DNA of 63,325 nucleotides, the filler included, from Perkinsus chesapeaki ATCC PRA-425 (Eukaryota > Protista > Perkinsozoa), in NCBI GenBank assembly GCA_013115145.1. It is 4 parts of 4 records of this genome, joined end to end, with 100 filler letters (N's around TTAATTAATTAA, not from the genome) between each part and the next. Parts side by side here need not be neighbours in the genome. Positions count along the whole stretch, not along the records: positions 26,699 to 42,628 come from JAAPAO010000717.1; 3 more parts are not named here. One strand, given 5' to 3'. The translations under genes and the position numbers were made by a program. The number at the start of each line of letters is the position of its first letter. Positions within the stretch are counted from its first letter, which is position 1. Shown here piece by piece: positions 1 to 63,325 of this stretch. The notes under the pieces are model-generated. The model ran no database searches. It saw nothing but the letters and a program-made list of their open reading frames with translations, and was not told where the DNA came from.

Positions 1-2862
1 TATTCACTTCACAGAATTTATCATCATTATTTATATCAGTCCAAATTATTCCTCTTTCCTTCATGTCGAAATCACCAATTAGAATTCTTCTCTCTTTAGA
101 ATCATCCATTATTCCACATTCTTTAGCAATTGATACTCCAGTTAGTACATTATCACCAGTACACATAACACTACGTACAGCACCCGCAGTCAATGCTTTG
201 ATGGCAGCTGGAGAATCTGGTTTCATCTCATTACGGAAAAGTAAAAGACCACACATTGATAGACCAGATTCCAACGACTCTCTTCTAGTCGATATAATAT
301 CCTCATCAGAGAGAGAGTTGTCCAACGTTTTACTGGCCATCGCCAAAGTATAGAAATTATCAGATGCGCAACTCTCGGTGACTTTAACATAATCAACAGG
401 GATGGTCGTATTATGAGAAATCGCTGCAATGCGTTCATAAGATCCCTTAACGATAACGATCGCCTCACCAGTTGATAAATCTCGGACAACTGATCCAGAT
501 GTCATTCTATGATGATCAAAATCAAGCTTTTTCAGAATCTTCAATTTATGGTCACCATTCGGAGAAGTGATAATATTTCCAATTTCATCACCTTCTGTAT
601 TTGGTAAAGACCAACCAGTATTACGGAACATTGTCACTTCAACATTATTACCAACCAAAGTTCCATCACGTAGACTTGTTACGGTATGACAACATGCCAG
701 ACCATATTGCATCCTTAATGGCACCTCAGATCTGATCAAGCTCTCATTGGTTTTATCCAAGGTAGAAGCGTCAGGCTTGAACTGCACCCTCTTCATGAAC
801 GCCTTCTCCGAGAGGTCCACAGGGACCACCGCGGCAAAGTCCATACCGTCCTTAGTGATGGTACCAGTCTTATCGAACACCATGGTAGAGACTTTGCCAG
901 CTACCGGGATTCTACCCGGCTGGAGACAGGATATCTTATCATGACGTTCCAACCTATAAGCCGCTACTGACTGACCCATAACGATCGACACTGGAAGCAT
1001 GGGGTTCATCGCTTGCGCTATGGTGCACAAGATTTGGAGCGTGGTAACGACCCAGGACCCTAGGTTGGTCAAGGTGAGGTATAGAATTATAATGAGAATG
1101 GCATAGAGACCAAGTATACCGTAAATGATAGGTAGCTGGTCCGTGTACTTGAACCTGCAAGTATATGCTTTACGATGCCAGCCGAAAACTGTACGCTCAG
1201 ACGCGCTGAGCGTCGAAGAGCTGCTAAGGAACTCTCAGCCACGGCTGAGAGTTGCCCTGCATACCATACACCGGCAAGTGGTGTGTGGCGTCGGGTATGT
1301 CGCGGAATTTCACGCTCTCCCGTTGTTTCTCACCTGACGGACTGCGGGAAGAGGACCATACGAATCAGCTGTCCCTTGGCCGTAAGAGCTCCAATACCTG
1401 TCGCGAGAAGTACGGCACGCCCTTGATAAGGGCCGGTTGATTGCATACAGTGTGTACCTTGAACAGATCTGAATGGTAGGAAAATGTCCCACCGCTTACC
1501 TGCATAGGCGGTGTTCTTCTTGGTTACTTCCGCACCTTTAATATCTTCAACTGGAAACTTTTGTATAGGCATAGGTTCACCAGTAAGCATTGATTCATTA
1601 ACAATAATTGAACCATCAACAATTACACCATCGCATGGTAATGGTTCACCTTCCTCTACTCGTAATAAATCACCAAGTACAACATCATGGGATCCAATCT
1701 CAATCCATTTACCACATCTTAATACATTTACACGACTCTCTAACTTTGCCATATCAGCTATCTTCTTTTGCCCTCTTCTAACAATAAATAATGCACGGTA
1801 CACTCCAGCGATGAGCGTCATTCCCAACCATATAACGCCGATATTCCAAGTGGTAAACACTATGTACGACCACGCCGCAATCGACTGCAGCACATACAAG
1901 ATATCACTGAACTCCACCGCAAGGCTCTCAATAATACCCGGTACACGAACTCGGATCTCATTAGGGCCGGCTTCCTCAAGGGCGAGCGCCGCGGCGTCAT
2001 CTGTCAGGCCACCGTCCTTCAATCTCTGGTGGATCTCAGTAGAAGTCATCTCAGCTGTCCCTACTGGCCGATACCGCTCTTCCTCCTCATCGAGAACATA
2101 CCGTACACATGTATACTCGTAGCACTTCACACCTAGCATTTCATCATACATAACCGGGACCATTGTTTTACGAGTGGCACTTCTGAACCGGGCGCGAAAT
2201 CTGTCCCACATAAAGAACAGGCGGCGACCAGAGCTCGGGATGTCCTCCTCGGACGCCATGCCAGGATCGATCATATCTTTGGAATCTTCAGCCAACGGCA
2301 CCGTCTCCTCGATGACGACATGAGTTGCATCTGGCAAGTGGGGGACGGGCAGCATGAACAAGGTAACCAGCGAGTGATAGAAGGTGGACAGACTTGCGGC
2401 CAAAATGTGGAAGACCACCATCGAGTACATACACGGTATCACAACACCATCCCAGGTGGTGTTCCAAGAGACGAGGAGCTGGGGAAAGTAGGAAAATGTG
2501 CAGAACACGACAATACCAGCATAGGCAAGAACGAGCAGCCCCATCCAAGAGTAGAGCAAGGCACTTCCAAAGAAGGTTTTGCTGTACCCTGTTTGCAAAA
2601 AGAGGCGCTCAACCTCATCAGGGCTGTGAAATGACAGACGACGAGAGCCTGTGGATTTCATGCGCGCACGGTGATCGGCACGATTGATGATAGCCGACCG
2701 GTAGGAGAAGAATGCAGCTGTTATGAGGAGTAAGCCGCAAAGGACACAAGTCCAGATTGTGGCGGCAGTTGCTCCAAAATCCATATTATGTATAAATGAA
2801 TAGACACTGTAATAGCCAATACTTCCGGCGGCAAGCGCGAATTTTCCACTTCCACAAAGCAT
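1..2862 (-). CDS. P5B-type ATPase (ATP13A-like cation/polyamine transporter), copy 1, 3'-truncated by the window edge
   Basis: Exons 2862-1500, 1457-1334, 1154-<1. GT-AG introns 1499-1458 (42 nt, in frame, read through by the ORF track) and 1333-1155. Motifs ESMLTGEP, MNPMLP (TM4), DKTGT (860-874), KGSYE and MCTGDN. The last exon is open to position 1. Confidence 0.93.
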
Positions 2863-3646
2863 TTGCGAAGATGCAGGTCCCTCTCTCTAGAAGGTAAAAT
2901 GCACTTACTGAATTCTAGCCACCAAGGCGATTGGCGGTTATCCGAAGGAAACGCGCTACGCCTTCCCTCGGGAAGATGCGGTGTACGACTTGGGGGGCAC
3001 TGTGATACTACCAATGCTACCGATACTAGTTCGACGATAAATGATAAATTATTAATAATAGTTAAGTATGATATATGGGGATACAGGAGTTATGATATGC
3101 TATTGCATCAGTCCAGTGCTAACGTTCATTTCGCGGGTATCGGTCCCTGATCCCCAAGCAGCTTCTACAGAGCTACACGGCGGCTTCCAATACTATGATT
3201 CATACAACATTCAAAGCGATTGATCCAGGCAACGACAGCGATCAATGATTCCCATCACGGTGATACAGTTTCCATTGACCTAGGTAATACCGCAAAGTCC
3301 CTCTCTACCAAGCACATTTAACGTAACTTAACTCGATACTGGTTATGTTACTGAATATATTACTGTGTGTTCCACGTACAACGTTGTCTGAAGAATATTA
3401 TGGTAAAGACACGAGAAGACGGGAGAGTAACAGTGACCCTCCGGGAAGCAGAATCTCTAACAACAACGCTTACCGAAAAGGTCGAATAAACAGATAAGAC
3501 GACACTAACGAGAGGGAGTCGGATTAAGTACTTCAACGATATCCATTCCGACCTCTAGTGTCATAAAAAAGCGTGCTAAACCCCCTTAAAGAGTTGCACG
3601 AAAAAAGCCCAGCAATGCTTAGCAAGAGAAAGTCGATCATTTCAAA

Positions 3647-6600
3647 CTAATCGCTGCGAGAGTCTTCAGACTTGTCATCGAGATGAAGTTCTCTTTCATC
3701 TCGTCGACGCAATTGAAGCTTCCTCAAATACGCTGAAACCGGTCCGAGGAGACCAAACTGCACAAAGATGTGTTGTAGCAGTATATATCCAACCAGCACC
3801 CAGGTCATCGCCAATCGATAGCTCCGAGGGTAAGCATTATTGGGGCCATCATAACCAAGAGTAGAGATCTCGGGCGAAGTCCAAGGGTACTTCTCAATGG
3901 CGATTTCAGAACCGGGACCGTGAGGCCTGCAATCATAAGCCTTATCGGGGATCCAGTCATTCATCTCTGGAGTTGATAACTGATAAGTTCGGACTTGAGG
4001 CCCGAGGAAGCAACCGCCAATGTCGCCGACAGAGTAGTCAGAGATGAAGGGGATGTCCTTGGTCTCGAGCGACGAACCGGTATCGCAGTTGACACGGTAG
4101 ACACACGGGAAATCACTGGGCTCCTCCCACAAGAGACAGAATATCATAACCAGGAAGCAAGCATAGAGAATGTTGATGGCCCAGTTGAACAAGATATTCT
4201 TTCTGAAGTGTCCGCCATAGGTGGCCACGTAAGCTTGCGTAACCAACACTGTGAAGAGCATGAACACTTGGGGAGGAGCGTCGTAATTATCACCCTTCTT
4301 CATCCAGTCCTTAGGAGGGATGTCGATGTCGAGTGTGTTAACGTACTGATACCAGCTAGAATTTGCTGGAGACCAGAGAACAGCGTAAGTGATGATTTGG
4401 AAGACATAGTAGCTGACGATAGGTACCGCACAGGCTAGGATTGTCCTCCAGCCCAACAGTGATGCGGTTGGGCGGAAATTAGCCAACTTCTTGGTTGGTC
4501 CGGAAAGTGTCATCGTCCACACCATGATGACACCAATCATGATATCCATAGTCAACCAGACCCATTCGCCGACGTTGATGTTGCCGATGATGGTACCGGA
4601 AAGTCTGATGCAGGTGAGAACGAAACCGTAAACAATAAAGAAGGAGTAGGTGGCAAGCTGGGTGGTGAGACAGGCATGACCTTCACGTATCATATCAACA
4701 ACTGTAAATAATGATCTACCATCACGACCAGAACTGAAGGGTGATACCATAGATGCTTCAGCATCAGATAATGCCATACCAGCATGAGCAGCACGTAATG
4801 CACCACAATCATTACCACCATCACCACACATACCGACAACTAATTTATGGGATTGAAGATATTTTGTAACATTAACTTTATCTTCTGGTTTCATACGAGC
4901 AAACACATAAATATCCTCCCAAATAAGCTCTAACTTCTCTCTATGTGAATGCAAGTGTCTCCATGCACCTTGCGTCACAGCCAGCTGATCCACACCAGGA
5001 ACAGGAATGCAACCCTGCTCGCCAGTATCAGAGTCAGACCACACAACATCATCAGTCTCCCTGCTGAGGTCGCCAATGAGGATCCTACCCTCCTTAGCGT
5101 CACCATCAAGGATATTGCATTGCTTTGCAATAGCCACACCAGTAAGCACGTTATCGCCTGTGCACACAACACTCCTCACTCCTCCGTCCTTCAACGCTTG
5201 AATAGCAGCTGGGGAATCGTGCTTCATTTCGTTCTTGAACAAAAGTAAGCCCAACATTCTCAGACCGTCCTCAAGCTTGTCCCTGCTGGTAGCAATAACC
5301 TCCTGGTCGGTGATCGAGCTCGGCAGAGTCTTCACCGCCATGGCGAGAGTGTAGAAGTTGTCAGCAGCGCAACGCTCAGAAACCGCAACAAAATCGCTCG
5401 GAATCGACTCTTTCACAGATAGGGCGTTGATGCGCTCGTAGGAGCCCTTGACGATAACCATAACCTCGTTGGTATCCAAATCGCGGACGACCGCACCAGA
5501 GGTCATCCTCTTATGGTCGAAGTCTAAAGCCTTCACAATTTCCAACTTGTGAGGAGCCACACCAGCAGGGGACTTAATTACGCTACTGCCCGAGTCAGGG
5601 TCGGGCAGAGACCAACCAGTAGAAGTGAGCATGGCAACATCGACGTGGTTGCCTACGAGACTACCATCACGGAGAGAGGTAACAGTGTGGCATGAGGCCA
5701 GACCGTACTGCATGATCAAAGGCACCTTCTCCGCGACAATGTGATTGTTAGTTTGATCTCCAGCAGGAAGATCATTGTCAAAAGTGACTCTCGAGAGGAA
5801 CTGACCGGTCGACAGATCAACAGGGACCACCGCGGCAAAGTCCATACCATCCTTAGTGATGGTACCAGTCTTATCGAACACCATGGTAGAGATCTTTCCG
5901 GCAACTGGGATTCTACCCGGCTGAAGACATGATATCTTCTCCTTTCGTTCGAGCCTCTTCGAGGCAACCGACTGACCCATGACCATAGAAACAGGCAACA
6001 TAGGATTCATAGACTGCGCGATTGTATTCAAAATCTGCAGAAGTGTGACGATCCAGGAACCGAGATCGGTGAGAGTGGCGTAGAGGATAGTGATAAGCAT
6101 AGCATAACAGAACATGATGGTGTATATAATAGGAAGCTGATCGTTGTACTTAAACCTGAGGGACGGAAAAATAATCATACCGAATTTCCGTCAAATCGCG
6201 TCGTTATACGATACTCTTTTATATATATATTAAACATACTAGAGGAACCTTACGAGGTTGAAGATGCGAAGGATCATTGTATAGAGAATTAAAGTAAAAG
6301 TGATACCAAACTTTCGATAACAATATGAGATAATAGCATGAGGCAATGAAGAGAACGTATCGAATGATATACAGAAGAGCGATAATTGAATAATAGCTTA
6401 CCTGACCGATTGGGGGAACAGGACCATACGGACAAGTTGCCCCTTGCTGGTTAGAGCACCAACGGCAGTACAGAGCAGAACCGCCTTACCATCATGAGAG
6501 CCAGTTGACTGCATACAGATAGTACCTACAACGATATATATAAAGAGAGCGTAAGAGACATAAAAATGGCTTCAATAACATCTCATTTTATAAATAAATT

Positions 6601-8003
6601 TCCCAAGACGGAACAAGGAAATATATGAAAACAGTTAAGACTAGGAAGACACAATTTTGATGTTGCTGCTGGAGTTTACCAAAGCCTTTACCCCCGAGCC
6701 TCTTACCAGCATAAGCTCTGTTCTTCTGTCCAACACTGGCACCTTGAACGTCTTCAAGAGGGAACTTCTGAATGGGCATTGGCTCGCCGGTCAGCATAGA
6801 CTCGTTAACAATAACGGTGCCACTGACGACAATGCCATCGCACGGCAGAGGATCTTGCTCTTCGACACGGACAAGGTCACCGAGCACCACATCGGACGAT
6901 CCGACTTCAACCCACTCGCCACCACGAAGAACGTGAACGCGAGTTTGCAGTTCAGCCATCTTTGCGATCTTTTTCTGGCCAACACGGACGATGAACAAAG
7001 CGCGAATGACGCCAGCGCCGAGCATCATACCAAGCCAGATGATACCGATATTCCACGTAGAGAAGGCGACATACGACCAGGCACCAATAGACTGGAATAC
7101 ATAGATAACGTCGCAGAACTCCACCAGGATGCTCTCGAAGATTCCAGGAACTCTGACCTTGATGGCATTGGGACCCGTGATCTTCTCCATCTTAGTGGCT
7201 TCCTCCATAGTAAGACCACCCGCCTTCAAGAGAGCATGTGCCTCGTCAGCGGTCTTCTCTATAGTCCCCACAGGCCTGAACCGATCGCTCTCCTCGTCGT
7301 AGATATACCGAACGCAAGTATATTCAAAGCAGCGATTGCCGGTCTCCTTGTCAATCTGGACAGGTACCAGTGTAGTGCAGGATGCTTGCTTATACTTGTT
7401 CTTCATGTTATCCCAGACGTCGAGGATCTGGCGTATAAAGCTGGGAATAGCTTCATCATCGGTCATGCCGGGGTCCACCATTTCACTTTCGTCGATAGCA
7501 TCAACCTCCTCCTCAATAAGGACATGAGAGGCGTTCTTCATGCTGGCTTCGGGGAGCATAAAGTTCACCCGCATGACGTGGAAGAACTTTATCATTATAG
7601 CAGCCAACACATGGAAGAGCACAAAGACGTAGAGCCAGGGACCCATGACACCATTCCAGTCGGTGCCCCAGCTCGTGAGGACGTCAGCGAAATATGATAT
7701 GATTGCAAAGAATACCATATTAACACCAGAACAGATCAGGACGGCACACCAACCGATCAATAGGAACGCACCGAACCAACATCTTCTATGGCCCGATTGA
7801 ACGAATAGACGCTCTCGCTCATCCGGGCTGTGAAATGTCAACCGCCGCAAGCCAGCGGCGGCTTTTTCTTCGTTTATCTCCGCCTCTTTGGCGAAGAGAC
7901 GCTCAGTGCGAGCCTTTCTGAAGAGGAGAAAGGTTATGGTTGCCAGTATGAGGAACATCAGAACGACGCTCCAAATAACAACAACGGTGACGCCGAAATG
8001 CAT
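3647..8003 (-). CDS. P5B-type ATPase (ATP13A-like), copy 2, complete, 1309 aa
   Basis: Exons 8003-6707, 6525-6402, 6155-3647 (total 3930 nt). Same intron positions and same 124-nt middle exon as copy 1. Motifs TGEP, DKTGT, TGDN, MCGDGGNDCGAL and EASMVSPF; N-terminal and C-terminal TM helices. Confidence 0.95.
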
Positions 8004-8522
8004 AGTGATTTATTAACGTAAAAAGAGGGGCGTAAAGAACTAAGAAGATTATCAATAGCGATTGTTTTACGGAAAGATGGTGCGCTCATATAGCTACCTT
8101 TGATTACTAGCAAGTGAAGGGGACAATTGCACAAAATAGCGTAACCTACACACAAGGGATCTTTTGGCCTCAAGAACTGTCTACTAAATGAATCCGTCAG
8201 AAATACAAATGCTTTCTGAGAGTACCTTCACTACTCCGTAAGAGAGGTTGATGCCTTTCCGCCATAGGCAGCAGCACGATGAGCCGTTGGATAACCGGTT
8301 TCGACTGCCAAGGGAGACAGAATCGGATTGGGAGGCCTTCGACCTGGAGCGCAATCGAACCGGATATGGAATAAAGATTACTTATGTTCCCTTGTGTAGG
8401 CTTACAGCCTTATCAATTCCCAATAAGAGCTCAACAAATGCACAAGATCGCCTCGTAATGAAAGACCCTTACTCGAACTAAACACAACCACGGTGACCGG
8501 GGACAAATTACACAAAAATCTT

Positions 8523-8535
8523 GCACGCATGCGCA
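8523..8535 (+). promoter_or_regulatory. Candidate upstream element GCACGCATGCGCA, 90 nt before the Elongin C ATG
   Basis: The same 13-mer recurs (as reverse complement) at 37534-37546 and 62854-62866, and related cores lie upstream of other genes. Confidence 0.5.
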
Positions 8536-8624
8536 AGCGCAGGATCTCAGCATTTTGCGGCCATTTTCCCCATTTTGTGGGGGAGGCCGAAGCTCAGATG
8601 CCTCTATACAGTTAATGTTTTAAA

Positions 8625-10212
8625 ATGACAGTCGATTCGGCGAAGGATGGCTCATTTGAGTTCGTAACACTGAAAAGGTAGTAAAATGGGCACTCCAAGG
8701 GCCATCCGGCGAAGGCATTCTCTTTGCCGGATCTGATGCTTATAAATTTGGTAATCAAACATGACAGGAGCTCAACTACGTACTAGCTGGTGTTTTTATA
8801 TAATAATATTTTACATTGGCACTTGACATCAACTCGAAGCTCATCATTGTCGTCCCCAGGAAATATCCAAAGCCGCCGCCTACTATGTTCACAGTTGTTT
8901 GTCGATAAAGGGAAGGAAGTGCTGCAGTGTGGAGTAATTTCGCCCTAGTCCAGATACTACTTTGAGTTTAATATCGTCGAATATCCTTTGTAGTGCGATA
9001 TTTGTGTCAGCTCCGATGGCAAGGAGATTCGACTGGATAAGAGCATCGCGTGTCAAGCTCCCACTATTAAGGCGATTGTCCAAGGTGATGTCTGTTACGA
9101 ATACCAACTTAAACAAAAACCGACCGGAACGTTATCGAGAATTTGTTAATGCGGCAAATTTTGTAGAGAATATATTTCTAGATCAAGTATAGCCTTGGAC
9201 GTTTTCTTTTGAACATTCTTCCTCCAAGTGCATATCGCGTTCACCTGCGGCTATCTGTAGCCGATGACAGCTCCTTCTTGCTCGGTCTGTTACTCAATGA
9301 GGAGAGCAATTGTGCCGGCTGTCCCCGAGGGGAGTTGAGTTCCAGCTGCTTGGTGTAGCAAAGACCCTTTCGGACCATCGGGGGAACCGTCCTTTTGACA
9401 ACTTCATATAAGATATTTCTGGGAAAAAGTGTGAGCAAGAAAGTGTAGTCCTCGCTTCAAGCTAAGCTACGGCGCAACGGATTGCCCGCCTACCGCTCAG
9501 GTCCCGGTAACTTCGCCGAGACTGCGAATGGCATGATAACACTCCCGAGCATTCGCGGAGAGGTGCTCAAGTGTGTCGTCGATTACCTCTATTATCTTCA
9601 TAAATATACCGATTCGGAGGTAGTACAGTTCTCGCATGGAAGCGGCTTTACTAGTACGGAAGATCACTGACTTCGGCCATGTCACCTCTCCTGTTCTACT
9701 TGATCCTTCTGATTGGCCGGTCGGGAGCATGTCGTGCCGGTAAGGTATTAGCACGGTTCTGCCTGGGAGGCCTGCCAGGTCTCGCGCGCCTTTAAAAAGG
9801 CCTGTGAGGTGTTTGAGACCGTCTCCCCTCTCATTGATTCTCTCTCTTCACCTTCTCCGGACATCTTCCGAAAATTCGCGTTACTGTCTCGTAACAGTGT
9901 ACCACTGTCAGTGATGTCTACACTTCGAGTTACAGTGTCAGAAAGTTGTTGACCGCCAAGCGTTTGGGCGAGCCGACGCCTCCTTCACTTGGCTCATCCG
10001 GTCTCCTTCTTCAATCCCAACTTTGGAATCTGGAGAATTTCTGTCAGCTTTCGATCATGTATTCAATCATTTCTCATGAGAAATTCCTTCAAGATTATAT
10101 CACAACTCCGTCGATGATTTGTTATTTTCAGGAGCCAATCCCAGACTTTCCCATGGATGAAAGCATCGCGTTGGAGGTACTTCTGGCGGCTAATTATTTG
10201 GGCATAGAGTAG
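8625..10212 (+). CDS. ELOC: Elongin C (Skp1/BTB-fold adaptor), 108 aa
   Basis: Exons 8625-8677, 9011-9084, 9501-9619, 10132-10212 (327 nt, phases consistent): MTVDSAKDGSFEFVTLKSSDGKEIRLDKSIACQAPTIKAIVQGPGNFAETANGMITLPSIRGEVLKCVVDYLYYLHKYTDSEEPIPDFPMDESIALEVLLAANYLGIE. Matches Elongin C hallmarks (SSDG, GPGxF, IPxFP..ALExLxAANxL). Confidence 0.92.
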
Positions 10213-10468
10213 CGAAAAAGAAAGTGTCTCATAAAGTTACTGTCTCGTGTTTTGCGAAGTCAATCAGGTCTTCTCAGTTGAGGTTCAGATTCTATCCAGA
10301 ATCCACTATAATACGGCTGAAGGGTTCTATCGTATTTTTGCGGGAATTTATAATTTCTCTCGGGAATTCTGACAGTTTTTTAGGAAATCCCTTTTCCCGG
10401 AAACTTTGTATCTTCATAGATGGTAACAGTTAACCAGGTAACTATCAAGTGTCTTTTTGCTCATCTCA

Positions 10469-11515
10469 ATGTCGTCGCCGAGCCTGCTGATTGCAGCCCG
10501 AATTGAGAGAATTCGGCATTTCCTCGGAGACCGACTGTCTGACCTTTCCGGTGACATCTGGGGCTACCTCCCCCCCATCCTGCCCACCACATATGAGTTA
10601 GAATGGGAAATCGAATGTCCGCCAAATTTCGTTGCATTCCGTTCGGCTCGTTTTACCAAAGAGAAGGTCTTCGGCGTGTTTAGGAAAAATAACGGCAGAA
10701 TGGTACACCGCATCGATTACGACACAAACGGGGACATTTCGGGCGACCCTGACTTCTTGTTCAAGCTGGAGAGTGCTTACCATGAGGCCTTCGTCTATGA
10801 GAATGATCTATATTACGTTTTGGAGTCAGAAAAAAACTGCCTGAGGAAACGACCGCTTGGGAAGAAAGCGACCGTGTCTGGTTTAGCGTACACTTCTCGG
10901 CCGATAGCGCGGATTGAGACCGCTGCGGGGTTGCTGTTTTTGATCGAGGAAAACACCCACAACTTATTTCGGGTTGAATCAGATAACCTCGAGCTCATCT
11001 ACGAGCGGTGTCTCGAGTATGACGGGACAGATCTGACTGAGAGCGACGACAACTACATGTCGATTTTGGTTGATGCTGTGGTTGAAGGCAACAAGCTGAC
11101 TCGACTGTTATATTACACTGGGGGGCGAAAGACATGCTTGAGACTTTGGCACGAGGAACTTGGTGAAAGAGAAGTATCGTTTGGAATGAAGGCTGGCGAA
11201 TATCGTTTTCTCCCGGGCACAGAACATGCTCTCTGTCCCTCTTTTGTTGGTTTGCGGGCTGAACAGGTCTTCATGTACAATATGTGCCAGAAATTCTTGG
11301 CCGAAGTAGATGGTGAATTATTCGTTAAGTGGTCGCGTTGTTGGCGGTGTTGGCAATCTGCGCCTATCTCGGACAGACGGTGGACGGTGTCCTCGCTGGT
11401 ATCATCGAATATGGGCCGGGATCGAAGATTCTCCGTGGTGCAACTTCGGCTCTTGTACGATCCTCGAATCAACTTGGAGCCCTTTGAGCCCATGGAGAAA
11501 ATCGAGATCCTTTAA
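10469..11515 (+). CDS. Intronless hypothetical protein with an N-terminal SOCS/BC-box-like motif and a probable beta-rich C-terminal domain
   Basis: 348-aa ORF from ATG 10469. N-terminus PSLLIAARIERIRHFLG...LSGDIWGYL resembles the SOCS-box consensus; the rest has repeated short beta-strand patterns. Confidence 0.75.
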   Translation: MSSPSLLIAARIERIRHFLGDRLSDLSGDIWGYLPPILPTTYELEWEIECPPNFVAFRSARFTKEKVFGVFRKNNGRMVHRIDYDTNGDISGDPDFLFKLESAYHEAFVYENDLYYVLESEKNCLRKRPLGKKATVSGLAYTSRPIARIETAAGLLFLIEENTHNLFRVESDNLELIYERCLEYDGTDLTESDDNYMSILVDAVVEGNKLTRLLYYTGGRKTCLRLWHEELGEREVSFGMKAGEYRFLPGTEHALCPSFVGLRAEQVFMYNMCQKFLAEVDGELFVKWSRCWRCWQSAPISDRRWTVSSLVSSNMGRDRRFSVVQLRLLYDPRINLEPFEPMEKIEIL

Positions 11516-12757
11516 CTTTCAATGGGATATTTTATTTGAGCTTAAGGTGTCTGAATCATGAATTTGGTTTGATAGTGTTAATGAAAGCATCCTGATAAAC
11601 TGGAAAATTTTGACAGATTGCAGGAGCATTGATTTTTGTCACTACCTGTTTGGTGAAGTGTTGAGGTTCTCAAGTGTGGTTGGTAGACATCAGCCATAGG
11701 GGAACATCAAATGCTATAGAAAGTGCGATTACCGTTATTTGATTATGCCCAAGTAGCATAGTTGAACTCCAGTGCGACCCATCACCAACATCATCGAATA
11801 TCATCATGTGGTATACCACTAGAAAGTCACTCTCGAAAGCTGTCGGACGTCGCTCGTTTCGTCGAAATATTCGCCCTCATGAAAAAGTTTTGCCAAAAAT
11901 CGCGGTTTTGGGGTCGCTCTGTATGGAGGAACCCTGATAGTTCCCATCAAACTTTATTTTTCATATCTCCCCCGTATCAATTATAACATACTTTCTATTA
12001 TATCACCGCGCCAGTGAAAGCTTTCCTATCCAGCTTACAATTATATGAGGAAAGTTTGACTGGAAATATTATCGTGAAATTCACGACATAGCTAGCCCAG
12101 GAGACACAGGGCTTCCCGTAGCGCACGGCGCCGCGCTGCGCACCAAGCCCGGCAACCTCTTCCGAAAAGGCTCCTCGCTCCTTCTTGGGAGAGTTGAGAT
12201 CTTTCTTACTTGCAAGTATGCGACCGATGTTGTGTCGGTTGCTGAAAGAGAAGTATCAAACGGCCCGGCCGTTACGGCGGTATTCGGCCCGCAAGCTGTG
12301 CAGTGCTAATCCGTTTATTCAGTTTAACTATTACAATTAAATTGTATAATCGACGAGAAATACCGTAAGTGTCTACACAAGGAATCTTCTTGGAGTCAGT
12401 CTCGCTCCCTGGTCGAAATGAAAGTTACCGAAGTTGTCGAAGTAGGCGTAGGTGTGAAGGCGTGCATTAATTATCACAACTTATGTATATAAACTTTAAC
12501 TTAATTTCTTATATGAAGAAGTTTTAACAATTTTAAACTTCAACGTATACTTTCTTATAGCTCCCAACTTAAGTACACATTATGATAACATCAAGTCTCA
12601 TTGAATAATTAGCATTTATTCATTAGCGGCTGTTAGAGTCTATGAAGTATCAGTGATAGTATACACTCGTCACGATGGTCATGTCACTACAAGGCTTGTA
12701 GTGACATGACCTCGTGGCTTGTAGTACAAGCAACACTGCAGTTATCCACTTTCCGAT

Positions 12758-14520
12758 ATGCCTACATTGGAAGAAACAGTCCAACTACTCGAACAAGCGG
12801 AGCATCACGACGCGATTGAAATATGCCTGGCCGATGCCAAACTAGACGACGTGAAAATCGGTGAAGTCCTGTGTCCGGCTATCAATCATAGCAATTGTGA
12901 AGTGAAGGGTGAGCACTAGAAGCAGAGTTTGTTGGTGTTTTCGTGTGAACCTCGCACCATTGACGATGGTCAGTTGGCCATGTCAACGGAGCCCTTGCTG
13001 TGTCAGGATCCTTATCATTAAACGATAATCCTGAACTCACCGATGAAGGCGTTATTCGGCTCTGTTCATCCCTCGAGAAAATAAAGGTGAGATTCTTTGA
13101 ATACATGTATTTTACATAATACTATATTTTATTAACCGATTAGTGATATGTTATCGTAATAATGTATTAAATCTTCTTTTATTTGTCATTCATGCAGTAT
13201 GATTAGTGCCATGGAAGCGTGCGACTGAGTGCTTTCCCGACCCCCTAGGTGGGTCGAGGAACTCACTCAAACGTTCTGTAGGAAATGCAATACAAGATAT
13301 CTAAGAATGTGTGCTGGAGGAGGGCAAAACTATAATATAACATACTATAATAAGGATTGCGAACTTGAAGTTAATTCCTTCTTTCGAACTTTTCTTTTCA
13401 CTGAGGAGTACGAAAGCTCCATCCCGCAACACTTGATATTAACTCACAAATGTATCGCTCACACTTTGCGCGGTCATCTTGCCTCGGACTCTACGTGTTG
13501 GGAAATCCCGCTAAGTCTCACGCAGATTTCCGTCGATGGAATCTCACTAGAAAACTGCAGTCGAGTGCAAGACAGGTCTGGTCGGGTCCTGGCAAAGCTG
13601 ATCAATTGCACAAACTCGGGTACAGTTCCTCACAGTGCGCCCTGGTGGAATGCGTTACAGATTCCTTTACGGTCATGTCGGTGAAAGGAACATCATTACA
13701 CGATGATGGTGTAGCCGACATTCTTATGGCGTTTAGGGAAAAGAAGGTATGGCAGAATCGGATACTTATGGGGAATCTCGGTAGCTCCTAGCCGAGCAGG
13801 ATCATGCTCCGCAATCTCCGACGTTTCAACCGGAACCGCCGCGGCAGGAGAACACATATCTTGAGTTTTCCGCACTGGTGCCTGTCAGCTTCCCCTCCTA
13901 GAGCTCCATCTGGGCGAGCTTGGCATACAAGGAGTAGAGTATCTTATCAGCTATCTCAGCAGTGATCGTGAGCAAGGGAGAGATGAATGGCGTAAAGCGT
14001 CATTGTCTAGTTGCTAAGGAACATCTCACAGTGTTATGCGTTGAAGGAATCATCGCCGTGGAGAATCTGGGAACTCATAAGAAATTTCAGCTAGGGCAGC
14101 GGGAGGTGAGATTCCCGTCGACAGGGTAAATAAATCGTTTGGCGAGTCCATTCCTAACGAAATCGGACCAGAAATGCGAGCTCCACTGAGATGTCAATCT
14201 CTTCACCGGCGCCGCTCTATAATAGATACCATAGATGTGTAAACACTGAGCATATTGCTGTTACAGAGGTTCTGTACCAGTAAGAAATGAACCATATTTC
14301 ACTGATGCAGACGTCGCATAGGAGGCAGTGACTTTGCTGCTCAGGATCCGCGCGAGACGGATACTAGCGGATACGATGGCCAGCATCAATCCACAGAGAC
14401 GATTGAGGCAATCTAGTACAGTTGCGCAGTCGCGAATTGGCTTCTAGGGCGAGGAAGGTGACGAAGATGAAGAGACACAGAAGGCGGAAGCAAGACGGAA
14501 TAAATGGGAGAGCGCCATGT
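12758..14520 (+). CDS. Multi-exon leucine-rich repeat (RNI-like) protein; 3' boundary uncertain
   Basis: ATG 12758 MPTLEETVQLLEQ... Exon fragments SLSLNDNPELTDEGVIRLCSSL, GISLENCSRVQD, VMSVKGTSLHDDGVADIL and LLELHLGELGIQ are bounded by GT/AG sites. Confidence 0.6.
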
Positions 14521-14797
14521 GAGTTACCTATATATGATGATAGGCTCGAGTGCCCATAACAGCTTTACCATCAACCCGCTCTGATAGGGCCTCTATCATA
14601 TAGGGGGCATGAGTTCTGGTGTTCATGCGCATGTAATCGGCGTGATATGTTTCTGAGATGCAGAGGGTGATTCGAAATTTTGTGACGGTGCTCTTGAGAC
14701 ATAATATCCCCGACGAGTGTTGAAAGCAAAATTTCATCGAAATCTTACATGCATCACTCGGAGGGTTCCTACGCGTCATTATACTGTTAGTAAAAAT

Positions 14798-15610
14798 ATG
14801 TTACCAAAAGATCAGGAGAGGCCGAAAAGAAGCAGTGTTTTTCTGGTTAGTCGTACAAAGCTGGAATACACTGAAGAGGACATCACAGATGAGATGGAGG
14901 TGATCGATAAACCTGCATCCAAGGGTGGAGCCACTCTGGCTGCAAAACTTCGCCTTGAAGAGCTGTTGAGGAAGCTCCAAGATGCCCTTGAGAAATCCAA
15001 GAAGATACTTGTCATGGTGAGCAGCTGGAGTGAACTTGTTTTAATCGACTGTATGTTTCGACTATCCACGGCGTGTTGCTCTGGAATTTGCTTTCTGACG
15101 GACACTTCATTACTAATTGTAATTTACTATACAGTTGAACTTCTTAATTTTCTAACTGTGAGTGTGTTTCATAAATCTCGTTCGCTATGGGTCTCACCAG
15201 GGCTCATGCAGCTGGCTCGAGTTGAGCTAGTCACTTGTTCCGAATCTAGACAACAGAACAAACCACTCGCACTTGCCGTAGTTCTTGCGATTATGATGCT
15301 CCTCGCCTACGGTTATGTATTTATAATGGAGGAGTCACCGAGCAGCAGCAGCAGTGGGATGGTACCTCCTACGTGTCAAATTGAATTCCCTTCCATGTTT
15401 CTTTCTCTCTATTATATAATACTCAAGCGTATGCTTCGACTGCATTCGGTCAATTTGACCCCCAAATTAGAATTGTTCATTTTTCTTTGTCTTCAATCAT
15501 CGACAGTTGCTGCTATGTACGATGATGTCGCTCCGCTAATACGTACTGTTTGTTTTAGGATGTTCGGTGTGACGACTTTCCATGGATCAGGACTGCCACT
15601 AAGCTCATAG
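14798..15610 (+). CDS. Hypothetical protein with coiled coil and one TM segment (spliced; may extend further 3')
   Basis: MLPKDQERPKR...KLRLEELLRKLQDALEKSKK exon, then an exon with LALAVVLAIMMLLAYGYVFIM; intron-like segments lie between them. Confidence 0.45.
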   Translation: MLPKDQERPKRSSVFLVSRTKLEYTEEDITDEMEVIDKPASKGGATLAAKLRLEELLRKLQDALEKSKKILVMVSSWSELVLIDCMFRLSTACCSGICFLTDTSLLIVIYYTVELLNFLTVSVFHKSRSLWVSPGLMQLARVELVTCSESRQQNKPLALAVVLAIMMLLAYGYVFIMEESPSSSSSGMVPPTCQIEFPSMFLSLYYIILKRMLRLHSVNLTPKLELFIFLCLQSSTVAAMYDDVAPLIRTVCFRMFGVTTFHGSGLPLSS

Positions 15611-17023
15611 CTGCCGAGCATAAGATTCGTGCGGAAAGAGCCACAGGTCATCTCAGTGTAAGTGCCAACGACTGGCAGTGGCCTGCATCAGTGTGGATCT
15701 GTTCAGGCGCAGAAGAGATCATCGCATCTAAAGGAGGGTTAGTGGGACTAATAGATGAGGGTCGTCGCAGTCTCGTTTTCAGTTGAACTGAACGATAGGA
15801 GATACTTGGAAGCTCATGTGGTCCCCGCCCTGGCGAAGGCCGTGCGGCTTTGTGAAGAAGAACTTCTTTCTGCCCCCATGTAAGTGTTGCGGCTGTCGAT
15901 CGTGAATAGACACCACAGCATAGAAAGCCTTTAATGATGGCAATGTGGATGTTCTACAAGTCCGCTCTCTGGGAGCCACGTGAGCGGACCCATCCAAGCA
16001 CATGCTCGCTCGGTCGCGTTTCGCAGCGATTTTCAAGATGCAGCTTCACAGTCGTGCAGATCAATAATCAAGAGTACAACTATCAACTTCTAGACGCTCT
16101 CGCTCATACAGTCGACTATTGCGATGATGTATTTCTTGACAGGTCTAATCAGAGACCCGCTGGCGCTCACCAACAACTAGCATTCATCTCCAGTGTTATG
16201 AAAGGACAAGTCTGAATGATATGCTTGTGCTTCTGTATTATCTCACATGGCCTCGTGAAGTCTCTGTTCGTGTCTATGCATGAGGAGTTGAGTGCATGTG
16301 CTGGCATTAGTTGAACCGCACAAACGAGACCGAGTGGTTGAAGTCACTTTTACCCATAACGCTCCACTAGTATTACTGGATCCCAATATTGGATTTGACA
16401 CCTCACCGTGTTAGGCTAACAATTGGTGTGTATTGCGGGCATGATTAACCGAAGTATAACGAGACCCTACGGAATGCCCGTTTCGCGTGAAAGACGGCCG
16501 TGCTATCACTTAGTAGCTTTTGGGCAGCTGATTTAGGAACGAGGAGGTTCCGGAGTCCAGTGAATTTCGAGCCCTTATGGCTCCTTATCGAGCTTGAACG
16601 AAAATTGCATTGTCTGCGCAAGGCGAATCTGCGCGTGCGTACAGTTTGGGTGCAGAAAAAACTGAGTAAAACACTCGAGCCGGGGATCGAACTTGAGTAT
16701 TGGATCCGAGACAGGTATAGGTCATCGCCGGTGAATGCAAGTACTCTAGGATAGCAGTAGGGCGTTTTCACTTGTGTGAAATGTTTTTTCCACTTTCTTA
16801 TCTTCTTGGACTGGTATCGAACACTCTGTGAGTTGTACTATATCTGGGGTAAAGAGTGAAAAACCGAGGAAAAGGGGGTACCAAAAACAAAGGAACAAAG
16901 GTTACAATCCCAACCCCTCCGTGGGAAAAATACCCCTTCGATTGATGCGGGTGCGGAATCCCAATCCTCGCCTAGAAAAGCACGTCTCCTTAGAAATTTA
17001 TAATTTCTCCTTTTCTGGCTCCA

Positions 17024-20000
17024 ATGGCACCTAATGCCTCGCCGTATTCAGCAAGTATTTCCTCATCTACAGTTCATGACGACAATATCTACCAAAATAG
17101 ATCTGCATGTCTTAGCAGGATACAAGAGCTTAAAAAGATAAATGAGGTAGAAGGGAAGTCAGTGATGGGCAAGGTTTATTATTATACTGTTATCGATCAC
17201 CTCAGCATACTTTCATTTGCACCCCTTCAACGCCTAAATCGAATTCTGAATGACGAACGAGATTGAAGTACAAATTCCCGTTTAGACAATCGACTTCCAA
17301 AACATTAGTGAGAACAATTTCGAATATATTGATTTAATCTTGGACGTCCATTTCCCAACGAAAAGGTATTGGCGACTGAAGACAAGCTTCCTCGGTTTTT
17401 CTTGCCGTGTACAGTCTATAGGCAGGCTTCTTTTCTGATGTGGTCGTCGGAAATTATCGAACCAACGTTAGAGCAATGAACCCGGCACTGAACTACCACT
17501 ATTGAAAAATCGAAAAAACGTTGATTGAAGTTTCATTTTTGGTCAGCAATTGTCCTATTTTTCAGATCAAGCCGCTGATGGTTAACCGGGGCCATTTGAG
17601 CTCCCGACGATGCATACTGATGGCCGATGCACTCGCCGGTCAAATCGATCAGGAGAGCGCGCGCTCGCATAAGGGGGGTTTTATGGGGCTATCGAATAGA
17701 CAACTGGAAACACTTTTCAAATTAAACTTAAAGTAAGTTACTCTCGCCTGGTTGATAGGGGTATCCCTGTCAGGTACACTTCTTTTGTGGCCAATATCGC
17801 ACTGCGAAAGCTACTGGAGTCGGCCGATGACAGCACGGAGGCAGCTAGGCTACAGGCTCGAGCCAAAACGAGCATGGACGATCTGGAAGAGATTAAATTG
17901 GAAATGTTGAGGAGAGCGGAAGGTGGTGGAATTGAGCAGTCGGCGGAGGTAGTTGGGGACACCAGGGGAGTTGGCGGTGAAACGGGCTGCTCTGGGGATC
18001 ATAGAGGGTGCAACCAGAAGGAATGCATGCGATGTTCGTTCTCGCTATAGGAACCTATTCTTCAGGATTTTCTTTTTCACATCGGAGACTTCCGAGCGAC
18101 GCTAGATAGTAGCTCCCTGCTGAAAAATCTCTCACAGTTGGAAGATATGATAGAATGTGAATTTCGCAAATGCTGCTTGACGAATTGGCGGCGCACGTTT
18201 TCGCTAGTTGCCTTTCAATGAAGGCAATATGTATAGGGGGAAACCTCGCGTATCAGTTGGAGAGACTGCCAGTCATCTGTAGTTGGTTCAATGCTATTTA
18301 GACAATTGAAGTAAATCAGTAGAGAAGGAGGGACATACAGCGGGTGTTAAGCTTGAGGCGTTTCTTGCTAGAGGAGGGTCATGAAATTGATATACGTGAA
18401 TAGAGGCTCGTTTGAAGAGCAGTGACCATCTTGGAATTGTTCCAGCCTGGAAGAACTTACTGAGAACTGAGAGGCGGAGAGAGAACTGTGACTCCCAAGT
18501 CCTCCGTCGAGTATAATTAACAAGTGTAGTGGAAATTCCAGTCCAAATAGCGATCATAATTTGCCTCCGTCGGATTGCTCGAGTCTCATTTCGAAAACTG
18601 TGCCTGAATTAGGCACAGCACGTAGCGGCATCGGTGTCGAACGGAATAAGGCCCTCCGAGGAGAAATGTGAACAAGATGATTTCGAGAGAAAATTGGCGG
18701 AGCGAATGGCGGCGTTGCGGAGCAGTGCGTCAGCAGCGGAGCAAGAAGAAACGAAAGCACACCGGGAAATTGCGGCTCCTCAGAGGGAGACTAAGTTGCG
18801 GAATGCGTATCCGGATTTGAGCGGCACAGTGGAGACGAAACCAATAGGTCGACGAGGGTATCCTGAGGTCGAAGGAAGTGCAAATGGAGCTGGCTTCGGG
18901 AGGCCTAAGACGGATGTATTAACCGCCGGTGAGCGGATGTTGAATGGTAATGTTAAATATGATGGATTCTTACTGAGGGATGAAGTGAAGTATTTGGCTT
19001 CAGCTGATTTGGTGGACAAATTCAAGCAAGTTGCAGCGTAATATATAAGGGAAGGAGGATCTTGGGGGCATGGAAAATATTTATAGTGCGCATAGAGGGT
19101 ATCTTTAGGGAATGGCGAATATTTATAGTGCGCATAGAGGGTATCTTTAGAGAATGACGGATATTTATACTGCGCATAGAGGGTATCTTCAGGGAATGGC
19201 GAATATTTATAGTGCACATAGAGGGTATCTTTAGGGAAAGACGAATATTTATAGTGCGCATAGAGGGTATCTTTAGGGAATGGTGAATATTTATAGTGCG
19301 CATAGAGGGTATCTTTCGAAACTGCATGGGATCAATAGTTTAGCTCAAACTGGCTTCACTATCGACACTGCAGAAGATTAGGGATGATATATGCGAACTA
19401 AGCATGTAGCATTCCTAATGACAGAGGACCTTTGAAGGTCCCATCACCGATCGTGATGATGAGGAGATACGGTATAAATTAATTTTTATAATATGTCTCT
19501 ACGGCAAAACGAGCCATGGAATACATTCCTTTTACAACACCTGACTTCTCTCTATGACCCCCTGTTCCGGTGTGGCACTTGATGCCGGAGAGCTAGAGGA
19601 ATTAGTTTTACAGAGTCACTGGCAAATCTGGAGGACTTCGCTGTAGATACAATACGTCCAGAAATTTGGAGACTTGCGCGATTTTGCTGGGAAAATCGAC
19701 AAGTGGATCCACATATGGATCATCACCAAGTGGGGTGCAGATAACACACTTATTTGTGCCACAGCAGAGTGGAACTTCGGACTCTTGCGAGGCGAGCGAC
19801 GATAGTGACGTCGAAGTAGTAAGAAGGGCCAAAATCTGGAACGGTTGATAGCGGTAATAAAGAGCAGTCTTCCTCTTACTTTGGCGGAGCTGGAGAAAAT
19901 CGAATTCCTGAGAGCTTTGGCTGATTTATAGGAGTCTAAATCTCGTCTCGAGTTGTGTCGAATCTTGTCTGGGGAATCTCTTCTTGGTGGTACTGTTACA

Positions 20001-20594
20001 GAAATAAAAGGAATCACAAAAAGGAAAACCGCTACAAGAATAAAGTATCATTAATATGAACCTAACGATATTTGCCTGGGGTTTTATGTCTGTTAAAACC
20101 CATCGCTCTCCATGGCGGGCCTCCAGTAGCGCTGATATCAGTTTGATGCTCGGTACGTGTTCCTTGAAAAGCTTTAGAGGCCCGATTTTAGAGGGACAGT
20201 GTCCACCTGTGGTCTCGCATCGCTTTCGGTCAGTTTTCCCTTTCAGGTGTTGGACTTTGCTTTGAGCAACGGTCTCCTGTGTATCGGTTGGATTCACACT
20301 CACCCCTCTCAAAGCTGTTTCCTTTCTAGCATAGACCTCCATACGTCACTCGGTTACCAAGTTCTCTGTGATGAGGCTTTAGCGATCGTAGTGGCCCCGA
20401 CAGATCCCCAGCATCAGCCATGTGGAGTGTTTCGGCTCACTGAATACGGTATAGCGTATCTTAAAACCTGCAATAGGCGAGGGTTCCACAAGCACAGCGA
20501 TGCTCAGATGCCTTTGTATGAATTGGTAGCGCCGAAGGAATGGTCTATCGTAACCGATTTTGAAACTTGTATTGTTGATCGTCGAGTTCGGTGA
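17024..20594 (+). CDS. AMSH: AMSH/STAMBP-like JAMM (MPN+) deubiquitinase
   Basis: JAMM exons: ...KFKQVAA|YNTSRNLETCAILLG...ITHLFVPQQSGTSDSC (from 19647) and VLDFALSNGLLCIGWIHTHPSQSCFLSSIDLH...GFHKH (20247-20594). Helical N-terminal exons near 17024, 17566 and 17774 are assigned to this gene by proximity and phase (less certain). Confidence 0.85.
19076..19316. repeat. 42-bp minisatellite, about 5.7 copies, inside the AMSH intron (19038-19646)
   Basis: Unit AATATTTATAGTGCGCATAGAGGGTATCTTTAGGGAATGGCG starts at 19076, 19118, 19160, 19202, 19244 and 19286 with few substitutions and no spacers. Confidence 0.97.
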
Positions 20595-21419
20595 CGATAT
20601 TTTGTCAAATCTTTTATCATTGTTATAAAGTTCCTATATAGTATTTTGCATCAGTCTAACAGTTTTTGGTTCAGTCGAGGTTTGATTACCTGGAGAGGGG
20701 GCCAAGCCAGCGAAGGTGGGGTGGTATGGATTGCCGTATATCTCAGCATCCGGCAATAATCGGATATCTCTGTGGCCGGGGGAAGGTGTGGAAGTTAATA
20801 CTGTTTTCGGTAGGGATCCGGGCGCTTGTGAGTTTGATGCCCTGAAGGATGCAGCTTTTCCACGGTTAGTGTAGTTCTCACGTATCCTTCGTATTTCCGA
20901 GAACAAATACGTGAATCAAAGTGAATTCTAGTAGCCTTTGTGTCCTACTTTTGCTAATATCAGATGCACTATATAGAGATTTTCCTTCGTTCTGGTGGAG
21001 TTATAGTGTTTTCTGGTTACAAAGACTGAAAACATAAACGTTTACTTCATCCTCCTGTGCATTGTTAATTACTTCACGTATTACTGCTTTTAGTGCTGAA
21101 AGTCCACTCTGAGGAAGGGGTCGTTTTGTCGGAACGCATGAACGGCATCCCCACTTTGAACTGAATTTAAGCAATTCTTTGGCCTTGCCAGAGTAACGCC
21201 TTTAATGTAGTGATTTTTCTCATTTGCATCTCAATGTCATTATCTCTAACTATACCATACACCCCGTCGCGGTTGATATGGAGGCAGGTGGCCTACAGAG
21301 GCTTTGCGGCACAGAGGAAGGTTATGAAGTAGTAGGGGGCTTCGAGATTTACGGTCTCAGGATCTACAGTGCGACCCTACCGTAAGCTCATTTTTCATGC
21401 TGCTCAGACCGCATCCGTC

Positions 21420-22018
21420 ATTGCAGCATTTCACCAAGGAGCAGTTGGATGCATTTCGGGAAGCAAAATTGGAGGAAAGACGAGAACAAATGAGACAAGA
21501 GAGAGCGAAATTTAAACAGTATATGGAAATGGATCAAGAAAGGGAGGTACTGGGGGTCGAACCTGCGTAGCTTCGGACCAGATCCCCATTACTTTCGCTG
21601 AACCTGGGAATTCACGTTTACCCTGATGTTGCGAGTTGACATTCTAGCATATCAGAAAATTGCTACGAGGGAGAAGTTCCACAAAAAGGCGATAAAATGG
21701 CTGGTCATGCCGAGACTGTGTGGAATATTCTGTCCCAATTCTTCTGGTAGAATAAATTTGGTCGCATCAAACTCGGTGCTTACTTGGAGGCGCAGTTGGA
21801 AGTGGTTCGTTCAGGCGGAGAAGAAGCTTGAGGAGAAACCAAGTGAAATCGGGTTCTGGCGAGATTTCCAGATGAGCTTCGTCGAGAATGTCTTGTCGGA
21901 CAAAATGAAGGCAGTTATGATACTGTATGGACTGGATACGAGGAAGAGCGTGCATCATCCCAAGCATCCCCAAATGGCAGAGATAACAGATAAGGTGGGT
22001 AAGGTCGAGATAAACTAG
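21420..22018 (+). CDS. Hypothetical multi-exon protein (charged, helical); boundaries uncertain
   Basis: Exon-like segments HFTKEQLDAFREAKLEERREQMRQERAKFKQYMEMDQERE| and AEKKLEEKPSEIGFWRDFQMSF...EITDK|GT. Confidence 0.35.
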
Positions 22019-23203
22019 AAAGAATCTTTCGAGCTTAAGAATGGGAAATGCGTGCTGTTCGTGAGAAATAGTGCTCATACTGTGCGCAAGAAAATTTCGC
22101 AACAATTGAGCCTAGGCTGGGTGGTATACGAAGCTGCAACGACCCGTAACCCTGTCTCTTGCAGTTGGGCAGGGAGACGGTTCAGAAATATGTATCGAGC
22201 ATGGTACAAGTCTGAATAGGTGTACTTCTCCCGGTTTTGATTGAGTTTAGGCTTGTACTAGCATTCACAACACTGTGAATTCCACAGTGGCAGACGAATC
22301 TCCCAGAGCTCGGGCGACAACCCCAGCAGCTCGGCTCGAGCAGCACGGGACGAACTTCGTACTATGAACCACCCGTTGAAGTATCCAGAGACTAACCTAG
22401 CTGGAGGAGCTTCCTTGGATATACCTCGGATCCCTCTAGAATCTAGAGACTATACTGAGTGTGGTACACTCAGCCAGATAAACCATCTCTCATTGTGAGA
22501 CTCATACAACTACAGAAGCTGGACCTTGACGAAGCGGAGACTCTGCGCCTCCCCATTCTCAGCCGTATTTACCGAATTCACAGGGAGACTCTCTCTATGC
22601 CGAGACTCAATCTGGTACACGACCAATTTGGTCGTGTACCTATGGTGGAGTGATATTATGTTGAATCTTGAGAACCAAAGGAGGCTGTGTACCCTTGATG
22701 GGCAATCAAACTGTCTAAGAACTACGCAGTGTGTAGTGTGTGAACTGAGTTAACACCGTTGTATAGTATACACCCGTAGTCAGTACGACCATCAGGCACT
22801 GCAGTCGCTGCGATCAGTCATGATCTCACTGAGGCTCGATGAAGTCCTCATCGGTCATGCACAATCTCACTAAAAGTACTTCTCTCAACTGTCAATCTCT
22901 TCGTCAATAATACGAACCTGTTTCTGAGAGCATCGCCTTGAATCACAACCCTCCTGATAAAGATGTCTACATTCCGGCGAAGTGTACCCCAGCTAGGGGT
23001 ATAGCTTACCTCCTGTTGGCTCCCGTTAAAGAGGCTCTAATCGTGCGGAGGCTCTCCCCACAAGAAGGCTCTCCCCGGGAGAGCATGATCTGACTTTAAG
23101 TCCAGCTTGAACCTAGTGCGAGCTTCCAACCAGATAAGTATGGATCTACAGTGCTTCGGATAGAGTCCGTCTTATCGAACGCTGTAGCTACATACAGTAT
23201 TAA

Positions 23204-24525
23204 TTGATCGTATCGACCTTTATTCTTTTCTGTCCCATTCTGCCCGCAGCAATTCCGATTGGCCAAGGCCCTTCCACAAGTGAGCTCGCCGAGCATGTCG
23301 AGGACGTCCTGTTAGCTGCATTTCTAGCCGAGATTTGTAGAGATAATCTCATTCTTAATGATATGGAGCAAGGCATATCTGTATCGCTGCTCCGCGGGTC
23401 TTCGAGGCTATATCATAAATTCCTCGTATAATCGCCATAATTTCTACTCAAGAGATTCACCGTAAATGTCTGCCAGCGTTGCTGTTTAGGTGCCATCCTT
23501 CATTAATATGTGGTTCCCCTTCGCGTGGGGTGTAGCCATCGCGTCCAGTATTGGTTTTGCTATGCCTGCTGCCGTGGTCTCGGCGAAAGGGTTGACTGCG
23601 TTCTTCTTTCTGAGAGGAGGAGCTGCGGCAGCCGCGGTGAGCTTGCACCTTCTTTAAGTTGTATATTCCCCAGTCTGCTCCTACACAGGATAATCACCGA
23701 AATCTACTTTGATAAATTTCCTATGAGTTTGACGTTCGGCTCTAGAACTGGCTGTTATTGGTTGGAATTGTCATCACCGAGAGAGCGTCGAGTCAGGTCC
23801 TTTGGAGAGACATGAAATATCCTTCTAAGGAGCCCCCAGAGTCTACACCAGTCGTCGTGAGGGAGAAGGAGGGAATGAAATTTGGTTTCTCCCAGTTGAC
23901 CAAGGGAGAGCTGGCGATGTTGAGCTTCATTAATTTGGCGGCGGGCGCACAGTATATATCAGCGTAAGTGTTGATGTTCGGATGTGTGATAGAAAATGAT
24001 GAAATATAAAATCTGCTATGCTAGATGGGAAATTTATTGGTCTCTTTGGTTGGGAATTTTTTTCAGAAACTTCCGGCACGTCTTGAGACCGTGCAAGGTT
24101 GTTAGCTAACCGCCCGGCGTAGACTTGAAATCGCCTCATTACAGTGCGCCAGTATCTCAGACTTGCCAAATCTATCAGGGATGGCATATAGCGTTGTTGC
24201 TCATCAGATTGGTCGATCCATCTTGGGCATCCTATGCGCTCATCACGGGCTCGACACTGGCAGCTGGATTATTTCCGAAACAAATGGTGAGATCTTTCAT
24301 ATCTTTCCTCGATGTGTTTGTGTGTCACTCCATCTCCTGTATTGGACACCACAGGCGGTGGCATTGGCGGATTGAGTAGCAATAGAGATACTGCTATATC
24401 AATATTGCTCACAGTTCGATCCGACGTGGATGGACTTGTCAACTACGGCGCTGGGATCCTCCAGTGCTGTTGTTGGTGCTCCTGTGTTGTCCAGAAATGA
24501 GGAATCGGAGGAATCTACAAGTTGA
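23204..24525 (+). CDS. Hypothetical multi-exon membrane protein; boundaries uncertain
   Basis: Hydrophobic exon-like segments (WGVAIASSIGFAMPAAVVSAKGLTAFFFL; WHIALLLIRLVDPSWASYALITG) are bounded by splice signals; last exon ends at TGA 24525. Confidence 0.4.
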
Positions 24526-26598
24526 AAATGAGCATTAAATTACATACTTTGCATCCCTATTGAGTTTGGAAACTGAGCTTGAGGAAGCTGGCAGGTACTG
24601 CCAGAAGATCAGAAACCTTTTTAGGAGCTTCAAGCTGGAATCTGCATCGTTTTTAGTCTCGACGAGACAAGGATCTCCGCGCACCTCTGCATCGCCGAAA
24701 TGCCCACCAAGGCGGTTTCTAGACTTACCGAAGCGTGGGACTCGGAAATCGCGCACACTTTTGGAAATAAACCTGTTGTGGTCGATTTGTTCGAGGGGAT
24801 CATGACGTGTTGTTTGGCCCTGGTGAGCAGGAAACGCGAGAATGAAATTGCGGAGTGTAAAAAAGTAAACATGTTATCAGGCTCTCGCCCGCAAATAGGA
24901 ATTTGCGATGTGAGAAAGGTAACCGTTGAGTGACTTGTATTGATCAGGGTGCAGCGGCTCTGGCAGTTGGCGCTCCACTGGGGTTGATGACAGGGCCGTA
25001 CAGTGTTCCATTCTTGGAACTCTTGCCAGTGCAGGTAGGTCTACTCTGGAGAAATGTGAGTTATTATGTCATATATCAGGCAGCGCTGTGGTATGCCTCG
25101 TCTTGCGTTAATTATTCCTTCTGTCATGAAGGTCAGAGTGTACCGATTGCAGTGACTGGTGTTGCAGCTTTTGGTAGGGAAGGGGCTCATCAAGGTTCGT
25201 AGAAATGTGTTCGTCCATGGGCAGAAGTAGGTGAAATAAAAATGAGATTCTGGGGCATTTGGTTCTCTTCTCACTAGTAGGTGAACACTCGAAACTCGAT
25301 ACAGACATATTTTGAATTTCTGTAAGTGATGTGAAATCTTCTGGTAGTGGTTAAAGTTAAAGTGAAGGTAGTGTTGAATCTGTTCTTGTACTTCTTTTTC
25401 CCTTACAATTTTCATCACCTTCTCCCCGTTGGAAGATATCTGTGCTCTATGACTGCATGGAGAGGAGTTTCTCGGCGGCGTTACTGCTCGTAGATTACTG
25501 TAGTGCCTTGCGTTTGCTGTCAAAATTCCATCCTTGGAAGGCTCCCCCGGAACCGCCGTTAGCCCGGATGAAATATCCTTCAGGTCTGGCAGCATATCTT
25601 GGTGGCCTTCATCAAGTATTTACGACGTGTTGGTTCCTCAACTCGTCGTTTTTGCTATGGCGAACGTAAGCACGAAAGAACCGCTTTCATCGGTGCACTG
25701 TTCTCTGTCTGTTACATATCCCGACAGACACAATAATGGATTTGAGCGTGCTGAGTGGAAGGCAAGAAGGCTCCAGGGATCCGACTGGCTCTCGAAAAAA
25801 CATGCCAAAAATGTGCTCCAGGTGAGCACCTCGAGATGGGAAAAGAAAATTTTACCGAGAAATTCCGTAAAAAATGAAGCTGTTTTCTCGCAGCAACGAG
25901 ATATGGGGAATATGTCGCGGGACAGGAAGCGAGTGTCTGCAGGAAATTTAGTGGTTTCCGAGCTCGCTTCGTGGATGGCGATCGAAATATGTTTTGCTGC
26001 TGTCAGTGGTGGTTCGGGGCTGGCATGATCATGGCAACTGTGATGGGGCGAAACTTCAGCTCGAGATCTGGTATGGTCCATCGCGAGGCTGATACAGAGA
26101 GTATGTCACTGGAGATGAAGGGAACGAACGTTGAATCACGAACGGCAAGGATGACCTCATGATTGTCACGACGGGAGTCCGACATGTTTCTGACACCTCT
26201 AGCTGTTTTGTCTGCAGAATGGGGCTGGTCGATCGTGAAAGGGTCTCTTTTTCAAGCGCAATACTGGGAGTTCTACCGCCGTCCTTAGTCTTTAGAGCTC
26301 AATATCCCCACTGTATCGCCGTAGGGAGGGCACTTGTTGCCGTAGCAGACGATTGGAGATCCAGCAGAATTCCGCCATGCTTCATGACTATTCTACTTGG
26401 GCCATCTCAAGCATGCAGCTGCCGCCCGAACATCGCCCGAAGATTATTTCCAGGAGGCAGGTGCCAACTTGCATGTGTCTTGCATATATTCGCGCGCTTT
26501 TGAAATTCCGCTATCTTTCTTTGGTTTTGTAGAGAGTTGACGTTCATCGCCACTGGTGTTACTCAAATCGTTGCCGGGCATAGAAATGCAAAGGTATA

Positions 26599-26698
26599 NN
26601 NNNNNNNNNNNNNNNNNNNNNNNNNNNNNNNNNNNNNNNNNNTTAATTAATTAANNNNNNNNNNNNNNNNNNNNNNNNNNNNNNNNNNNNNNNNNNNN
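26599..26698. other. Assembly gap with six-frame stop linker
   Basis: 44 N + TTAATTAATTAA + 44 N. Confidence 0.98.
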
Positions 26699-26957
26699 CA
26701 TGCAATAAGATATAAGAAACTTTTTGATCCCATCCCATTTCCATGTCGAGTTCAACCACTAGACCGCCACGTGCGCATCTTGTAGTTTTTCTGCACAGCG
26801 CATCCTGTGGTTTTTCCACGTGCGTGGGGACAGGTAAAACCCTATCGCTGTTGCATGGTTCTATCTTGTGAACTTGAGTTTCGTGTCTTGATCCACCATC
26901 GCATATTCTCTGGCGATTTTGTTCTTCTATCAGGCACGATTTAATAAGCCAGTTTAC

Positions 26958-28667
26958 ATGAGTCGACGTCGCACACTTTCGTTCTCCGACTCTTCGGTCC
27001 GTAACCGCTGGGTGGACCGTAATGGAGCACAAGCTGCTGTCCAATTGATTCTGGCATCGAAGCACAATGATCCAAAAGCGTGCCCTATCTCATCTATTCC
27101 TAGTGACGTCATTATTGACAATATTCTGCCCTTCATTCACTTCGACCAGCCGGTTAGAAACTGCATCTTCGTATGTGGGGGACGGTCATCCCGCGTAATG
27201 GACTCCAATCGCTACCTAAGCACTGTAGAGGTCTACGATGACTACACGCGTAAGTGGTCTAGAGCACCACCGATGCGCAACAAAAGAGTCGGTGCTGCTG
27301 CGATGGCCGTTGGTGATGAACTCTACGTGGTTGGTGGTTATCGCGCTCATCCCGATCAACCTCTTGGGTGCGTGGAAGTCTATAACCCTTGGCTTAACAG
27401 ATGGAAAAGGCTTCCCTCAGCGATGCAGATACCGCGCTTTGGTCACAGTCTTGCCGTTGTTGGCGATAGATATCTATACGCTATCGGTGGAGACTCTCGT
27501 CGCCAGTTGGTATCAGAAGTAGAGATATTTGACACCCACACTGATGAATGGCTTCAACCTCGCCAAAGCCTATCGCTACCAAGGCCGTTGGCTGGCGGTC
27601 GTGTCATAGAGAAGGATGGCCTACTATACATCGTCGGTGGAGATGTGGGCTCATCTCCCTTACAGTTCTCCGACCTCATCTATGTCTTGGATACAACTAC
27701 TACTCCTCATGCTTGGTCGGTGCTTTCAGTGCGTCTTAGTGTGGGGCGATCAGCGTGCGCAGTTGCGTGGCTGGACGAATCGAAGAGCGCCATTGGCGTG
27801 TTTGGCGGTTATGTGGTGATTGATGGCGACTTCAAAGAGGTGTCAACGAGCGAGGTGGTCTCGTTGGATTCGGCTCACCTGGTCCCCCTAGATGACGCTA
27901 ACTCCCCTGGTCGAGTTATGCCGGCTATCTACAGCAGAAGCATCCCCGAAATGCCATCGACCAGAGCAGGGTGCAGAGCGGTCACTGTTGGTTCCCGTGT
28001 GATTTTGGTGGGAGGGGAGAACCCGGTTGCTACTGACACCTTTGAGGTCGATGACAGTGTCAGCGACTCCGTCTCTAGTCCGGCATCGGAGCGTTCGTCG
28101 TCTGAGCCCCCAGATATCTTGGCCGACCTCATCAACCATGGCGCTACTTCTAATGGTGCAACGGCTAGTATGTTTGCTCAGCTTGTGAATGGCCCTGAAG
28201 ACCAGCGTCCCGACTCCCCTGGTTCCACCACAGGAGACGAATCCTTGCCGCACGGTGCTGCATCGATCGATGAGGCAGTCACCAGAGCGATGCATCGCTA
28301 CTTCACTCTGGTGCACAGTACGAGACCAAACGCTGAGGCGTCCAACAATCGAGAGCGTGAGGCTGCTGCTCGACTGCTGCAAGAGATCACTAGAGCCTTG
28401 CGTATACAGGCTGCCCACGCAAGAAGGCTGACTGAGCCCGTGAGGGTGGTCCACGACAAGCCATTAGTTTTCGACTCGGCCAAATGGCAGTGGGTCGACG
28501 AACAGGCGTTGTTTGCTGGACGCACTGCCGCTGCTATTTCTGTTGGTTCTGCTTTCCCTACAAGCTATGGCTGCTTACCACGACGTTTGAGCAGTCGTAG
28601 TCTGACGCACTGCAGTAAAAGGAGTCGGGTGGAATGCACTCCTAGCAGCTCGGCAAGAAGAAGATAG
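26958..28667 (+). CDS. Intronless Kelch-repeat protein (6 blades) with N-terminal F-box-like motif
   Basis: ATG 26958. ISSIPSDVIIDNILPF followed by six GG-containing Kelch repeats (FVCGG, YVVGG, YAIGG, YIVGG, GVFGG, ILVGG). Confidence 0.9.
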   Translation: MSRRRTLSFSDSSVRNRWVDRNGAQAAVQLILASKHNDPKACPISSIPSDVIIDNILPFIHFDQPVRNCIFVCGGRSSRVMDSNRYLSTVEVYDDYTRKWSRAPPMRNKRVGAAAMAVGDELYVVGGYRAHPDQPLGCVEVYNPWLNRWKRLPSAMQIPRFGHSLAVVGDRYLYAIGGDSRRQLVSEVEIFDTHTDEWLQPRQSLSLPRPLAGGRVIEKDGLLYIVGGDVGSSPLQFSDLIYVLDTTTTPHAWSVLSVRLSVGRSACAVAWLDESKSAIGVFGGYVVIDGDFKEVSTSEVVSLDSAHLVPLDDANSPGRVMPAIYSRSIPEMPSTRAGCRAVTVGSRVILVGGENPVATDTFEVDDSVSDSVSSPASERSSSEPPDILADLINHGATSNGATASMFAQLVNGPEDQRPDSPGSTTGDESLPHGAASIDEAVTRAMHRYFTLVHSTRPNAEASNNREREAAARLLQEITRALRIQAAHARRLTEPVRVVHDKPLVFDSAKWQWVDEQALFAGRTAAAISVGSAFPTSYGCLPRRLSSRSLTHCSKRSRVECTPSSSARRR

Positions 28668-29172
28668 AAGAAGCTGTACGATATTATAATCCGTTAACAG
28701 TTGTCCGTTTGACCACCATATATCGCTGCTGTTTGGGAGGTAGTATTGATACTATCGAGAAGCTCCCCTCGATGAGCTCTTGATGAAGGAAGTGAGCGCC
28801 GTTGTAATGTTGTCGATGACGTTAACCAGAGCGAGTTGTTTAACAATGCTGTAGCAGAGGAACTGGCTGTTCTGCGATAGGCTCAGAGGATTAGTAGTTG
28901 TGCACGTTATATAATTCATTACCCTTCTGCTCGCTGTACGCTTCGACACCATCGCCGTTGTCTCTACCACCTGCATCCGTGGCATCTGGTGGAGGCAAGG
29001 TTTATAAGTGTCTTTGCGTGTTTAGCATTAAGTTGATAATCGGCAGCAACGAGTGACGCAAGCCTCGCTTGTTGCCCTATCAACTGGATGCATGCATGAT
29101 GAGTAGATTAATGCGTTGGGCAGCTGGTTGTTGTGTTAGAGTAAAGGGGGAATGGTGGTGATGTAGTTGGCA

Positions 29173-31790
29173 ATGAGTGCAGCAGCAATACCGTTGGGGA
29201 TGCCTACAATGGCGGAGTGCCCGCTGATGATAGGTAGTGGGGAGGCGGGGGACGATGGTTTCGGGTATCCACAGTCTGATGGTCGCACATGGTGGGCATA
29301 GTGATATTGAGACAGTGAAGGAGCCTAGTACAGATTAATCTCACTGGGGATGTGATAATATCTGTCGATAGTATCGACATACTATACTATGATATACTAT
29401 ACGGTATCGACTCGATACCGTATAGTATATTTGGGCTAGTAGGAGTGAAGTATGAAGCATTGCTGAGTTCATGTCTATGGGCAACTAGGAATACCCTGTA
29501 GAGTCGTAACTATAGTTGCTTAAACACCTATTAATAATGATCTAGTTGAAAGGGTAATGCTTGTACGTAAATCATTGGGTTGTTGCATGGTTGTTCTAAT
29601 ACGCGTCTCATCGTAGGTGTTCGGTTATCCGGCTCCGAGGTGGTGCATGAGATCGTTAAACCCGGAGCAACTCTGCCCATCAAAGATAAGCTGGTGAGGT
29701 TGACAACGGCACATGATGGGCAGTCAGCGGCATTGGTGGAGATTGTTGTTAGTGGTGGCAGAACAGCTGCTGGGTACTGGAGGGGGGCGAGGGTGCTGCT
29801 TGATGGAAGAGCGCTACTTAAGCACCACCGTACTTGACTGTGTTGATGTATAATAGGTTGTTCTCGCACTTGAACTTTATGAAATACTTCTTATGTCACC
29901 AAGCCACGAAATTTTCCGGTGCTGAGAGGGATCAATGAGACCCACTCTATCGTGCCATGACGTTTGAGGAGCCCTTCTACTCCTGTGCACTCCTTGTCAT
30001 ATCTCAGCGCCTGTCGAACCCTGCTCGTTCTGGATCGCCAGCTCGACACTTCAACAAGCCACTTTCAAGGCTTAGTCCAGTTAGACTTACATTTGAACGT
30101 GACGGTGTACGGTGAGGTTGCGGCTACACTGGACGAGCTGACGGACTTCAGAGGTACCGCAGATCCCGCGGTATCAGCAGTGACCCTTTCGACGGTAGAA
30201 CCGGAACCCCCGGCAACCGTTGGTCGAACCCTGCTGCTCGACACCCCCAACTTGCCTAGCTCGCTCAATGACGGCACTCGAGGGGTTCGTCTTTTCGTAG
30301 AGGGTGTTGGTCGCCACTTGCCCGGCCTTCTGCCGTGGCGTATCGTCAGCCTTCCTGGTGGTTTGAAATTGAGATTAAGGTAATAAAGATCCTGTTTTGG
30401 ACCTCGACTGTATGGCCTTAGACAGGAATCGGTCGAAAGTAGTTTCAAGTCCGTTGAGACGGACAAGACTGGCTGTGCAGTTTGGGAGTGTGGGGTGATC
30501 CTTGCTTACTGTCTTTGCCAAGCGGTCCTCCTACAAGGGCAGCAGTGCGCCCTAGAGGCAAGTGCTGGGGGATCTGTTGAGCGTTAGTATTTCTTTGCCG
30601 CGTCGCTGAAGCCGCGAAACTCTACCGGAAGTTTTCTGAGTTCCTTCATCATCATGGTATTCACAATTTTTCATGTTCTCCGCCATTCGTTGCTGAAATG
30701 AAGTGCTTTTGTTCACCTGTGCCCCTGCAACGCTTTCAAGTTTTACTGCTCCTGGACGGTTCCATTTCAGCTACCGCCGGTCGGCTCTGATTCCTACGGT
30801 GTTGAGCTTGGCTGCGGTACAGGTCTGGTCTCCCTCGCACTGGCTCATATGGGTGTGAAAATGGTCGTAACAGATGGCAATGAAAAGGTGAGAATCTCAC
30901 TCACTTAAGTCTCTCAAGGCTGGCACCTTCGCCGCCGGGATCGAGGGGAAAGACCGATCGCTGGGAATACTAGTTGCCGCCTATTTTCAGTGTTTGTTTT
31001 ACACTACGCGTTTTCTTGCTCCGCGGAATTTAGACCGCCAGAAACGAGTGTCATTACGGCGTCGTTTCCAGGTCATACAGTTAGCAGAGAGGAACATGCG
31101 AGAGAATCCTGGCATTCCCACAGATCGTTTGAGTTTTCGCAAGCTTATGTGGGGCAGTCGAGAGGACTCTGAGGCGTTATTCTACTCAGAGGGCGGAAGA
31201 CATCCTTCGATTGTTGTTGGTAGGTTGAGGAAAGAGGCTTACTGAATCCAATCCGAAGCTGCTTTCCGCACTGGTCCTTAAATTGATCCTGGATTTCACA
31301 GTGGCTGCTTTAAAACCCAGGAGCGTGTGCGTACTGAAATAGGCCATGACGGGAAGTAGGCGTATTATGAAGCAGCCAAGGTGGTGCTCGGGTCTTAGTT
31401 GTCGTAGAAAACGAAATGCCCGTTTCTTGCTAGCTCAAGAACTTTCCAATGGCAGGTAGCGATCTAGTCTACCCTCAATCGCCAGCTGATCCGCTCCTGG
31501 CAGCACTCGACCAACTAGCTGGGGACAACAGCGATAGTAACAGACGCTCATATCGTGTTAGCTTTGATGATGTTTGCTCAGGGACGCGTGTGATCATCTG
31601 CCTCAAGGAGAGAACACGAGACTCGTCCGATTTCATTAGCAAGGCGAAGAAGTGTGGATGGTCGGTGGAAGATCTCGGTCAGACTGATCGACGCCTTCTA
31701 CACCCAGATTTCATCGATGCCATTACTCAGCAACATCTGTTCTCTCTCGTGTGTTTGCGAAGCTGTGTTCGGTCTGAAATTTCACAGTGA
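29173..31790 (+). CDS. METTL21/EFM-family (family 16) protein-lysine methyltransferase with an N-terminal Hsp70 substrate-binding-domain-like module
   Basis: Exons 29173-29233, 29617-29773, 30008-30379, 30422-~30557 (donor uncertain, possibly GC), 30771-30887, 31072-31219, 31456-31536, 31582-31790. MTase motifs TGCAVWECGVILA, VELGCGTG, VVTDGN and GSDLVY. N-terminal ECPLMIG...TLPIK...TTAHDGQSA resembles Hsp70 SBD-beta. Confidence 0.82.
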
Positions 31791-32769
31791 AATGCTTCTA
31801 CTATAACGGCGCTGTGTTACAGTAGCACATATCTCAGTATTGTGCAAATTGTCTCCTTCTAGACTATTATGATCGGTCCTCCTACTGTATTGTATTGCTT
31901 TCCCTTCGCTGTCGATTTGTTGCAAAAAAGCGCGCAGATGCGATGTAGAGAGTTAGTGTCATTCTAGCAACCTAAACCTTCATGGCTTCTTTTACCACTC
32001 TTCTCGGGCCATCGGGGTGGTCACTTACTCTTTATCATCGTCTTGCCGCTCAGCTATGCTGTTTATGACACTGTAGTGTATGTATGCAGCTACATAGTTT
32101 ACACGCAGCATTTCCTTATCGGTCCACGGTGCCAATCATGCAGCTCTATTCTCATGCAGTGCTTCAGTGTGTAACTGTTCTGAACCACCTTACCTTATCT
32201 TGAGGATACGTAGCTTATCTGACTTACGAGCGTGATTCGAGTCCAACACCGGACTTCACTTTAATCGAAGTGGCTGCATTCTTTGCAGATCTTCCCTTTA
32301 TCATTTATAATGCTGTCCCTTAGTAATATCACCAAGTCAAGCTTGTCACTATCGACGGTTGCAACTAGACTCAAGCGAGTGGCTGTACTTCGACGACAGC
32401 AGTTCATCCTTAGACCATGTCTTTAATCATATATAGGTACACATTCGTGATGACTTCATTCGGGAGTCGACTAATCCATCGATTCGGAACTCTCGTGAGC
32501 TGTGTAAGCCGTTCCTCCTCGTTCAGCGTTTTCAAGGCTTGTATTCTCTCTTCCGCTCATCACAATATTTGGAATATTGGGTTTTTCTATTAAATTTTAA
32601 AAATATCGAATATTATATTTCCGCTTCAGAAAATTTAATTTGCGAAAATCAACCAGTTTTCCGCTGCTTTTTTTCGTTCGACTCCTCCGTCTAACCAAGC
32701 TGCCAAGTTGACCCTCTGCTACAACTACTATTTCTTTCAGCTTGGCTCCCTGAACTCGATACCTTTCCG

Positions 32770-34252
32770 ATGGAGTACTTACTGGCGAGTCGATCTCGTC
32801 CGGAGCAGCTTCTCCCGTATAGGGAGGTTAACATACCGAGTGGACCAACTTTCAAATTGAAGTACTCCACGGGGTAGTCGATGACTAAAGTTCCATCGAG
32901 ACTAATAACTGTAAGGCATTCCCTCGTACTTGTGCTTTTTTCGTATCTGTTTGATGGTTAACTTTTCTCTCTATCAGACAGGCAGCAATGTGGAGCTCCT
33001 TCGCTGGTTCACGATGTGACCACACCGGTCGCGGACTCTGGACCGCGTCGATTGTTCTGTCTCGTTATTTGTGGCGGACAAACTTCCTGGAGAATACGAA
33101 AGTAAGTTGCCGTTGATCTGTCCGCAAAAAATATCAGTCTAGAGGCTGAATTACTATAACCGTTGGAGGGATTTAATCAGCAACCTTTTACCGTGCTCGA
33201 GCGACAAACAAACTCTTCCGGGGAACTGGTATACTACCGAACTAATGATGACTATACATTAGGCCGAATCGCCAGCAGCGACTTTAAGCCGCTAGCCATG
33301 GCGAATACAACTCGAGGTAATCACTGAAGTAAAACTACACCGGTCAGCTTATCCCTGCGTTTCGCATATATACAAGAATCAACACCTGATTCGTTAGAGT
33401 CCATCAAACTAAAGGGGTTATAAAGTGCATGTAGCTAACGCTCCAGGAGTTCTTCTCACCACAGTCGCATATGCTAGATAGATGACATCCCAGTGAAAAA
33501 GAGCCATCCTTCTATCCGGTCTCAGGGTCCCATTCTGGACTTGGGTTGTGGTACTGGACTACTAACAATGGTTGCGGCTGAATGGGCTGTTCAGAATGGT
33601 AAACTCAACGACCGGCAACTGCTGCAAGTCATTGGAATCGATTGCAACGATGAGGTATCTTCCCTAACCGCTATCGGTAACCTTACGTACATGGATGCAA
33701 ATCAGACTGTCGAGCTAGCTCGAGAAAATGCTGTGGCTAACGGGTATGCAAATAGACTGACGAGCGGCAGTATGGAGCTCCGAACGGTCGACTGGTCAGA
33801 TGCGAAGAGCCTGCAAGAGCTCAGAAATATCATTGGGAAACCTGGACTCATTCTCGGTAAGCCACAATGAGTGTGAGTATTGCTATGTCTAGTTCATCTG
33901 GACTCCTCTGTATTGCAGCAAATATTCACCCTCTTAGGTAGCGATATAATTTATCCTGGACCGGAGTCCCCCATTCAGCCGCTACTCGCAGCGCTTGACT
34001 TACTGGCCAACGAGGACACCAGTAGGGAAGGAACTGCTGCCAGTCTTTAGCTTGGTTCATCTCACAGGTATCTTGTTGTCATTCCGTGAGCGGTCTCGAA
34101 TAGTTGCCCATTTTGTGGAAGAGGCGGAGCAAGCTGGATGGAAAGTTAAACCATTGAGCCAGAATGATTTTGAAATTGATGTTCCTGTTGACGTATCGAG
34201 TCCTGTGCTATTCGATTATCGAGACTTCCGCCTTCTAAGGCTCTCGAAGTGA
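32770..34252 (+). CDS. METTL21/EFM-family protein-lysine methyltransferase, tandem paralog lacking the Hsp70-like module
   Basis: Exon 32770-32861, then from 32978: KQAAMWSSFAGSRCDHTGRGLWTASIVLSRYL; ILDLGCGTGL; VIGIDCN; VDW; GSDIIYPG...LLAALD; stop 34252. Intron positions are shared with the upstream copy. Confidence 0.85.
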
Positions 34253-35229
34253 TCTATACAACCGATGCGTTGTGTTTGTCAAGTGGAGTGGCTAACGGCT
34301 CTATAGATTATACTGGCCAATCAACGTTCCCTAGCAAACACATTATCACTACCGCGTTATCCTCTGATAGTTGTGCGGCACCCAGGCGCACTTGCACTGC
34401 AACGGTAGCAATTTGTTGATGTCGAAATGCATTCTTAGCAGCTTTCAACACTTCACAAGTCGCTCACTGTTCAGAACCCGAACACTTCGCAGTGTCCGTT
34501 CCCACACTACGTAAGCAACCTTCTGGTGAAACTACTCTCTTATTTCGTATGGTATGTTATAGTGACTCATTAGGACCTTCACTAAATATTGCTAAGACCT
34601 CTAAACCAGTGAAATCAGTGTGGTCCAAACGCGAAGCTTTCGACTTGCTTACTCCTGGCATGTCAGGAACTCTGGTAGACCATCGCCACATTCGCGAGAA
34701 GTGGATAAGCTCATCGCATCAGCAATAGACGGAGTGGGCTCGTTAGTTAACGAGACCCTCCTTCTTGGCAAAGTAGAACAATACGACCAAACTAAGCCCT
34801 CCGGTTCATCTTCAGGTTGTCTCCCAAATTGCAGGGCAAGAAGTTCGAACGAATGCTCAGGCACTCGAGGAGTCCATCCAAAAAGTGCTAACGCGGACGA
34901 GGCTCCCAGAACCTTCAGGTTGAGCCGTGCTTGAGATGTGTTGATTTTCAGAAAGTAGAAGATTATTTGAACTCCTCTCAAGCGGTCGAACAACTTGGTA
35001 CGTATAGGCTTTTTAGAAAGCATGGTTGTTGATTTGTGCTACTGATGGATATTTCCTTTTTGATCTCACCATAGTTACTGTTTCAGGTGAGGAACGTGTG
35101 AAACTTATTAAGGAACAACTAAATGCTAGTGGGGAGGTTTTGAGGGGAGTCATTACTTTCTTGTCCACAACCTCTGAGAGTAGGGCGGGGTAGAATTATC
35201 TTAGCGCATCCTCCCCATCTACAGGCTCG

Positions 35230-36340
35230 TTGGAATCGTCGATAGCAGTGCTGAACAAGTCACTAAGTCTCATGGAGATCCCGATTGCGATCCTTGGGCC
35301 ACAGGCGAAGCGAGATAGCGAAGTACACGAGTGGTGGCGGTCGGGAAGTCATTCACCCAGTCACTTAGGTGCAAGAGAGAATCCTTTCTGGTCTGAGCTC
35401 CCGGGCCGGAAGCAACTCGGTACGCATCTTTCGACGGGATTGAAGCTCGCCAACTACTCTCAGATTTCGAACCAGTCTGATCCACGGAGATTGATACAGT
35501 TCATTCGGCATGTATCTCGGCAGAGGCAGGAACGTCTGTCGGAGTATGTAGATGCTCTCTTGGCCAGCGGGCAATTGACGGTAAAGCTGATATTACTCTT
35601 AAAGGATATGATTCTAATATTCAGAAACATCCTCTTGTACCTCACGAGTTCGAGAAGAAGCTTTATCTTGACATACTCAGTATCGTAACTTTTGCTTTTG
35701 AGAATGGCATGGGAAGCCTTGACAACCTACAGCTGTGGGGGCACGCCGTTAAAGTGATGATGGAGGTTGCTGAATAATGGCTTCACGCATCGCTCAGGTT
35801 CGTTCGCTACAAGCTTCAGAGCCTTTCATGAATCTGACGATCGGCGGGTCATCGATGCATGGAAGGGAACAGCTCGGAGTTATCGGTGAGCATCTCTCAT
35901 TCTTGATTAGCCCGCGCCGAATTGCTTTTTCTGCAGTTGACTCCATGCTAAGTGACGAGTTTGTGAACAATCCTTTGATACCTGACGCTGTTGAGCGAAG
36001 CCTTTATCTCAACACTGTTATTCTCATATTTCGGTAACAGTCTGACGTGAGTCGAAAAAGCTATTGCTGCCAATTCAGGATAATCGAGGACCTATCACAC
36101 TCTTTGCATGTCACCTTCATGGGCCATCGTTTGGAGTGGAAGTTGAGTAGGTCGCCGTTGAGGGCAACTTACCTCTAGGCTCTCGGTCCTCTCCAGCTCC
36201 TTTGGATATCGCACAAGTTCGTTGCCAAAAAGCACCTGCACATATTAAGTTGAATGAAGAAGTCATTGATCGCCTCGTTAAGGAGCTGCTTTCCGATTCT
36301 AGCATCAACGTATTTTGGATCCCGGATATCATTGGTGAGC
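35230..36340 (+). CDS. Hypothetical multi-exon protein with two internal 'LLSD..(V/I)N...IPD' repeats; boundaries uncertain
   Basis: VDSMLSDEFVNNPLIPDAVERSLY (about 35937) and VKELLSDSSINVFWIPDII (about 36280). Confidence 0.45.
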
Positions 36341-36813
36341 CGTCCCGGGCTTATAGTTCAAAAAAAACTTATTTAAAACTGTACTTTATACAGCAGTACT
36401 GTTCGAAGCATGTGCTCCAACAGCACTGCTTAATGTATTGTGAAATGTGACGGGTAAAAAAGCCGAGTACGTGGGATCATAGGTTGCGGTTCGCACAAAA
36501 AACAAGGTTTAGAATGGTGGAAATCTTACTGTTGTGATTGCTTATCTCAAGTGTTGCCAATAAAACGAAGGAAGGTTGTCCCCTGGTAACAAGTAACGCA
36601 GAAACCAGTGATAGGGAGGATGATAGTATCGTGAGATTGAATGTAAATGAATGCATCGGCTAACAAGTACCAAATGCTCATATCAGAATTGTTTATGGAG
36701 GGGCACGACACCCCTTAGCAAGAATACTAGAGCACCTCTGAGCACCAGTAAACTGCAGGATAGTTGAACAAGCCGGAGTCGGCTTGTCGCTTCGGCATCT
36801 GTTAAAGACTTGT

Positions 36814-37457
36814 CTAAGGCTTCAAGTTAGTCGTAGACATGCAGTCTCGCGTCCAGTGGATGGTGCAGATCGTGTGTCCCGTGCAGTATGTGCTGAAAAT
36901 CTCGCACCCGAGCATACATTTGCCACCACGACAATACGGCACGGAGTCTCCCTCTGGGGGATCCGGGCATTCGGTTTCATTGTGACAACTCACAGTGCAG
37001 ATGCATCCATCAATGAGCCAGAAGAAGCCCTGAAATAACACATATTATTATTTGCTAGGGCACTACAGTTGTTGTAGTACAACATGTAGTCGACTATATG
37101 CTCACCTCACAGAGTAATCTTTGGCCGGCAGGACACCTACATTTGCTCCTGTCCGGCGACCAACCCAAGCATTCGCCTCTGGGAATGGCGTAAGCGCCTG
37201 AAGTGCAGGGTTGGGATGACTAGGATTCATAGCAATATGATGACTATATAACGTGAATCATCTATAAATTATAGACTATAATATTGGATACAAATGCTGG
37301 GCACCTTACTTCGATTCTTGCCTTCTGCTTCGGATCTGAGTATTATAGTTATAGAGGAGCAGTCTATACCCTACCTCTGCTCATCCAGTGTACTGGTTAG
37401 ATTGGTGCTCCAGAGGATTGTGACCCATATCAGGGCTAACGGGGCTATGTGGCGCAT
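36814..37457 (-). CDS. Secreted cysteine-rich protein, paralog A (4 exons)
   Basis: Signal-peptide exon MRHIAPLALIWVTILWS..., 26-nt microexon, exon AYAIPRGECLGWSPDRSKCRCPAGQRLLCE, and last exon GFFWLIDGCICTVSC...YCRGGKCMLGC...HWTRDC. Confidence 0.8.
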
Positions 37458-39905
37458 TATACGTTAGCTGGAGTTAGCCTCTAGTAAGTTTTCTGAAGCG
37501 GGTTAAACCTCCCTCTCGCCTTGTCACATAGCATGCGCATGCGTGCTCACGTGGTCTCCCGCTAATGTTGCGGCAGGGTCTTCGCAAGGCCACACCATAG
37601 TTGCACACCCGGGCCAGACTGCTCGTAGATCCTAAAAGAAAGCAGACAACCTCCCTCGTCTGTGGACGGCGCATCCACATAAGGACGGTATTGATCTTTC
37701 TATCCACAAATGGCCACCGGAGGGCTTGGCGATGTCACGCTTCACAGACCAGCCTGCCCATCCTACCAGATCAATGACCGGAAAATACTGCCTCGTAGAC
37801 CGACCTGGAAATTCCGATTTGGGCCCCAAATTTCGGGGTTATTCTGGTAATGTATGTGGTTCACGTAACCGTGTGCTGGAAGGGTAGACCGTTGCACTGT
37901 ATGCACGAGTGTCGCAAGTTGTGTATTCAAACGTGACGTAGGTGGCTGATCAAGTCACGCGAGCTGTTGCAAGTCAGGTAGAGCACATGAACTTGGTGTC
38001 ATCAAGTTGAACCGGCTCCCTGACAGAATTATCGTATACATTAACCGTCAGCGCTCTAATATTGTGCTCAGTAGAGGAGTGTGTATTGTGTCGTAGAGTG
38101 CGCTTAGAGTATCAATTGCATACTGCGATCTCTACCTATTTACCCTTCATTAACCATGCATCATTATCACAGGGCCCTTGGGCACGACACTACTCATTAT
38201 TATTACAAACTAATTGTTTTTTATCAACGCTTATTTCCCCCAGAATCAGCAATCTATCGCAACGTGCTTCGTCTCATGCTGCGAGTGGTTGAAGAGCTGC
38301 TTGGCAGGTGGGAGGTTTATGAGAAATAATTTCTTTTTGGCACTATCTCTGTGATTACCCTCAGAGTAGAGCTAGACCTTCTCGGTACTGCATTTTCATT
38401 GAAACTGGTGAACATGAGGGACTCCTCCTTGTGGAGCTTCCAGGCCGAGCTCGAAGGGTATGCCGGGGAAGCAGAAGGCTTTCTTGTTGAAGCTTTGCTC
38501 AGTGATTACTACAAGTCCCTTGCGCAAGTACCCACCAAGGAGCTCCAGGAACGCCTTTACGAGCTGCAAAATGAACATGAGATGATCGGCCGGGTATTCT
38601 CTACTGATGCAGCTCCTTCCTCCGCATACCGGGCTGAGCTTCAGTCACTAAACTGACGCACTGCTCGGCTTCCGAGCCGTCTTAGGTTTTGGGCGCCAGA
38701 TCAGATGTCACGAAAGTTGAGATCCCCCCAGGTAATGGGAACGTGGAAGGCTGTGACCTGAGGAAAGTTGAATATGGTGAGTCATACTTTTGGCGAACAA
38801 TGCTACTACGTATGGCTAGGGAAAGGCAAGTTCGCTGTGAGAGCAGCTGAGCATCCTCATGTAGCAAGGTGCCTTCAAGTGAAGGGTACGTCTTGTCAGT
38901 CATCAATCAATTAGCCTTGCAGCCTCCGCTCCTCTTCAGGTTTGGCGCCAGCTAATATCCAGACATGTTACCATATTATCGCGGATTTTAACAGCTACCC
39001 ACAGTGGATGCCATGGTGCACGTCTGTAATGGAGACATCAGCGTCTCTCTGCTGAGTATGTTATCTACCCCAGGCCAGAGTAGATGGTTCCGCAAAGACA
39101 TCACCTCTCCAGTTCCAATGCGCTGTAGGGTTTGGAATAAAGCATGGCGGCCCAACAATCAGTGATGTTGTTACGTAAGAATGCTCCTTTATCATACTGC
39201 AATTTTTCCTGTCCAATTATCATACCCGAAGCGCGAAGTGTCGTGTGCTTCAAGAGCAGTGCTTTCGGAACACGATCGTGCTGTCAGGTACAACGTCACG
39301 CTTAAGCCACCTGATGGAAAGGCAGCTGGCATCGTGAGGCCTTGTCCACTGTTAGGTTCTATCGTTATACCTGTTGCTTAGGTTGCAGCTTCGGAGCCAT
39401 TCAGCTACTGCGAGACACTGGTTTACGATTGGACCTTTGAAGCTAAGGAAAAGTCAACTCAAGTAACAGTAAATGTCTATTTCAAAGCCAAGTAAGAATG
39501 AGGAATCGAACGTATTCGGGCTTCCTGGCTGTATTCAAAGTAGCTCTTAGTCGGTTCTTTAACTTTAATCATTGATTCATACTATACTGTGTGCTTTTGA
39601 TCAGAACGTTCTTGTTGCTACCTATCTGGGAAGCACTGCAACGGAGTTTGATTGAAGGCATAATGGACGCTTTCGCAGAAGAAATTGTATCCCACGAAAG
39701 GGGGGCATCTCACAGTTCAGAAGAAACGGAAGAATATTCTTCAGAGTCGCAGCAGGGACCTCACCGCTGAATCTCGCCTTCAGGAAGCACTGCGTCCCAG
39801 GCACAACTTCTCATTAACAAAAGCGTATATATACCTTGCGTTTTGCAGTGGTTATGACGTCTCCATCACACGAATAAGGCCGCGAGTTCGATCCTTGGTC
39901 ATTCA

Positions 39906-39923
39906 CCCCCCCCCCCCCCCCCC
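39906..39923. repeat. C18 homopolymer (G18 on the - strand)
   Basis: Direct count in the sequence. Confidence 0.95.
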
Positions 39924-40175
39924 GATTAAGTCCAAAAATAACCCAAGATCCCTTCAAGTATTAAAGAATAAGATTATGTGAGATTGAATGTGAAAGAGTC
40001 CCGTATACTCAGAGCCTGTAGTTAATAGGGGGTTAAGACCTCCTTCTAAGTGAAAAGGTCGGAGTACCGTTTACCAGAAGTGAAGTTGAGAACTAGAAGC
40101 CCGAGTGGACTTTTAGCTATTAAGCTACTCTTAGGAGTCATAACGTTACCCACGTTAACGACTTACTTGAGGCTA

Positions 40176-40810
40176 CTAGTCAGACGCAGACAGGCAGTCC
40201 CAAGTCCAGTGGAACCGGCACTCCATGTCCTTCGGGCATTTTTCGCCCTTGGAGCACCCGAGCATACAGAAACCACCACGGCAGTAAGGATTGGAGTTTG
40301 CCTCCGGATGATTCGGACAGTCTGACTCTTCCTTACAGGGCTGAGTGCAGATGCATCCGTCAGCATACCCAAACCAGCCCTGAAACAGAATATATCACTA
40401 GGGCGCTAGCACTCAAGTTGGCTATAGCTGAACAGTGCCCACAGGTTTACCAAGCAGTCCAATATTTGACCGGGCTCACACGTGCACTTCTGCCTGTCCG
40501 GATGCCAACGTATGCATTCGCCTCTGGGAATACCGTAATCGCCTGAAATATTACACTTCAAGTGTAGAACTAGGAGTAAATATCTATCGGAACGCTAAGA
40601 TCTCGGTGGGTAAGTAATCCATGTTGGCGAACTCAAATGGTGAGTATCTTACTTGAAGTGCTGTTTGTTCTTTCGTATCTGAGTAATGTCCAGTATCATA
40701 GTTATACAGTAGCAATTCGCGCCTTACCCTTGCTCATCCAGTATATCACTGCTTTTGGTACCAACAACCATAGCGAGCAACATCAGAGTGAACGATATTG
40801 TATGACGCAT
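40176..40810 (-). CDS. Secreted cysteine-rich protein, paralog B (4 exons)
   Basis: Exon 40810-40728 MRHTISFTLMLLAMVVG..., 26-nt microexon 40678-40653, exon DYGIPRGECIRWHPDRQKCTCEPGQILDCL, and last exon GWFGYADGCIC...YCRGGFCMLGC...HWTWDC, TAG 40176. Confidence 0.82.
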
Positions 40811-40959
40811 CACGTTCAAGCCGAAGGGTCGCAATGAGTCTTCGAGAATCGGCACCAGAGTTGTGACCCCGCTTTGTGACATGACATGAGCATGCGTACT
40901 CATGTACCGTTAGTCATGGTTGCACTTCTGCTTCTGCTACAGGGCAGTATCAAAAGCTT

Positions 40960-41230
40960 CGATTCAAAGCCCTGTAGTACATCCTTGTGTTGAAGAACAG
41001 CAGACATTAGTCGAGCGAACCATAATGAGCACAGACGCCTCTGGTCTTTGTTGGACGCATCTGTGAAGCCTTCACTATTTGCCGATTCTCAACTCGACAT
41101 CGGCGGGCGTCGTCACGCCTGGCGACAGGGCGGCCTTACAGTAGGTCTCTGTGCCCGTCCGTCCAATGAAGGGTAAGTCACTGTCACCCATATCAGGAAA
41201 GTTGACATGCAAAACGGGAATCGCGGGTTG
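40960..41230 (-). mobile_element. Possible decayed Ty3/gypsy RT remnant
   Basis: Stop-interrupted frame ...VELRIGKIVKAS...YGSLD*CLLFFNTRMYYRALN is weakly reminiscent of the gypsy 'DGS.R.C.DYRALN' motif. Confidence 0.25.
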
Positions 41231-42628
41231 GCAGGTGAATCCGTATGTTCAATGCTCCACAACTGTTCATCCTTTGGTAGCGACTCTATATCGCTTGTGC
41301 TCGAGTCGCTGGTAACCAGGGTAAGGAGGCTGTCTAACCACTACTGATCATGGAGGCTCGCGATTCAAAGGAGCGCTGCTAGGAACGTCTTTCAATGTCT
41401 ATGAACACCCTGAAGCTCTATGCTGTATGCCGGCACCGTGACGGCGTGTCGCAACGCAGCCGCTGCGTTAGTGACGCCGCATGATGCCGCCTAACAGGGA
41501 TTTCTCATAATGAGAATCATTCTCATTATGAGAAATCGCTGTAATCATCATGATTACGGACTATGTAAGAGGTAATGCGATCGCTGTCCCCTACTTCACA
41601 GGCAAGTAAGTCATGGAGGAACGAGCCGATCATGTGTCATCGTGCGACAATGTCACACCGATGTCATCAATCGCGCCCCATGAATGGTGGTCCATTTATG
41701 GAGCAAGGTCAATGACGCGGACAAAGAGTTGTGCAACGGGGACAACTCTCCAGAGTCGTCAAGAGCGCTCGCCCGGTAGCTAGAGGGTGGCCGGCACGAA
41801 GAGAGCCGAGTGGTAGCCGGGGTGAGGCCTACGAGGTGAAACACTCGTAGCCTTAGATGTTCGTCAGTTTCACCCCACCCGCCCAACCCGATAAGAGGTA
41901 TGGGGGCCTTGGCTGTGATAGCGTAGGACTAACATCGGATTGCTGTCATTAGCGAAGGCGTCTACGGGAAATCCTCAGTTGTGGCCCGGATTGTAGATCA
42001 CGGGACCAACTGTAACAAGCAGGGTAAGACCGCTTGTTGCTTGATTTCTCCTAGACAACCACCCAAACCGCTATACCTCTGCACAACCCGTGAGACAAGG
42101 AAGTGAATTATTTTTCAGGTAATTACCGCGCCTCCTCGAGTCGATGACTGCCGTGTGCTGGAGCAGCGACATGCCAATAGAGTTGACAACAAGTTGTAAC
42201 CATGTTAAATTTTGGATTGCTCGATGATAATCATTTTGAGATGTTGATTGAGGGGGTTTCCTACTTCCTGCAATACTCTCGTAGACCTCAAGTCGCAATC
42301 ATCGTGACTAGTCCAACCATCTTATCGAAATGCTACTCGATGGATTTGCCAGATATGAGCCAGCGACTGCGTAGTCGGTGGATAAGCTCAAACCAAAACT
42401 CTGCAGTTGTGAGTCGTAAATCTCGAGAGTTGGCTGTGTTACGCTAATGATAAACCCGAATCAGGTTCGTCGAGCCCCAATCGATCTCTTAGTATCGCCC
42501 TCACTGGTTCGGTGAGGTATCAGGGGACACAGAGGTTCTGGATCCACCCACTGATAACAGAACACCAAAGGCTAGCTGTTCGACGGTATATTAGCTAGCA
42601 TAGGTTAGTGATATATTACACCTGTCAC

Positions 42629-42728
42629 NNNNNNNNNNNNNNNNNNNNNNNNNNNNNNNNNNNNNNNNNNNNTTAATTAATTAANNNNNNNNNNNNNNNN
42701 NNNNNNNNNNNNNNNNNNNNNNNNNNNN
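42629..42728. other. Assembly gap with six-frame stop linker
   Basis: 44 N + TTAATTAATTAA + 44 N. Confidence 0.98.
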
Positions 42729-42811
42729 TCACCAATCTGAGAGTAATCCGCAGCTGCTGCGGCTGCCTGAAACGGCCTAGCGGAGCGACGCGATCGCTAC
42801 AGCTACTCCCG

Positions 42812-42826
42812 GCCCTCTGGCTCAAG
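42812..42826 (+). other. Spliced-leader-like relic GCCCTCTGGCTCAAG in the LINE 5' region
   Basis: Matches 14 of the last 15 nt of the 21-nt perkinsid SL as recalled (ACCGTAGCCATCTGGCTCAAG), ending 34 nt before the ORF1 ATG. Confidence 0.6.
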
Positions 42827-42860
42827 TTGTTTATTCCCTAAATCTTCACTCTCCCTTAAC

Positions 42861-44072
42861 ATGCCCCCCATTCCTCCCCCGTCGCGTCAGCTGCGCTCTC
42901 AGAACAGATCAGCGGCCAAGTCATCAGACAGAGCAGCCTCCGGATCCCAATCGGCGAATTCAAGTTCGGCAAATACTCCCCATCCCGCTGGCAGAGGTAT
43001 CGACTGGGCCGAGATCACTGACCTCGACGAGCAACTTGAGTCCTCTCGGACTCCTATGGACTGGGCAGAGACTATCACCAATGTGGTGAATGGCGTCCTG
43101 GCCCAGGAAGGTAAATATTTCAGCCTTGCCAAAGCTGATATCATTCTGAAAGCTATCGAATCTATGAAAACTGGTTATATTCGTATTCTGGAACAGAATA
43201 TCTCCTTGAAGGACAAACTTCTCAGCAAGGCCAGTGAGACACCTCCTGTGGTGAGCTACAGGGGTGCCCTCCTTTCGGGCATCCCGCACACCTCAAGGCT
43301 CCCACCCCCGAGCAAGACCATTGTTGTTAAGCCTACATCACTACCTGACGATCCGATTGGTAGAAAGAGCACAATACTAAATCTTCAGAAGACCCTTGGT
43401 GCTACCGTCAGAGATAAGGCAATTGTCGTGGACACTATAACTACTAGAAGAGGTGATGTTGCTATCAAAGTTCCTGAGAATACTGACACTGATGAAATTA
43501 TTAGCACTATTAATAGTGCTATTCCATCTGGCAAAGCCGCAGTGGCCAACAAACTACAACCTGAGGTCATGATATCGCTGGCTGGCACTTCTGACATTAC
43601 GCCCGACAAAATACTGTCCGATGTCCCCCTCTACATGCCTGGTACCGACACCCAGAACTGGAAGATCATCAGGGCTAACAGCAAGATGGTCACGGTCAGA
43701 ATGCCTTGTCGCGATCGCGACCGCATCATGAAAGAAGGCTTTATTGTGGTCGATACTCTCAGGCTGAGGTGCAGAGACGTTATTGGCATCAGAGCTTGCT
43801 TTAGTTGCGGCTCCTGCCATGGTCAAGCAGCTCCATGCAGGGAGAAGAAGTCGTGCCTGACATGTGGCGGTCAACACGAGATGCGGGACTGCCCTAACAG
43901 GGAATTACCGCTTGATCAGAGACGCTGCTCTCTCTGTGGTGGCTCTGGCCACAACTATCATGAGGGCCCTCTCTGTAGAGTCAAGCTGAGTCTTATGCGT
44001 GACAAATATGTCCGCACTGAGAGAACAATTGGGGGACCTCCTTATAATGGCCCTCACGCTGACGAAATATGA
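42861..44072 (+). CDS. LINE ORF1, gag-like nucleic-acid-binding protein with three zinc-knuckle-like motifs
   Basis: 403 aa; CFSCGSCHGQAAPC, CLTCGGQHEMRDC and CSLCGGSGHNYHEGPLC. Confidence 0.9.
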   Translation: MPPIPPPSRQLRSQNRSAAKSSDRAASGSQSANSSSANTPHPAGRGIDWAEITDLDEQLESSRTPMDWAETITNVVNGVLAQEGKYFSLAKADIILKAIESMKTGYIRILEQNISLKDKLLSKASETPPVVSYRGALLSGIPHTSRLPPPSKTIVVKPTSLPDDPIGRKSTILNLQKTLGATVRDKAIVVDTITTRRGDVAIKVPENTDTDEIISTINSAIPSGKAAVANKLQPEVMISLAGTSDITPDKILSDVPLYMPGTDTQNWKIIRANSKMVTVRMPCRDRDRIMKEGFIVVDTLRLRCRDVIGIRACFSCGSCHGQAAPCREKKSCLTCGGQHEMRDCPNRELPLDQRRCSLCGGSGHNYHEGPLCRVKLSLMRDKYVRTERTIGGPPYNGPHADEI

Positions 44073-47000
44073 TCTCATCGGACATCAACACCAATGGCGC
44101 TGTACTTAACTTTATTCAAGCTAATGTCAGTAAATCTTCTACTGTCCTATATGATATCTGTCACTCCTCTTCTTTTGATATCTTTCTCTGCCAAGAGCCT
44201 CCGGCGAAGTTTTTCCTTAGGGGTTTCAAAACCTTGTCTGTGAAACCACCTACCAATACATGTATCATTATTTCCGACCATCTGTCTGATAAGTTTGCTC
44301 TCAACACTGTGCTCTCAACTGACAATATTACGATCATCTCGTCTAAGTTTTATAATTTTATAAGTTTCTATAACCCGCCCTCTCGTGGCAACTGCTCTCA
44401 TCTCGACTGTCTGCTACCTTTCCTCACTGATAGTACTGGTTGTCTACTAGGAGGCGACACTAATGGTTATAGTCATGTATGGGGTATATACCCACCTAAC
44501 CTATCCTCTCGCAATGAGGTGGCCTATAGATATGGACGGGAAATGGAATCCCTAGTACTATCCACTGGTCTTACCTGCTACAACAATACGGATGACATCC
44601 AACCCACCTATCATCACGCGGCCTCCACTGCCACGGAAAGACGTTCTACTATCGACGCTACCTTTGGGACTAATGATATGCTGGTCACCAACTGGCGTGT
44701 CGCTACCGACCTCTCGCCCTATGGTTCTGATCATTACCCGATCCTCTTCTCTCTATCCTCACAGGTCACCATGAATGAACCACATCATCAACACGAGCTC
44801 AGCAACTTCTGTCACTCCAAGATCTGTTGGACGACCTTCACTAACCATATCAACAGCTGTGAGGCGGCTTTCTTGGAGCGAGAAGCTTTTGATCCCTCCG
44901 ACCATATTGATGTGCTAGAGAGGAGGATCTCGGGGGTTATCCAGCAGGCTGCGAGGGCCAGTTGCCCGTCGCGTGACCCGAATGCCACTCCCCGGCCTGT
45001 CAATTCGTGGTGGGACAACGACTTGAAGGATGCCAGAGCCTCACTTGCTCGCACAAGAAGGCTACATGGACACACGTCTGCCAATTACAGGGAGGAGCGT
45101 CTGAAATACCGGAGACTTATTGATGAGAAAAAGTCATCCAGTTTCGTTCGCTTCGCCTCTACCATAGAGGATGATCCGAACTTCTTGAACAAGGTCACCA
45201 GGGAACCAGTACTGCCCCCTACTACTATCATCGGTTATCCTACTGTGGAAGGCACGGTTTCGGCCCTGGCGGATAAATATCTCGGCTCCACCTCTTACGA
45301 CCCGGCCATTGTTGTCTCGTCGTCTGTTGAAGCTGGCTCAATCTCCCCACACGACAATTTGCTGGCGGACTCTCACCCCGACTTTGCGGTCTCGCTGGTC
45401 AAGGCCGAAATCTTATCCAAGCAGAAATCTACGACTCCCGGTTCGTGTGGTATCCGCTGGGATCATCTGGTCTACTGTCCGGACTGGCTCGTAAGAGAGC
45501 TCTGCCGCCTCTTCCAGCTATCTCTGAGTAAGGGTTTCGTCCCAACACATTGGCGTTCCTCGACCGTTATCTACATACCCAAGCCCAGTGGTTACGGTAC
45601 GATTAAGGGCGTAAGACCTATTACCCTCTCATGCACCCTATGCAAGCTGATGGAAGCTATGATCATCCTACGTCTATCTGCGGCCATCGACCAGGTGCTG
45701 GCGTCTCGAGAGCAGTATGCCTACCTTCCTGGACGTTCATCGGTGTCCTTGGTAAAAGACTTGCTGCACCACGTCCAAGTGGGCTTCACTGGGAAAATAG
45801 TCAAGAAGAAGCCTCCCTGGGCTATTGCTGGACTGGACCTGAGTAATGCTTTCGGTTCTATTCCCCATGACAAACTCATTACTGCCATCGCGGCACTCGG
45901 TGTGCCTTCTACTGAGCAGCACTGGATCCAAAGCTGGCTGGCTCCACGGCGCAACACCAACAGATACCTCGGCATTAGTTCCTCCAGGTTGGCGGATTCT
46001 AACGTGGGCCTCTCCCAGGGCAGTGTATTGTCACCTATTCTCTTTGTGCTCTTCATGCACTACTGGTTAAATCATATCACCGCTCAGTTGGGTCCCAAGA
46101 AGTTTGGTCTCCGCTGGTTTGTCTACGCCGATGATTGCTACATAGCCTTTAAGTTCCGACTGAGAACCAGCAGCGGCATCATGGATCAGGAGATCAACAA
46201 CTTTCTCACTGCATTGACAACCGCACTTGACACGGTCAACCTAAAGCTATCAATGGAGAAGACGGCGGTGCTAACCGGCTATAACTCAACCTGTTTCAGG
46301 TCTAAGTTTATGTCCATACTCGGCATGACCATCTCCAGTAAGCTCAGTTTCTCCCAACACTTGAAGGCGAAGTTGGCGAAATGTCACAACCTCACCATGA
46401 AGATCCTGCGCTTCACTCGGAAGTCCTACGGCATTTCACCTACTGGAGTTCTCCAGCTGGCCCGCTCGGTGTGGTTACCGACCATCAGTTACGGCCTTGA
46501 AGTTTGGGGCGTTTCATTGGTCCACAAATCAACTTGTGGGCTCATTGACTCGGCCTACAGAAGTATTATAAGAATGGCTTATCGCCTTCCGCAGTCCACT
46601 CCGATCAACTTCATCGACATTATGCATGGTGGTCCCTGCCTGTCGGACATCCTTATTGACAAGTTACTGGTCAAGATCCTGCACAAGATGGAAAGCCCAT
46701 CCAGTGGCGACCTACTTCCCGCCCATTTCGGTTGGAACAGATCACTACGGACCAAATGGCGCCACGTTCTGTCCACGAGACTGCCTCAGATGGCTACGAC
46801 TGATCGGTACACCAAAGGTACCAGGCCCCCGCCAGATATCAGAAGGAGAATCCTAGTCGGCAGTCATCCTGAGGCAGGCACCAACTACTGGCGCTGTCTC
46901 GCTGGTAACGGTCTCGACATCTACACAGATGGCTCTCGAGTCACTTCCCAGGGCTCCATTTCGGTCGGTGCTGGATTTGTGGTGGTAGACTGTAATACTG

Positions 47001-47110
47001 AGATCTACCACTATGCTGTAAGGCTGCCTAACCACTCCACTATTTATCAAGCCGAACAGGAGGCTCTCCATCAAGCGGTCAAATTTCTTCGGAGCACCGC
47101 CTACGGTAAC
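44069..47110 (+). CDS. LINE ORF2: AP endonuclease, reverse transcriptase and RNase H (truncated by the gap)
   Basis: APE: CQE, GGDTN, SDHYPI. RT: RPITL, LDLSNAFGSI, GLSQGSVLSP, YADD. RNH: IYTDGS, TIYQAE. Confidence 0.96.
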
Positions 47111-47210
47111 NNNNNNNNNNNNNNNNNNNNNNNNNNNNNNNNNNNNNNNNNNNNTTAATTAATTAANNNNNNNNNNNNNNNNNNNNNNNNNNNNNNNNNN
47201 NNNNNNNNNN
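47111..47210. other. Assembly gap with six-frame stop linker
   Basis: 44 N + TTAATTAATTAA + 44 N. Confidence 0.98.
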
Positions 47211-48268
47211 AAAACGGTGGGCGAGCGATATACAATATGAATCTTAGGGTGCGCGTAGCGCATTCGCATACGTAATGCGAACATTACTCTCAAATTCTTC
47301 CTTAGCGGAAAACATGGAAGAATCTCATATGGAAGCTGCGTGACGCGCCACGTGTCACAGAGCGGGCGTGACAAGAGAGCGCGCCCGAAGATGTTTCGGC
47401 GCGTAACGAGCGTGAAAGTGAGGCCGCGTAGCTGGCCAAACGGGTTATTTTCTTCTCTTACTGTGCTGAAATATCATTGTAAGCTAACTTGCCGTAATTT
47501 TGTAACGGATATGCTCCGAATGCAGATATTCAGCAGCTCTCCCACGGACAAGGGGGCTACCACCGAGAGTGCGTCAGCCATCTGCCCGTACCGACGCGTT
47601 GAACACCGAAGATGAGTCCTTACTGAGGACCCAAATACGATATTTGAGGGAGGTTCTCGTCTTGGGCCGGGCCCAAAGGGCTCTGATATCCCCCAAATTA
47701 TGATAACCCTTTAGAGAGCCGGTCTCGCCACGCTGCGTGGGAATCTGGAACCGGATGCCTGAGCCTTTTCACCTGTTGTCGAGGCCAAAGAAGCGGGACG
47801 GTGGAAACGCGGTGGCACCACTTGCAAAGTACAAACCTGTATCCATAACCAAGCTTCAGATCTAACCCGTTTACAAGCGGGAACTCTGTTAGTTGTACGA
47901 GCCCGACTTGTTTCCGAACTAGCTCTTTGCCTTGCAAAAGGCAAGGAGGGGGCGACTTTGTTGACCTCGTCACAACAAATCACGAATCAATGATAGGTCG
48001 CTGGGCAAATCACACAGTATGTCAACCATCAAGATTTGTTTTCCTTTTATCTTTTTATTCATTTTTTGCACAGCAGGGCTGTGACAGCTCTCTCGCTGGT
48101 GGCGCGCGGTACAACGGAAGGACGAGGCTGTAAGAAGATGACCTACAATGTAGAGAGTGTTTAGAGCCGAATTCGATACTCGAAGCTCGATTCTCGAGCC
48201 ATCAAATTAACCTTCCCACCCGTTCTCCCCAATCAGCACTTCAAGCGGGATCAGGACTCCTGATTCAT

Positions 48269-48328
48269 GAGCAAACTGAAACTGGTGTATCCCTCGGGAT
48301 CAGGAGCAAACTGAAACTGGTGTATCCC
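48269..48328. repeat. 25-bp perfect direct repeat (period 35)
   Basis: GAGCAAACTGAAACTGGTGTATCCC at 48269-48293 and 48304-48328. Confidence 0.92.
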
Positions 48329-49201
48329 GAACGCCGATGGCCCCCCCCATTGATAAACATTATCTATGCAGATATATCCCGCTTATTTGGTGTAGATGAT
48401 AGCGCATACTGTATGCGCTATATGCGGCATACACCGAGTATACGAGGGGCGGTTAACTAAACACCCAACCTATATGGGTAATACCCATTGGGTATAACAA
48501 CCTTATATACCAAAGTCTAACTACTTTGGTGTTCCACGCCAGAACCCGTAGCTTATCACAAAGCTACATCATTGTGTAACATTGTCTTCTTTACACGAGG
48601 GATCCACATCTTGGACCGCAGTGTAAAATCCGTACCACAATGGTTGGCACAAAGTGTGATGCGTCTCCCGGAATCCCGGTAGGCAGAGTGGACTTTGGAG
48701 GAGTAGCGAAGTACACTGTCGCTTTGGCGCACAGAGGCGCAAATACTGCATTCGGATACTCCGATGTGATGTTTTTAGCATGAGCTTGAGCAATCAAAAG
48801 AGGACAGTATAAGCATGCTGCCTATGTAGGCTGTGACTGCTTTAGCTCGCATATAGCTGGCCATCCGTAGAATGAAGAGATGTCGGCGCGAAATAGCTTG
48901 GGTGAGCCTGATCTAGGCATTTGTTATTTCTGTCATCCTGGCACTGGCAGGCTGGGAGCGCTGTGGCGCTCTCGGAACTCCCTAGTACGATACCCTCCTA
49001 AGTTAGGAGTCCTAACGTGACGAGGTGCATGTTACCGTACCATCCAGAAAGTTGCAAGGTGAACTCAATGATACTTAGGTCACTAGAAACTGGAGTCTCT
49101 AGATCAACAAAGCTGAATCGTTAGAACTACTAAATTAATCTTCCATTTATTATTCTCAAAAAATGCGTCAACATTGACCGCCCGTGAATCACGGGATGCC
49201 T

Positions 49202-49426
49202 CTAGCAGCTAGTAGCTTGGCCAAGGGCCCCACAGGAAGGCTCGCAGTAGCACATTCTGGATTTTCTTCCGAGGCATTTGGCTGTCTTCTTGCACTGGGG
49301 ATTGCACTGGTCGCCAAGGCTAGCTGCCACCTCTCTGCAGAAAGCATCTCGTTCTTCTTGAGTTCCAAAGTTATTGTTAGCGATTGCGACACTGAACAAG
49401 AATCCTGCCAACAGTTTCTTCCACAT
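49202..49426 (-). CDS. Small secreted 8-Cys peptide, defensin (CS-alpha-beta)-like, 74 aa
   Basis: MWKKLLAGFLFSVAIA signal-like segment, then C-x10-C-x3-C-x5-C-x7-C-x-C-x3-C-x8-C. Confidence 0.6.
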   Translation of the reverse strand: MWKKLLAGFLFSVAIANNNFGTQEERDAFCREVAASLGDQCNPQCKKTAKCLGRKSRMCYCEPSCGALGQATSC

Positions 49427-50369
49427 GATACCACACATAACAGTAAGATTGTAGAGGCTGTGGTAATAAAGATACCAGGAGAAGCGAAGCTTACTATAGC
49501 TTTGTCGCTCAGAGGGACACATTCCGCATCCGAATAATAATACCCGAATTACCTATGTTTTCAACTTGAGCAGCCAAAAGAGGACCATATATTCCCGCTG
49601 TCTCTGCTGGCTGTGTTTGCTCTAGTTCGCATGCTACGGGGAATTCGTGAGTAGATATACTTATGGTTTTAAACTTGCCGAAGTGGGACAGCCACCGGCG
49701 CCTTTAGCGATCCGGAGCCTGGCGCGCCGCTCCACGACTGCCTGCAAAATTTCACTGGGTCCCCTATAAAGGCGAATCAGAAATAGCGACAATTGACGAA
49801 GACCAGTTGGAAAGCAGGCTCATAGTCAATAGATATTCACAACACAATACGTAGCTTCAAGGTCCTAACGTTACGGACACTCAACCTACAGCCAGACCTG
49901 CATGGAGACTGTCTGAGCCGTCACCCAGTACTGTCTAACGAAATAGATTGAACCGCAGTCCTGGTTGAGCGAGCTCTCATCTCAGGTTCTGTTAAGGCTC
50001 TACGACCGAGGCATTCCCACACGATCATAGGGACGAGGAAGTGGGATTAAGTGCGTATTTGAGTGCTTCTCAAAGTGGGATTAATCCCGTCCGGGATTAT
50101 ATTTTCGTAACTCAGTGTCTCCTGTCACAAGAGTCCTGTGGAGCGAACCGCCTCCAGTTATACCTGCCATGGTTTTCCCGCGGTGATTTCACGACAGACG
50201 AATAGGTGTTCGGTCACCTTACAGTGTACGGTTCACGCCTCAAGGTGCGTTACCTGCGAGTGTATCGTCACGAACATAGCGAGTTCACGATGACAACGTT
50301 ACCGTCCTAATAAAAGCTCACCAGCTGTAAATTCGGAGATAATCTTGTGCTATTTTGTACTAAACCATC

Positions 50370-50640
50370 TAGTTTAGACGTGTGAAGGCCTCTATGTAGA
50401 AGGCGACGAAGTAAGAACTCCTAGCAAAGTACGACTTCAGAAATCGTCTATACAAATCATTCGAGGAGTATCAACCTGTTGTCATCTTCAGCGGGTTGCA
50501 ACAGCACGAGCTATGCGTACGTAGTCCGTCTTGAAGGACCGATCTATCGTGAAAATCCACATAAACAGATTATCGCGAGTTTTGGTCGACGACCTCCATT
50601 TGGCAGGTCCTCGTGAGTTCGTGTCAACTAACACTCGTTG
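50370..50640 (+). mobile_element. Possible decayed Ty1/copia RT remnant
   Basis: Frameshifted fragments including RVLVDDLHLAGP, similar to the copia YVDDLLIAG motif. Confidence 0.22.
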
Positions 50641-50739
50641 AACACAATCTCCTTATCTCTATCAAAACGATAAGTGATTGATAAGTGATTTCCCGATGAT
50701 TTTTCCTCGGTGCATAGGTGATGGGGGTATTGTAATATC

Positions 50740-51498
50740 CTAAGGTGGGCACTGGTAAGGCTGCTCATCAAGTCCATAAAGGAGTACAGTCTCTTCGCCG
50801 CTGTGATGAGGCTGGAGCTCTATCATTGAACCATTAACTCGTTGTAAGGTGAAATCAAAGGAAGTGTATGGGCTACTTATATCTGCAGTATGACTGTCAA
50901 TATCAAACGCTTTCGTAAAAGATAACCAGTGCCAACAAGGGGTGGTTTTCAAATCCTCGGTATGTATCCAACCTCCAATGACCCAACCAATAATGGACAT
51001 GTCTATCAACACACACATCCTCTCAGCACAATAGTAGAGATGAGGGTACAATGGTGGACGATTGCCCTGCGACAGAATGCGCTGGTTGGGGCGACCAATA
51101 GAAGCCGAAGAATGGCATGGTGTATAGTTGAATACCATACCAGATGTATTAGTCATAATGACCACATCATTCTCCGAGTCGTACTTGAGGGTGTAATGAA
51201 CCGACATATAGGGGAATGTTCTGCTGTCATTCAACGACTTCCCGGATATACTATCTCCGAGGGTAACATATCCACCTTCATCAATATGGTAGGGAGAAGA
51301 GAAGCTTATCTCCATGTCTTGGAAATATGTTCTCATAAAACCTTCGGTGCCATTGGGTGCGAACAATATCTTATTATAACCAGAGGAGAAGTCTTCGTGG
51401 CAGTAGTACCAGTCCGGTGTTCTCTTGTTGCTGCCTTGGATACCAAGCCCCAACCAGATTGAGGATGATAGAGTGAGGTGGCCTATCAGCGCCGACAT
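50740..51498 (-). CDS. Lineage-specific secreted protein, family member A1
   Basis: Intronless 252 aa, signal-like MSALIGHLTLSSSIWLGLGIQG; close paralog of 59633-60403. Confidence 0.8.
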   Translation of the reverse strand: MSALIGHLTLSSSIWLGLGIQGSNKRTPDWYYCHEDFSSGYNKILFAPNGTEGFMRTYFQDMEISFSSPYHIDEGGYVTLGDSISGKSLNDSRTFPYMSVHYTLKYDSENDVVIMTNTSGMVFNYTPCHSSASIGRPNQRILSQGNRPPLYPHLYYCAERMCVLIDMSIIGWVIGGWIHTEDLKTTPCWHWLSFTKAFDIDSHTADISSPYTSFDFTLQRVNGSMIELQPHHSGEETVLLYGLDEQPYQCPP

Positions 51499-51666
51499 AT
51501 TTAATAGGTGCACTTCCTAGAACACAAAAAATTGATCAGCACCCTCCAATCAACACAACAATTATTGTGTTAAACAAAAAGACTAAGTGAAAAGTGTGAC
51601 AACAGGTATGCTGGATAGGAACTTTGTCATATCCAGCTGCGTCGTCGCTCGGCCAATCAAACTGAC

Positions 51667-52410
51667 TCAATATACTTTGCATTTGGCCCTCTCTTCCTCT
51701 GTAGTAGGCGTTTTTAGAGTAATATTCTCAGTCGGAACCAAGTCTGGTACGAGGTTAAGAGTTACATTATCTACCCGACGTAACGAGAAGGCGAATCTAC
51801 CAAAAGCAAAAGGCAGTTCAATCACCTTGTTAACCTCATTATATCCGACAATGTACTGCACTCCTCCGCTCAATACCAACTCGCCTACGCCCCCACTGAC
51901 GCTGAAAGTAGCGTCATCGCTACAGTACAGCTGATCGGTAAACGGTAGGTCCGACGAAGCGAAAGATTCGCCACCAAAGAACGGGCACAGAATATAAGAG
52001 AAGTGCGCGAGCATAACACTGGTACGATCATAGAGCTCTATCGCATCTTCTTGTTTGTTATACTTGAGATTGTAGTCCAGTAGTAAGTAGGGAAAGCTGT
52101 TGGAGTCATTCAACTTAACCAAAGGTGAACTGCCAGTGATTTTCAAGAAGTCGTCCTCCATGAGCTGATAGTTAGCATCAAGAAACAGTCTGCCTTGATA
52201 CATAAACTTGTAGACATCAATCACTGCAATAAAGATGCTCCCCGAAGGTGTACCAGGCTCATGAGGCTGAAAGCTTACGGTGCTTGAAGGGGATGGCAGG
52301 ATTGCATCCATGCAATATATACTGCTTGGCACCCTACTAGATACTCCTCCTCCTTGAACTAATGGGATTGACAGTATGAGGTAGGGTGCCACAGTCATCG
52401 GCAAAGGCAT
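51667..52410 (-). CDS. Lineage-specific secreted protein, family member B1
   Basis: Intronless 247 aa from MPLPMTVAPYLILSIPLVQG; shares LNDS..FPY...Y.LKY with the A genes; close paralog of 60546-61289. Confidence 0.8.
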   Translation of the reverse strand: MPLPMTVAPYLILSIPLVQGGGVSSRVPSSIYCMDAILPSPSSTVSFQPHEPGTPSGSIFIAVIDVYKFMYQGRLFLDANYQLMEDDFLKITGSSPLVKLNDSNSFPYLLLDYNLKYNKQEDAIELYDRTSVMLAHFSYILCPFFGGESFASSDLPFTDQLYCSDDATFSVSGGVGELVLSGGVQYIVGYNEVNKVIELPFAFGRFAFSLRRVDNVTLNLVPDLVPTENITLKTPTTEEERAKCKVY

Positions 52411-53699
52411 AAATCTATTGGAGATTCTACCAAAAGCAACCTTCGAGCGAACGTGTGCGTCAAGTTCAAGGTCACAAAAGAACATGCGTGCACTGGCCAA
52501 CGATCATGAGTGGATAATCCTGTCGCTCGTACAATCCTTCAAAGGTGTATTCGACACATCTTGGCTATTGAGGGCGTATCGTCCATACAGTGTATGCTAC
52601 TGTATATACATGAATATGAGTACAATGGGCCTCACCTCGTTGAGTCACCGACTGTGACGCGGCATTCATGGAATGACCGTATTGTCACTCCGTAAACCAG
52701 ACTCGCATTACTAGATATTAATAACATTGAGTATGTTGTACTTGCCCCGGACCATCACAGAGTCTTTAGACTCATGTATCCGAGCTTTTTTGCCCTGATA
52801 TAGATGCGGCAAATGTAAATTTGGCCTTGGACTGTGAGCGCGCGTTATAAAGAATGTCTCACTTAAATGTGGGACTCACAGTGTTGGTCACTTTCGAAGC
52901 CGATTTCTCGTACGACAGCTCAATTCTGAAAGTATTTCTAACCGAAATAGGGTCATTACTAAAGACTTTTCAGCATGAACTTTTTCCAACTAGTAGAAGT
53001 CTTTGCCTTGGAGGGAGCAAATGAGCAAAAAGGTTTTCTGGAGGTCAATGACGCAGGGTGGATCTTACATGATGTAAGTTACATCCTGGAAGGCATCCGA
53101 GGGGACGCGGAAGCTCGTGAACATTTGCGCTTCCATGAGATTATAGGGAAGCTGGCTAAGCCAGCCAGCTTCCGCTCGCACCTCCAGACCCGATTGATCA
53201 TCTCAGCTCTGGAATCGCACACAGAGTTAAGTTGCGAACATGTGTAGTTGGTTATTTCCGCACACTACCGACAAATCGGTGGCCGGCCGGTGCGTAGGAA
53301 ACATGTTATTCGGTTGCTTGAATCTGTAGCCCTGGTGTATTTGATCGAGTCAATTGAATCAATTTGATTCCCGAGTAGGTTGCCATTCGCAGGGAGACCG
53401 ACTGTCCCCCAGGCCAAGGTCCTTGGCCCAAGGAGTGCTGTTGCGCTGCTCTGCCACCTATCGCCGTGTCCGGAGGAGAGATTGCAACACAACATGATTA
53501 TAGTATCACTAAAACGTTGAAAATCGCAAGGTCAAACATATCATGCATTCTCTCTCATCAACTTGCCATAAACAGAATGACGCTGAATTTCTGCTTCCAG
53601 GAAAGTATGGCAAGTGCCACTATATACATTATTGATTCTATAGAGAGGCAAACTCTCCTTCCTATGAGATATGATCCTATTAAAGCCTGCAGTCACTTG

Positions 53700-56600
53700 T
53701 GCTGGTATATCAAGCTCATCGCATGAATGCTCTTCTTCTCCTGACGACACCCCTGGTGGAGGCCACTGAAATACTTCTCCTAAAGAGTCGACAATAACTA
53801 CCTCGCAGACCAACGGAAGCATGCCCATGTACTTGGTCAGCGTGCCTTACCCGTGAGTGATACTGCCGTAACTTTATCCTCTTCAACGGAGGCATCACAC
53901 ACTGGTTTGCCGTCCAGATCAATAACGTATCTACTCATCATTACGATGGACAACTGTGATATTCTACCTCAAATTTTGTCTTCCTCCAGTGATAAGCATG
54001 CTGTACCCTTCACCTTCTGCACCAATCGAAATGTTCACGGGAAGATGACACCCTGACAAAGTTTGTGGGCAATCTTCGAGGTAGAGAGCTAGCTACATGC
54101 TTTCGAAGCCGCTGCGAGCTGAGCAGGCTTAACACTATTTTCACTCGGTTTCTTCGACTCATCGAGGTAACGTAGTCCATTATCTTCCCGGAATACAAAT
54201 CCTGCGAGTGGGTTGATCAGAGCAAAGGAGTTTTCCTACCATCTAGCCCTGTGTTAGTCGCTGCGGCCCTGATAGCCATGCCGGCACCGTGTGTGATCAC
54301 TGCAACTAAAATACTGATACTGGAGGCCAGGCCACTAGCGTATCCCAGGAAAGATGTACTTGGAACGTCTCCTTCGCCAAAGGGTGATGATAGTAGAGGC
54401 AAATCCATAAGACCTTCCGCAGAGTCCTGCTCGACGAGAATCGCAGTGGGGCTACGGGTGTGAAGATGAACTAAACTCATCTGTCAGCGACAGTGATGGG
54501 TACTTGAGTGCAGTTATCTTCTGTAATTTCTTTCGGAAAGCTTCTTCCCCACATGTTGGCAGGTTAGGTCTATCGGAACCACTAGAGACACGGTTACTCT
54601 GGCCTGCCGCATGCTCCTGCTTTCCGTGGTTGGCCTGGCAAGGTGTTGAATTTAATCCCACTCTTCACTAGATGAGGCTCAAGGGTTGCGCAAAAACTAT
54701 ACTTGATTATTCTCATCAGCTTCCTGGTTGGATTGGTCTTCCCTTTTGGTAGCATCACTGGTCCTACAAGGGCTATTCTGCTTTCTTTCATTGGATAGTT
54801 TCCTCATTGCATCCTCCGTCTGAACAAAACCATCAAAGCCCATCTTCGTTAATAATGTACAGCTGTTAGAATCTCAACATTTGATCAAAATACGTAATGT
54901 TGCCTTGCTTCAATGTCAACAAACTCTCTTCAATGGATCTTGCCGCATTAGTTTGAACCTTCAAATACCATGCTCACCTTCCTGTAGTCCAATATGACAA
55001 CAGCGTTGCTGAACGGGGTTCTTTCTCCAACGGCATCTTCTAGCAGCTCCGTTATATCGCCCCCTACAATGAAAACCTATTACAGGTATAAAGTGTGACA
55101 TGTCACCTCCAGTAGACCCGAACCAAATCACGGAATCGGACTGTATGACCGACAATGGACCTTGTGGGCCCGCACAAAAGTTGGCTAGTGGTTGTGCCCG
55201 CACCTGCGGAAGGCCTGTCGCACTTTTGCAGGACTGCTATCACTGTGAAACTTCTAACATGTGTAGCATTGCTGCCATTTACGTTCACATCTACTCTGAA
55301 TAATGATGATTCATACTTCTATCGCTTGGATTTTCCTACCGCAGTGGTCTCGTCATAAATACCGTTCTATTCCCTCCTGACACAGTTTTCTCGCACAACC
55401 CTCTCAGCGAAGGGACAACCGTCGGTCGATCGCTATATGCCTCAGTCACCGCAAGCGCGAGCTGTTGGTTGGAGTTCTAAGAGCTAAAGTCTGTAGCCTA
55501 CAAGTTCATCCCCCATAAGAGAATCACAGCTCTCGGGGAAGGGGTGGAAGTTCTACTGTAAAACTTACATCTCCCCAAGCCCAAGCGTTGTGGTTATCAT
55601 CAACTGCGACAACGTGCGCCACACCACAACTCAAGGAGGTGATCCTTGGCCCGGGCAGATCCTTCAGGTCACTCTGGTTCCCTCGGGAGTTCTGAGCTCT
55701 CGAGTCTAGCATCCCGAAACAGCTTTGCTCACATCATCGGCTATTTGACGCAGCTTTTCTGGATCTTCCAGTTTCACCTCGATGGGTATTGGAATCGTAT
55801 GTACTGTACATTCAGGCATCATATGCTTATCAAGACATACTGCCCGCTGCACACAAGTGCCCACTTGTGATCCTGAGACAAATGAGCAGCTTATGTCCGA
55901 GACGTAACGGCTATACATCTCTAGGATCAAAGAAGCAACATCGATAGCGAGACCCTCCCGATGCCATGAGCGTCACCAAGATTCTTCATTGTTCCGTTAC
56001 TGCTTACTCCCGTTATTGCCTCCTCGCGTTGTACCACACTGTCCTCGAGAATTGAGGCCCCAAGAGAAACTGAGAGACTTTAGTTTTGGTGCTGAAGGGT
56101 GGAAAGCTGACATTCGATTGTCCTGTGTTAGTAGAGTAGTGCTGAAATTGGTACACGAAACCTGGAAAGAATTACACTAACACCTGGGGCAAAGTATCGA
56201 ATGGGATTCCCTTGGACGAATGCTAGCTCAGTGCCGCTTGCATTGCGATTGGAATTCGTGGTTCGAGGACTAACGAGATAAGGTTTCAAAATGGATACCA
56301 ATCATGAGGAGCTCGTTTCTTTCCTCTCCTTAGCGTAGGTGAACAACGTGGCGCAAATTCCATTGTGTGCAAGCGGATGACTAGCAATAACCGACTAGGG
56401 GCCAAGGGCTTTTCTATCGCCTGTCAAACGACTGTCGGTTTGTAGACCAACACCTTGTGCAATTGTCGTGTGTCTTGATCATTCCTCCCTAGCGCGCTTC
56501 TTGAGACGCATCCCGATTCAACGAATCAATGCATTTTTAAATAGGAAATACCTTTGGTAGCCAGGAGCTAACTGGGATTACCTACCGATTTGGCTTTGAT

Positions 56601-58522
56601 ACCTATACGATGCAAAACCTTAAGCATAGTTGGTCGAGAAGTGAATGTGAAAGTACCACCAGTTCTGTGGTCGTAACTACAAAGAAGGAAACTATGGTAC
56701 CTCTGAGAACTTCAATACTTCTGAATTCAATGATAAGTGTACGCGCCCCATACTTGGAGCAGGTTTCTGAACGTGAGTAAGTCAGCTTACGCCTTCTCTA
56801 GATGATAACTTTCTTCGACCGCAAGGCCAAGCTGATCAACCTATGCACGGACCGTGGCCACTGCCAGTGAAAGAGTTTTTTACGTCGTCGTTTCCCCAAC
56901 AATAGACGTCCCCATCCGCGCTTATGGCAACCGAGTGTCGGATACCCACAGCGATGTCGACTATTCGCATGGGATGAGAACATGCCTGGTTGATATCTGC
57001 ACCGGTCTCCTCCTGTGGAAATGTTATCGGCTGGGATGGGAGCAGTGAACTCAGAGGAATAGCTCCAGAGCCTCACAGTCGGTGTTGTGCAATCACGTGT
57101 ATCGCCGGTACCCAGTATCCCACAAAAGCCACTTCCACAGGCGAGAACGCGACCGTTGCCTGACACAGGGCGCCCATAGCGCCATTCACACTCAGGAGGC
57201 CTCACTGTCCAGGAACAGCGAATGAGACTCCTTAGCTGCAATCGTGATAATCTTCAGCGAGTCAATGGATAATAGAGGTGTCTGGAACCCTTCCAGTGTG
57301 AGTGGGTCACCGATGCCAACGCCGCACTGGTACCTGAGGCTCACGTTGGCCTAGGTACGGAACCTGATGTACTCCAGACAATCGACAATGCTCTAGGAAA
57401 GTGATAGGGTTTCACCTGTGATTATTGCCGGTGGCCAAGATGACGGAATCAGAGCGCGAAAAGAGGATCAGTAACCTACAACAGACACAAGAGAGATGTT
57501 CACCGACGTACCAATGCATAGTTTCCAAGGTGTTAGTAGTGAGGCTCCACTGACGGCTCCAAAACATTGAGTCGTTGGCTCCAAAAAGTAACAGACTTAC
57601 CCCACAGCAGTTGGATCAGATAAGATCCAGCGGCATAGACCCAGGCAGTTGAGCGTGCCTTTACTGGAAGCGAAATGCTCGAAGATTTCTCCCACTGTTG
57701 CATGGAGTTCCTGAATTAGACGAGAAGATAAAAACGGCCATGGTTCCAGTCTGGAACTTCCAGATGGCTTCCACTGACGATCACTGAGATTCAAAGTGCT
57801 CACGGAGGCCTGTCAGCACAGTAGCAAGCTCAGGGCGGGTAAGCTCAGCTACTCTTGCCTCCTTAAATAACGATATTCGACAACGATGTTTCGGAAGTCA
57901 TACTTTGGATAACTCGTGTCGGTTATTCACTCCCTTACATTATCGTTTCCCGTAATGGAGCCGGCTGATGTGTTCTCAAAGTTGGCATGAAACTTCAATA
58001 TTGCACGCAGAACAGACCGTAATAATAGAAAGACTTCATCCTGAGAAGATATCAAAGTAGCTAATCAGTATATCAACCCAAAAAGATTGGGTTCTTTCTA
58101 ACTCGGAATGGGCTCGAGTGAAATAGTGGCTAACAGGGTTCGATTTGTGGAAGGTTAGAGTTTTACTCGTGATAAGCCATCCCCACGTGAGTTGAGGTCA
58201 AATAACTTGTATAGGAGCTCGACCTTGTCGCACAGGCTGATATGGTTGGATACAAGGATTGAGAGAGCGGCGAATTCGAAAGCATCAATCACTCGCTTTT
58301 GTCCATCTAAAGTCTTAACCTGATGGGCGACAATCAACCTGCAATCGCGATCCCATACCAGGATTCCTGGTTCAGGAGACCACGAGCCATAGACGGATAG
58401 CTGGGAAACGTTACCGATGAGTATCGTTTCAACGAGTCTGTTGAGCTTCTCCGAATGTCTTTCCTTCGGGACGTGATGCCTTTGTTATCCCGTGATTCCG
58501 ACAGATCATCGAACCTACGCAA
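53700..58522 (-). CDS. Large multi-exon protein with N-terminal EF-hand (NCS/calcineurin-B-like) region and RCC1 repeats; boundaries uncertain
   Basis: IDAFEFAALS...DKVELLYKLFDLNSRGDGLSR|DEVFLLL (58.3-58.0 kb). RCC1 exons: IITIAAKESHSLFLD, VLACGSGFCGILGTG, IVDIAVGIRHSVAISADGDVYCWG and ITSLSCGVAHVVAVDDNHNAWAWG. Confidence 0.7.
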
Positions 58523-59632
58523 AGCTAGGCTCAGGCGTTGTTATCCAAGGAGACAGTGGGGGACTTGGCCAAACTACAGTAGCTTGCTGGTTACGCAATG
58601 CCCTACCATGTATTGATGACGTCCCCATCGATGCTAGGTCCCAGGAATATCAGTTCTCGGAAGCCGACCCGATCACGCAGGTGAGTCGGATACGCGATGA
58701 GAGGATCGGTCGACGAGAGCAAAGCTGTTTCGTCATCTTGATGAGCAAGCATCACCCCTTCACATTGCTGCATCTACTAACCTTTGTACGTCAGCGTAGC
58801 CCTCAGTTTGCCTTCGGCCCGAAAGATTCCTCCAGATACACGGTATACCAACTCCTCCAGCTCTCCTGGAAGCCCTGCGATTGAACTCGGCGTCCAAAGT
58901 TCAAAGGAGTGTTACAGAGTCTCGAAAGTATTGCGTAATGACCGAGCTTCTGTTCTGCGTGGGGTGCTTGGAGTCGATCTCGTCGCTCATCGTCGGGGTG
59001 GACTAAAGTTATACTACTCCTCCTTGACTTAGTAAGCTAGCCTTAGTTACGCTGAACGATAGTAGCTTGATGCTCTGCGCACCTCGGCGAAAGGAGAGTA
59101 CAGCTTGCCTGACCCATTAGAGACAATGAGATGCTCTTCTGAAGGAGGCATATGCTGTATTAATTTCTATGTCACGCCTCAACAGATGTGGACTTATTGC
59201 GCATGGTTTGTGTACATTCGACACTGTCGTGTGTTGCCAAATCGACAGTGTTCAAACCGATTCCAGAAATGATGGGAGCCAAGCGAGGTACGATCGTTGT
59301 TATGTAATATATTGACTGGCAACACCAATCGAACTACGCTCGAGTAGCTGAAAGCTCCATGTATTTCAGCGGAGCTATATAATATTTTCAGACTTCTCCC
59401 TCGTGGTATCTTTATCGTTCGGCCTAACTATCGCTTCTCATCGGTATTTATCAACCATCACGGCATTTTGAGTCACGGGTGATTTCCGCGGTAATGTTTA
59501 TGGGAGACTATTTTACTTCGATGGACCGTCGAGAACTCACCGCAAGTAACAACATAACAGCACTTCTGTGAAAAGAAGCTGACGATTATACCATAAAGTG
59601 GGATTGGAGAATTATACAAATGTTGTCGCCTC

Positions 59633-60403
59633 CTATGGCGGACATCTGTTAGGTTGTTCATTAAGTCCATAAAGGTATGTAGGCTCTTCAGTGCTATTAT
59701 GGGGCTGCACTTGCAAAGTTGAACCATTTACTCGATGAAAAGTGAAGTGAAAGGCAGCATACGGACCTGTAATGTTCACGGTCTGACTGTTAACGTCAAA
59801 CGGTGTCCAGATTATTAGCCACTGCCAACAAGGAGTAGTCCTCAAACTCTCGGTGTTTATGAAACCCTTAATAATCCACTTTCCAAAGGATTGTATTATA
59901 TTGATACACATTTTGTCAGCACAATAGTAAGGAAAAGGGTAGAGGGCAGAAGGACCGTTTTCCGACAGGATACGCTGGCTAGGGTGACCAGTATAAGCCG
60001 AAGAATCGCATGGTGTATAATTGAATACCATACCAGATGTATTAGTCATAATGACAACATCATTCCCTGAGTCATACTTGAGGGTGTAATGAACCGACAT
60101 ATAGGGGAATGTTCTGCTGTCATTCAACGACTTCCCGGATATACTATCTCCGAGGGTAACATATCCACCTTCATCAATATGGTAGGGAGAGTAATAAAGC
60201 GTTTGCGAAACCTGCTCCAAGTCTTGGAGGGATACTCTGAGGAAGCCTTCGGTGCCATTGGGTGTGAAGAAGAGCTTGGTATACGGAGCATAGATGTCAT
60301 TGTGACAATAATACCAGTCTGGCACTCTTTTATTGTTGCCTTGTATGCCAAACCCCAAGCTTGTTAAGGTTAATAGAATGGGAGTATACATCATGGTGGA
60401 CAT
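59633..60403 (-). CDS. Lineage-specific secreted protein, family member A2
   Basis: Intronless 256 aa from MSTMMYTPILLTLTSLGFGIQG; paralog of A1. Confidence 0.8.
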   Translation of the reverse strand: MSTMMYTPILLTLTSLGFGIQGNNKRVPDWYYCHNDIYAPYTKLFFTPNGTEGFLRVSLQDLEQVSQTLYYSPYHIDEGGYVTLGDSISGKSLNDSRTFPYMSVHYTLKYDSGNDVVIMTNTSGMVFNYTPCDSSAYTGHPSQRILSENGPSALYPFPYYCADKMCINIIQSFGKWIIKGFINTESLRTTPCWQWLIIWTPFDVNSQTVNITGPYAAFHFTFHRVNGSTLQVQPHNSTEEPTYLYGLNEQPNRCPP

Positions 60404-60545
60404 GGGTAATGAGCGTAGATTACTGCCCATTGATACAGCAATCCCCAACAACGCAGATTCAGTTGAACAAATGAAAAGAACAAAGAGAATGCTAAATGAA
60501 AAGCTAGTTTGACATAGTTATAGCGAGCTGCAGAAAGTTGCTTGG

Positions 60546-61289
60546 TCAATATACTTTGCACTTGGCCCTCTCTTCCTCTGTAGTAGGCGTTTTCAGGATG
60601 ATAGTCTCAGTCGGCACCAAGTCTGGTACGAGGTTAAGAGTTACATTATCTACCCGACGTAACGAGAAGGCGAATCTACCAAAAGCAAAAGCCAGTTTGA
60701 TCACCTTGTTAACCTCATTATATCCGACAACGTACTGCACTCCTCCGCTCAATACCAACTCGCCTACGCCCCCACTGACGCTGAAGGTAGCATGATCGCT
60801 ACAGTACAGCTGATCGGTATGGGGTAGGTCCGAGAAACCAAGTGATTCGCTGCCGGAGCCCGGACACACAAAATGAGAGAAGTGCGCGAGCATAACACTG
60901 GTACGATCATGGAGTTCTATCGCATCTTCTTGTTTGTTATACTTGAGACTGTAGTCCAGCAGTATGTAGGGAAAGCTGTTGGAGTCATTCAACTTAACCA
61001 AAGGTGAACTGCCAGTGATTTTCAAGAAGTCGTCCTCCATGAGCTGATATTTGGCATCAAGAAGTAGTATGCCTTGATGCATAAACTTGTAGACATCAAT
61101 CCATGAAATAGAGATGTTTCCCGAAGGTGCACCAGGCTCATAAGGCTGAAAGCTTACGGTGCTTGAAGGAGATGGCAGGATCGCATCCATGCAATATATA
61201 CTGCTTGGCACCCTACTAGATACCGGCGCCCCTTCAACTAATGGTAGGAGCAGCATAAGGCAGGATATCATAGTCATCAGTAAAGGCAT
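60546..61289 (-). CDS. Lineage-specific secreted protein, family member B2
   Basis: Intronless 247 aa from MPLLMTMISCLMLLLPLVEG; near-identical to B1 over long stretches. Confidence 0.8.
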   Translation of the reverse strand: MPLLMTMISCLMLLLPLVEGAPVSSRVPSSIYCMDAILPSPSSTVSFQPYEPGAPSGNISISWIDVYKFMHQGILLLDAKYQLMEDDFLKITGSSPLVKLNDSNSFPYILLDYSLKYNKQEDAIELHDRTSVMLAHFSHFVCPGSGSESLGFSDLPHTDQLYCSDHATFSVSGGVGELVLSGGVQYVVGYNEVNKVIKLAFAFGRFAFSLRRVDNVTLNLVPDLVPTETIILKTPTTEEERAKCKVY

Positions 61290-61970
61290 GAAGCAATGGG
61301 AATTTATACCAAAAGCAGCCTTCGAGTGAACGTGTGCGCCACATGGGCATGCGTGCATTGGTAAAGAGTCCATCCCCGGTCATCCATACTTGATACAGAC
61401 TCTTCAAAGCTCTACCTGAATGTTCGGTAGCCGAGCCTGCATACGAAACCGTTTCCATCGCAGCCGTGGGACATTCTTTGGGAATTTCGTGGCCCAAGAG
61501 GCGGATCGAGGTGTGACACCCTTAAGTCGTACGCGACATGGCCCACGAGGCTACGTCACCGTTTTCTGTCGGGAACTATCTGTGGGGATGATACCTCGCT
61601 CCAGGCAAGATACTCCAGTTAGTGTACTAGCCGTTCTGAGCTAGGCTAATAGCTGATATTTCTAAATGAAGGAAGATGTTATAGCAATAGCTTGATTCAG
61701 AAAACTACGAACCATTAACAGTGGCGAGAGTGAGCTAGTCCGTAGGTTTCTGGCCGTAGCTTTTGAAATGCGGCACTGAATGAACCACATATTAGTTGAT
61801 GCCGATACTTTTACTCGTATACTAGCTTGTATTGTTCGAAATATCTATAGACTAACCAACAGGCCAGAGTTTGAACTTAAGAAGTCTGCAACCAAGTTCA
61901 CCGTTGGCACTTGGGGAATCCTCACTGTAGAGGTATAGCGCTAAGTTCTTCAGCTACATTCTTGACAACC

Positions 61971-62279
61971 TCACGCGGATCTATAGGGAATAAATATCTG
62001 TAGCCCTTCGCCATCTGTCCAAGGCGATGGACATATCACGCACTGATCCTCCATGCTTTGAGTTCTATTCCTGGATTTCACTCCAGTAGTTGCGCTTCGC
62101 GAAGGTGTACCAGGCCTGTGAGGCTGAGAGTGTACGGCATGCATGCATCGTTCCTTGCTGAGAACCTTTCTGACTACCGACCCTTCCCCAACTTTAGCAC
62201 CCAGCCTGCGTAGCCTAATTTCAGAACTTGAAGCTAATATGGTAGTAGTGTAAGGTAGGCTAGCCTTTACCAAAGACAT
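61971..62279 (-). pseudogene. Degenerate third copy of the B family
   Basis: SQPHRPGTPS...SMEDQ...IFIPY aligns with B1 FQPHEPGTPS...LMEDD...SFPY, with an internal deletion and an early stop. Confidence 0.6.
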
Positions 62280-63325
62280 ACACCAATGATGAGATGTTCC
62301 GGGTGGAGTACTCTAACTGTGATTGCGTAGGTGAGGCCAAGCCGCTCGTTAGCTAGCCTGTATTGATTGCCAACCGAAGGACGATATTCTACAAATGTTG
62401 TTTGTCTGAACACTCAATTTGGTAGCTGCATGTTCGTCATGTCATAATGTGCTATCCGTATAAAATATGCAATGCTTCACGCAGGGTCGATAGTATATGA
62501 TAGAATATAGGCGATATTCTACCACCCATTAGGAGCTTCATACGGCAGTAGCTAAAGTGCCAGCCTGGCTCCTAGCTACTTGCGAGCTGCGTAGCTACTG
62601 CGAGGCTCGCAGTATCTTAAGCATGATAAAGATATGTGTACACGTGCAAACAGTATCAGTATCAGTCTCGCTGTCGGTCATTATAGCCCTCGCAAATTGT
62701 GAGGGCCATAATGACCGACACAATTTCATTGTGAGTCACAATGAAATTAGTTGCCCGTACATAGCGGTGAGACTCCTTAATCTGTTGCAGTGGTAGTATT
62801 ATGGCATCAGTATCGTCACCCAACTTAACTGAGGCTTGTTGATTATTCCCATTTGCGCATGCGTGCAGGGAAAGTACTGCAAGATTACAAGCTTATGCCA
62901 GATATACCACTGCCGGCTCGCTCAACTGATTTGTAATTAATTCTTCGCCCTTCCAATGCAAGTATGACAAATGTGCACATAACAATGGCAGTGTCACATC
63001 CGAAATGTCAATATGTATACATCTTTTGAAAGTGACAATGTCTTTGACACATTGATAATGAGCTTGCGAAGAGCGCAATTAGACTTGTGAAGAAGTGCTT
63101 TATGAAACTCATCTGGGAATTGTTAAAGTCATTTATTAACTTAACGTCAACTGCACCGGATCGATCTGCCAGATCGGAAGACATTGAAATGACTCGATCA
63201 CTTCACAAAATTTAGTGAAAGTGTCTCAGCAAGTCGGAGACCGACATTACGGCGTAAGCGCTTCTTTCGACACATCGCCTTCTAAGTCGAAAACTGTCCT
63301 GCCGACACGTGTCGTAACAAGCTCC

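What the first reader, a model, noticed from the sequence alone, without database searches (positions are those of the whole stretch)
29173..31790. Fusion of an isolated Hsp70 substrate-binding-domain-like module to a METTL21-type lysine methyltransferase
Phase-consistent splicing gives MSAAAIPLGMPTMAECPLMIG-VRLSGSEVVHEIVKPGATLPIKDKLVRLTTAHDGQSAALVEIVVSGGRTAAG-ACRTLLVLDRQL...GLVQLDLHLNVTVYGEV. By eye this tracks DnaK/Hsp70 SBD-beta (PLSLGIE...TTIPTK...STAEDNQSAV...GMPQIEVTFDIDADG) from its first strand, with no ATPase domain or lid. It then runs in frame through a linker into a family-16 MTase. The linker-MTase junction (phase-2 intron 30380-30421, AG|ACAG acceptor) is reproduced exactly in the neighbouring paralog, which supports the frame. 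METTL21A is known to trimethylate Hsp70, so the enzyme may have captured a piece of its own substrate class. It could serve as a peptide-binding targeting domain, a cis substrate or decoy, or a co-chaperone docking site (inference). I know of no described protein with this architecture.
Basis: partly seen in the sequence, partly recalled or inferred. Interest (0 to 1): 0.85.

Follow-up and report, generated by a model that had tools for sequence, protein, structure and literature searches.

The report
Hsp70-like module on a lysine methyltransferase
A Perkinsus gene joins a short, very diverged copy of the peptide-binding part of the chaperone Hsp70 to a METTL21-type protein lysine methyltransferase; I found no earlier description of this combination, it is conserved among Perkinsus species, and there is still no RNA or 3D-structure evidence for it.

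Summary
On the + strand, 29173-31790 is one intron-bearing gene (gene A). It has GT-AG introns in consistent phase. Its ATG is the one the genome's own annotation uses. There is no other in-frame ATG before methyltransferase motif I.

The three N-terminal exons are conserved at protein level in a second Perkinsus lineage (pN 0.22, pS about 0.78, saturated). Introns differ in length.

The C-terminal part is a family-16 (METTL21-like) lysine methyltransferase. Its closest solved relative is METTL21D, not METTL21A.

An HMM of the Hsp70 SBD-beta, built from 161 DnaK sequences, matches the spliced N-terminus at 21.6 bits (14.3 for the ortholog). None of 5000 shuffles reached this. The match falls only on the SBD-beta part of full-length DnaK.

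That support comes from the first half (strands 1-4). The second half is collinear but not significant alone. Library scans of the contiguous pieces stay sub-threshold: Pfam gives nothing and NCBIfam gives HscA at E 0.13.

No RNA run holds the locus. The spliced module could not be folded because it has no reference.

Function as a lidless peptide-docking domain is inference. The idea that the enzyme captured its own substrate is not supported.

The parts
29173..29233 (+). Gene A exon 1: start codon plus 20 codons. Its end (CPLMIG) aligns with the start of Hsp70 SBD-beta strand 1.
   Evidence: An in-frame TAG lies 6 nt upstream. The donor is GTAGTG. The peptide is conserved in L003, also with its own ATG and an upstream in-frame stop. 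The genome's own annotation starts here.
29617..29773 (+). Gene A exon 2: the Hsp70 SBD-beta-like core, equivalent to DnaK ~401-448 (strands 1-4).
   Evidence: Residues 1-73 score 17.4 bits against the DnaK SBD-beta HMM, with 0 of 3000 shuffles reaching that. Among 659 real stop-free stretches this ORF is the top hit. In the Atlas, 48 of 100 feature hits are HSP70. The only NCBIfam hit is HscA, positions 401-448, E 0.13. Against L003, pN is 0.25 and pS 0.70.
30008..30153 (+). Gene A exon 3a: collinear with SBD-beta strands 5-7 (GLVQLDLHLNV against GMPQIEVTFDI).
   Evidence: It adds about 4 bits to the joint alignment, in the right register. Alone it scores 0.4 bits, P about 0.05. It is conserved in L001, L002 and L003. 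The Atlas finds nothing for it.
30154..30198 (+). Candidate 45-nt in-frame mini-intron (GTACCG...GGTAG).
   Evidence: P. olseni and L003 have real, stop-containing introns exactly after ELTDFR. Splicing here gives DFR-EPEPPATVGR, which matches DFR-EPKPPATVGR without a gap.
30199..30379 (+). Gene A exon 3b: a conserved proline-rich linker with the motif PATVGR(T/S)LLL, then the N-terminal hairpin of the methyltransferase.
   Evidence: Conserved in three lineages. Residues 97-111 of the P0004 AlphaFold model form a confident hairpin.
30380..30421 (+). 42-nt phase-2 intron at the junction into the methyltransferase core.
   Evidence: It holds two in-frame stops, so it must be spliced. The same position, phase and AG|ACAG acceptor occur in gene B at 32862-32977.
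30422..30575 (+). Methyltransferase exon with the conserved Trp motif (AVWECG). It may end at 30557 if the GC donor is used.
   Evidence: W is invariant in alignment A2. Comparison with orthologs favours a boundary after ALE.
30771..30887 (+). Methyltransferase exon with AdoMet motif I (VELGCGTGLVS).
   Evidence: Pfam Methyltransf_16 scores 20.4 bits on this 39-aa piece alone.
31072..31219 (+). Methyltransferase exon (motif II region).
   Evidence: Conserved in L001-L003 by tblastn.
31456..31790 (+). Last methyltransferase exon(s): Post II motif GSDLVYPQ, and the stop codon at 31788-31790. 31537-31581 is a second candidate 45-nt in-frame mini-intron.
   Evidence: The mini-intron sits where P. 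olseni has an intron, and removing it closes a 16-residue gap.
32310..34252 (+). Gene B: a tandem family-16 paralog with its own ATG and its own short N-terminal exons. It has no Hsp70-like module.
   Evidence: The N-terminal peptide ML(S/C)(L/I)SNI... after the ATG is conserved between the window and L003. Intron positions are shared with gene A. The SBD HMM gives no hit there.
26958..28667 (+). Upstream kelch-repeat gene, a separate gene.
   Evidence: P0033 (569 aa) is this window's own annotated protein. The P. marinus ortholog P0034 is also stand-alone.
29047..29107 (+). Conserved non-coding block about 70-125 nt upstream of the gene A ATG.
   Evidence: 25 consecutive identical bases, and about 85% identity over 60 nt with L003:1-61, even though synonymous sites are saturated.

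Best explanation
Gene A (29173-31790, + strand) encodes one protein of about 411-447 aa, so far seen only in Perkinsus.

Shown. Residues ~16-120 are a strongly diverged derivative of the Hsp70 substrate-binding beta-sandwich (SBD-beta). The first half (strands 1-4, which carry the two cleft-forming loops) is statistically recognisable. The second half is collinear. The protein has no ATPase domain, no interdomain linker and no helical lid. A conserved proline-rich linker with a Leu-rich motif, PATVGR(T/S)LLL, joins the module to a seven-beta-strand, family-16 (METTL21-like) protein lysine methyltransferase. The fusion, the family-16 membership and purifying selection on both parts are all shown.

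Inferred. The module acts as a lidless, ATP-independent docking domain. It would hold an extended hydrophobic segment of a client, or of the enzyme's own linker, and so bring the substrate to the methyltransferase or gate access to it. Other family-16 enzymes use N-terminal accessory regions for substrate choice in a comparable way.
For: Gene model
- All junctions are GT-AG and in phase.
- Exons 2 and 3 contain no Met. The first in-frame Met after residue 19 lies beyond motif I, so the constrained methyltransferase exons can only be translated from the exon 1 ATG.
- The genome's own annotation and the P. olseni models join these exons.
- Three lineages share the exons, intron positions and phases.

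Selection
- In the module pN is 0.22 and pS 0.78. In the methyltransferase exons pN is 0.13-0.26.

Hsp70 homology
- SBD-beta HMM from 161 DnaK: 21.6 bits for the window protein and 14.3 bits for the L003 ortholog. HMMER's per-sequence P is about 1e-8. None of 5000 shuffles reached these scores (maxima 11.8 and 12.6).
- A full-length DnaK HMM places the module only at nodes 400-487.
- 25 of 88 aligned positions are identical to E. coli DnaK. These include P396, L397, G405, P419, K421, T428, A429, D431, Q433, S434, A435, G443, R445, G468 and Q471.
- Controls: the reversed sequence scores 4.0 bits, 152 real proteins reach at most 3.1 bits, and among 659 real ORF stretches the top two are the exon 2 ORFs of the two species.
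- hhalign gives P 3e-4.
- In the Atlas, 48 of 100 feature hits for exon 2 are HSP70.
- The only NCBIfam hit is HscA, at the SBD-beta positions.

Methyltransferase
- Pfam Methyltransf_16 scores 65 bits on the orthologs.
- The best PDB match is METTL21D, E 2.5e-11.
- Foldseek's top hits are METTL21D, METTL21A, FAM86A, METTL21C, CaM-KMT and METTL21B.
Against: - No RNA evidence: no listed run holds the locus.
- Unbiased scans of the contiguous pieces do not reach significance for Hsp70. Pfam gives nothing. PDB searches with phmmer and a 2-sequence profile give nothing. NCBIfam gives E 0.13. hhalign probability is only 16-39%.
- The second half alone is not significant and the Atlas does not recognise it.
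- AlphaFold on the only referable pieces gave low confidence for the module parts: pLDDT 47 for exon 2 and below 50 for P0004 residues 1-89. The fold is therefore unverified.
- The arch residue Met404 of DnaK is Ser here and Leu in L003.
- The gene pair is absent from the syntenic P. marinus locus.
- Function is pure inference.
Confidence: 0.5

Rival explanations
1. The homology is real but the module is a relic. A fragment of an Hsp70 gene was captured after the tandem duplication. It now serves only as a structural N-terminal extension or oligomerisation surface. Alternatively it binds the enzyme's own Leu-rich linker as a pseudo-substrate (autoinhibition) and recruits no clients.
For: Only the first half keeps recognisable Hsp70 signatures. 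The arch Met404 is not kept. The linker motif PATVGR(T/S)LLL is conserved in three lineages. From my own knowledge, that motif resembles a classic DnaK-binding core, Leu-rich with a flanking Arg. Paralog gene B works without any such module.
Against: Purifying selection on the module is as strong as on the catalytic domain. The positions lining the hydrophobic pocket stay hydrophobic: I401 is V, F426 is L, V436 is A and I438 is V.
Confidence: 0.25
2. The resemblance to Hsp70 is convergent or due to chance. The N-terminus would then be a lineage-specific beta-rich extension with no Hsp70 ancestry.
For: Pfam gives no hit and PDB gives no Hsp70 hit with the contiguous pieces. hhalign probability is below 40%. 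The second half is not significant. No fold evidence exists. The family is shallow, with three close lineages only.
Against: The directed HMM test gives P about 1e-8, with 0 of 5000 shuffles, and works in both species. The match falls only on the SBD-beta of full-length DnaK and loop lengths are preserved. Real-sequence and reversed-sequence controls score at most 4.4 bits. Two independent unbiased tools, the Atlas and NCBIfam, point to Hsp70-family proteins and NCBIfam to the same positions.
Confidence: 0.18
3. Gene-model artefact. The Hsp70-like exons would belong to a separate small transcript, or to none, and the methyltransferase would be expressed without them.
For: No transcript data. 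The genome's own annotation is clearly over-merged: 1259 aa spanning genes A, B and more. Reading through the donor after exon 3a in the relatives would end a small module-only protein.
Against: No in-frame ATG exists between residue 19 and motif I, yet the methyltransferase exons are under purifying selection. In the window, the second half of the module and the start of the methyltransferase lie in one open frame, 30008-30379. Phases are conserved in three lineages.
Confidence: 0.07

Closest known systems
METTL21D / VCP-KMT and the METTL21 subgroup of methyltransferase family 16 (Pfam PF10294)
   Same: It is a seven-beta-strand lysine methyltransferase core with motif I ELGCGTG, the conserved Trp (VWE) and the Post II motif SDLVY. 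It gives the best sequence match in the PDB (E 2.5e-11) and the best Foldseek matches.
   Different: Identity is only 26-28%, so orthology to any human member is not established. The human enzymes are about 200-230 aa and carry no N-terminal chaperone-like domain. The substrate here is unknown.
METTL21A / HSPA-KMT
   Same: It belongs to the same family and is known to bind and methylate Hsp70 proteins (PMC10238732). This makes a link between a family-16 enzyme and Hsp70 parts thematically plausible.
   Different: Its sequence match is weaker than METTL21D's (3.8e-6). Its target, Lys-561, lies in the helical lid (my own knowledge), and the lid is absent from this module. The module therefore cannot be the equivalent substrate.
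Hsp70 substrate-binding domain beta-sandwich (DnaK residues ~393-502; HscA)
   Same: The alignment to DnaK 395-482 is collinear, with 28% identity. The signatures P-L-x-(L/I)-G, (I/L)-P-x-K, T-A-x-D-x-Q-S-A and G-x-R are kept, and loop lengths are preserved.
   Different: There is no nucleotide-binding domain, no interdomain linker and no lid. The second half is very diverged and strand 8 is uncertain. The arch Met404 is replaced. The fold is not verified.
FAM86A / eEF2-KMT and Efm2 (family-16 enzymes with N-terminal accessory regions)
   Same: In both, a family-16 core is preceded by an extra N-terminal region that influences substrate recognition or activity (PMC5324768 abstract; FAM86A is among the top fold matches).
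   Different: Their N-terminal regions are unrelated to Hsp70.

Membership tests
Methyltransferase family 16 (PF10294, METTL21-like 7BS lysine methyltransferases) | Pfam Methyltransf_16 match above the gathering score | tested here: met
   The orthologs P0004 and P0001 score 65 bits against a cut-off of 21. P0004 is about 64% identical to gene A over 343 columns. The window's 39-aa motif I exon alone scores 20.4 bits.
Methyltransferase family 16 (PF10294, METTL21-like 7BS lysine methyltransferases) | AdoMet motif I, the conserved Trp before it, and the Post II (D/E)xx(Y/F) motif | tested here: met
   VELGCGTGLVS, AVWECG and GSDLVYPQ are present in the spliced protein. W, ELGCG and D-L-x-Y are invariant in the 29-sequence alignment A2. 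The role of Post II is taken from PMC10238732.
Methyltransferase family 16 (PF10294, METTL21-like 7BS lysine methyltransferases) | Seven-beta-strand fold closest to solved family-16 members | tested here: met
   In the AlphaFold model of ortholog P0004 the core has pLDDT about 75-94. Foldseek's top 16 hits are all METTL21D, METTL21A, FAM86A, METTL21C, CaM-KMT or METTL21B.
Methyltransferase family 16 (PF10294, METTL21-like 7BS lysine methyltransferases) | Lysine methylation of a defined protein substrate | not testable with these tools
   Needs biochemistry.
METTL21A (HSPA-KMT) orthologs | Closest relative among family-16 members is METTL21A | tested here: not met
   METTL21D scores E 2.5e-11 and METTL21A 3.8e-6. 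No phylogeny was made.
Hsp70 substrate-binding domain, beta subdomain | Significant match to an Hsp70 profile, confined to the SBD-beta region | tested here: met
   In the directed test on the spliced module the scores are 21.6 and 14.3 bits, and 0 of 5000 shuffles reach them. The full-length DnaK HMM aligns only nodes 400-487.
Hsp70 substrate-binding domain, beta subdomain | Recognition by unbiased library-wide searches (Pfam HSP70, PDB, NCBIfam) | tested here: inconclusive
   Only contiguous exon pieces could be submitted. Pfam gave nothing and PDB gave no Hsp70 hit. NCBIfam's sole hit was HscA at E 0.13, at the right positions. In the Atlas, 48 of 100 feature hits were HSP70 for exon 2 and there were none for exon 3a.
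Hsp70 substrate-binding domain, beta subdomain | Eight-stranded beta-sandwich fold | tested here: inconclusive
   The spliced module has no reference and could not be folded. The pieces gave low-confidence models.
Hsp70 substrate-binding domain, beta subdomain | Hydrophobic peptide-binding cleft (DnaK I401, M404, F426, A429, V436, I438) | tested here: inconclusive
   The aligned residues are V22, S25, L49, A52, A59 and V61. The pocket stays hydrophobic and A429 is kept in the window protein, but the arch Met is lost. Binding was not tested.
Hsp70 chaperones (full-length) | N-terminal actin-like ATPase domain, interdomain linker and helical lid | tested here: not met
   The protein starts 15 residues before strand 1. 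After the module come a proline-rich linker and the methyltransferase. It is therefore a domain relative, not an Hsp70.

The most novel reading that the evidence does not exclude
A free-standing, lidless and ATPase-less Hsp70 SBD-beta has been recruited as the built-in client-recognition domain of a lysine methyltransferase. Methylation would then be directed at proteins that expose Hsp70-type hydrophobic segments. Alternatively, the enzyme would be gated by its own conserved GR(T/S)LLL pseudo-substrate until a client displaces it. Either way this would be a genetic 'Rosetta-stone' link between family-16 methyltransferases and chaperone-type client recognition.
Probability: 0.2. Interest if true: 0.75.

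Novelty: new variant of a known kind. Interest (0 to 1): 0.55.

Why it matters
Family-16 lysine methyltransferases are known to associate with and methylate chaperones such as Hsp70 and VCP. How they choose substrates is poorly understood.

A natural fusion of such an enzyme to a piece of the Hsp70 peptide-binding domain would be the first case, as far as the searches here show, of an isolated SBD-beta reused as an accessory domain of another enzyme.

It would give a simple system for two questions. Can a lidless SBD-beta target an enzyme to its clients? Do these methyltransferases and chaperone-type recognition work together?

The case is restricted to Perkinsus, a mollusc parasite. Its general importance depends on experimental confirmation.

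Tried and rejected
- RNA evidence. No RNA run holds the stretch. The two small runs with the same species label laid nothing.
- PDB searches with exon 2, exon 3 and a 2-sequence exon 2 profile gave no Hsp70 hit.
- Pfam on the pieces gave no HSP70 hit.
- The Atlas gave nothing for exon 3 or exon 3a.
- The exhaustive representative search with the 123-aa exon 3 found only one Perkinsus relative and no Hsp70.
- The word-index search with the exon 2 ORF found nothing.
- I tried to reach a stored full-length protein so the spliced module could be scanned and folded. The genome's own model is 1259 aa, outside every length window I could query. The spliced module therefore has no reference, and I left out Pfam, HHpred-like and AlphaFold runs on it rather than type it.
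- AlphaFold on exon 2 alone and on P0004 gave low confidence for the module parts.
- Kelch-methyltransferase fusion, suggested by the NCBI name 'kelch-like' on the P. olseni fragments, is rejected. The kelch gene is annotated separately in this genome and in P. marinus. In both species an in-frame stop precedes the exon 1 ATG. An acceptor AG between that stop and the ATG cannot be fully excluded.
- The syntenic P. marinus locus has no gene A or gene B within 10 kb.
- The intron-identity figures (global alignment of introns of unequal length) and its 'exon7b' row (wrong frame) are not meaningful and were not used.
Full report
**Source and context.**
The piece 26699-42628 is identical to NCBI contig JAAPAO010000717.1 of assembly GCA_013115145.1. 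Its closest named relatives in the tool outputs are Perkinsus olseni and P. marinus proteins. From memory, and unverified, I believe the assembly is P. chesapeaki. The DNA is eukaryotic, about 48% GC, and has many short introns.

**Gene model.**
- Four further exons (30422-30575, 30771-30887, 31072-31219, 31456-31790) continue the frame to a stop codon. This gives 447 aa.
- Exons 2 and 3 are long open stretches without any Met.
- After Met19, the next in-frame Met lies behind the AdoMet motif I. The methyltransferase exons can therefore only be translated from the exon 1 ATG.
- An in-frame TAG sits 6 nt upstream of that ATG.
- The genome's own annotation starts a model at exactly this ATG. That model then wrongly runs on through the tandem paralog and beyond, to 1259 aa.

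**Comparative evidence.**
- An exhaustive HMMER search of 1.84 billion representatives with exon 3 found a single relative, a P. olseni fragment.
- Its contig and that of a second fragment begin inside exon 3.
- A Logan contig from another run (L003) carries the whole locus. It has an ATG exon ending in ...ECPLMIG, an exon 2 that is 65% identical, and an exon 3a that is 67% identical.
- The intron positions and phases are the same as in the window. The intron lengths are quite different.
- Between the window and L003, synonymous sites are saturated (pS 0.70-0.82). In the module pN is 0.22, the same range as in the methyltransferase exons, 0.13-0.26.
- The module is therefore coding and constrained.

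- P. olseni and L003 both have a real, stop-containing intron right after ELTDFR, and the exon resumes at EPKPPATVGR.
- At that place the window has a 45-nt in-frame GT...AG stretch (30154-30198) followed by EPEPPATVGR.
- A second 45-nt in-frame GT...AG stretch (31537-31581) lies where P. olseni has another intron.
- A GC donor at 30558 matches the orthologous boundary.
- With these three changes the protein is 411 aa and aligns to the P. olseni model without the 15-, 6- and 16-residue gaps.
- Introns of 42-50 nt are demonstrably used in this locus: 30380-30421 here, and 50 and 46 nt in L003.
- The domain architecture is not affected.

**The methyltransferase.**
- The orthologs score 65 bits on Pfam Methyltransf_16, against a cut-off of 21.
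- Motif I, the conserved Trp and the Post II D-x-x-Y are present.
- The nearest solved sequences are METTL21D (2.5e-11), a plant relative, and METTL21A (3.8e-6).
- An AlphaFold model of the ortholog has a confident core. Its Foldseek neighbours are exclusively family-16 enzymes.
- It is a family-16 member. Orthology to METTL21A is not indicated.

**Is the N-terminus Hsp70-like? The directed test.**
- I fetched E. coli dnaK and 160 DnaK loci from viral and GTDB contigs.
- I built an HMM of the columns for DnaK 386-510 and scored the spliced N-terminal 121-130 residues, assembled from window.fa and L003 in the sandbox.
- The window protein scores 21.6 bits. HMMER's i-E-value is 1.2e-4 for 10,002 sequences, which is P about 1e-8. 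The L003 ortholog scores 14.3 bits.
- No shuffle out of 5000 per protein reached these scores; the maxima were 11.8 and 12.6.
- A full-length DnaK HMM aligns the module only to nodes 400-487.
- Controls: the reversed sequence scores 4.0 bits. The best of 152 real proteins, many of them beta-propellers, scores 3.1 bits. Among 659 real stop-free stretches of Perkinsus DNA, the two best are the exon 2 ORFs of the two species, and the next scores 4.4 bits.
- 25 of 88 aligned positions are identical to E. coli DnaK. They include the signatures PL-x-(L/I)G, (I/L)P-x-K, TA-x-D-x-QSA and G-x-R. There are only one- or two-residue indels.

**Is the N-terminus Hsp70-like? Unbiased tools and limits.**
- The Atlas gave HSP70 for 48 of 100 feature hits with exon 2.
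- NCBIfam's only hit among 18,950 models was HscA at positions 401-448, but at E 0.13.
- The signal comes from residues 1-73 (17.4 bits). Exon 3a alone is not significant (0.4 bits, P about 0.05). In register it adds about 4 bits.
- Pfam and PDB searches with the contiguous pieces found no Hsp70.
- hhalign gives P of 3e-4 to 1.6e-3, with probabilities of 16-39%.
- The Atlas does not recognise exon 3a.
- The spliced module has no reference, so it could not be given to Pfam, the PDB search or AlphaFold. The two referable pieces folded with low confidence.
- I put true Hsp70 SBD-beta ancestry at about 0.7-0.75, and a complete eight-stranded sandwich at about 0.5.

**What is absent.**
- There is no ATPase domain: the protein starts 15 residues before strand 1.
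- There is no hydrophobic interdomain linker and no helical lid.
- After the module comes a conserved EP-x-PPATVGR(T/S)LLL segment, then a variable stretch, then the N-terminal hairpin of the methyltransferase.
- The Leu-rich segment could be strand 8 of the sandwich or a cis-binding pseudo-substrate. This is speculation.

**Mechanism (inference).**
From established knowledge of Hsp70, the beta subdomain binds extended hydrophobic heptapeptides between loops L1,2 and L3,4, and lidless constructs still bind but exchange quickly. The positions lining the pocket stay hydrophobic here (V22, L49, A59, V61). A429 is kept in the window protein (Ser in L003), and the arch Met404 is lost. The most likely role is an ATP-independent docking domain that selects or presents substrates to the methyltransferase. 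METTL21A methylates Lys-561 (PMC10238732), which lies in the lid, and the lid is missing here.

**Distribution and novelty.**
- The tandem paralog (gene B) shares intron positions with gene A but has a different, short N-terminus with its own conserved ATG.
- The nearest non-Perkinsus methyltransferase relatives, diatom-like environmental proteins, show no SBD signal.
- The P. marinus syntenic locus lacks both genes.
- Literature searches found no such architecture.
- I classify it as a new variant of a known kind: a family-16 methyltransferase with an unprecedented accessory domain. It is of moderate interest until transcripts and a fold are in hand.

Noticed in passing
window 29173-42628 (L166:2475 onward): The genome's own annotation merges gene A, the tandem paralog gene B and further downstream exons (a weak Polyketide_cyc hit) into one 1259-aa model. 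Gene A has its own stop at 31788-31790. Gene B has its own ATG at 32310, followed by a peptide conserved in L003. The merge therefore looks like an over-prediction.
   Followed up: partly
window 30154-30198 and 31537-31581; also 30380-30421: There are two 45-nt, in-frame, stop-free GT...AG stretches exactly where relatives have longer introns, next to a proven 42-nt intron. Such in-frame mini-introns cannot be detected from the open reading frame alone and may inflate protein models in this genome.
   Followed up: partly
window 30558 (GCAAGT) and L003:1099 (GCAAAA): GC-AG introns are likely. L003 needs a GC donor at the junction into the methyltransferase core. The window has a consensus GCAAGT at the orthologous boundary of the next intron.
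   Followed up: no
window 29047-29107 and L003:1-61: A non-coding block upstream of the gene A start codon (CAACGAGTGACGCAAGCCTCGCTTG...) is almost identical between two lineages whose synonymous sites are saturated. It may be a promoter, 5'UTR or trans-splicing-related element.
   Followed up: no
window 29392-29430 (inside intron 1): A perfect palindrome with 19-nt arms and a 1-nt spacer (ATATACTATACGGTATCGA / TCGATACCGTATAGTATAT) accounts for part of the larger size of intron 1 compared with L003.
   Followed up: no
L165:11721-20701 (P. marinus GG674978.1): Downstream of the orthologous kelch gene, P. marinus has no gene A or gene B within 10 kb. Instead it has a 1965-aa integrase-bearing retroelement-like gene. 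The methyltransferase pair is either lost or moved there, or it was gained in the other lineage.
   Followed up: partly
P0001, P0004 (P. olseni KAF4705583.1 and relative): These methyltransferase fragments are named 'kelch-like, partial' in NCBI although they contain no kelch repeat. The name probably came from a merged model with the upstream kelch gene.
   Followed up: partly
window 32310-32384: Gene B starts with a Ser/Leu/Lys/Arg-rich peptide (MLSLSNITKSSLSLSTVATRLKRVA) that looks like an organelle-targeting presequence. No targeting prediction was run.
   Followed up: no

What the first reader, a model, noticed from the sequence alone, without database searches (positions are those of the whole stretch)
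42806..42860. Spliced-leader relic at the 5' end of a LINE: retrotransposon apparently mobilised from a trans-spliced RNA
CTCCCGGCCCTCTGGCTCAAG (42806-42826) matches the 21-nt perkinsid SL as recalled (ACCGTAGCCATCTGGCTCAAG) at 15 of 21 positions, including the last 11 exactly. It ends 34 nt before the ORF1 ATG, where an SL would be added. Relict SLs are established for dinoflagellate retrogenes. Here it would mean the element's RNA receives the SL cap and is reverse-transcribed with it, so the element may need no internal promoter and could rely on host read-through plus trans-splicing. The terminal AG could also serve as the acceptor for the next round (inference).
Basis: partly seen in the sequence, partly recalled or inferred. 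Interest (0 to 1): 0.8.

Follow-up and report, generated by a model that had tools for sequence, protein, structure and literature searches.

The report
Spliced-leader remnant heading Perkinsus LINE elements
An intact jumping gene (LINE) of the oyster-parasite relative Perkinsus chesapeaki starts with a piece of the host's spliced leader, and nine related elements in three Perkinsus species show the same, which suggests these elements are copied from trans-spliced RNA.

Summary
The piece is a whole 4,382-bp Perkinsus chesapeaki contig carrying an intact non-LTR retrotransposon. ORF1 is 42861-44072. ORF2 starts at 44069, has endonuclease and reverse transcriptase domains, and is cut by the contig end.

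CCCTCTGGCTCAAG (42813-42826) matches the last 14 nt of the published 21-nt Perkinsus spliced leader (SL) at 13 positions, the last 11 exactly. It ends 34 nt before the ORF1 ATG. Chance does not explain it (0 of 2000 shuffles of the leader).

I fetched nine further independent relatives from P. marinus, P. olseni and P. chesapeaki; ORF1 identity to the window copy is 26-63%.
- In every copy the 3' part of the SL abuts the short ORF1 leader: 14, 14, 10, 10, 10, 6, 6 and at most 4 and 4 nt, always ending ...CAAG.
- Sequence upstream of the SL part is unrelated between copies.
- SL type (TCTGG or TCTTGG) and the SL-to-body junction vary, even within one clade.
- In two copies target-site duplications place the element start at that junction.

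Best reading: the element RNA is trans-spliced and reverse-transcribed with its leader, giving 5'-truncated SL remnants. Promoter independence and re-use of the terminal AG remain inferences; no transcript data were available.

This is a new variant of the known relict-SL phenomenon.

The parts
42729..42812 (+). Sequence upstream of the SL-like part. It is not shared with any related copy. It holds a short palindrome (CCGCAGC-T-GCTGCGG) and a CTACAGCTACT stretch (42797-42807) that resembles the CTA/CAA microsatellite tails of this LINE group. It is probably target DNA or the 3' end of another copy (inference).
   Evidence: for the sequence; blastn of the first 100 nt finds nothing in the other loci; a tail of (CTA)n followed by CAGCTACTAC in L001, minus strand.
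42813..42826 (+). SL-derived remnant CCCTCTGGCTCAAG. It matches 13 of 14 positions of SL positions 8-21 of the 21-nt S-type Perkinsus SL, and 42816-42826 are exact. It starts at SL position 8, right after the SL's internal AG, where published relict SLs start. It ends in the AG that could act as a trans-splice acceptor (inference).
   Evidence: Published relict SLs start with CCA (PMC6616646; PMC3229502).
42827..42860 (+). 34-nt T/C-rich leader between the SL remnant and the ORF1 ATG. It is homologous to the leaders of the related elements: 68-70% identity to L001 and L003, 53-64% to the other clades.
42861..44072 (+). ORF1, 403 aa, intact, with Cys/His zinc-knuckle-like motifs near the C-terminus. 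No Pfam family matches. It is 57-63% identical to P. marinus Pmar_PMAR005623.
44069..47110 (+). ORF2, open to the contig end (at least 1014 aa). It has an apurinic-type endonuclease (residues 96-225) and a reverse transcriptase (503-755), then a C-terminal stretch before the contig cut (relatives carry RNase H there). It overlaps the ORF1 stop in ATGA (44069-44072).
   Evidence: RNase H Pfam hits in relatives L004 and L008.

Best explanation
The motif is a genuine remnant of the Perkinsus spliced leader at the 5' boundary of an apparently intact (both ORFs open as far as the contig reaches) APE-type LINE with (CAA)n-type tails. The LINE's RNA is, or repeatedly was, capped by SL trans-splicing at an AG in its leader. 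Target-primed reverse transcription copied the RNA including the SL but usually stopped short of the SL's 5' end. New copies therefore begin with 2-14 nt of the SL's 3' end, always ending ...CAAG, followed directly by the T-rich ORF1 leader. Shown: the SL-derived identity of the motif, its position at the element boundary, its recurrence in four ORF1 clades and three species, and the variation in SL type and junction. Inferred: that the trans-spliced RNA is the transposition intermediate, that capture happened more than once, and that the retained terminal AG with its pyrimidine-rich remnant lets read-through transcripts of a new copy be trans-spliced again.
For: (1) SL identity. PmaSL1 and PmaSL2 were verified. 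WIN matches at 13 of 14, with 0 of 2000 leader shuffles reaching that.
(2) Recurrence at one place.
- L008 419-432 and L009 1-14: CATCTTGGCTCAAG, 14 nt exact, L-type.
- L001 7100-7109, L003 3296-3305 and L010 4526-4535 (the same element as L011 and L012): TTGGCTCAAG.
- L006 345-350 and L007 236-241: CTCAAG.
- L004 and L005: CAAG.
- Where the ORF1 ATG could be placed (eight of the ten copies; not L006 or L009), the SL part ends 26-51 nt before it.
(3) Background. SL 10-mers elsewhere in 177 kb occur at 3 places against 3.5 expected, so only the leader hits exceed chance.
(4) Homology stops at the motif. Upstream sequences are unrelated: CA/CTA-rich repeats, minisatellites, or hairpin-plus-tail modules. 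Contigs L009 and L012 begin exactly at the SL part.
(5) Element ends. L005 has the TSD CCTCCCA (4166-4172 and 9066-9072). L004 has the TSD CTACGACCACA (1016-1026 and 6011-6021). Both follow a (CAA)n tail, and they put the first element base at AG|TTG, which is the SL/body junction of WIN.
(6) More than one capture. On the ORF1 tree WIN is sister to L001 and L003 (100/100). WIN carries the S-type TCTGG joined to TTG. Its sisters carry the L-type TTGG joined to ATTTAGTTG, and the TAG| in that sequence lies exactly at WIN's junction.
(7) Conservation contrast. TGGCTCAAG is invariant in the six copies with at least 10 nt, while leaders between clades are 43-65% identical and ORF1 is 26-63% identical.
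(8) Precedent. Relict SLs mark retrocopies in dinoflagellates and P. marinus. More than 100 intron-less, unexpressed SL-like loci are reported in the P. marinus genome. One primer from that study, SL+ATCTTAGTG, matches the L008 junction over 23 nt.
Against: No copy carries a full 21- or 22-nt SL; the 5' 7-8 nt never match above chance. Sister copies share the same remnant length: L001 and L003 have 10, L008 and L009 have 14, L004 and L005 have at most 4. That fits a remnant inherited through the RNA, meaning transcription from the element's own first base, at least as well as a fresh SL in each cycle. In WIN itself the 3' end is missing, so no TSD fixes its 5' boundary, and the contig runs 84 nt upstream of the remnant. 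The A-to-C mismatch is unexplained; the P. chesapeaki S-type exon sequence is not published. In L006, L007 and L010 the remnant is followed by GTAG, which also matches the first 4 nt of the L-type SL intron. No transcript evidence was available.
Confidence: 0.72

Rival explanations
1. One ancient SL capture, since inherited as ordinary element sequence. The remnant is now part of the 5' UTR or an internal promoter or initiator. Transcripts start at the element's first base, and trans-splicing plays no present role in the life cycle.
For: Sister copies in different species share identical remnant lengths and junctions: L001 and L003, L008 and L009, L004 and L005. TSDs show two independent insertions, L004 and L005, starting at the same base. 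Song, Chen and Chen proposed that DinoSL relicts act as promoters of retrogenes (PMC6050394).
Against: WIN differs from its sisters L001 and L003 in three ways at once: SL type, six extra leader bases in the sisters, and four more SL-matching bases upstream in WIN. That needs several exact changes under pure descent. The same lengths, 10 and 14, recur in non-sister clades. The SL part is invariant while the adjacent leader has diverged to 43-65% identity, which would require strong selection on it.
Confidence: 0.2
2. Template switching at the end of reverse transcription. The reverse transcriptase jumped from the 5' end of the LINE RNA onto SL RNA or another SL-capped mRNA, as in U6-L1 chimeras, without the element RNA itself being trans-spliced.
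For: In L006, L007 and L010 the remnant is followed by GTAG, identical to the first 4 nt of the L-type SL intron given by the primer CTCAAGGTAGATATC.
Against: In WIN, L001, L003, L008, L009, L004 and L005 the SL exon ends exactly at ...CAAG and no intron sequence follows. That is the signature of a spliced product. The GTAG can be aligned with the TTAG of the other leaders. A jump would also need to recur at the same place in four clades.
Confidence: 0.05
3. Site-specific insertion into SL RNA genes or SL arrays, as in NeSL, SLACS and CZAR elements, so that the SL piece is flanking target DNA rather than element sequence.
For: SL-like sequences occur in tandem arrays in the P. marinus genome.
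Against: The 5' half of the SL is never found upstream. The flanks are CA/CTA-rich repeats and minisatellites. TSDs in L004 and L005 are repeat sequence, not SL. The endonuclease is APE-type, not restriction-like.
Confidence: 0.02
4. Chance resemblance of a pyrimidine-rich leader to the SL.
For: SL 10-mers do occur by chance in these loci: 3 off-site places, and a 12-mer on the antisense strand of the window's ORF2.
Against: Zero of 2000 leader shuffles reach 13 of 14. Matches of 10-14 nt recur at the same position in six copies from four clades.
Confidence: 0.01

Closest known systems
Relict spliced leaders of retroposed genes in dinoflagellates and Perkinsus ('mRNA recycling', Slamovits and Keeling 2008, as described in PMC3229502, PMC6050394 and PMC6616646)
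   Same: An SL-derived sequence is encoded in the genome directly upstream of the 5' UTR of a retro-copied unit. The window's remnant starts at SL position 8 (CC.), like the published relicts. A role of the relict in expressing the new copy has been proposed for retrogenes.
   Different: Here the tagged unit is the autonomous retrotransposon itself rather than a cellular gene copied in trans, and the tag is a feature of a whole LINE group across a genus. The remnants are single, not tandem, and of varying length (2-14 nt). Most do not start at CCA. One Symbiodinium study found no overlap between DinoSL-relict genes and RT genes (bioRxiv 10.1101/783902).
Intron-less 'SL-like' genomic loci of P. 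marinus (Zhang et al. 2011, PMC3101222)
   Same: These are genomic PmaSL1 or PmaSL2 sequences with no intron downstream and variable downstream regions, and they were not expressed as SL RNAs. The 'L1-like' primer (SL+ATCTTAGTG) equals the L008 junction over 23 nt, and the 'S-like' sequence has SL plus a short leader plus ATG.
   Different: The paper did not connect them with retrotransposons. It describes many as full-length, starting with T, and in tandem arrays, which I did not see in the copies fetched here. Equivalence is probable for some loci but was not tested.
SL-associated non-LTR retrotransposons of trypanosomatids and nematodes (SLACS, CZAR, CRE, NeSL-1)
   Same: They are LINEs physically joined to SL sequence.
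   Different: Those insert site-specifically into SL RNA genes using a restriction-like endonuclease, so the SL is target DNA on both sides. Here the endonuclease is APE-type, the targets are CA/CTA-rich repeats, and only the SL's 3' part is present, on the 5' side.
Pr77 'hallmark' at the 5' end of trypanosomatid ingi and L1Tc elements (PMC1874656, PMC8190864)
   Same: It is a short conserved sequence at the extreme 5' end of LINEs in an organism that trans-splices its mRNAs.
   Different: Pr77 is an internal promoter that yields unspliced transcripts and is not derived from the SL.

Membership tests
Relict spliced leader of a retro-copied unit | Sequence identity to the 3' part of the lineage's SL, ending in CTCAAG | tested here: met
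   13 of 14, with 11 exact, to PmaSL2 in the window. Relatives show 14 of 14 and 10 of 10 to PmaSL1.
Relict spliced leader of a retro-copied unit | Lies at the 5' boundary of the retro-copied unit, with sequence upstream not shared between copies | tested here: met
   Homology between 10 copies begins at the SL part. TSD-defined starts in L004 and L005 fall at the junction. For the window copy itself this is only by comparison, because its 3' end and TSD are missing.
Relict spliced leader of a retro-copied unit | Relict begins at CCA, after the SL's internal AG, often in tandem below a newer SL | tested here: inconclusive
   The window remnant begins at position 8 (CCC for CCA) but has no second SL upstream; the best match there is 8 of 14. 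The other copies begin at positions 9, 13 and 17.
Relict spliced leader of a retro-copied unit | Transcripts of the unit carry the SL | not testable with these tools
   No Perkinsus transcript data could be reached. The metagenome scan gave only chance hits.
APE-type non-LTR retrotransposon (LINE) | ORF2 with an apurinic-like endonuclease and a reverse transcriptase | tested here: met
   PF14529, E = 1.6e-12, and PF00078, E = 1.3e-31.
APE-type non-LTR retrotransposon (LINE) | 3' tail and target-site duplication, no LTRs | tested here: met
   (CAA)n tails in L004, L005 and L008. TSDs of 7-9 and 11-12 bp in L005 and L004. Not testable in the window copy, which is cut in ORF2.
SL-gene-specific retrotransposons (NeSL, SLACS, CZAR) | Insertion at a fixed site inside SL RNA genes, with SL halves on both flanks | tested here: not met
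   There is no SL 5' half upstream. The TSDs are repeat DNA.
SL-gene-specific retrotransposons (NeSL, SLACS, CZAR) | Restriction-like endonuclease | tested here: not met
   The endonuclease is of the Exo_endo_phos_2 (APE) type.
Functional SL RNA gene | Full SL exon followed by a GT splice donor and an intron | tested here: not met
   In the window the first 7 nt do not match, and the exon end is followed by TTGTTT, not by the GTA(A/G)ATATCAG seen in the published SL RNA primers.

The most novel reading that the evidence does not exclude
This LINE group has outsourced its 5' end to the host. It has no internal promoter. Copies are transcribed by read-through from neighbouring DNA, often the tail of another copy or a repeat. 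The retained SL remnant (a pyrimidine-rich tract plus the terminal AG) acts as the trans-splice acceptor. Each round then regenerates a capped, translatable RNA of defined 5' end, which is also the transposition template. That would be an SL-dependent answer to the LINE 5'-truncation and promoter problem, and it may also supply the machinery behind retrogene 'recycling' in Perkinsozoa and dinoflagellates.
Probability: 0.3. Interest if true: 0.8.

Novelty: new variant of a known kind. Interest (0 to 1): 0.6.

Why it matters
Relict spliced leaders are the accepted mark of retroposed cellular genes in dinoflagellates and Perkinsus, but the retroelement that does the copying has never been pinned down. 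Here an autonomous LINE group carries the same mark at its own 5' end.

This suggests three things:
- LINE RNA in Perkinsus probably enters the SL trans-splicing pathway.
- These LINEs are natural candidates for the reverse transcriptase behind 'mRNA recycling'.
- At least part of the puzzling 100-plus intron-less SL-like loci of P. marinus is probably LINE 5' ends.

It also gives a simple sequence tag, SL suffix plus T-rich leader plus ATG, for finding full-length and possibly active elements. And it allows a testable model for how a LINE could do without an internal promoter. P. marinus can be transfected, so the model can be tested directly.

Tried and rejected
- Exact look-up of the window's ORF1 found nothing on record. 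The annotated model, P0002, fuses ORF1 and ORF2.
- L002, the P. olseni relative of ORF2, lacks the 5' end and was uninformative.
- MAFFT of the two 5' regions mis-aligned the motif, so the junctions were compared by hand and by script instead.
- I looked for the 3' end and TSD of the SL-bearing copies. L001 and L003 have no clear tail. L008's (CAA)n tail runs to the contig end. The window contig stops inside ORF2. TSDs could therefore be read only in L004 and L005, which keep at most 4 nt of SL.
- The metagenome scan for TTGGCTCAAGAT(0-3)TAGTTG gave 101 hits, about what chance predicts. None encodes ORF1. Three hits at contig ends look like unrelated dinoflagellate SL-capped transcripts.
- There is no tandem or second relic upstream in the window.
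An alignment with one indel (ACTCCCGG against ACCGTAG) is not significant.
- Literature searches found no explicit description of an SL at LINE 5' ends. That is absence within the held library only.
- P0011 was not on record. All 12 contig look-ups were then used, so the further cluster members P0136, P0139 and P0140 could not be fetched.

Full report
**What is in the window.** The piece 42729-47110 is a complete 4,382-bp contig of Perkinsus chesapeaki. The annotated protein FOL47_001200 is 100% identical and its longest contig is 4,382 bp.

The contig carries one non-LTR retrotransposon.
- ORF1 is 42861-44072, 403 aa and intact. It has Cys/His knuckle-like motifs and no Pfam hit.
- ORF2 runs from 44069 and is open to the contig end.
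- ORF2 has an apurinic-type endonuclease (PF14529, E = 1.6e-12) and a reverse transcriptase (PF00078, E = 1.3e-31).
- The two ORFs overlap in ATGA.

**The observation.** The published P. marinus leaders are PmaSL1, ACCGTAGCCATCTTGGCTCAAG (22 nt), and PmaSL2, ACCGTAGCCATCTGGCTCAAG (21 nt) (PMC3101222; PMC9399869).

- The 21-mer at 42806-42826 matches PmaSL2 at 15 of 21 positions, the last 11 exactly.
- The signal sits in the last 14 nt. CCCTCTGGCTCAAG (42813-42826) matches CCATCTGGCTCAAG at 13 of 14.
- The seven bases before it match at 2 of 7, which is chance level.
- A match of at least 13 of 14 arose in 1 of 2000 shuffles of the piece and in 0 of 2000 shuffles of the 132-nt leader.
- The motif ends 34 nt before the ATG.
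- P. chesapeaki RNA hybridises strongly with the L-type SL probe and more weakly with the S-type probe. The authors suggested an altered exon base as one reason.

**Relatives.** ORF1 has one close relative in the word search: P. marinus Pmar_PMAR005623, at 57% identity. A profile search found further ORF1 relatives, all of them Perkinsus proteins. Their contigs were fetched. This gave ten independent copies.

| Species | Copies |
|---|---|
| P. chesapeaki | WIN, L004, L005, L009 |
| P. marinus | L001, L007 |
| P. olseni isolates | L003, L006, L008, L010 (the same element as L011 and L012) |

An ORF1 tree was built with broken copies joined by X and with L002, L011 and L012 left out. It gives four well-supported clades plus one long branch:
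- (WIN,(L001,L003))
- (L008,L009)
- (L004,L005)
- (L006,L010)
- L007 on a long branch

**The 5' junctions.**

| Copy | Upstream, SL part, leader |
|---|---|
| WIN | ccc-TCTGGCTCAAG\|TTGTTTATTCCC |
| L001, L003 | aca-TTGGCTCAAG\|ATTTAGTTGG |
| L008 | gtg-CATCTTGGCTCAAG\|ATCTTAGTTGATC |
| L009 | CATCTTGGCTCAAG\|ATTAGTTGATC (first base of the contig) |
| L010, L011, L012 | cag-TTGGCTCAAG\|GTAGTTGAATC (L012 starts at TTGG) |
| L007 | cga-CTCAAG\|GTAGTTGGATTTCC |
| L006 | GCCATact-CTCAAG\|GTAGTTGATTT |
| L004 | cca-CAAG\|TTTGTTTTATT |
| L005 | ccc-CAAG\|TTGTTTTATTT |

Every copy has the 3' end of the SL abutting a short T-rich leader. The SL part is 14, 14, 13 of 14, 10, 10, 10, 6, 6, and at most 4 and 4 nt long. 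Where the ORF1 ATG could be placed (eight of the ten copies; not L006 or L009), the SL part ends 26-51 nt before it.

SL 10-mers elsewhere in the 177 kb scanned occur at 3 places against 3.5 expected. The background therefore behaves as chance and the leader hits do not.

TGGCTCAAG is invariant in the six copies that keep at least 10 nt. Between clades the adjoining leaders are only 43-65% identical, and ORF1 is 26-63% identical to the window copy.

**Where the elements begin.** Upstream of the SL part the copies share nothing.

The upstream DNA is typically CA/CTA-rich:
- (CAACAACTA)n in L001
- a 24-nt minisatellite in L004
- a 46-nt tandem repeat in L005
- a 27-nt repeat in L007

L004, L005 and L008 end in (CAA)n tails.

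L005 sits inside the 46-nt array, with the target-site duplication CCTCCCA at 4166-4172 and 9066-9072. L004 sits inside its minisatellite, with CTACGACCACA at 1016-1026 and 6011-6021. In both, the first element base is the AG of AG|TT(T)G, possibly CAAG given the CA microhomology. That is exactly the SL/body junction of the window copy.

In L003 the upstream DNA is a 30-bp perfect palindrome followed by CCAAACCAAAC. A similar module, followed by (CTA)n and CAGCTACTAC, occurs on the minus strand of L001. It looks like the 3' end of another retroelement (inference). The window's CTACAGCTACT (42797-42807) resembles such a tail. I infer that these LINEs insert into tail-like repeats and into each other's tails. 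That pattern is expected when a microsatellite tail primes on the target.

**Mechanism.** The SL exon ends exactly at ...CAAG with no SL intron behind it in seven of the ten copies. That is the mark of a spliced product, not of an SL gene or a template jump onto SL RNA. The simplest account is that the element RNA was trans-spliced and then reverse-transcribed, with the cDNA stopping inside the SL.

Two facts point to more than one capture.
- WIN carries the S-type TCTGG, while its sister copies L001 and L003 carry the L-type TTGG.
- WIN's SL joins TTG directly, while the sisters have ATTTAG in between. The TAG| of that stretch lies exactly at WIN's junction, as expected if a different acceptor AG was used.

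The window's remnant begins at SL position 8, after the SL's internal AG. Published relict SLs also begin there.

Against a fresh SL in every cycle, no copy has a full SL, and sister copies share remnant lengths. So the remnant may be inherited through RNA that starts at the element's first base. Alternatively, the reverse transcriptase may stop at preferred SL positions; lengths 10 and 14 each recur in non-sister clades. I cannot separate these two without transcripts.

All ten copies keep ...CAAG, and the remnant is pyrimidine-rich. But promoter independence and re-use of the terminal AG remain inference.

**Rivals.**
- Single ancient capture, now an ordinary 5' UTR or promoter: about 0.2.
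- Template switch onto SL RNA: about 0.05. Its only support is the GTAG after the remnant in L006, L007 and L010, which equals the first 4 nt of the L-type intron.
- Site-specific insertion into SL genes, as in NeSL and SLACS: contradicted by the flanks, the TSDs and the APE endonuclease.
- Chance: excluded.

**Comparison with the literature.** Relict SLs of retroposed genes are established in dinoflagellates and were noted in P. marinus. Song and colleagues proposed that relicts help retrogenes to be expressed.

Zhang et al. 2011 reported more than 100 intron-less, unexpressed SL-like loci in P. marinus with variable downstream sequence.
- Their 'L1-like' primer CCATCTTGGCTCAAGATCTTAGTG equals L008's junction over 23 nt.
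- Their 'S-like' sequence has SL, a short leader and an ATG.
- Some of those loci are therefore probably LINE 5' ends, but the paper did not make that link.

One Symbiodinium study concluded that DinoSL-relict genes and RT genes do not overlap. Another found 'RNA-dependent DNA replication' enriched among relict-bearing genes. I found no explicit description of an SL remnant as the 5' end of a LINE family. That is absence within the held library only.

**Verdict.** It is a new variant of a known phenomenon and moderately to highly interesting. The decisive missing piece is transcript evidence.

Noticed in passing
window 46787-46798 (minus strand): CGTAGCCATCTG, a 12-nt exact match to positions 3-14 of PmaSL2, lies antisense inside ORF2. 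About 0.01 such matches are expected in this piece and about 0.2 in all loci scanned. It is probably chance and was not checked in other copies.
   Followed up: partly
window 44069-44072: The ORF1 stop and the ORF2 start overlap as ATGA, an arrangement typical of termination-reinitiation coupling in LINEs. The public gene model (P0002, 1208 aa) instead fuses ORF1 and ORF2 through a predicted intron, which is most likely an annotation artefact.
   Followed up: no
L004 26-1026 and 6010-6390; L007 1-237: The LINE copies sit inside long 24-27-nt minisatellites (ACTACCACTACGACCACATCTTCT and similar) that would encode Thr/Ser-rich, mucin-like repeats. The public model P0005 (660 aa) joins this repeat to ORF1 in one protein, so it is probably a chimera of target and element.
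   Followed up: partly
L004 5978-6011; L005 9038-9065; L008 5295-5365: This LINE group ends in (CAA)n microsatellite tails preceded by a conserved ...CGGAC(G)TT(T)AAAC(T)CC motif and hairpins, not in poly(A). TSDs are 7-12 bp. Insertion sites are CA/CTA-rich repeats, which suggests that the tail primes on the target.
   Followed up: partly
L003 3198-3258; L001 16753-16800 (minus strand): A perfect palindrome of about 30 bp (ACAGGAGATGCCGTGCTCCC...) is followed by CCAAACCAAAC and a CTA/CA-rich tail. It recurs in P. olseni and P. marinus. In L003 it lies directly upstream of the SL-bearing LINE start. It is probably the 3' end of another retroelement family.
   Followed up: partly
L005 3961-4172: A 46-nt tandem repeat (4.6 copies, 100% identical) served as the LINE target. 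Its unit contains CCCAG|GGTATAT, which looks like a splice donor. I saw no link to SL RNA genes.
   Followed up: no
L009 1-14; L012 1-10: Two short assembly contigs begin exactly at the first base of the SL remnant (CATCTTGG... and TTGG...). That is expected if the assembly graph branches where copies stop being alike.
   Followed up: no
L014, L034, L087 (metagenome contigs, match at the contig end): Three environmental contigs start with (T)TTGGCTCAAG followed by AT..TAGTTG, but they encode no ORF1 relative. They look like SL-capped dinoflagellate transcripts caught by chance.
   Followed up: partly
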